64,000 nucleotides of DNA from Eledone cirrhosa (lineage: Eukaryota). The position numbers and the translations under genes are program-made. Under the pieces are notes generated by a model that was not told the DNA's origin, made no database searches, and was given only the letters and a program-made list of their open reading frames with translations. Location of the stretch: assembly GCA_964016885.1 (NCBI GenBank), contig OZ024742.1:266600001-266664000 (forward strand), read 5' to 3'. The stretch's first letter is position 1, and the number at the start of each line of letters is the position of its first letter. Shown here in pieces: positions 1 through 64,000 of this stretch.

Positions 1-129
1 CTTTTATTGTTAACTGTATATAAGTGCACATACATTGTTATCTGAAAAGGACACCTAAAAAGATTGGGGCCTTGAGCCCAAAATTTAAACTTTTATAATT
101 ATCAAACAAAAATTTTTCTTTGAAAAATC

Positions 130-2070
130 ATGGACGACTCAGAGTCACACCTTCCTCACAAACTAACACCTCACACCGACACCACCATTGTAAATATTAC
201 TACGTTTGCCAACACTAAAAATATAAGCAGTAGCAATATTTTAAATTTGTCTCAGGCAGACATTCATTTCCCGCCATTACCAATGACTGCAGGTGTTAAA
301 GCCGCCACCCCCACCACCACCACAGCGACAACAGAAACAAAAGAAAAAAGAAATTAACTCGTGATATCGAAATGAATTCAACCAAAATGAACTCTTCCAC
401 ACCGAACACCACTGAGGCCACCACCACCATAACTGAAACTAAAATTAACAATAACAAAAACAACGATAACAACAACAGCAACAATGAAATTAAGAAAACT
501 ACCCTGTCTTTTGCGAGAGTAGCAAAAAAGTGCGAAGCATTCCAGGTAACTCAGGAGGAATTAGAAGAAGCCAAAAAAATGGTAAAGAAAGATGGGTACA
601 GGGTCAGCCTCACCCCACCACATAATAAAATGGAGCATCGGCGCCCATGCACCGTGTCTTATCGGACGATTAACATAAAATCGCGCCCAGTGGAGCGGGC
701 ATCCGAGTCCCAAATCCAAAAAGCTTTGGGACATGTGTGGGCAAAAAAAACCCACATCAGAGTTGGGCAGAAATATGGAACCGTTGACGTGTACTTTGAA
801 ACACCACAGGAGGCCAGAGAACACTCCATAGCCCCATTAAGAAGTGACGACTTCACACTCGTCCCAAGCTATTGTGGCCAGAGACTCGCGAAGATCAGGA
901 TGACCCACGTTCCACTGGCCATCGGAATGGCTAATGGCTAATGGCTAATGGCTAATGGCTGCCGTCCTCGCCGGCATCGAAGCCAACACCAAGATAATCG
1001 AAATAGCGAAAGAAAAGCAGGAGAACTGGTCCGGATCTGGGATGGAGCTCCTGATCCAAGCGGACCAAAAAAGCATTGAGGAGATCCCAGAGGTAATAGA
1101 CCTCACTGACGGCAGCCACCTCACGGTAATCGTCGAGGGCAGAAGGCCTAGGTGTGTCGTTTGTGGTGAAGGAACCCTTCTAAGGGCTTTCTGCCCTCAG
1201 GCTAAAAGGTTGAGGCCACCTCTCCAACCCACCCCAGTGACTCAACCATCAACACCACCAGCAGCAGAGATGGCAGCAACAACTGTAGCAGCAACAATAG
1301 AAGCAACTGTAACAGCAACAACCCCAGCAACAGTATCAAAACCAACACCACCACCACCCAACGCGCCAGAACTAGCACCAGCGCCTACACCATCCACCAC
1401 GCCACAACAAAAACCAACGCCTGTGGAGGATTTTCCACTCCCCGACCTATTGCAACTGGAGACAGATTGTGACGACGAGGAGTGGGAAACGGTATCAGAA
1501 AAAAAGAAAAAGAAACCCCAAAAGAAAAAAAATCCCCTTCCTTCCCCCTTCAAAAACAAAATACAGAGGGAAACAAATAAACTATTAAACAAAAAAGTTA
1601 GGACAGATATGCCACCATCCACACCAGCATCACCAACCCCATCACCACAAACACCAACACCATCACCATCATTAACCCCAACACCACCATCACCAACACC
1701 ACAAAAGTCACCAAAAAGCGAAACAGAACCAAACCCACAACAAACGCAAACAAAACAAAACAACCAAAACGATACACACTACACAGCAATAAATTTGAAC
1801 AACAATCAATTATTACACTACATCCAACACAACAGCAGCATCACAGAAAAAGACTACACAACAACCCAAAAGTTCACACCACCTCCACACATACAAATCA
1901 CTCGCATCACACAGAAAACGTACACGACACTAAAACAAAAATTCCCCAAAGACATCGGAGACTTCCGACAAGCACTCCCCAGGAGGATTTATAAGGACAT
2001 CCTTCCGGAGGAGGCCAGAAGCAGTGAAAAGGATGGAGAAACCATTCTTCCTCTACGAGAAATAAGGTAA
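130..2070 (+). pseudogene. LINE ORF1 (gag-like, zinc knuckle, Pro/Thr-rich), disrupted
   Basis: ORF pieces 130-357, 372-941 and 955-2070. Five tandem AATGGCT units at 926-960 lie at one break. Homologous to 9000-10510. Confidence 0.8.
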
Positions 2071-2104
2071 GTGGTCTTTCCCATCTTTTACACTCCATTT
2101 CAAC

Positions 2105-5100
2105 ATGACCTCACTCAGAATAAGCAGCATAAATGCGCGTGGCATGGGGTCGTCACGGAAGCAGGGCCACCTGCTCAACGACCTCAGGTCACTAAACATA
2201 GATGTAGTGGCCATCAGCGAGACCAGAATCTCCGAAGCACGGGCCTTCGCGCCGATCTTCGGCGGCTACGATGTTTACGCATCTCCCAGCCGTCCTGGAT
2301 CGGGGGTGGAGTTGCTGTGCTTTTTCGGAGAGGTTTGGATCTCACCATACGGGCCATCTTCCTGGACCCACAGGGTAAGTTGGTGGTGCTGGACGTGACC
2401 AGCGGAGACGAGCAAGCTCTCAGGCTAGTGGCCGTCTATGCGCCGACAGGAGCAGGGCGGCCTGATTTCTTCCGGCGTCTGGAGACCTTTCTTGGAACGT
2501 CCCGCTCTTTAGTGTTAGTGGGCGACTGGAACGGGATCTTAGATGAATGTTGGGACTGTGTGGGATTAGCGGATAGGGGAGGAGGGTGCAAGAACCTAAC
2601 CAAATAGATAGGTCTAGCATAGCATGTCCACACTTCAAGATAGTCAGCTACACGGGACACAAATTCGTGCTCTGTGTGCTTGACTTAGATAGGCTTCATA
2701 GACGAGGACCCGTCTACTGGAAGCTAAACGCGTCCTTACCAGCGCGCAAGGCCTACAGAGACCGGATTAGCGAACTAGTTAAGCGGGCGTTGACGGGGGC
2801 CATCGTCAACAACAAGTGGTGGTTTGCTCTGAAAACAGCGATTAGAATAGAGTCCATTAGGTTTAGTAAGGCTTTAGCAATAGAGAAAAATAGAGCAGAG
2901 GAAGAACTGGTGAGAAAATTAGACGAGGCGCTTAGCAAAGGCATCGCGACCGACGTACTTGCTGCGAAATTGGCCCTTGACCAATTCTTCAATACAAAGC
3001 ACGAAGGCTGCGTTGTCAGAGCTAGGGTGCGTGCTCTCAGACCGAGGGGACGAAAGCCGTTCAATGGGCCCGAGTGGCGGAGGCGCGTCGTGCCAACAAA
3101 GCCACGATCCGGTCTTTGGTGGACCACGACGGGCGCATGCTACTCGATCCCGGGCAAATGTGTGAAGCTTTTCAGCGACACTTCGCACAGCTGTTCGGGG
3201 GCAGCGGTGGGCCGGATCGAGGGATGGACTTTAGTGTCTACCTCGACGGACTGCTGCGGCTCTCGGCCACTGAGGCGGAGTGTTGCGAAAAGCCGATAAC
3301 AGCAGCTGAAGTACGGAAGGCAATGACTGCACAAGGGGTAAATCGCCTGGTTTGGATGCTCTCCCCTATGAACTTTACGTACAGATGCCAGACCTGTTCG
3401 GAGGCCTCTTGGCGGACGTCTACTGCAACTGGCAACAGAACGGGAGAATTCCCAGCTCTGTGAGCCGAGGAGCTGTGGTGCTGCTGAGTAGGGATCCGAA
3501 CAAGGGGGATAACATAGATAATTTCAGGCCGATAATTCTGCTAAACACAGAGTTCAAGATTTTGGCCAAGGTGCTAGCAAAGAAGTTGGCGCTTGTCGTT
3601 GGTGGTCTGGTGGGAGAGGCGCAGACATGTGCCATTCCCGACAGATCCATCCACGACAACCTCCACCTCATGCTATACATTGTAGAGAGGGTAGCTAGGG
3701 AACCTGGCACGGGTGGGTCCTTGATCAATTTAGATCAGTAGAAAGGTTTCGATAGGGTCGACCATCGTTACCTAGCGGCAGTCCTGAGGGCGGCTGGCTT
3801 TGGGCCCGTCTTCAGAGGCTGGATCGCTGCCATGCACAGCGAAATCTGCTCTGTGGTGAGAGTGAACGGTCACCTTTCGGAACCGTTCAACATCATGCGC
3901 TCGGTCCGCCATTGATGTCTCCTCTCGTTCCTCTTGTACATATTGACTATCGAGCCATTACTGCACAAACTGGAGACGTTGAGGGGGGTCCCGCGCGAAC
4001 TAGGATGCGGAAGATCCGTGTCAGCATGTGCGGACGATGTCACCGTAGTGGTGTCGAAAGCCAAACACATCGAGGCGATCGACACTACACTAAGAGAATA
4101 CGAAGCGGTGACAGGAGCAATGATCAACCAGGAAAAGTCAGTGGGCCTGCAGCTCGGCACCTGGAGAGGAAGGTCTATGCCGTCCAACAGCGTCATCAGA
4201 CGCTGGACGGACGGACCGGTTAAATTGCCTGGGATCTGGTTCGGTCCGGACCTCCAGACGGACAAAAACTGGGACGAGGTGACGAGCAGGGTGGCTTCTC
4301 TCACCCAGAAATGGGCCGAGAGGAAGCTATCCCTGAAAGGTCGAGCGGAGGTGGCTAACGCGTACATCGCGTCCGTCATCTACTACCGCCTGACCGTCGT
4401 ACCTTGTCCTAAGCCCCGCCTGACTGCGCTGGAGCGTTTGCTCTTTCGCTTTTTGTGGAAGGGATGCGCTCCGATGGTCAGGCGGTCCATCTGCTGTCAA
4501 CACCCGCTACGTGGAGGGCTGGACATGCCGTGGCTGATGATGCGCAGACACGCGCTCAGGCTACGACATCTCCACCTCTTTCTCGACGGTGCTCAGGTGT
4601 GGTCGCCGTTTGCTAGACGCGTCTTTTCCCAGCTCGTCTCCTTGACGGAGCTGCAGTCCTGGGTCAAGCGAAGACCGAGAGGGGCGCTTGGAGACTGGAA
4701 TGTCTTCAGGCGCTCACAGCCCTCGACCAATTGGGCAATGTGATCGGTGGAAACTCCACCTTGGCGTTCTATAGAGGATTAGTGGAGGGGAAGAGCGACG
4801 ACGTACTTGGGGAAACTCTAGGCGTCGACGAAAATCAACTAGCCAATCTCTTCGGAAGAACTTTCGGGCCGGGGCCTATGGACAACTTCCAGAAATCTCT
4901 GGCCTGGCAGTGCTACCGAGGAGCTTTGCCAGTTCGGGATAAACTCTACAGGCATGGAGGTGCCGTCAGCCGGGCATGTACGAGATGCGCACAGGGCGAC
5001 GAAACCGTCCTGCACGCACTCGTCCAGTGTCGGACTTGTGGGTTTATGTCGAACACCTGCTGGCGCGTGTAGAACGGATCCAGCTATCAGCTGAGTCCAT

Positions 5101-5383
5101 CGTGAGGATTGCCCCGCCCTCTTCCTTTAGCCGGGGAGGGCAGGCAGTTTTTATCTGTCTGGTGGCCATGGCAAAAGAGATAGTATGGTGGACACGTTTG
5201 AAAGGGCTAAAGACGAGCACTTACCTCTTCGGTGATATCCTGATTAACTTTTTCAAATATCATTTGAAAAGGAAAATCAGGGTAGGGAGGGAAGTGCTCT
5301 CTTCCCAGCTTTTTGTTGAAAGATAGGTGAGAGAAGCAAGTATGGCCCGAGTGAATGGGCCTACTCTGAGTATGTGTCTGTAA
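2105..5383 (+). pseudogene. LINE ORF2 (APE endonuclease + reverse transcriptase), frameshifted, with internal deletion
   Basis: Successive ORF pieces 2105-2398, 2071-2607, 2586-3299, 3352-3741, 3934-4743, 4731-5072 and 4976-5326 carry APE and RT motifs in shifting frames. Confidence 0.88.
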
Positions 5384-5615
5384 ATTAAAGGTGGAAAACT
5401 GGGAGAGGGCACTTGCCCTGGTGGTCAGGGTCACTGTGGCTTTTTAATGGGCTTTCTCCACGAATGTCCCTGGGGAATTTTTTCATTGTTCTATTATTAC
5501 ATCCTCTGTTTTTTGTTTTTTTTACACGCAGAAATGCCTTTTTGTACCGTCCTGTATTGTCCTGTACTGTCCTTAATGTCTACTTTGTGTAAACCCTTGT
5601 GGTTAATAAAGGAAG

Positions 5616-5617
<2 letters not shown>

Positions 5618-5652
<35 letters not shown>

Positions 5653-5676
5653 GTTGTTATTATTATAGTTATTATT
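5618..5676 (+). repeat. (TTA)n microsatellite shared as tail or target by two LINEs
   Basis: Directly visible repeat. Confidence 0.95.
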
Positions 5677-6550
5677 TTCTTGGAGTCTCAGTCATTGATG
5701 TTATTTAACTTGAAAGTTCGTTCAAATTAACATCTCAGATATTCAGGACGTATCGGAGAGTTCTTGCTGTTCACAGCAAGCATGCCTTTTGAAGTGTTCC
5801 CCCAAAAGGGGGCTGGACTAATGTTGTTTAACAATCCTTGAAAACTCTTCGAGATAGTACCTTGTGCTCCTATGACAATCGGGATGACCTTGATCTCATG
5901 GCAGTTCCAAATCCTTTTTAGCTCCTGGTATCGGCTAATTTTCTCCTTCTCGTTTTCTTGCACTCTTGTGTCAAAGGGGCAGGCTACATCTACAATCAGA
6001 CACGTTCCTTTTTTCCTTGTCCAAAACCACCAGGGCAGGCCTATTGTGTTCTAATTCCTTGTCTGTCTGTCAGTCTGGGCTAGGTGTTTACACTCGAATA
6101 CGATGTGAGCCACATTTTCCTCTCTCTCTCCATAGATCCTACACAGTGAGCTAGCCCCCTCCTTGTAATATGGTGTTTCAGCCACTTCGTACTGCGGACG
6201 TACTCTTCTGCAGCCATTAGCCTTCCTTCTGTAGCTTTTTTAAGGTCTCCTCTATAAAACCAGCTCCATGTCTGTGGATCTCTGAATTCCGTTTTCTTAA
6301 AAAATGTGATATGAAGGTTTTTTTTATGAAGGTTGCTCTTCCTCTTAGTTGTTACTTCCTCCTTGGACATCACATGGTCTATTGTCTTCTCCTTCAGTAC
6401 AACTTTGAGTACCGGCTCCTACTCTCAGACATATTTTTGCAGACTCCATCTGAACACAGTCCTCTACGCTAATAAGACCTCTTCCACCTTCAGATCTATT
6501 TAAGTAGAGTCTTACAACATAACTCCTCTTGTAGAACATTCTGTAGTAAA
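5677..6550 (-). mobile_element. R4/Dong-like (restriction-like endonuclease) LINE, 5'-truncated
   Basis: Peptides RLYLNRSEGGRGLISVED and EKEKISRYQELKRIWNCHEIKVIPIVIGA. Homologous to 26100-27157 and flanked on both sides by TTA repeats. Confidence 0.85.
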
Positions 6551-6591
6551 TTATCTTCTTCTTTTTCTTCTTCTTCTTCTTCTTCTTCTTC

Positions 6592-6623
<32 letters not shown>

Positions 6624-6882
6624 GAAGCAAATGTCACGCATAGCATCGGCTCCAGTGCTTTGCAAGGTATTTTAACCTTTTTCTACATTCTCTAGGCTTT
6701 TATTTAAATTTTAAACTTGATAAAAGTTTTGACAAGTCTGCCTGCTTTCTGCAGGTAGAATATTTTGTTTTGAAAGACACTCCCCGCGGGGGTTCTCAAT
6801 TTTGTTTCTCTCCTCTAATAAAAAGTTTATTTGATTGTATAAAACAATCATAGATGCATTGCAATACGTCTCCAAAACTGTT

Positions 6883-6886
<4 letters not shown>

Positions 6887-6965
<79 letters not shown>
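6887..6965 (+). repeat. (AG)n microsatellite
   Basis: Directly visible repeat. Confidence 0.97.
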
Positions 6966-6968
<3 letters not shown>

Positions 6969-7049
6969 GCAGGTTGAATATCTGCTGTTTACAGGCAGCC
7001 GACGTGCAAAATTACAAAACCAAAACTCGTTTTATACGGTAAAGAAAGA

Positions 7050-8999
7050 ACAAAAATCACTTTTGTCAATGGTAAAAACAACAATAGCAGTTACAACAAC
7101 AGAAACAACCACAAGAACAGTAACAACAACAACAACAATAACAACGACAGCACTAACAACAACACAACTAGGAGACAAGTGAAGAAAACAACAACAACAA
7201 ACCCAATACCAACTGCAACAAAGACAACAACAACTGCACCAAGAACAAAACCAACACCAACAACCACAGCGACAATAACAGCAAGAGTAACTTGAAAAAG
7301 AGTGAAAGCAGCAAAAACAACAACACAGTCGCAGCTACGGGTGCATATTTCAGACAAGGAGCAACAATTGGCCCAGGCGTGGTAACTAATTAAGCAAGAA
7401 AATAACTGGGCCAAGGTAACCACCCCGGACGAAGCAATGACAGCCACGCTAGTGAGGATACAAAACGATCCAGACAGAAGTTGAAGTCGCAATGAAATAC
7501 ATAAAGGATGGTATAGAGTACAAAGTAAGAGCCAGACAGTTCGGCACCATCTCGGTACTGTTCAAAACCGAGGCTCTAGCTATTAAGCACTCGGTGGCCC
7601 CTGTAGAATGAAACGCATATTAATGTACCCGTTCCACATGGGCAGAAGGACAGTAAAGGTCCACATTCTCAGGATCCCACCACGACTGAACATATTGTGG
7701 CTCCTGGAGTGTGTGGTCGAGTAGGGTACCGATGGTAACCTCATAGACGTAAGAAAAAACGTTTAGGGAGGATTGGTCCTGAATGGATTTGGAGATTCAT
7801 CTCCAAATCAAACCAGACAAACACAAAAACATACCGGACCATGTGCGCCTTCAAAACGGTTCCACCATGCAAGTGGTCACAGAAAGTAGAAGGCTTCACT
7901 GCTTCATCTGCGGCGAAGCAACACATCTGCGAGCCTTCTGCCCTCAGCTCAAAAATCCAGGGAGTCGCAAGCCTCCGTTGCTGCAAACGCCAGTGCCGGT
8001 ACGGAAAACTCCCCCAACACCAACAACGACAGCACCATTAACAGCACAGTAGAACAACCACCACTACCACCACCAACAACAACATCAAAACCAACCCGGG
8101 GGAAATAAGGAAAGCTCTCCAACTCCACCGCCCAAAACAAATAAACACACAGACAAACACAATCACCCAAACATCAGAAAACAACACTGAGTCCTCGTCT
8201 TCTAGTAGCGAAGACGGGGGACAACCAAAGAAAGCAAAAAAACAACAACAAAAAAAACAAAAAACAAAACAAAAAAAATCACAAACATCCCCCACACACA
8301 AAAAACCTGAAATGGCAAACACCACACTCATAACAAACATAGACACATCCTCAACAACTTCAACAACGACCTCATCACCACAATCCCCCAAACACAAGAA
8401 CCATATCAAATAAGAACAAAATATGACACATAACGTCGTGCTAGACACATAACGTCCTGATAGCACGAAGGCAAGAAATAGAAAAGGAGGCGGAGATATT
8501 TGGAAAGATCACATTTCGCATGCCAGTACGAATTTCGCTCGACTCCTACAAAGAGATAAGAGAGAGCTTTCCTCGGGACGTGGGAACCCGGAATGTGAAA
8601 CCAGCATCTAGACTTTTAAAGGGGTTCCCAAAGGAAAACCCACCAACCATGGAGGTCGAACCACCTGACGTCCACAGCCTTCGAGAGGTAAGTAAACCTT
8701 TCCTCTCTGTTCTAGCCTACCAACGTGGCTATCTTAAGAGTAAGATGCTTGAATATTGATGGCTTGAAGTGGTCCTGGAAGCAGAGTCGCTTGCTGAACG
8801 ATTTCAGGGTACTAGATATGGATGTGACTGCCGTCAGCGAGACAAGCATTTCCAACATGCGCGCACTAGCCCCCATTTTCGACGACTATCAGATACTCGC
8901 ATCTCTTAGTCGGCTGGGAATGGGAGGTGGGGTGACAGTGCTGTTTAGGAAAGACCTAGATCTCAAGGTAAAGTTTATCTTCCGGGACCCCGACGGTAA
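7050..8999 (+). mobile_element. Diverged L1/Tx1-like LINE 5' part (ORF1 + APE start), 3'-truncated (copy 2)
   Basis: CFICGEATHLRAFC knuckle in ORF 7783-8052. The APE start ILRVRCLNIDG...AVSET...GGGVTVLFRK in ORF 8725 breaks at ~8999. Confidence 0.8.
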
Positions 9000-11900
9000 G
9001 AATAACAACATCAACAACATCAACGCCAGCGCAAAACCAAATGTGTCTTTGCGAAAGCGGAGAACAAGAACGAAACGATTGAGGTAATCCAGGAACAACT
9101 GAATGAGACCAGACGAAAGGTGAAGAAAAATGGCTACAGGGTCAGCCTCACTCCTCCACCAAACACCATGTAACATCGCCGGCTATGAACGGTATGATAC
9201 TGTACAATTAGCACAAAAACGCGCCGAGTGGAGCGGGCATCTTAGTCTCAGATCCAAAAAGCTTTGGGACATGTGTGGGCTCAGAAAACTCACATCATAC
9301 GTGGACGAAGATATGGGACCATGGATGTGCTCCTTGGAACCCCACAGGAAGCCAGAGAGCACTTCATGGCTCCACTAAAGAGCGACGAGCTAACGCCAGT
9401 CCCAAGTTACTGCGGAAAAAAGCTCGTGAGAGTGAGGGTAACTCAAATACCGCCGGCCATAGAAAATCCCTGGCGTCCTCGCCAACATCGAGGACGAACA
9501 AAAGTCATCGAGGTAATAAGAATAAAACAAGAGAATTGGTCCGGATCTGGAATGGAGCTCCTGATCCAAGCAGACCAGAAAAAGATCCAGGAGATTCTAG
9601 AGGTAATAGACCTCGATGACGGCAGCTATGTCACCGTAATTGTCGAGAGTAGAAGGCCAAGGTGCGTAGTTTGTGGTGAAGGAACCCATTTAAAGGCCTT
9701 CTGCCCTCAGGTGTAGGCCAAAATATTAAGGGTAACTCTCCTGCCTACACCACTGGATCAACCAGCAACTGTAGCAGGAACGGTAGCAAAACCACCACCT
9801 CTACACACCACGCTAGAAGTAGCACTAGCGTCTCTACCATCCACCATGCCACAGACAACAACAACGCCTATGAAGGTCATTCTACTCCCCGACTCTCACA
9901 ACTGGAGACGGATTGGGACGAGGTGAAGGGGTTGAAAACTGTATCTGTAAAAAAACAGAAACCAGAAAAGAAAGAACCCTCTTCCTTCGTCCTAAAAAGA
10001 AATAGAGAGCGAAACAAACAAATAAAAAGTTAAGACAGCGACACCACCACCACACACACCAACATCACCAGCCCCATCACCACAAACACTAACAAAACCA
10101 CCATCATCAACCCTAACGCCATCATCAACACCACAAAAACTACCAACAAGCGAAACAGAAACAAACTCACAAGCGCGACCACAACAAACGCAAACACAAC
10201 GAAACACACTACACATCATTAAACATGAACAATAAACAATTATTGCACTACATCTAACACCACACCAGCACAACTGAGAAAAAAACTAGACAACACCCCA
10301 AATATTCACACCACCCACACACATACAAATCACACGTATCACACAGAAAACATACACAACACTAAAATCAAAATTCTCCAAGGACATCGAAGATATACGG
10401 CAAACACTTTCCAGGAGGATATATACAGAGATCCTTCCGGAGAGGGCCACAAACAGTCAGAAGGACGGGACAAAACCATCTTTCCCCCTCCACAAGAACT
10501 GAGGTAAGTAGTCTTTCCCACCTTTTCCCATTCATTTTCAACATCACCTTACTCAGAATAGGCAGCATAAATGCACGTAGCCTGGGGTCGTCATGGAAGC
10601 AGGGTTACCTGCTCAACGACCTCAAGTCTATGAACATAAATATGGTGGCTATCAGCAAGACCAGAATTTCCGAGGCACATGCCTTTGCACCCATCTTCGG
10701 CGGTCACGATGTGTACGCATCTCCAAGCCGGCCGGGTTCGGGAGGCGGCGTCGCTGTGTTGTTTCGGAGAGATGCTGAGGGCAGTCGTCAACAACAAATG
10801 GTGGTTCGCCCTGAAAAGGGCGATTAGAATAGAATCCGTTATGTTTAGTAAGGCGTTAGCAATAGAGAAAAATAGAACAGAGGGAGAACTAGTTAAAAAT
10901 TTAGACAAGGCGCTTATTAAAGGCATCGCGACCGACGTGCTTGCGGCGAAATTGGCCCTCAACCAATTCTTCAACGTAAAGCACGAAGGCAGTGTTGTCA
11001 GAGCTAGGGCGCATGCTCCCTGACACGAAGAGACGAAAGCCGTTCGATGGCCTGAGTGGGCAGAGGTGCCTCGTGGCAACAAATCTACGATCCGGTCTTT
11101 GGAGGATCACGATGGACGCATGTTACTCGAACCCAGACAAATGTGTGTGGCTTTCCAGCGACACTTCGCTGAGATGTTCGAGGGCAGCGGCCGGCCGGAT
11201 CGCGGGATGGACTTTAGTGCCTACCTCGAGGGACTACGATGGCTCTCGTCCACTGAGGCGGAGTGTTGCGAAAAGCCGATAACAGCCGCTGAAGTACGGG
11301 CGGCAATGACTAGCTGCACGAGGGGTAAATCGCCTGGTTTCGATGGTCTGCCCTACGAGCTTAACCTACACATGCCAGTGCAACTCGCAACAGAACGGGA
11401 AGAATTCCCAGCTCTATGAGCTGAGGAGCGGTAATGCTGCTGAGAAAGGACCTGAACAGGGCGATAACACATTTTTCCTGGCCCATCACTCAGCTACACA
11501 CAGAGTTCAAGATTTTGGCCAAGGTACTAGCAAAGAGGTTGACGTTTGTCGTCGGTTGTCTGATGGCAGAGGCGCAGACATTGGCCATTCAAGACAGATC
11601 CAACCACGTCAACCTCCATCTCATGCGATACATCGTGACACGGGTGGGTCCTTGATCAATTTAGATCAGTCGAAAGCTTTGGATAGCGTCGACCATCGTT
11701 ATCTGGCGGTGGTCCTGAGGGCGACCGGCTTTGAGCCAGTCTTCAGAGGCTGGATCACTGCCATGCACAGCGACATCTGTTATGTAGTGAGAGAGACCGG
11801 TCACCTTTCGGAACCGTTTAGCACCATGCGCTCGGTCCGTCAAGGATGTCCCTTCTCGTGCCTGTTGTATGTATTGAAGCTCGAGCCATTACTGCACAAA

Positions 11901-13440
11901 CTGGAGAGGTTGAGGGGCGTCCTGCCCGAACTGGGATGCTGGAGAACCTTGTCAGCATATGCCGACGCCGTCACCGTAGTGGTGTCGAACGCCAAACACA
12001 TCGAGGCAATCGGCTCTTAAGAGACGGGAACAATGATCAACCAGGAAATGTCTATGGGCCTGCGGCTCGGACCTGGAGAGGCAGGTCCATGCTGCCCAAC
12101 AGCGTCACCGGGCGCTGAACGGACGGACCGGTTAAATTTCTTGGTGTCTGTTTCGGTCCGGACCTCCAGACGGACAAAAACTGGGACGAGGTGACGAGCA
12201 GTGTAGCCTCTCTCACCCAGAAATAGGCCGAGAGGAAGATATCCATGAACATTGAGCGGAGGTGGCGAATGCGTACATTGCGTATGTAAATTCTACCACC
12301 TGACCGTCATGCCTTGTCCTAAGCCTCGCCTGACTGTGCTGGAACGTTTGCTCTTTCTCTTTTTGTGAAAGGGACGCGGTCAGGCGGTCCACCTGCTGTC
12401 AACACCAGCTACGCGGAGGGCTGGAAATGCCATGGCTGATGATGCACAGACTACGGCATCTCCACTTCTTTCTCGACGGTGATTAGGTGTGGTCGCAGTT
12501 TGCTAGACAAGTATTTCCCCAGCTCGTTTCCTTGACGGATCTGCAGTCCTGGTTCAAGCGAAGACCGAGAGGGAGACTGGAATATCTTCAGGCACTCACA
12601 GCCCTCGACCAGTCGGGCGATGCGATCGGTGGAAACTCCACCTTGGCGTTCTATAGAGGGTTAGTGGAGGGAAAGAGCGACAACGTCATTGGGGAGAATC
12701 TGGGCGTCGACGAAAATCAACCAGCCAATCTCTTCGGGAGAACTTTCGAGCCGGTGCGGACAACTTCTAGAAATCCCTGCCTGGCAGTACTATCGAGGAG
12801 CTTTGCCAGTTCGGAATAAAATCTACAGGCATGGAAGTGCAGTCAGCCGTGCCTGTTCGAGATGCGCGCAGGGCAACGAAACCGTACTGCACGCACCTGT
12901 CCAGTGTCCGAGCATCGCTGACTTGTAGGTTTATGTCGAACACTTGCTGTCGCGTGTAAGACGGACCTGGCTATCGGCTGAATCCATCATGAAGATTGCC
13001 CCGCAACCCTACTTTAACCAGGTGACTCCCTCATTTAACCTTTTCAGGTTTCACCTGAAAAGGAAATTCAGGGTGGAGAGAGAAGTGCTGCCTTCCAGCC
13101 AGTTTGTTGAAACGTGGATGAGAGAGGCAAGAATGGCCCGAGTGAGTGGGCCTGTTCTGAGCGTGTGCCTATAGTATCGTAGGAGTAAAACTGCAAGATG
13201 GCATTTGCCCTAGCGGTCAGGGTGACCGTGACTTATTTTGTGGGCTTTCTCCACTAGTGACTTTCGGAAGTCTCCCCACCTATTGGGTAATTTTTCCTTG
13301 TTTCTTTTTTTTTTGATACATATAATTTTGTTTTTGTTTTATTTTACATTCAGAAACACCCATTTCTACCGTCCTGTATTGTCCTGTGCTGTCTCTAATG
13401 TTATACTTTATGTCAACCCTTGTGGTTAATAAAGAAAGCG
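9000..13440 (+). mobile_element. L1/Tx1-like LINE, decayed (copy 3, close relative of copy 1)
   Basis: CVVCGEGTHLKAFC, SVRQGCPFS and SAYADAVT motifs, with a large deletion at ~10772. The 3' UTR is similar to copy 1, with AATAAA at 13428-13433. Confidence 0.88.
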
Positions 13441-13441
13441 T

Positions 13442-13625
13442 TTGGCAGTATAAGTAGAGAGTCGGACGCCATGATTTCCAGCATAGTTACGTCCCTTTAC
13501 GATCTGAGTTCAAATCCCGCCGAGGTTAACTTTGCCTTGTATCCTTACGGAGCCGATAAAATGAAGTACCAGTAATGTACTGGGTAATTGCTGGCCTTCT
13601 GCCAAATGTAGAAACAATTATTACT
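13442..13625 (+). mobile_element. tRNA-derived SINE, family A (~180 bp)
   Basis: B-box GAGTTCAAATCC. The same sequence recurs at least six more times in the window. Confidence 0.8.
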
Positions 13626-16600
13626 GGTTTCTCTTTCACATGCGGATTGTTTCGATGGTGCGCTTTTGTTCAAATTTGTTTTACTTTTACTGACATTTGT
13701 CGCAAATATTGTTACCATTGTGTCCATCAAGTGACCGCCTAACCACTGGAAAACATTAGTTTTCCAACAAATTACATACAATGTGATTTTTATCCGTTCC
13801 TCAAAACAAAATAGCTCCCATTATCTACTCAAATTCAACACAGCGACGAGAAATGTGCAATCTTTTGTACAAGAACGAAACATATTTGCATTCTTGCCAA
13901 ATCAGTATTAGTCTATTTATAGAATTCAATACTATCGTCCTTGTCTTCGTGGTTAGCATAGGGAGCCCTCTAAAATGACCACGACTATTACCTTCAACAA
14001 CAAACTATAAAAACAAGCAGGAACACCACTAACACTGACAAGAGCAGTGACATCTTCGCCACCATAATTACCGTCACAACAACAGAAATAACTGACAATT
14101 GTAACAACAGCGAAGTCGACGAAAGCTAGTTCAAGTACAACGACAGTTTTGAAAAAGATGGTGGAAGATTTTGGTAGATATTTTACCACATTAGATCGAA
14201 ACAACACTTCAATTTCCACCATCAGCAACAACAACGACGCTCGCAACACCATCACAGCCTGATTGGCTGCTAGAACTGTCAGTAAGCAGCAGAAACAGCA
14301 GTAGCAGCAACAACAACAACACAAACAACAACAACAAAGACAATATCAACAATAGCAACTAAAACAATAGTACTCCAAAGACCAACTCATATACAGAGCT
14401 TTCTCCCCATTCCAGCGTATATCGACCGAATAGTGTTAAAAATTAAAATCTCAAAAGTGCCACGAGAGCTGGACTTCTAGCATGTGGTTAAATTCATGGT
14501 TCTAGAGTTTGCGGATACTCTGTTAAAAATGAAAGAGTTCCGGGTGGAAAATTGAATTGGAATCAGATAAGAGATCCCAATTCAGAAATACTGGACAGAA
14601 TACCTGATCTATTTGATATACCAAGCTGGGTGTGGTAAGTGTAGGATACACTCGCGTGGAATCACAAACCATGACGAAAACCTGCATAGTTGTCATCACG
14701 AGAACCACAGCATCAACGAAAACAAACACAACATGAACAACAGAAGCCATGAAGTACCAAAAGCAAATCAACCAAACCAACACCGACAACAATAGTACCA
14801 GAGTCAGACAACCTCTACCACAACCTCCATCACAAAGAAAAGATATCCACCACCCAGAATCTCCTTAACTCACAAAAGTGGGCTTACACCTCTGATTGCC
14901 ACCTCAACCTGGATCATTCACAGGGCGACAGAGAGGAAAAAGATAGATGCAAATGAGGCCGATCCAGGCCGAAGGTAAAAAAAAAAACTGGACAGGCAGA
15001 TAGAAAATGTGGTACTCAACAAATGACTAGCAACAATACAACAAAATGACCAACACTGCCAAACACAGTCACAATCACAAAAGAAAGCAAAACAATGCCA
15101 GAAGAACAAGAACAGCATGTACACCAGCACAAACTCACTACACCAACTTCAATCTTCTTCGAAAGAGGAACATTAAGTTGATAGAGGAGGTCTTAAACAA
15201 TGATAAATTAATTACCGAAAGGGAGGGTTTAGAAGAAATCTTATGCAAAACTCTATCAGAGAGGCAACTAGTTCAAACCGATTCAATTGCTTATAAAGTC
15301 CTTTGTCAGACAATGTAACAATATAACATTATAACAACGAAGAAACAATCCAAAAATTAAAAGATACCTCGGAATTACGAGGAAAACGACACAATACATG
15401 TGACTATAAATCCAGTCTTTCGACCAAACACGGGGAGGAGTACATAAATAACATGTTTTACGACTTAAACGAAACAAGAGACAGATACAGGGTGACGTTA
15501 GAAAGAAAGTAATTATTAGGGACTTCATCCAAAAAGTATGCACGTGTTAAAAGAAGAGCAAAGAAACAGATCTCGTCTCGTGCGATGGCAAGGAGAGAAA
15601 GAGAGATGGAATAAGCCAGAAGACGGGACTGTAGGTGAGCATGCGCCAGAAGGCAGACGTGAGGAAAGGAAGGAAAGAGGAAATGAAGAGAAAATGAGAG
15701 AGACTGAAATTATGACGAAAGACAGTAAGAGTAGAGAGAGAGAGAGAGAGAGATGATGGGGATGGGAGGGGGAGTAAGAGATTGAGAGGGAGTGGCAGAG
15801 AGTTGGCCAGAGAATTAAATTACTGGCATCGTTAATTTGGTGAGTATGTAGTTTAGATAATTAAACAATTCAATGATCATCACCGAAATCGACAGAGAAT
15901 CCATTCAGTATTATCGTCTAATGATATTTAGTTTTATTGCTAAATGTTTTAGAAACAAATTATAACCGAGTATGGCTGTCTGTCATTCAGAGAGTGGAAA
16001 CATATTTTTCTTCATATATTTTGGAGTTGACTCAATGCTGTGGCTGCAGCGTGGGCGAATATTTAAAGTTCATTTCACAATCATTAGGTACCGGGCTCGA
16101 TCCTACTTAAGTGACACTTGTAAGGGAAATTCGGTAGATGAAACTGTTTGGAAGCTTGTCGGATGTATCTGTACTTCAAAGGACCAGCCATGTGACACAC
16201 TGTATCTCACTGAATACGTTCACGTTTCACGTATCTGTGGAATGCATAGCCACATACACGTTAATTTCATGAGCAGGCTTTTCCTGTAATTGAAATACAG
16301 GATCACTCATCGTCAAAATCGATGGAGATTCATCGATCGATCAATGTAATATATCCTCCACATTACCTCCATTTATACATTTTTAGCCTTGAGTCAGGGA
16401 TGGAAACCATTATTACTAAAAATTAACATAAAGTTTTTATAAACATTTTTCTGTAGATAGGTAATATTTCGTTAAATATAATCGAAATGAACTCAATTTA
16501 ACTGAATATATCCATCAAAACATACCTAACAGCAACAATTTATATAAAAGCATTACTCGAATTATATATATATATGATTCTTTTTTTACCTACTCAGGAA

Positions 16601-16748
16601 TATTTCTGTGAAATGTTCATATATATTTTCTCTCAATACAAATATACACACATATACTTACTTACATATGTGTATAAATATTCATATACATACAAACGTT
16701 CTAAAACGCACACACACACAGACACACACGCACACACACACACACACA

Positions 16749-16821
<73 letters not shown>

Positions 16822-17273
16822 GTGCGTCTCAACTTCTGAGATGCTCTTCTTTAAAGCATAAATATCCATTCAAAGCACTCAACAACTTCAACAGTGACCC
16901 CCACCCGCCACGCTCACCACTGCCATCAACATCGCTATCACCACCACAACCACCACGAACACCACCACCATAACCATCACCACCACCACAACCATCACCG
17001 ATAACAGCAGCATCACCACCAGCAACAACAAGAGAACCTAATATAACAATGATGAAAATACTAAGAAAACAAGAAGTCATTAAAAGGATTGTAAATAGGA
17101 AAAGTGAAACAACAAATAAAAACAAAAAAATTGTTAGAAAATCTATCTATTGTATAGCATAGAATTTACATGCACTAAGTATCATTTTTATTAATTAGAG
17201 ATACATTTTTCTCGAGGATTTGAATTTACAATAGGAAAACCTCTCGTATTCACTCTTACTACATTAACTAACA

Positions 17274-17378
<105 letters not shown>

Positions 17379-17431
17379 CCCCCCACACACACATATATAT
17401 ATATATATATGTGCGCGCGCGCGTGTGTGTG

Positions 17432-17665
17432 TGGAGCCACGTGGCCTAGTGGTACTGTTGTTGGTCTTACGATCATAATGTCGTGGGTTCGATTCGTGGG
17501 TTGCATGTTGCGTTCCTGAACAAAACACTTCATTTCACGTTGCTCCAGTTTGTTCAGCTGAGAATGAGTACCAGCAATAGCTGGGGGGTTAATCCCGCGA
17601 TGGACTGGCGTCCTGTCCAGGAGGGAGTCTTGTACTCTCAGTCCCTTAACGCCATGAAACTGAGA
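17432..17665 (+). mobile_element. tRNA-derived SINE, family B
   Basis: A-box TGGCCTAGTGG and B-box GGTTCGATTC followed by a unique body. Confidence 0.7.
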
Positions 17666-18035
17666 CAAGGCCAGCAATTATCCCAGTACATTACTGGTAC
17701 TTTATTTTATCGACCCCGTAAGGATGAAAGGCAAAGTTAACCACGGCGGGATTTGAACTCAGACCGTAAAGGGACGTAACTATGCTGGAAAGCTTGGCGT
17801 CCGACCCTCTACTGATACTGCCAATCCACAGCCTTGGTATTAATAATAATAATTGTTTCTACTTTTGGCACAAGGCCAGCAATTATCCCAGTGTATTACT
17901 GGTACTTTATTTTATCGACCCCGTAAGGATGAAAGGCAAAGTTAACCTCGGTGGGATTTGAACTCAGACCATAAAGGGACGTAACTATGCTGGAAAGCTT
18001 GGCGTCCGAGCCTCTACCGATACTGCCAATCCACC
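17666..18035 (-). mobile_element. Two tandem SINE family A copies
   Basis: Reverse complement of 13442-13625, occurring twice (about 17666-17830 and 17845-18035). Confidence 0.82.
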
Positions 18036-18507
18036 AATAATAATAATACAAATATTGATTCCTTTACTATTAACGACGGTTATGATGGTGGCCATTGTGG
18101 CAATGATTATAACGCTAACATGCATAACATACATAACATACCTACTAGCACATGCTTGGATGTGAATAACCATAGCTTACATGATCACCTGAACACAATA
18201 GTAAATAGTAACAACAGGAACTGGAACTGTAGGACCCCTAGCAACTGTCCCCTTCAGGGTCATTGTTAGTAATGTGATTGATAAGTGCACAGTCACTACA
18301 GATAATGAATACAAAACTAGATTTAGATCCCACCTCCATTCTTTTAAAAATATAATAATTCAAGTTCTCAACTTCTCTCGCAAACTATATTACTCAATTA
18401 ATAGATTCCAACATTAATTATACAACCCAATGGAGTATGATAGATAGGGTAGCCTCTTATAACCTTAAGAAGAAATGTAATTTGTGTCTGATGGAAGCAT
18501 ATTATAT

Positions 18508-18686
18508 TGACAGTATCGGTAGAGGGTTGGACGCCATGCTTTCTAGCATAGTTACGTCCCTTTACAGTCTGAGTTCAAATCCCGCCGAGGTTAACTTTGC
18601 CTTTCATCCTTACGGGGTCGATAAAATAAAGTACCAGTAATGTACTGGTTAATTGCTAGCCTTGTGCCTAAACTAGAAACAATTAT
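18508..18686 (+). mobile_element. SINE family A inserted in PLE remnant
   Basis: Matches 13442-13625. TATTATAT on both flanks is a possible target-site duplication. Confidence 0.82.
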
Positions 18687-19235
18687 ATTATATGCTCCCC
18701 ACCTATACTTATTAACAATAGAGTTAAAACAGTAATCAATTGCTCACACAGGCTTTCCTACTCTTTCTCTAACAGAGTCTATGATTCCATATAACCATCT
18801 TAAATGTCCAGCCTAAATTTCTCCCCCCTCAACCCTAAAATAGACTTTCTATTAGCTATTTTCTATAGATTAGTCAGGATATCTAGATTACTGCTGCTTA
18901 TGATTGATGACTTAATTGAAGACTGTACACATTGGCTCCCAGCACACTACATAACATCTACTTTATCAATGTTGCTTAACTTTGGCAAGTTATAATTAAA
19001 ATTGTTTTTTAAAATACATCGCAGTTACTTCCCTTACATATTTATGCCCCCTTGTAACCGCTATTTTAGATAAATAAGTTTGTTCTCCTTTTAAACGTAA
19101 TACGGATTAAGGTAGGGACTCCGATGTATATTTGCCTCTAAGTATTCCTCTGAAAGAATAATTATACCATTAATGGATAAATTCGTTTTGGTGTTGTACA
19201 GATTGGACTTTCCTCCAGCAACATCATTAATGACG

Positions 19236-19292
19236 ATAAGGTTTCTTCTCTGAAGATTCTAAGTGCATAATCTTTACAATATATATGCATAC

Positions 19293-19352
<60 letters not shown>

Positions 19353-19407
19353 CTGTTGTATTGTAATTGTACTTCAGATGAAACACCGGGTAAGGAGTAA
19401 GTCTTGT
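19236..19407 (+). ncRNA. Type I hammerhead ribozyme with long stem II enclosing a (TA)n tract
   Basis: Stem I ATAAGGTTT-CTTCT / AGGAG-t-AAGTCTTGT and core CTGAAGA at 19250-19256. Stem II TCTAAGTGCA..TTACAATA / TATTGTAA..TGTACTTcAGA, GAAAC at 19380 and GTA at 19390-19392. Confidence 0.7.
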
Positions 19408-19419
19408 TTTTAAATGTAT

Positions 19420-19497
<78 letters not shown>

Positions 19498-19501
19498 CAC
19501 C

Positions 19502-19551
<50 letters not shown>

Positions 19552-19704
19552 ATAAATGCTCTGAAATAGCGATATATATGTGAATATAGACATAGAATAT
19601 TCGAAAATATTCTGTATGTTTATAATAAACATTTTGAAGACCTAATCGCTATAGAATAGAATACGTCACGTATTACAATTAGATTCTCGATAAAAGCAAG
19701 GGAA

Positions 19705-19747
19705 GTAATCTACGCGTTTCATTCTTGTTAGAAATCATCAGGACCAC
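19705..19747 (-). ncRNA. Type I hammerhead ribozyme (array 1, inverted arm)
   Basis: Exact reverse complement of 20291-20333. Confidence 0.88.
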
Positions 19748-20290
19748 ATATCCAGTGCTTTTATCGAGAATGACACAGCTAGAGACTTATAGAATACTTA
19801 GCTGTGTACAGGAACTGGTTTGAAAGAGCGGTTGCCGGTCCGGCAGAAATTAGAAATTGGAATAAATGCTCTGAAATAGCGATATATATGTGAATATAGA
19901 CATAGAATATTCGAAAATATTCTGTATGTTTATAATAAACATTTTGAAGACCTAATCGCTATAGAATAGAATACGTCACGTATTACAATTAGATTCTCGA
20001 TTTAGATTCACGTATTACAATTAGATCCTTGCTTTTATCGAGAATCTAATTGTAATACGTGACGTATTCTATTCTATAGCGATTAGGTCTTCAAAATGTT
20101 TATTATAAACATACAGAATATTTTCGAATATTCTATGTCTATATTCACATATATATCGCTATTTCAGAGCATTTATTCCAATTTCTAATTTCTGCCGGAC
20201 CGGCAACCGCTCTTTCAAACCAGTTCCTGTACACAGCTAAGTATTCTATAAGTCTCTAGCTGTGTCATTCTCGATAAAAGCACTGGATAT

Positions 20291-20333
20291 GTGGTCCTGA
20301 TGATTTCTAACAAGAATGAAACGCGTAGATTAC
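20291..20333 (+). ncRNA. Type I hammerhead ribozyme (array 1)
   Basis: GTGGTC [CTGATGA] tTTCT-aaca-AGAAt [GAAA]CGCG[TA] GATTAC. Six-bp stem I, palindromic stem III ACGCGT, predicted cleavage after A20327. Confidence 0.9.
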
Positions 20334-20600
20334 TTCCCTTGCTTTTATCGAGAATCTAATTGTAATACGTGACGTATTCTATTCTATAGCGATTAGGTCT
20401 TCAAAATGTTTATTATAAACATACAGAATATTTTCGAATATTCTATGTCTATATTCACATATATATCGCTATTTCAGAGCATTTATTCCAATTTCTAATT
20501 TCTGCCGGACCTGCAACCGCTCTTTCAAACCAGTTCCTGTACACAGCTAAGTATTCTATAAGTCTCTAGCTGTGTCATTCTCGATAAAAGCACTGGATAT

Positions 20601-20643
20601 GTGGTCCTGATGATTTCTAACAAGAATGAAACGCGTAGATTAC
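20601..20643 (+). ncRNA. Type I hammerhead ribozyme (array 1)
   Basis: Identical to 20291-20333. Confidence 0.9.
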
Positions 20644-20910
20644 TTCCCTTGCTTTTATCGAGAATCTAATTGTAATACGTGACGTATTCTATTCTATAGC
20701 GATTAGGTCTTCAAAATGTTTATTATAAACATACAGAATATTTTCGAATATTCTATGTCTATATTCACATATATATCGCTATTTCAGAGCATTTATTCCA
20801 ATTGCTAATTTCTGCCGGACCGGCAACCGCTCTTTCAAACCAGTTCCTGTACACAGCTAAGTATTCTATAAGTCTCTAGCTGTGTCATTCTCGATAAAAG
20901 CACTGGATAT

Positions 20911-20953
20911 GTGGTCCTGATGATTTCTAACAAGAATGAAACGCGTAGATTAC
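20911..20953 (+). ncRNA. Type I hammerhead ribozyme (array 1)
   Basis: Identical to 20291-20333. Confidence 0.9.
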
Positions 20954-21220
20954 TTCCCTTGCTTTTATCGAGAATCTAATTGTAATACGTGACGTATTCT
21001 ATTCTATAGCGATTAGGTCTTCAAAATGTTTATTATAAACATACAGAATATTTTCGAATATTCTATGTCTATATTCACATATATATCGCTATTTCAGAGC
21101 ATTTATTCCAATTTCTAATTTCTGCCGGACCGGCAACCGCTCTTTCAAACCAGTTCCTGTACACAGCTAAGTATTCTATAAGTCTCTAGCTGTGTCATTC
21201 TCGATAAAAGCACTGGATAT

Positions 21221-21263
21221 GTGGTCCTGATGATTTCTAACAAGAATGAAACGCGTAGATTAC
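21221..21263 (+). ncRNA. Type I hammerhead ribozyme (array 1)
   Basis: Identical to 20291-20333. Confidence 0.9.
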
Positions 21264-21530
21264 TTCCCTTGCTTTTATCGAGAATCTAATTGTAATACGT
21301 GACGTATTCTATTCTATAGCGATTAGGTCTTCAAAATGTTTATTATAAACATACAGAATATTTTCGAATATTCTATGTCTATATTCACATATATATCGCT
21401 ATTTCAGAGCATTTATTCCAATTTCTAATTTCTGCCGGACCGGCAACCGCTCTTTCAAACCAGTTCCTGTACACAGCTAAGTATTCTATAAGTCTCTAGC
21501 TGTGTCATTCTCGATAAAAGCACTGGATAT

Positions 21531-21573
21531 GTGGTCCTGATGATTTCTAACAAGAATGAAATGCGTAGATTAC
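21531..21573 (+). ncRNA. Type I hammerhead ribozyme (array 1, stem III variant)
   Basis: As 20291-20333 but GAAATGCGTA (C to T in stem III). Confidence 0.82.
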
Positions 21574-21693
21574 TTCCCTTGCTTTTATCGAGAATCTAAT
21601 TGTAATACGTGACGTATTCTATTCTATAGCGATTAGGTCTTCAAAATGTTTATTATAAACATACAGAATATTTTCGAATATTCTATGTCTATA

Positions 21694-21731
<38 letters not shown>

Positions 21732-21733
<2 letters not shown>

Positions 21734-23430
21734 CATCCATTTTTCCACGCTAGCACGGATAGACGAGTTGTTCCATTGTGAGATAGGCCAGATAAGCTGA
21801 CCATGTCTTGCTCATATAGAACTGCTTTAGACTAGGTTTCTACAGCTCTTCCTAACGCCAATACATTTACAGTGAGTACTGGGTACTTTTTGTCGTGACA
21901 CCAACACGTCTACTTTACAGTGTGGGCTGGGCACTTTTTATCATATCACCTACACGACCACCTTACAGCGTGAGCATTGGGGAGTCGAGTATATGGGCGT
22001 GTGTGAGGGGCGGGGTGTTAGGACGTGGAAGGTGTATGGAAGGGGGGATGGAGGGGAAAGTGGTGCATACTAGATGTATATTTCAGCCTGTGCTCATGGG
22101 TATATAGGCCTCTGTATTACTGCGTAACGCCAGAGGTCTCACCATTGAGAGGTGCAATTTTGCAAGGTCAGCTTTTATTACCTCATTCTTGGGTCTTCTT
22201 ACTCTCAGGCTTCCATCAACGTTGAGCGCTCTGCACCATTTAATACAGTTGTCATCCTTCATACGCATCATAATGTTCATATCAATGCAATCTCCTCTCC
22301 TGCACACTGCATCTGATTTCTCTTAAGCCTAGTTTTTCTCCCAGTTCATTTATGCTTTGCCGTTCACGTATATTACCATTATACATCCATCGAAGAATGC
22401 AAGCTTCATTTCTTTCGAATCTTCGCAGGTCCTCTGTATACAGCGCACAGGCCTCACTACCACGCGGCATTGCTGTTCGTAAATACTGTACTTGGCATTT
22501 GTTGATCTGGAGAAAGCTTTCTCCAGATGAAAAAATGCCTGGTACAGTGGCTTACGTTTTGCTAGGTACTTCTCCTCTAGATGCTTCACAAGGATGCTTC
22601 TATAGTTTCCTCTATCTAGTGCATCTCCTTTACCCTTGTAGCAGTTGACAATGATGGTGCTGCGCCAATAATTCGGTATGGCACCATTTAGTATTACTTC
22701 GTCTACAATACAAATGGTGTGGACCCACCAAGCCAGATGCTTTCAGCACCTCAGCAGCTATCACCGATGGACCGGCTGTTTTCCCGGTCTTCATACCCTT
22801 AATTTATTTACTACATTGCTGTTGACTTGTACGGCTAGGCCCTCTGTTGGTACAGTTAAGCTCGCATTCTCTCATGCCTTCTTCTCTTTCAGTAATCTTT
22901 CACAATGGCTCTTCCGTGCTAATTTCTTTTCAGCGTCTGTGAGGGCAAATGTGCCTTTATTGCCATGGACATACTTCTCACAAATGACATCATAATTTTT
23001 CATAACGCACTGCCTTGCAATCCTGAACACTTCTTGTCTCTGGTCTTCACGCTGCAAAACATGCTTGAATTTTTTTTATCTTCTGCTTCCCTTCTTACAA
23101 AATATACTTGTCGCCTACTTTCCCCCGTGGCCTTAATGTAGTGTACCATGCTTCCCACATTCTTCCATTTTCCATGCCTGTTTCTTGGCCATAATTGTTT
23201 CATCTGCTTTACTATTCCACCACCAAGTTGCTCTCCTCTCTGTAGCCCTGGTTCATCCACAGATCTCTTCTATCGCCTGTAGGAGATTATCTTTCAGGAA
23301 CTCCTAATGCTCTTCTATAATGAATGTCTATATTCGTTCTTCCTGCCTGCTGTAGGTGTCAAGCAAAATATCACAAAATTTGTTACTGACTGAGGGCTCT
23401 TTTAACTTGCATATCCTACTCCACCGGTTG
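21732..23430 (-). mobile_element. RTE-like LINE, heavily decayed
   Basis: Peptides EKYLAKRKPLYQAFFHLEKAF, DLRRFERNEACILRWM and VFRIARQCV. No continuous ORF. Confidence 0.7.
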
Positions 23431-23734
23431 CCAGGTTAATATAACACCGGTGTGCATACTTTTACATTTAAGAAGGATTCAATACTAACACAGAGAATAA
23501 TTAAGGATAATTCAAATGTAAGTATATATATTTAATCTCCCCTGGTCGAGATAACATTTTGGTCGTTTTGACTGCTGCTATTTCTAGTGGCAGTGGATTG
23601 ACCTTTCCGCCTCTGCCCTCTATCTTTGCACACGGCACTGGACAGAATTGCTTCTATATCATCTCGGGAACAATTTTGAATAGCGCCAGTTCGTAATTTG
23701 AACTCGGGAATTTTATATTCTCCGAGTAAAAAGA

Positions 23735-23818
23735 ACCTTCTGACGAGTCTTTCTTTTCAATGGATGTCCGTAAGGACTATCCATTTATTTTTGAGACTTG
23801 AAACCGTACGGTAAAGGT
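23735..23818 (+). ncRNA. Type I hammerhead ribozyme with extended stem II
   Basis: ACCTT [CTGACGA] GTCTT..AATGGAT-GTCC-gtaa-GGAC-t-ATCCATT..GAGAC tt [GAAA]CCGTACGG[TA] AAGGT, with palindromic stem III ACCGTACGGT. Confidence 0.8.
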
Positions 23819-23882
23819 AACTACAGCAGATACAGTGAATTTTTAAAAATTTATTTTAAAACTTTTTCTTGTTTGCTAAACC

Positions 23883-23949
<67 letters not shown>

Positions 23950-24138
23950 AGCGCACACATAACTGTATTTAATCTGGTTCATACAACAGGTAAAACTGTA
24001 GGTAGATCCATCTTCAAACTATAATTAGATAAACGAAAAAACTATTCGAGCCTATTATAGAATTATTATATATTTCTATTAATAATAAAACTATAATCAC
24101 TGCTGTATATGTGCATTTCACACTTATAATGTAAGTGC

Positions 24139-24208
<70 letters not shown>

Positions 24209-24225
24209 GTGTTTATAATTTTTAA

Positions 24226-24266
<41 letters not shown>

Positions 24267-24620
24267 GTGTTTATAATTTTTAAAATATATATATATATAT
24301 ATATATACATATATAAAAAAATGACAAACCTAAATATACAAAAAAACAGTTAATGTTATTAGATTCACGCCTAGATGAAAGAGAGAAAACGGAGTTCAAC
24401 GTATCTGACTTCATCAGGTGATTACAAGTAAGGTTTTTTGGAAAAAATATAAAAATTAGAAAAGGGAGACATGTGAGTGTGTGTGTGTTATTAGATTTTT
24501 GTGTGTACCACCGCATATATAGTTGGGAACGTCCATATATAGTTCGTGAGACACACGCACGCACGCACACATATATACATGCATAGTCACCTCTATAATG
24601 CACACAGTTAGACAATATTG

Positions 24621-24651
<31 letters not shown>

Positions 24652-24717
24652 ATGTGCGTACGTATTCCTATTAGTATACAGTTCATCCTATAGAAACATA
24701 CACACACATACACACAC

Positions 24718-24751
<34 letters not shown>

Positions 24752-24828
24752 GCATGTATGTGTGTGTGTATTTATAAACGTAAATTAATATATATGCGGA
24801 TATACAGAGAGAGAGAGAGAGAGGGAGA

Positions 24829-24913
<85 letters not shown>

Positions 24914-25394
24914 AGGTAAATTGTGTTACGACCATCTCTTTGAATTGCTCTTCATTTTGAAGCCTTTTCTATTGATTCCATCAAGGAAACCATGTTCTCT
25001 TTCTCTTGGCTGTTTTTCTCTAATAAAAATACCACTGGAAAATTTAACGTTTCATCCACCACTTTTATGTAATAAATCTCGACTGCGCACATTTCAAACA
25101 AACTATTTTCTCAGGTTTTAGTTTATATTTTGATGAGAGCTTTGGATATTCCTTCCGGGCTTCTGCTTTCTGAGTTCAAATCTCGCCGAGTTCCACTTTG
25201 CCTTTCATCCTTGCGAACTCGATAAAGAAAGTAACACCATCGTCTCTAATTCCAGTTCTCATATCCCGGATGTTCTGCTGGATCGAAGGAGGGATGGGCG
25301 GAACGGTAACTGTATGTGATTGCGACTGCATAGGCACACAAAACATTTAGGTGACTGAAAAAACGTATTTGTCATATAGAGGACATTTGCGGTC

Positions 25395-28677
<3,283 letters not shown>

Positions 28678-28690
28678 TATATATATATAT

Positions 28691-28757
<67 letters not shown>

Positions 28758-28877
28758 CACATATATATATATGTATATATGTACACACACACACATATAT
28801 ATACAAGCATAGATATAGATATGTGCAAATGTGTATATGAACATATACATATATGCATATATGTATGTATATATATA

Positions 28878-28932
<55 letters not shown>

Positions 28933-29002
28933 ACATATATACATACATATATGCATATATGTATATGTTCATATACACATTTGTACATATCTATATCTAT
29001 GC

Positions 29003-29073
<71 letters not shown>

Positions 29074-42177: not shown

Positions 42178-42552
42178 TAATAATTGTTTCTACTTTCAGC
42201 ACAAGGTCAGCAATTATCCCAGTGTATTACTGGTGCTTTATTTTATCGACCCCCCGTTTTTCAATGAAAGCCAAAGTTAACCTCGGCGGGATTTGAACTC
42301 AGACCGCAAAGGGGCGTAACTCTTTGCTGCAAAGCATGGCGTCCGACCCTCAACCGACACTGCATCCCGTATTAATAATTGATTATATTTTTGGCACAAG
42401 GCCAGCAATTACCCAGTACATTACTGGTACTTTATTTTATCGACCCCGTAAGGATGAAAAGCAAAGTTAACCTCGACGGGATTTGAACTCAGACCGTAAT
42501 AGGACGTAACTATGCTAGAAAGCATGACGTCCAACCCTCTACCGATACTGCT
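42178..42552 (-). mobile_element. Two tandem SINE family A copies
   Basis: Two reverse-complement matches, each preceded by CATCCCGTATTAATAATTG. Confidence 0.82.
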
Positions 42553-44569
42553 AAATCGTCAATAATGCTATCCAGATATATATTATCCAATATGTTCTTA
42601 CCTTTACCAGCAGGATGGATTTGAGTGAAATTTTGTAAGACGAACAACCAGGTATGGCCTACTAAGTTGATGTTCATGTCTGTATTAAAGATGTTCGTCT
42701 ACCATACAGATTTTACAAAGGCATCTTTTCCTCTGAAATATCAACCGATGTACGATCCTTCTCAAACTCTCAAAATAATCACTTAATCTCGAATGCTCCT
42801 CTCATTATCAAAATTGCCTTGCCCTCGTATGCAGCAAATTGACTGAAGCTTTAGAGCGTAGAACAAAATACCCTGGAGAACTTGTTCTGGGTTTACGCTT
42901 GGAGTTCACATCCTGTCGCGGTAAAATTTGCCATTCATCCTTTCGGGGTGAATAAAATATAGTCCCAAACCAGTGTGGCGCGTTGAGGAATTGATAAAGC
43001 ATGGAACGAAATGCCTTGCAGTATTTTTTTGCGTTCTAAGTTCAAATCCTATTGATGGCTTTGTGAGTGGTAGACTTAATTCGTCCTACGATTTAGTACC
43101 CTCTCCTTGGGTGCCTTTAGAGTAGTTTACTGTGTAGAAAGTATTCGGTTCCGGTCCGTGGTTTGAGTGACCTCCCCCGCTCTCTCACTCCTCTTTGAGA
43201 CACTGAAAAGTGCCATGAGCATTCAGTATAAATTCCTTTTATCCAGAATGCTGTAAATCCGGAACTCCGTTCCTGCTCTCATTTTCATTACAGATATCAA
43301 CCCGACGAAATTCAAGCTTAACATTAGCCACATCAACATCTGAGAGAGTTTGAATGATGAGATATAGGGACTGTACCTCTATTTAAGATTAAATGATAAA
43401 ACTAATAACTTAAACTAAATGAAAGAAATACATATCGTGTTCATAAATTGCTCCACGCTAACGTCTAACACAAAGGTGACCAGGACATGAAATATATAAA
43501 ATATAGATTGACTGGCTGATTAAACTAAGATTTCATGCCGCGATTCCTTCAGTAACTCAGAACCATTAATTACTTCTAAACTTTTGATACTTTATTGAAT
43601 ACGCCAACCTATCGTGATATCTGTCTAATGGAACTTCAGCTTTGATGAGACATCTTCAGAGAAATTATTATTCTTTGTCACTTTAATTGTAGTAGATTAG
43701 ATTATCCAGAAAAGTGGTCTCATAGAAACCTGTTCATTGGATTGCAAATACTAAAGATTATACACGGTCATTTTCATACTGAAGCAGGCGATAGGAGTGA
43801 GGCAATAAAATATACTCTGATATCTCATAATTAAGCAAATATGTTGAAGAAAAAGAATACTGGGGACTTTTTAGCGAAGCAAAAAGAACATATTTAAAGT
43901 GCGAGCGTTGCATAAGTTGTTGTGGCGTTTGAGCCTTCTCCAAAATCTTTAAAATTGTAAAAGAAGTAGAATTTTCTATTTCATGATTTGGTCTGGAGGA
44001 AGGCTTTGCTTATGGCCTTGATGTACCCCCCAAAATACGTCTTATTGAAATAGTTGATGTTCCTCTTATGTAGTTAGAGGTTGACATCTACAAGAAAACA
44101 TCGGATGGTACGGGATTCTAGATAGAGATGATTTTTTGGTAAGACGGGACAGGAAAAAAGGATACTGAAGAGATTGGTAGGAGGGACATAACAATGGCAA
44201 CAAGAGGAGACTCGACGAGTGATTCAGTAAGACCTGAGTGGTGGCAACATAATACCAGTCGGTTATGAGGAACGCAGTCTATAGTAGTAGTGGTACTATA
44301 ATGTGAAGACAGTATTTCTGTAAGTCAGAATTTGGAGTGTGTAAGAGAGCGACTTGATGCAAATATGCAAATTAGTCAGATGGTATTTCTTTTTTGGATA
44401 CGGTTTAAGATGTATATATGTGTAATAGCAACAGAGCCAGAAATGGGGGAACAGCATTCCACATGAGCTTTGCACACGGTTGGTAGTTGTTGGGTGCTGA
44501 GGCATTTCCTGGCCCCAAAGAATCAGTCTTTGTGATGCAGGGTTTATTTTAAAGATTAAATCGAAAATG

Positions 44570-46170
44570 AGTCAATCATCATCAGGTCCAGCTTGCTCGG
44601 CTTTCTACGACACTCTTCCTCAATCCATCTCTGTCTCTCATAGCGTGTGCCAGTTCTTTCGCAGTGCATCCAGTATCGTCCTCAAGTTGCTTGACGTATG
44701 TCTCCTTGGGATGACCAGCGCTTCTTGCTCCATGAGATGGACTCCATAACAACACATCACCTGCTATTTCTTCCTTGCTGCGCCAACAGTGGCCAGCAAA
44801 TCTGAGTCTCTGTCCACGTATTGACCTGCTGATAGGTGGTATATTTCCATAGAGATCCTTATTTGTTGAGTGTTCCCTCCAAGACACGTTTAAAGCAGCG
44901 CGGAGCATACGTGTGTATGCCCCGTCTAGCTTTTTCTCCAGTTTCGACGTTAGCGTCCAAGTGATAGAGCCATAAACAAGCACAGACTCCACAGCAGCTC
45001 TGAAGAAATTCCTTTTCAGTTTGGCCGGCAGGTTTGATTTCCATATCTTTTCCATTGCATTCAATGCTCCCCAGGCTTTTCCCAGTCTGATGTTAACATC
45101 ATGTTCTGTGGAGGCGATATAGCTACCTAGCTATTTGAAGTCGTCAACTTGCTTGATTATATCGCCGCTTAGACTTCGCATACCAACTGAGGAGTCTTGG
45201 TTCAGGCAAATATATTCTGTTTTTCCTGCGTTGACATCGAGTCCGATTTCCTTGGCAACTGATTCGATGCTGTGAAGTAGTGATGTTGCATCCTTAAGGT
45301 AGTCAGCGAGGACCGCTAAATCATCCGCAGAGTCAGCATCGGTGATTTTCTGAGTTGCATGGCGTCTACACTTTCGCTTTGTGAGAGTGAAACCAAGCCC
45401 TAAGTTTTCGTCCAGGGCTTTTCTCAATACATAGTCGAGGCAGATGATAAAAATATATGGTGCAAGAGTATCCCCTTGGAGTACTCCTGCAATGATGTCA
45501 AAGAAGTTGGTATCTCCATCAGGTGAGAGCACCATTGCGCGGGTGTTTTTATATAACATCATGATAGCATTTACTGTTTCCCTTGGCAAGCCGTAGGCTA
45601 GAAGTATCTCTCTCATCCTCCCACGATGGATGGAATCGAATGCTTTTGAAAAGTCAATAAACAGGAGAGTTGCTGGGAGGTTTTTAGCTTTTACGCCTTC
45701 CAAGATACGCCGAATTGTAAGTATTTGCCCTGATGTTGATCTGTTGGTGCGGAAGCCATTTTGTTTTTTTCTCAGCAAGGGGTCAATGACAGGTCTTATT
45801 CTGTCAAACAGCATGAAATTGTATATCTTTGCGGCAATTGCCATTAGTGTTATGCCACGGTAATTTTTAGCCATTCCAAGATCGCCCTCAGTCCATTTGT
45901 CTATGGGGTCTTGATTATAGACACCATTACACAACTCTAGTAGGATTGGGTGAAATTCAGGTACCTTCCACACTTCAGCTGGGATCTCGTCGAGTCCGCA
46001 CGCTTTTCCGTTACCAATACTTTTCACTGCCTTCTGTAGTTCCTCCATAGTGAAAGGTCCTTTCTATATTTGGTGTTCCTCTGTAAAAACGGGTATTATT
46101 TCTTCTTCGATGATCTGTGTTGCTTTGCCAAGTAGGTTCTGAAAATGTTGTTGCAACAGTTTTAAACGAG
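44570..46170 (-). mobile_element. RTE-type LINE, 5'-truncated
   Basis: ORFs 45131-46048 (NYRGITL, FIDFSKAFDSI, GVLQGDTLAPYIF, DSADDLA) and 44582-45064, with a short (TGA)n tail. Confidence 0.9.
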
Positions 46171-46542
46171 TCAATGCTTGGCAGAATTTAGCTCTTGTTT
46201 TATAGCATTCGGCCATAAGTTCCAAATACTATCCAACCACTTAAAACACAACACGGTGGTCTTCATCTAAATATTTACAACACTGGTTTTAAATTAGAAA
46301 TTCAACTGCTTAAATAGATTTAACTTCTCCTTCCACTTATTCCTAAGAGGGAGGGAGGGGGCAGAGGGCTCAAACACTCCTTCCAGCGGGCCTTGTCAAT
46401 ATTCTTTCGGCATTATCCAAGATTCATGACCATAGGTAAGGGTTGGCACGAATACCGAATTGAAGATGGCGAGTTTGGCTTTTACAACTACCTCCCTTCT
46501 ACTGATAACCGAATGCTGAAGTAATGCGCCAGCTACTTTACA

Positions 46543-47412
46543 TCTATATATATAAAACTGAGGATGTCTGTCGGTGTGTGTGTGTGAGTTTGAATCCCTA
46601 AAACTCGAGAACCACCCATCCGACTGTTTTCAAACTTTACACATGTAATACTTATGTTTCAGGGAGTGTTCTGAGCAAAACAAATTTCAAATTTTCAATG
46701 CCCTAGGGACCACATTAGACGATTTAGCGATCTATCTTTATAATTCTTAGTCTTTCTCTTTTTAGATAGATACATACATATAACGTCGCGCCCTTATAAT
46801 ATCTGTCTGTATGTCTGGCTGTCTGCATTATGTCACTTCCCTGAGGATGTCTGCGTGTGTGTGTGTGTGTGTGTGAGTTTGAATCCCTAAAACTCGAGAA
46901 GTATCCAAACAATTACATGTGTATTACTTATGTTTCAGGGAGTGTTATGCACATACAAAATTCAACATTTTGATCTCCTAGGGCCCGCATTAGGTGAAAA
47001 ACTGCGTTTTAAAAGTTTTTTAGGGTTTTTTTGAGGCATTATGTCAGACGGATTTCCTTGAAATTGTAACTATGTATTAGCCAGCCTCTTCTTCATACCG
47101 TGAGCAAAGAAAATCCAACATTAGGTGAACAATTTCATTTTTTCAGCTTTTTAGGGCTTTTTTGAGGCGTTACGTCTAGCCGATTTTCCCGAAATTTCAA
47201 AGCATATTATGCACATAAGAAACATTAATTTTCTTGAAAACCTGCATTTTTCCTGCTTCATCGAGGAAAATCTTAAAGATTATCCAGCCATCAGAGTATT
47301 CGGTTTATTTTCTTTACATATTGTCCAGGCATGCAGTTTTTCCACTTTAGGTCTGTTGGCGGCCCACGTTCAAAAATACCTTATCGCGTGCAACGCCGGG
47401 TACCACTGCTAG
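46543..47412 (+). mobile_element. Non-autonomous Helitron-like element
   Basis: 5' TCTATATATATAAAA and a 3' GC-rich subterminal segment CGCGTGCAACGCCGGG followed by CTAG. Inserted between A and T, with an internal duplication. Confidence 0.75.
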
Positions 47413-48463
47413 TAGCTTATAAATTCATCTATATGTACCTATAATTATTGATACGTTTTGCTATGTTACTAAATGACCAAATATTAATCTTTAACAGCTA
47501 TAGTAGTCAGGAATTTAAGTAACTAGTAATCAAACAAATGTTTGATTACTAGATTCCAGCGATGGCGCTTCAATGTATTTTTTTAAACTACGTTCTTAAA
47601 TAAATTGCTCTTAAAGGGGAATGTCATTATGATTTTGATAGTTACTATTCCATTTGATTTAAGCCAAAGATATCCTCTTTGTTAGATGAATGGCTATACT
47701 ATTGAATATTTGATGAAGAGAAACCTTTTTCTCGATATTATAAAGCTACCGTTTAGCAACTGGTGCAGTTATTCGCCAACTTCAGCATTCGGTAACGAGA
47801 AGAAGGGAGGTAGGTGTAAAGCCAAACTCGCTATCTTCAATTCGGTATCTGTGCCAACCCTTACCTATGGTCATGAATCTTGGGTAATGACCGAAAGAAT
47901 TCGATCGTGAATACAAAGCGGCCGAAATGGAGCCCCTCCATCTATTTTATTTAAGATTTTTAATTTCTTAAATTATCATCATACAAATTATCATTTATTT
48001 ACAATTCTGAACAGAACTTGAAAAGGTATCTCATCCCGGGTGCTGTGCTGTGTTGACAATTTCGATCAGCCAGTTTATATCAAACTCAGCCAGTTTATAT
48101 CAAATCAGAAAACATTGGTGTTATTGTAGAACAGATTGTATTCACAACCATGGTTCCATAATCTATTCAGTATAAAAACTTCAAAGACTTATTCTGGTAG
48201 AAATACCAGCCAAATCACTATGAAATCTTACTGCTTTGGTAAAGGAAGTACACATTGTACATTGAAGTCATGGATATAAAATATGTGTGGGTTTTTGTGA
48301 TATAATTGCTGCTTCAAGGCTGATTACTGGAAATAACTACTGCTCGCGAAATACACCATGCACACAGAACAGATATATATATATAGAGAGAGATAGATAG
48401 ATAGATAGGTAGATAGATAGAGTGTGAGTGAGTGAGTGAAAGAGAGTGAGAGAGAGAGCGGGA

Positions 48464-48502
<39 letters not shown>

Positions 48503-48757
48503 AAGGGCGTTAAATTATCAATGTGTGGTTAACTCAAGTGAATAGATGAATGAGAACATGTTTTAAACGACTGAAAAAACTCTTCAGATTGCAATAACAT
48601 GATTTTCCAAGTTTCTGGTATTCAAAAACACCTGAAACCTCTAAATCATTTCAAACTTTTCTTGAGTATGATTCTCTTCGAAAACCTAGATTAGTATCTT
48701 CATCAAATTATAATCATTGTAGTGAAGCATCTAATAATTGATGGTTTCATAAAACCT

Positions 48758-48823
<66 letters not shown>

Positions 48824-49264
48824 CTCTATCTCTCTCTCTCTACCCTCGTCTCTCTTTACTCCCCTCTCTCTCACACACACAAATACAGACAGTCACTCAC
48901 TCACTTCTACATACACGCATAATTCTTATAACGTGAACTTTGAAAGAAATTAAAGCAAAATACAAGTACTAATGACGAAGAGATTTAATACGTACAGCTG
49001 TGGTATATCATGGATTAAACTGATATTGCTTTGTCCTATCAAAAGAAACAATTATCAATTGTAAGTATAATCATTACAACGTGAAAACGAATGTTTCATC
49101 ATTTCGTTGGTCACCATGAGTCGAGATTTGAATGACATTCTCCTGGATCAATAAGACCAGCTATTAACTTTGAATAATCAATTTCCCTTGTCCCTTTGAT
49201 TCATTGCAAATATCCCATTAAAAAAATATATAGTTGATATAAACCGAAAGGCAGGAGTAGGGGA

Positions 49265-49468
49265 AGTAGTAGTAGTAGTAGTCACCATCGTCGTCGTCGT
49301 AGTAGTAGTAGTAGTAATAGTAGTAGTAGTAATAGTAGTAGTTGTAGTAGTAATAGTAGTAGTAGTAGTAATAGTAGTAGTAGCAGTAGTAGTAGTAATA
49401 ATAGTAGTAGTAGCAGTAGTAGTAACAGTAGTAGTAGTAGTAACGATAGTAGTAGAAGTAGTAGTAGT
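49265..49468 (+). repeat. (GTA)n imperfect microsatellite
   Basis: Directly visible repeat. Confidence 0.95.
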
Positions 49469-51154
49469 CGAAGAAGAAGCGGCTCAGCTTGCCACTGAGC
49501 TACGCTGCATTGGGTTAATATTTATATGACAAACATAAAGACTCTATTTCGGTATACATCTTATGATGTGAGCTATAATACTTGTTTTTATCTTGACACA
49601 ATACAATGAAGAATTATAAGTTTCTTTTTTAGGGGGGTTAAGATTATACATTGTTTAGTGACATTACTGACACAGTGTAGGGAGGATTATAGCTATTGTC
49701 ATGTACAGATTCATAACTAACAGTGTATATATCGAAGATACATTTAATTTAAGTATAATTGCTGTGTATATGCATCTGTGTAAAAATTTAATCAAATCTG
49801 AAACAAAAATTCTCATATTCTCTATGTACAAAGAATATCATAAAATCTTTTACGGCCAACTGGCCTTTCATCGGTTGACAAATACTTATATCCTTATGTC
49901 TATAAAGAGAGATATATTCAAACAACGTTGAGATGATTTATAAATTTGGGAATTTATGTGGGAATGTTATGTAAGAAGTAGCTATATTGAGCAGATGTAG
50001 AAATGCTGTTTGTTAATTGGATGCTGTGGGAAATAAAGTAGTATTGTTAAAGTTATTGTCATTAGAGATATGATGTCAATTTGAAGAATTGGAATATCTT
50101 AAAAATGTTACGATTATATGAATATAAACTTTCTAGCAGACGTTCCTTTGCGTTTAGAAGTTGAAAGGGTTTTGAAAGGCATAGTTCAAGTATTTCGTGT
50201 AGATATTAGCGGATTATGTTTGCAAGGGCGTGTTTGCGTAGACATATGACCGTAGGTTATTACTCCCACCACTAAATTGACCACATCAAATAACTACCAA
50301 GTCATTAATGACAAGAACTATCCCCCTACCTACAACTATTGCATTCATATCCATTCACACAAACAATTCGAAATTGCAGTCACTATCATTTTCCTTCTCT
50401 ATTCTTTAAACCATAATCACCAACCGCTCCTAACAAAAGAATATACTTTTCAATAAGCTTTCGTTGTGAAACACGTCATAATTTATTGACGGTGGTAAAT
50501 GAATTTATTTCTGATAGCTATTATATTTCATTTTGTAACTTTGGCCTGAATTCATTTGTAATATGAATAAAATTGTCTATGCGCTGCATTGATGCGATAC
50601 AAATCTATTAAAACTTGATCGAAATAAATTTCAAAAGAAACAATAACAAGAACAAAACCCCAAAACTAGCGGTAATCATTAGCGACTCACTGTAATAGGG
50701 AGAGATAATTACAAGAAATTTAAAGTTACTTAAAATAATTTAGTCGCGCGAAAGGTAAAGTTCCACCCGTAGAAACGAGAGTTGAAATACCTGGCTATAT
50801 TATAACGAAACAATTAACTACGTAATATTTCTAAATTGAATTTTTTTATATTATGGGTAACTACGATCTCATGATTAACATTTCGCTATACATATTCTCA
50901 TATACGCACGCACATACACATATGTATTTATGTATGTATTTATGTATGTAATTATATATACTCATATAATAAACAGAGGATGTACATTTAAAACCGTCTC
51001 TCGTCTTTATAATATCGATACTCCGGTTGATACCTTATTGATAATATTCAAAGGGGCACAAAGTTGTAGAGTACGTTACGTCTGTGTACGACTAAAATCG
51101 ATGGATTATTTGCTCAATAAACTTTCCTGATTTGAGTTATATATATATATATAT

Positions 51155-51700
51155 ATATATGCATGTATGTATGTATATACATACTACTGTACGTCTGTAT
51201 ACATATATGTATGTACGTATAGATACTTATATTTAAGTATCAGCCGTACTAAGAGTGAGAAATGAAATTTCATTTTTTCCATTTATCGTTTTCGGTACGC
51301 CCGGCCGACTAACTCACTCGATATGCAAATTAGGCTGCTCAGCCGTTATTATGCATAAGGAAAGTATATACTTTCAAACGGTCAATCGACTGACAGGAAG
51401 GTATACGGTGCTGATGACAGCTAATAAGCTAGAAACTAGTTCATCATTCCTTTGTCAGTGTTGAACAAAATGGCAACGATCGTTGCCGAACACTGTACGG
51501 CTAATAATTCGGGCTGTTTGTAAACAAACCGAACATTATAATAAATGTTCGGTAAACCCATACGTACATATATATATGTGTGCATGTATGTATGTATATA
51601 CATGCTACTGTACGCCTGTATACATATATGTATGTAGTATACATACTTATATTTAAGTATCAGCCGTACTAAGAGTGAGAAATGAAATTTCATTTTTTCC

Positions 51701-51706
<6 letters not shown>
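51155..51706 (+). mobile_element. Retrozyme-like element 3: 420-bp unit, ~1.3 copies, one HHR
   Basis: A ~130-bp direct repeat with period 420 (CAGCCGTACT at 51241 and 51661), (TA)n flanks and an internal HHR. Confidence 0.75.
51407..51445 (+). ncRNA. Type I hammerhead ribozyme
   Basis: GGTG [CTGATGA] cAGCT-aata-AGCTa [GAAA]CTAG[TT] CATC, with palindromic ACTAGT and outer stem CTGACAGG/TTTGTCAG (51390-51458). Confidence 0.85.
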
Positions 51707-51759
<53 letters not shown>

Positions 51760-51765
<6 letters not shown>

Positions 51766-52917
51766 TTAGTTAAGCAAAACAAGACCACAAACTTCACAAG
51801 GAAGACATTATTAAAAGATTGTCAACATATTTTAGTTTGATGTAAGGAATGTAGAGAATAATAATAATATTAATAATAATAATGTCCGTTTACAATTGTT
51901 TCGCTACTCCATATAATATTTCTGGATCAGATGACTATATATAATAATTGATCTGGTTCAGTTGAAAATAATTAACATATTTAAAAAACAATCTAGCCAC
52001 TAATATCCCCAAACGCTTCTTCTCTATCCTATCCACCCCCCCAACCATAGATATTACAAACTCTTTAATAAAAATAACATTAAAATCTCATTCTCCACAA
52101 CACCTAACCTAGCTAACCACATCGCGTTCAGTAACCATCATAAGCTAAGACAGTATAACTCCCACAACGCGGTACCACGACCCCTATCAAATACACCACG
52201 CCACTACACCAATAATTACTCTAGTAGCACACCTCCCCCATCTAATCCTTCTAGCACGGACCTACCGCTTAGGTTAAACAACCCTACTGTCACTAACCGC
52301 AGAAGCAACTGCAACTGCCGTTACCCCAATGCATGCCCATTAAATGGACACTGCCTGACACCCAACATAATCTATAGGTGCACGGTTGAGACTGCTTCGA
52401 ATACCAGCTCTTATATCGGGTCTACCTCTAACCCTTTTAAGGGTTATGTAACATTATCCCATTATTTTAATTTATATTCCTTTTAAGTTCCGATGAGCCA
52501 CTCTGTTTTTTTAAATATGTTAATTATTTTCAACTGAACCAGATCAATTATGATATATAGTCATCTGATCCAGAAATATTATATGGAGTAGCGAAACAAT
52601 TGTAAACGGACATTATTATTATTAATATTATTATTATTATTATTCTCTACATTCCTTACATCAAATTAAAATATGTTGACAATCTTTTAATAATGTCTTC
52701 CTTGTGAAATTTGTGGTCTTGTTTTGCTTAACTAATGAATATTTCCAGCTCTGCGCGCCTAACTTCTGCATGAACCCAGCCACCTAGCTGCTTTCTACTG
52801 CATATTGCACATTGAGCACATGCCTTTACGCTTCGGATTCTAACTAACTCACCAATCTCTCCTCTCATATCTCCTCTACTATCTCCATCTCTCTCTTTAA
52901 GATTGGTTACTCTTGAA

Positions 52918-52920
<3 letters not shown>
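51760..52920 (+). mobile_element. Internally deleted Naiad-like PLE with inverted 5' pLTR copy
   Basis: 51760-51988 is the reverse complement of ~52507-52743. Internal HRYYKLFNKNNIKISFST and CNCRYPNACPLNGHCLTPNIIYRCTV..YIGST, with (TA)n flanks. Confidence 0.82.
52487..52607 (+). ncRNA. Hammerhead with C4 core and ~95-nt stem II domain
   Basis: GTT [CCGATGA] GCcACTCTGT...ATGGAGTaGC [GAAA]CAATTG[TA] AAC, with palindromic ACAATTGT. Confidence 0.65.
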
Positions 52921-53006
<86 letters not shown>

Positions 53007-53876
53007 TATATATATATATTCATTAGGAGACGAAGCCATTATATTCACGGTTAATATTCCAGATCATGTGATAAGTATTTTAGAGACAATTTACGAACAA
53101 ATTTGTGTTTTTTTTTCACGCAGAAAAAAAAAAAATACTGCTATTAGTGGATCTGAAAGGATGATTCACTCATCCATCATCACATATTGATATATGATAA
53201 TTATTCTCTTAAGTAGATTGAAATCTAATCCCAGAACGTACATTAATGTAACTGAATTATTTTGAGCGTATTTGTTTCTTCTGTCTCTCAGTGTTCGTTA
53301 AAACGATAGATAAAATAATTTGCTGTATTCGTTTCGACTCTCTACACTCTAAGTTCAGATTCCGCCGAGGTCAATTCTTCATAATTTCAGCATTTCGGTC
53401 TTCACCAATCTTTAAACGGAGCTCAAAACTCCTTACGATTCCACCAGGAGATCAAAGCCTAAGGAAAGAAGGGTGGAAGATATAAATATATAGTAATGAA
53501 CTGATAAAAATATTTTGCTAGACATTTGCCATAACAGAATATGTTTATAATGTCATGCTGCAAATATAACCAAAACATTTTATATTCTGATCAAATCTAT
53601 TAACTGGATCTCGTGATTGAAACAGCTGCGGATTCGGAGTGTTCAAAAGCGGATGCTTTTTAAAATTTTGCCTTGATTTAATGGCTTGGTGGAAGTCATT
53701 GCAAATTAGTCTGACTGGTGGGAGGAAAAGAGGAAAATATCCTCAAAACAGGTACGTGATATGAATGCTGGATGATGGATATATTTTATCACCCAACAGA
53801 GCAGATAGGACGCTGGCACCAGTATTTTCATGGGTCGTGAGTGAGTGACTGAGAGATGGGTAGAACAAGAGAGAGC

Positions 53877-53960
<84 letters not shown>

Positions 53961-54469
53961 ATTAGAATAAAACAATAATGTTCTTAAAATCTTTTATGCA
54001 TTTAACATATTTAATTCGCTGTTGCTGCAGTCATTGAAGAGGCAACGTTTTAATATTTTCACCTTATTCATATCATAAGCCATCTCTCCAGTGTTTTAAT
54101 TACAATAGAAATTTCTTACCGGAAATCAAATTTTTAGAGCTAATTGTTCACCGCTTTTGAAAGCTTTTTTAAAAAAATGTTTTACAGCTAATTTATAAAC
54201 AACAAAATTACCCTCCATTTAATATTTTGTTGGCCCTTTGAATATTTTGATTTTTACATAATCTACTGGAACATTTTGGTTTTATATTTTTTCTGTTCGT
54301 TCTACTTGTAATATAGACAAAATTATCGTCTACTTCAAAACATGATCATTTCACATCCCCTTAGTATTTAAGAACTTAATCGAGAACTTTAACAGTACAT
54401 AATATAGATGTTTTCGATAGGGCATCTGCCTATATCAACGACAAGCTAAAAGCAAGTAGTTTACAAAAT

Positions 54470-56100
54470 GATCGAATCTCCTCAGTCTACTCGCTGGCCT
54501 ATTTGTCGTATGTAGCTCCAAGCGTTCTCCTTGCTGCTGACACGGTCCTAACTTCAGCCACTGGAGTTCAACAGGGTTACTCTTTGGGTCCCATCCTCTT
54601 TGTTCTCGAGATAGATCACATTGCTCGGAGCATCACGAGCCCTTTCAACGCTTGGTACGTTGATACTGCCACGCTGGGTGGGCTCGCGGAGTCTGTCTGC
54701 CACGACCTGCAACCGTGGTTCCTGCACTGGTGAGGATCGGCGTCGAGGTCAACTCGTCCAAGTCAGAGGTGGTGAATGTCAACTACGACGCAGATGTCTT
54801 TGCGATCCATTCCCCGCCTGGTGTAGGTGACCTCGAAAGAAGATGTCCTCATCTTCGGGTCACCGATCTACCCACCGGCTATCCACTCCACCATCATGTC
54901 CAGGCTCCAGCAGCTCACGACATTCACGAGTAGGCTGGGCCTGATTGATGCCCATCCAGCCATCTTCCTGTTGAGGAACTGCATCGCCATGCCGAAGCTC
55001 CCCTTAACATTTCGCAGTGCTCCTTGCTACAGCCACGCATCTCTCGATACTTGTACCTGAGTGGCAGCTGAGGAGATATGCAACGTCTGGTTTGACGACT
55101 TTGGATGGCAACAGGCCACCTTACTCGATAGAAACGACGGCTTTGCTATTCGGCCTCCGGTCTCGCTGACTTCGCCAACGGCTTTTTCGTAGGTAAACTC
55201 TTACCATGTCCTTATCAACAGGATTACACACACCACAATGAAACACACTGTGGTCGGGGAACGCGAGGCCGCCTGTGAGACTTGGAACTCGGATACCGCC
55301 CAGTAGACGTCCCTATTCCTCTTCCTTCTGTAGACGTCAAATCCACCAGAGCATATGGGATGCCATCCGGTGCGGCATGGCCTCGGACAGGCTAGTGCGC
55401 CAGCTCCAATAGCACCGCCTCGCATGTTTTCGTTGGGCCTCGTAACCACACAGCAGTGCCTAGCTTAATGCCTTACCCTTCTTTTTCGACTGGCACGCAG
55501 CTGGATAAAGATGTTTCCCTGAAGCTCGTCCTTCGGATCTGCGAACCACACACATGTCGCTGCAGATCTATTGTTGACTTTTCGGCCTACACCCACTGTC
55601 CTGTCGCTATAGTACCGGTCGCCTTCCACGCCATGCTGCTCTGAGATAGTAAATCATGGCTTAAATGCTGCAGGTTTCCCCTCACAGCTCGAGCCGGTGG
55701 CGCTGGACCGAGGAGACGACAAAAGGCCAGAGGGCATGACCATCTTTCCGTTCGCGGTGGTAAACCCTTCATCTGGGATGTCACATGCAGCGACACTTTC
55801 TCCAGCGGCAACCTGGTGCAGTCTGTGACTAATCTTGGCTCTGCTGCACTTCGGGCCGAGGAGGGTAAACTCTCTAAGTATCGGTTGCCCTCGGACAGGT
55901 TTGCGGTCGAGACGGTAACAGTGGAAACCTCCTGTGTCTTTTGCCCTAGGATCACTTCCCTACTCACTACCATCGGTATGGAGCTGGCTACCCTCAGATG
56001 TGATCCCTCAAGCTGGAATGGCTCTTCCAATGCGTCTCCCTCACCATCTTCCGGGGAAACGCCTTGTTTATGCTGTCCACCGGGGCCGCGGTGTTACTAG
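54470..56100 (+). mobile_element. CRE-like non-LTR retrotransposon fragment (RT + RLE), decayed
   Basis: SATGVQQGYSLGPILF, AWYVDTATLGG, CEPHTCRC and KRPEGMTIFPFRGGKPFIWDVTCSDTFS. Confidence 0.78.
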
Positions 56101-57478
56101 CGCGTGGCCCACATTTGTTTATAATAGTGAGAGATGGGGAGAGGGAGAGAGACGGAGGCTGTAAATGAAAGTATTTTATTACATCTTGTTTGGTGTATGA
56201 CCATGGAAATATTTATAGAACTGAGATATAGAAGCAATGTCTAAACAATGAGAGGGGATACTGGAGTTTAGATACCAAAATAAGACTCACTTTTGAATTC
56301 AGTCAGAGAGAAACAATGATTTCTAACTTTGGCACACACACAAGGCCAGTAATTTTAAGGGAAGGGAGTGTTGGTTATATTGACTCCAGTACTTGACTGG
56401 TATTTTATTTTATTTACCCTAGAAGGATGAAAGGCAAAATTGACCTCAGCCGGATTTCAATTCAGCAGTAAGCAACTACCTCTAGTACGGTGGTTTTTAG
56501 GCTTAAAAAAGTTATTTCATTTATCTATTTATTTATTTATGCAATTTCAGATAAGATTCAAAGCCTAAAATCACATTGAACTAGAAAAAAAAAAATGGTT
56601 TATTGCTGATAATATATTATATGGCTCCGAAAGTCTAAGTTATACTTTTGTACAAAAAAAACAAAACAAAAACAAACACAAAAACGCTTTTTATATTAAA
56701 AACAACATTCTCGACCCCTGATGTAGTAGATAAGCATCTCCAATCTGCAGATATACCTGTAGTGTAAGCTGCAGCTGCGCCTCAGCAATTTGGAATATCA
56801 TCTTTTAAAGACTGTTACATCAAAAGAAAACTACACATGCAGAATCGCCAACAACGCTTGATATATCTATATCTACACCCCCCACACACACACACATACA
56901 TACATATATCTATGTATTAATTTCAACAATGTCAGTATTCCGTGTGTCATAATTCTCGATTATCATTGGTTCATAGGTTTCAAACGACCCCGCCAACCTC
57001 ACCGACACCAAACTTAAATTAATATGCCTAATGCCAATGAGGGAGTGAGAGGGTAGAGAGTCAAAGTGAACGCTGTCTTGGATACACTATCTATATGTGT
57101 CAGTGTACAGACATGTGTGTGTGGAAATAAGAGGGGAAGGAAAGCAATAACTATTAACATGTGTGCGTGTGTATGTACGTGCGCGTATGTTTATGTGTGT
57201 GTGTGCGTGCGTGCAGCGTTCCACAGAAAGTAAAAACTATCAACATATGTGAGTGTGTGCGTGTGTGTAAGTGCACGGGTGTGTGTGTCAGTTTGCATGC
57301 GTGTGCGCGTTTCCATGCGTGTATGTGTGTGTACGTGCGGCGTTCTACAATCGCCACGCAGTTTATCTGTCTGTGTGCCTGGCTGTCAGTCTAACATACA
57401 CAGAGTTGGGAAGGGAGTAAATAGGGACCTTTTCTTTACATTGACAGACATCTTTTATATTAATTATCTATATCTATA

Positions 57479-57823
57479 TCTACATATAATATAAAAGATT
57501 GGAACTTCCATCATCCTTTTGAGAAACGTGGAACAACCACGTCTATGCAATGATACACGTTTTACAGTTAGGCAGAAGATCAACCATCTCCTAGAGGTCA
57601 CTATTCTAGGTGGGAGCACCTAGAATTGTTCATATACTATGCACAAATGGTACAACGAAGAATCTGGTATATTTGGAAGATGTTTTTACTGTTTTTTGTA
57701 TCACACAGACACCACGACCTCGCCTCATACTGTAACCAGACAAACATCCAATACACCCATTTTCTCTTTTACCTGTTTTCTCTTATCATCTGTTTACCCG
57801 GGCGAAGGTGGGTACGTCAGCTA

Positions 57824-57824
<1 letters not shown>
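57479..57824 (+). mobile_element. Short non-autonomous Helitron-like element
   Basis: 5' TCTACATATAATATAAAA and 3' ACCCGGGCGAAGGTGGGT then CTAG, followed by T. Confidence 0.6.
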
Positions 57825-57890
<66 letters not shown>

Positions 57891-57989
57891 TATTGAAGTT
57901 TCCGTTGAAAATTGAAAAAGTCATAGGAGTGAAGAGTGCTCTATGTAAGTACCAGAGCTAAATTTAATGTATAATAAACAATACAATAT

Positions 57990-58067
57990 GATTACCTCAT
58001 TACCAGAGGTTTCCCGAATAAGACAAATACGAAAAACGTCCTCATTCGTTCATCGGACAAGGCAATT
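57990..58067 (-). ncRNA. Hammerhead with C4 core in inverted pLTR
   Basis: The minus strand reads AATTGCCTTGT [CCGATGA] aCGAATGAGGAC..GTCTTATTCGg [GAAA]CCTCTGG[TA] ATGAGGTAAT. Confidence 0.75.
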
Positions 58068-58679
58068 TAAAACACAGTGAAATATTTGAAAAATCTCCTC
58101 AAGAAAGGCAAGAGTTTAACGGGCAAAAAGAAAATATATATAAATAAAAGTAATGCAAGATATATATAAAAAAATAAGGAAATATAGTTAGGGTATGTGT
58201 ATATGTATATATATATTCACTCACAAATGTACATATGTGTGTATGTACAAATGCATGTGTATAGTAAAAATGTGTGCGTAAGTACATATATGAGGGCAAG
58301 TATATTTGTGTATGTGTGACCACAAATACGTATATAATATGAGTTGAAAGAGAAATTGAAAGATAATATAGTTAACATACATCCAGATACAGGTATTGAA
58401 TATATACACATACGAGTATGAAAGCACGCGTATAAACACACACACACGCGCGATCACTTATATGCGGGAGATAAAGAGTGAAGGGAGTGTAATAGTAAAA
58501 GGAGTGTCATTCTCGATACATGTATAAAAATGAAACAATATATGAGAATGAAAAGATTCTTAAAATCAAAGAGAAAGTAAGAGGGAGGGGTTATCAATTA
58601 TAAATTAACACTAGAAAAAAAGAAAACAAACAAAGGTACGCACGTACACACACATATATATATATATAAAAATATAATG

Positions 58680-60472
58680 ATATTTCAATATTCAAATCCT
58701 CAAAAAATAAGTTCATTTTCTCCGACAAAACTAAAAACTTATACGAAGTTAATAATAATTTACATGACCAACTCTTAATAGATAACATCACCTCTAAATA
58801 CCAAATAGCTAATATAATCACGTATAATAATATAAATAAGGAAGCTAAAGAATTAGCTAGTGTTTTAAAAATAGATAATAGAACAGAAAAACTTGCTAAA
58901 CGTAATGCCTATATCACCCTCAAAGATCACAAACCTGATTTTATTAATCGTCCTAGTTGTAGATTAATCAACCCTGCTAAGACTGATATCGGTCTTGCTA
59001 GCAACATTTTTTAAAATAATATAAACACAGATTAGAAGTAAGCCTGAATTACTCCAATGGATAAATAGCTCTTCCGTAGTACATTGGTTTAATAATATTA
59101 AAGATAAATATAGTTCTAGATTCACCCAATTTGACATTGTAGACTTCTACCCGTCTATTACTCACCCTCTTTTAGCGAAAGCCTTAAATTTCGCAAGAAA
59201 GTTTATCAATATTTCTGATATTGAAGAGAATGTCAGCTTGGTTGCTAGAAACACTCTACTTTTTACTAATAATGACACTTGGGTAAAAATATCTAACCCA
59301 GAGAACTCATTCGATGTCTGAATGGGTTCTTTTGACAGTGCTGATGTTTGTGATTTAGTCGGCCTATTCTTCCTACACACACTTAAAGAGAAATTCCCTA
59401 ACCATATTTTTGGGCTTTACCGCGACGATGGTCTAATACTTTCCCATACCACCATAAGCCATAACTTAGATAGATTAAGGAAAGACTTAATAAAAACCTT
59501 CGTTAGTTTTAATCTTAAAATTACTATTGACACTAAACTTTCCAATGTTAATTTTCTAGATATAAACCTAGATCTGCCTACTGCTTCTTATAAACCGTAC
59601 CATAAACCTAATGAAAATTTAAAATATATAAATAAAGGCTCTTGCCATCCTCCTATAGTTTTTAAAAACCTTATCCCTAATATTAGCCGTAGGATCTCCA
59701 CCCTCTCTTCCTCAGAAGCTATTTTCAATAAGGCATCCCCCTACTATAATAAAGCCCTACTATAATAAAGCTCTTAAAATAGCGGATTTAGCGAACCGAT
59801 TAAGTACATACCCAACAATACTAACTCCTTTAAACATAATAATAGGAAAAGAAAAATAATCTGGTCCACACCCCCTACTCTTTAGCAGTTAAAACTAATG
59901 TTGGCAAGAAATTCCTAGAGCTCTTAGATAAACATTTCCCTAGAACACATAGATACTATAAGATCTTCAATAGAAACTGTGTCAAAATTAGCTACTCCTG
60001 CGGTCCCCCTATTAAATCTTAATACGAAAAAGGTAAATGCAACACCAAAGCCATTGTATATGCGGCTAAAGTGACAACCATCAGCAACAACCTACCAGCC
60101 ACCAGCGAACGATATGTGGGTATGACACAAGACAAATTCAAAACGCGTTATTACTCACATATCGCATCTTTCCGACATCCAGAAAAAAGATTTACAACAG
60201 CTCTGGCTAGCAGAATATGGGATTTGAAAGACCAAGGTATCCAATATAAATTGGATTGGTCAATTTTGAACCTATCTAAAGATTATGCAAGAGGAACAAG
60301 AAGATGCACACTCTGCATAAGTGAAAAATATTGGATTTTACAGAACCTTAAATCACCAAAAACCTGCCTAAACGCAAAAACAGAAATTTTTACCAGTTGC
60401 CCACACACGAAATCACACTTGCTCTCCAGCTCATATAAACTTAACTCACTTTCAGATACTTATCACCCATAA
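58680..60472 (+). pseudogene. PLE RT-GIY-YIG ORF, 5'-truncated and frameshifted
   Basis: ORF pieces 59322-59765 and 60071-60472 plus upstream frames. A short tandem duplication at ~59740-59772 breaks the frame. Confidence 0.85.
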
Positions 60473-61010
60473 ACTCTTGTTCTTCACTTTCCTTAAATTA
60501 TCCTCTTTACAGACTTCTCTTTCTGATTTACTTACATTTTTAACTTTATTTTTAATTTTATTTTTATTTTTACTTCACATCCACCAGTAACCCCCCTACT
60601 TCTTTTTGATTCACTTACCTAATATCTTCATATTCCAGAATTTACTTCCCCATTTTCTTTCACTACCTGATAACACTTGTCACTTGCGTTTTCAACTCCA
60701 GATATATTCTGTTGTTTCGCAGCCGCTTTTATATTTGTACTCATTTATTCATACAGCTGGTTTATAATTTGTATCTATGCGTGTTTTTTACATACTTATT
60801 TATACGTGTGTGTGTATGTGGGTGAATGTATGTGTATATGTATGTGTATATGTATATATGTGTATATGTATGTATGGGTGTTTATGTATATATATATAGT
60901 CGCGTACGTACGTGTGATTAGATATACATGTGGCGATATATATATATATATATATATATGGGCTTCGTGTGTATGTATGTACGCATGTATGCGCTTTTGT
61001 CTGTACCTAG

Positions 61011-61063
<53 letters not shown>

Positions 61064-61672
61064 TATATTTTTATATATATATATATGTGTGTGTACGTGC
61101 GTACCTTTGTTTGTTTTCTTTTTTTCTAGTGTTAATTTATAATTGATAACCCCTCCCTCTTACTTTCTCTTTGATTTAAAATATTTTTTCATTCTCATAT
61201 ATTGTTTCATTTTTATACATGTATCGAGAATGACACTCCTTTTACTATTACACTCCCTTCCCTCTTTATCTCCCGCATATAAGTGATCGCGCGTGTGTGT
61301 GTGTTTATACGCGCGCTTTCATACTCGTATGTGTATATATTCAATACCTGTATCTGGATGTATGTTAACTATATTATCTTACAATTTCTTTTTCAACTCA
61401 TATTATATACGTATTTGTGGTCACACATACACAAATATACTTGCCCTCATATATGTACTTACGCACACATTTTCACTATACACATGCATTTGTACATACA
61501 CACATATGTACATTTGTGAGTGAATATACATACATATACACATACCCTAACTATATTTCCTTATTTTTTTATATATCTCTTGCATTACTTTTATTTATAT
61601 ATATATATATATATTATGCCCGTTAAACTCTTGCCTTTCTTGAGATTTTTTCAAATATTTCACTATGTTTTA

Positions 61673-61750
61673 AATTGCCTTGTCCGATGAACGAATGAGG
61701 ACGTTTTTCGTATTCGTCTTATTCGGGAAACCTCTGGCAATGAGGTAATT
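61673..61750 (+). ncRNA. Hammerhead with C4 core in 3' pLTR (cleavage triplet mutated to GCA)
   Basis: An 11-bp stem I AATTGCCTTGT/ATGAGGTAATT, CCGATGA at 61684 and GAAAC at 61727. Confidence 0.7.
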
Positions 61751-61799
61751 ATATTGTATTGTTTATTATACATTATATATATATATATATATATTGTTA

Positions 61800-62565
61800 T
61801 ACTTTGGGAGGGTCATGTTGCCAATAAGAAACACACGCACCAGTTGCTTTCACTTCAATTTATTATATATTTATAAATTTATAAATTTACAAATCTACAA
61901 ACTTATATATTTCTGGTTGGTTGGTTGGTTCCACAACCAGATAGTTGTTTATATATAGTCATAGTCCTTTCGTCACACACTCTGTGACCTCTTCAGTGAC
62001 TGGGGATTCCTTTCTTTGTTTCTGTGCCTTTCCTTTCTTCTGTCCTACGCCATTTTGTTTCTGTGTATGTGTTGTGTGCTCAGTTTGCGCATGCGCCACA
62101 TCCGGATGTCTGTGTGTGTTTGTGTTCATTTATCTATTTGTTTATTTATTTATTTATTTATTGTTGGTTGGTTGTTTGTTCTATGTGTGTGTGTGTTTTC
62201 ATTTTGTCCTTAATTGTAAGTTGTGATGTTGCTGTTCCACTCATATTTTCTATTTAATTTTGTTTGTAATTCTTTTATGCTTACTGCCTCTGTAATTTGC
62301 CTAAACATTGCATCTTTTCTGTGTGTGGATTCTATTTTTATTTCTATGTTCTCTAATTTACCCCTGTGTTCTATCTTAGCATGTTGGTAGAGCACAGATG
62401 ATTCTTTATTATCTTGAAGGTCTCGCCAGTGTTCATTTATTCGTTCCCCTATACTACGAGCTGTCTCACCTATGTACACTATATTTTTGTTTCTACATTG
62501 TCCTTCAGTACATCTTATGCTATACACTACATTTCTAGTTTTACAGTTAATATGGGGGCTTATTT
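61800..62565 (-). mobile_element. Penelope-like element 3' part (GIY-YIG + pLTR)
   Basis: ORF 62210-62527 YSIRC..C..IVYIGETARSIGERINEH..RQITEAVSI, with a downstream HHR. Confidence 0.85.
61957..62001 (-). ncRNA. Type I hammerhead ribozyme
   Basis: The minus strand reads AGTCA [CTGAAGA] g GTCACA-gagtg-TGTGAC [GAAA]GGAC[TA] TGACT. Confidence 0.85.
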
Positions 62566-62569
62566 TACA

Positions 62570-62875
62570 GGTTATACAGGTTATGACCTTAGCAACCTGT
62601 GCCCTACAAGACCAGCATGAGGCAGACCACCTACCATTACCTCAATGGCCAAGAAAACCCACACAGATAGATGGAACGGGTGGACCAGAGCCATACGGAC
62701 ACCTGAAAACCACGATGAACTGAAGAAAATGATTGCACATGCGGTAGGGGCCAGCATAAAATTAACCCTTAAGGAACATATGTTCAAATTTAATGGTAAA
62801 ACATATGCCCAAGAGGAAGGAGCAGCCATTGGTGTTAGCATTGCAGGCGACATAGCTAACTTATTATGTATGTAA
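62570..62875 (+). mobile_element. PLE RT fragment, inverted relative to the adjacent GIY-YIG piece
   Basis: HMFKFNGKTYAQEEGAAIGVSIAGDIANL (RT motif B-like). Confidence 0.7.
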
Positions 62876-63073
62876 AGTAAAAGTTAAACAGAATTAACAA
62901 CATAATCGGTACAGAAGGGATATATTAGGTTAACGCTTGATATAGCAGGAAGAGGATCTTAACGTTTCGGACGCTAGTCCTTCATCAGAAGAAATAATAA
63001 GAAATAAAATAAATCGAGGGGACGGGTGTGTTGGAATTGGAAAAAATGTCTTTAGATAAAAATAACAGGTCCA

Positions 63074-63078
<5 letters not shown>
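62872..63078 (-). mobile_element. Solo pLTR fragment of the PLE family at 31445-33460
   Basis: Reverse complement is similar to 33258-33462. Confidence 0.8.
62957..62992 (-). ncRNA. Minimal PLE hammerhead, canonical core
   Basis: The minus strand reads TCTT [CTGATGA] a GGAC-tagc-GTCC [GAAA]CG[TT] AAGA. Confidence 0.8.
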
Positions 63079-63121
<43 letters not shown>

Positions 63122-63132
63122 ACACACAGAAC

Positions 63133-63245
<113 letters not shown>

Positions 63246-63274
63246 CACACAAACACACACACACACTTATATAC

Positions 63275-63411
63275 TGTAGCTGTGGGGCTATATCAATGAC
63301 TCGAAATTCAGGAGTTGCTGCTTAACTGACCTCTTCGAAATCAGTTTCGAAGAAGTCACTTCAGCACGAAACCTCTGTTTCTCGAGTCATTGGCATAACT
63401 TCACAGTTATA
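63275..63411. repeat. ~135-bp imperfect hairpin
   Basis: CAATGACTCGA/TCGAGTCATTG and TGACcTCTTCGAAA-tcag-TTTCGAAGAaGTCA. Confidence 0.7.
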
Positions 63412-63890
63412 ATAAAATATCCATCTCCCTGTCCATGTACAGAGTTGTGTTTATCCCGTTAGCACAGCCAAACCTGTACATAAAGAAAGTGAAGCAGGAA
63501 TGAGAGATGCTTTTGAGCTATAATTTTAATGAATAACTGTCTTGTAAATTCGGTTTCATTTGGAGTTGTTTTTTGCATTTAACAGACCAACAATATAACG
63601 CCAACTTAATAAAATTAACAAAATGCAAAAAAAAAAAAACAAGACAAAAAAAAAACTGAAATGATAAATGCCATTCACACAAGTTTTCTCTAGCAATAGT
63701 TGTCACTATATGCAATAATTAAAACGTTTGCTATCACATAAATTCACCATATTTCCTAATAAGAATTCAACATCTTTCCAAGCGACTTGTTTGACGCCAC
63801 CAAGAGTATTTATTTTGTGTTATATTAAATTTTCACATTATATCATTTCCATTTATTAATTTGCAAATGGCAGCTGTTCGTTTTTTATCC

Positions 63891-63938
<48 letters not shown>

Positions 63939-64000
63939 GTTGGTGAAGCCACGCTTCTTATCGCCTCCAGTCTTTTTCAACGTTTTACCTCTTTTTCAAC

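Follow-up and report, generated by a model that had tools for sequence, protein, structure and literature searches.

PLE insertions carry an inverted, 5'-truncated arm, have a 30-40-bp tail that is often present at one end only, and favor (TA)n targets, and the RTs of PLEs form the sister group to that of telomerase (PMC8557442). The purified protein of Poseidon_Ac, a predicted dimer, cuts and extends both DNA strands; its RT starts at two internal sites in a stem-loop downstream of the hammerhead, and these starts delimit the tail (PMC11167929). The protein needs the first 172 nt of the ORF (PMC11167929). Animal non-LTR retrozymes, which have been proposed to be non-autonomous derivatives of PLE pLTRs (bioRxiv 10.64898/2026.07.22.740005), are non-coding and low in GC, consist of short tandem units that each carry a type I hammerhead, and are dispersed in many copies (PMC7229834; bioRxiv 10.64898/2026.07.22.740005). 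The available text of these two reports describes no conserved non-ribozyme domain, RT start sites or two-armed tail architecture.

We found that two arrays in the window, the whole 64,000-nucleotide stretch of Eledone cirrhosa DNA analyzed here, are two subfamilies of one non-coding type I hammerhead retrozyme. The element has the same features as the described animal retrozymes, ours being known from sequence alone, and fits a new member of the non-LTR retrozyme class. Monomer GC is ~0.31-0.35, and no ORF of at least 130 aa overlaps array 1 or array 2. A pattern made of the linker plus P1 (both described below) gave 21,336 matches in the 3.0-Gb genome and none when reversed as a control; judged by these matches, retrozyme copies are dispersed and high in copy number. 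An inverted, 5'-truncated arm lies beside a direct arm in both window arrays and at most other loci. The arms and hammerheads of the two arrays are as follows.

19548..21706, array 1 insertion, lineage A: inverted arm and direct arm between (TA)n tracts
19548-20026, - strand, array 1 inverted arm: 3' end at site 2
+ strand, array 1 direct arm: 5.4 units of 310 nt, 3' end at site 1
20291..20333, + strand, array 1 type I hammerhead, sequence-based: stem I GTGGTC/GATTAC
20297-20303 (CTGATGA) and 20318-20321 (GAAA), + strand, array 1 hammerhead core
+ strand, array 1 hammerhead stem III: palindromic CGCG, predicted cut after 20327
36780..38518, array 2 insertion, lineage B2: inverted arm and direct arm between (TA)n tracts
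array 2 inverted arm: 3.5 units of 316-318 nt, 3' end at a minor site ~8 nt beyond site 2
array 2 direct arm: 3' end at site 1
38015..38067, + strand, array 2 type I hammerhead, U3-A8 core variant, sequence-based
38023-38029 (TTGATAA) and 38044-38047 (GAAA), + strand, array 2 hammerhead core
+ strand, array 2 hammerhead stem III: CATG-T-CATG, predicted cut after 38058

Core hammerhead motifs are present in every unit of both arrays. The catalytic core and three stems read CUGAUGA/GAAA/UA in lineage A and take the U3-A8 form in lineages B, D, and E, a covariation known in PLE hammerheads (PMC4209133); hammerheads are also predicted in lineages C-F. At the gathering score, Rfam leaves the array hammerheads unmatched (that of array 1 has a weak match to HH9, with 17.7 bits against a gathering score of 52), as may be expected from a minimal stem III. 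Position 20293 is G in the window's units and A in four contig runs of unrecorded type that contain near-identical lineage A sequence. With G, a stem I pair that would be A-U becomes G-U, and both arms have the change. A second short hammerhead repeat family occurs at 38549-38609 (-) of the window and also in L136, L137, and L146. Its core and stem II (CTGATGATTTCT..AGAATGAAAC) are as in the lineage A hammerhead, the remainder is unlike it, and module exchange between the two is possible.

Two arrays are too few for a covariation test, and we therefore collected further lineages. Six were recovered (A-F), with subfamilies including B1/B2, D1/D2, and E1/E2. Lineage C comes from 904 matches of a pattern built to exclude A and B, and lineage F was located via a hammerhead descriptor, independently of the domain. 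Pairwise identity of the A-E consensuses is roughly 45-90%, a figure that flawed seeds lower in places. One unit (L231:1230-1640) is chimeric, with the 5' part of an F/D-like lineage and a C-type body, which suggests that one RT switched templates between RNAs of different subfamilies. At L189, a piece of ~28 bp covering site 1 and the P1 3' strand has been amplified as a tandem minisatellite.

The earlier note had proposed a conserved, covarying RNA domain 3' of the hammerhead. Such a domain is real, but its extent and several of its details need correction. All the helix strings that had been named are where they were placed in array 1, with equivalents in array 2 at 38092-38207. The boundary of 20364-20480 is too short, as the covarying fold reaches ~20523. 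The corrected domain is composed as follows.

20364..20378, + strand, H1: 5' hairpin AATACG/CGTATT
20386..20393, + strand, P1 5' strand ATAGCGAT: ATAGC core invariant in six lineages
20396..20405, + strand, linker: GGTC(T) at 20396-20400 is the 5' strand of a predicted pseudoknot
20406..20422, + strand, H2: hairpin ATGTTT/AAACAT
20426..20443, + strand, H3: hairpin GAATATT-TTCG-AATATTC with a 4-nt loop
20457, + strand, end site 1: after TTCA, exact base uncertain within ~10 nt
20458..20491, + strand, 34-nt Penelope-type tail between end sites 1 and 2: holds the P1 3' and P5 5' strands
20465..20472, + strand, P1 3' strand ATCGCTAT
20476..20523, + strand, P5: helix AGAGC (20476-20480) / GCTCT (20519-20523), enclosing site 2 and P6
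20491, + strand, end site 2: after TTCCAA
20503..20515, + strand, P6: hairpin with loop GGACC (20507-20511), of which GACC is the predicted pseudoknot 3' strand
38092..38258, + strand, array 2 domain: H1 38092-38106, P1 38117-38122/38202-38207, linker 38127-38136, H2, H3
38209-38214/38253-38258, + strand, array 2 P5
38242-38245, + strand, array 2 pseudoknot partner GACC

H1 is a hairpin of 5-6 bp in lineages A-E with differing arm sequences; the array 1 and array 2 versions are equivalent by position but not column by column. The closing helix P1, which bounds a multiloop containing one to three hairpins, is kept in all six lineages, but its core ATAGC/GCTAT shows no variation and therefore supplies no covariation; changes are confined to the end pairs, some of which are broken. 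The compensatory T-A to C-G change claimed for H2 is present in lineage B. H3 has three compensatory pairs and two wobbles. Its loop had been read as a swap of UUCG for GNRA; we reject a strict swap since the loop has at least seven sequences: TTCG (A, F), GCAA (B), GCCA/ATCA/ACCA/GCTA (C, D), and ATTC (E2). The UUCG loop is closed by a U-A pair in A and is a canonical c(UUCG)g in one F copy. The linker is not invariant as had been thought, reading GGTCTTCAAA in A-C, GGCTTTCAAA in D, GGCTGTCAAA in E, and GGCTTCCTAAA in F, and is slow to change (0.30 substitutions per column vs ~1.5-1.75 in other loops). Parts of the fold are dispensable in places, since H2 is absent from F, H3 is deleted in E1, and the P6 stem has decayed in B2, where GACC is kept. 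A fourth multiloop hairpin, H4, was rejected as a conserved element: it holds in B and C and fails in D (77% paired).

Outside the boundary first drawn, P5 covaries (GGAGC/GCTCC in E, AGAGT/ACTCT in D1, TGAAGC/GCTTCA in F), with one further compensatory pair in lineage F. The P6 unit at 20503..20515 carries a private G>T in its 3' stem arm. The linker covaries with the P6 hairpin loop ~110 nt downstream, pairing as GGUC/GACC in A-C, GGCU/AGCC in D, and GGCU/GGCC in E. We consider a pseudoknot between the linker and the P6 loop likely. In an exhaustive scan of column pairs, seven helices of at least 4 bp fit all five family majorities, and only H3, P5, and the linker-P6 loop pairing have at least two compensatory pairs. 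Shuffles gave at least one chance helix with two compensatory pairs in 7.5-13% of cases, and three such helices arose in 0/1000 column shuffles. Among held-out sequences, L229 has a C-like body with linkers GGCC/GGCU/GACC and the loop GGGCC (GGCC/GGCC pairing), its sister L234 has GGUC with GGGUC, including wobbles (the linker taken from the neighboring unit), and L232 keeps the GGCU/AGCC pairing. Lineage F joins the linker GGCUU with a different, 7-bp P6 stem and the loop GAGCC. Against the pseudoknot, the chimeric unit of L231 has mismatched strands, and where the P6 loop allows it, in A, C, D, and F, folding prefers to close the loop by a competing G-C pair, leaving a triloop.

With the first set of subfamily consensuses, RNAalifold returned exactly the H1, P1, H2, and H3 helices of the earlier note; with revised consensuses, it returned P1, H2, H3, and P5. 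Run unconstrained on 24 partly decayed real copies, it returned H2 and P5 only. In the alignment of 24 real copies (A2), we scored 860 pair cells. Of these, 88.4% are paired, compared with 81.1% in shuffles (0/500) and 23-49% with slid partners, and 77 cells are changed on both sides vs 33.5 in shuffles (0/500). The number of A2 pairs changed on both sides, 14 vs 11.9 shuffled, is not significant (82/500). For the five pseudoknot columns, 93.3% of cells are paired vs 80.8% shuffled (0/500), with 4 doubly changed pairs vs 2.6 (37/500) and two changes on one branch of A2. A tree-aware null was drawn 20000 times on ten subfamily consensuses. H2 and H3 together underwent 10 substitutions and have 0/124 broken cells, where 22.2 +/- 4.3 were expected (0/20000). 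P1 has 2 broken cells vs 16.1 expected, its two outer pairs being left out because the D2 5' end consensus is a projection or tie artefact, as is the B1 P6 consensus. P5 has 2 vs 11.9 (p=0.012) and P6 has 6 vs 19.9 (p=0.001). All of these tests are partly circular because the helices were picked on some of the sequences and then tested. As a control, private post-insertion changes in single copies break pairs in 157/259 cases. Single-sequence folding is weakly better than that of shuffles and does not single out the ribozyme strand of array 1 (z -1.86 for + vs -2.62 for -), and other stretches of the monomer outside the domain also self-pair. Wobble polarity leans weakly to the + strand (6 G-U vs 3 A-C states).

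Where do the insertions end? Whole-monomer searches gave 42 loci, in which 31 distinct arm ends are visible, and 29 of these fall in two zones 34 nt apart (2 lie elsewhere). Site 1, after unit position ~130, accounts for 15 arm ends, one of them doubtful; its exact base is uncertain because the template there is TA-like. Site 2 accounts for 14, at unit positions 164-173 (at the site itself or up to 8 nt past it). When loci of the same insertion are merged, 14 of the 15 two-ended insertions combine site 1 with site 2, and none combines 1+1 or 2+2. Thus, the tail is present at one end only, each of these 14 having one tailed and one untailed arm. The zones bracket the P1/P5 junction: site 1 precedes the P1 3' strand by ~10 nt, and site 2 follows the P5 5' strand by ~11 nt. 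Lineages A and B have a tail of 34 nt, and counting by eye gives the same length for F. A wider, anchor-biased count places ends in the same zones in C and D and at site 2 in E; both zones are used in F. A preference for (TA)n is visible in 110/134 termini that adjoin a microsatellite (also an anchor-biased count). In 3/3 informative lineage A loci, haplotype variants are common to both arms.

Poseidon_Ac offers the closest comparison. It likewise has two internal start sites downstream of the hammerhead that define a tail of 30-40 nt, its targets are AT-rich, and both strands are extended (PMC11167929). By eye, a helix CAUGGCC/GGCCAUG in its template ends 11-18 nt before the +111-118 start (PMC11167929). 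It differs in that its start region is part of an autonomous element's ORF and contains an AC-rich stem-loop, for which the available text mentions neither covariation nor a pseudoknot, and by eye the region bears no sequence likeness to the retrozyme domain (PMC11167929). Since the retrozyme ends match PLE tails and the Poseidon_Ac start sites, they are most likely RT starts.

These ends bear on the function of the domain, for which RT recognition, ligation, and a promoter had all been suggested. Because insertion ends fall within the domain, at two positions separated by 34 nt, RT recognition and initiation is the role with positive evidence; ligation is without any, and a promoter is disfavored. 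We therefore consider that the domain is probably a cis-acting RT recognition and initiation element for a PLE RT-endonuclease supplied in trans. The conserved fold around the RT starts is most likely what the PLE protein recognizes, by analogy with Poseidon_Ac. The position of the ends inside the fold is a coincidence of location, not proof of binding.

A different account is that the domain belongs to a general circRNA architecture that serves stability, hammerhead folding, or ligation by a host RtcB-type ligase, and that RT starts nearby since A/U-rich loops can pair with (TA)n primers. High self-pairing has been predicted for retrozyme circRNAs, whose circularization is proposed to depend on tRNA ligases of the host (PMC7229834). 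In our family, the hammerhead stem I extension self-pairs in each lineage and a UA-like run follows site 1. However, the fixed 34-nt spacing and the rule of one arm per site are left unexplained by this account, site 2 ends are not TA-like, the domain lies 40-190 nt away from the ligation junction, and other A/U-rich loops of the monomer are unused as ends, so we regard it as unlikely. We give less credence still to a constraint at the level of DNA, in which the tail region would signal recognition by the endonuclease, or resolution, in cDNA or genomic DNA, with the tail itself left behind when an intermediate is resolved. The D. virilis Penelope endonuclease required tail sequence for plasmid cleavage (PMC11167929), tails have been ascribed to EN-mediated resolution (PMC8557442), and the array 1 minus strand folds equally well. 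Compensatory pairing argues against a double-stranded DNA element, however, and the fixed G-U pairs on the ribozyme strand, the pseudoknot wobble intermediates (L229, L234, E), and the c(UUCG)g of the F copy all suit RNA. Moreover, the tail ends of Poseidon_Ac coincide with RT starts (PMC11167929).

The conserved linker could also serve as an internal promoter or, through its CAAAATG, as the context in which a short peptide starts, given that PLE pLTRs are thought to contain promoters (PMC11167929) and that the linker is slow to change. We find this highly improbable because linker changes are mirrored in the P6 loop. A promoter role is further disfavored since neither monomer has a Pol III A or B box (a similar B-box pattern has 8 sites elsewhere in the window) and the ribozyme strand has T4-T5 runs; identity as a Pol III SINE was rejected on the same grounds, the runs being present in both monomers. 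A peptide from the linker ATG was rejected because of a frameshift in A and the lack of an ATG in F. A scan with the sigma-70 pattern, a bacterial consensus irrelevant to an animal, gave matches at chance level. Could the covariation itself be a by-product of shared ancestry and A/T-rich palindromes? The independent branches are few, single-sequence z-scores are weak, and some segments are microsatellite-like. Against this stand the tree-aware null, the slid-partner controls (23-49% vs 88% paired), the lack of three such helices in any of 1000 column shuffles, and the agreement of the independently found lineage F, and we consider a by-product the least probable explanation.

For the preferred role in RT recognition and initiation, we propose the following mechanism. 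The PLE protein would nick both strands of a (TA)n tract and bind the folded domain of the retrozyme RNA. Sites 1 and 2 would each prime one of the two cDNAs, probably on the same RNA, and copying round a circular or multimeric template would produce tandem units. A template switch would then fuse the 5'-truncated arms in head-to-head orientation. The steps that we infer for the retrozyme are its transcription, its cleavage and circularity, binding by the protein, and priming on a single molecule. More tentatively, the pseudoknotted core may present the start sites near-symmetrically, ~10-11 nt on each side of the P1/P5 junction, such that one dimeric PLE RT-endonuclease primes both nicked strands on a single (circular) RNA; we consider this possible, with the odds against it.

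Which element might supply the protein? We searched for a partner by PF01541, by protein search, and in 40 fetched regions, all scanned by nhmmer and a covariance model. The earlier note had suggested PLE 3' UTRs as a place to search for the domain; we found no autonomous PLE carrying it among 99 PLE endonuclease loci of the same genome, a small sample of the genome's PLEs. The matches were retrozyme copies inserted nearby and weak ones, of which the best is a 29-bit match at a Neptune-like 3' end (L119), the remaining weak matches being at most 27 bits. An apparent relative beside a PLE in L102 and L245 was rejected as a separate insertion across a TA tract. The PLEs of the GIY-YIG loci L101-L150 and L239-L258, which we take to be Neptune-like from their motifs, have the same (TA)n targets and two alternative 3' ends, as well as the U3-A8 core (TTGATAA/TTGAAAA) of retrozyme lineages B, D, and E. 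They differ in that their pLTRs do not match the retrozyme domain.

Several other elements were observed in these surveys. Among the Neptune-like PLEs, young families that carry a U3-A8 hammerhead and end at either of two 3' positions are found at L131, L132, L136-L138, and L142 and at L102, L104, L147, and L148; in the L131 family, the 3' ends are ~68 nt apart by eye, longer than the usual 30-40. The window itself contains a PLE family with a C-terminal endonuclease at 59322-60472 and 61680-61780 (+), which numbers at least 150 copies in the genome (90-95% aa identity) and has a hammerhead with a long stem II as well as two alternative 3' ends. A GIY-YIG endonuclease fragment (PF01541) with its own hammerhead lies at 62210-62641 (-), and a further hammerhead-bearing pLTR-like repeat lies at ~62880-62990 (-) and recurs near 38990. 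Decayed LINE-like elements with endonuclease and RT-like frames occupy 300-5072, 9212-12020, and 44582-46063, and dimers of a 190-205-bp SINE-like repeat occupy 17665-18034 and 42168-42551.

The description of the domain as an unnamed structured motif was borne out. No Rfam family covers it, and the literature that we searched, mostly open-access, describes no covarying or pseudoknotted initiation domain of a PLE or retrozyme. As far as searched, a pseudoknotted fold around two tail-defining sites is thus undescribed, and the supplement of PMC11167929 may show a fold for Poseidon_Ac.

Little is known of how PLE RTs, the closest relatives of telomerase, choose an RNA and initiate within it, and in the literature found one element has been studied in vitro. 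A second question is which enzyme mobilizes animal retrozymes. The family is tied to the PLE machinery by mechanism (tail, inverted arms, and TA targets), not by co-occurrence. It provides a covariation-defined substrate of ~160 nt with natural compensatory variants and mapped ends, which makes both questions testable. In the telomerase RNA template/pseudoknot domain and the R2 3' UTR pseudoknot, an RT template lies in helix-closed, pseudoknotted RNA. The retrozyme has a predicted pseudoknot beside its template, an architectural likeness that does not imply homology, and unlike telomerase RNA it has two start sites and would be copied processively over whole units rather than by repeat addition. 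If true, priming by a dimer on one RNA would be the structural rule behind PLE tails and inverted-arm insertions, and the retrozyme domain would be a counterpart of the telomerase RNA template/pseudoknot domain in the sister lineage of telomerase.
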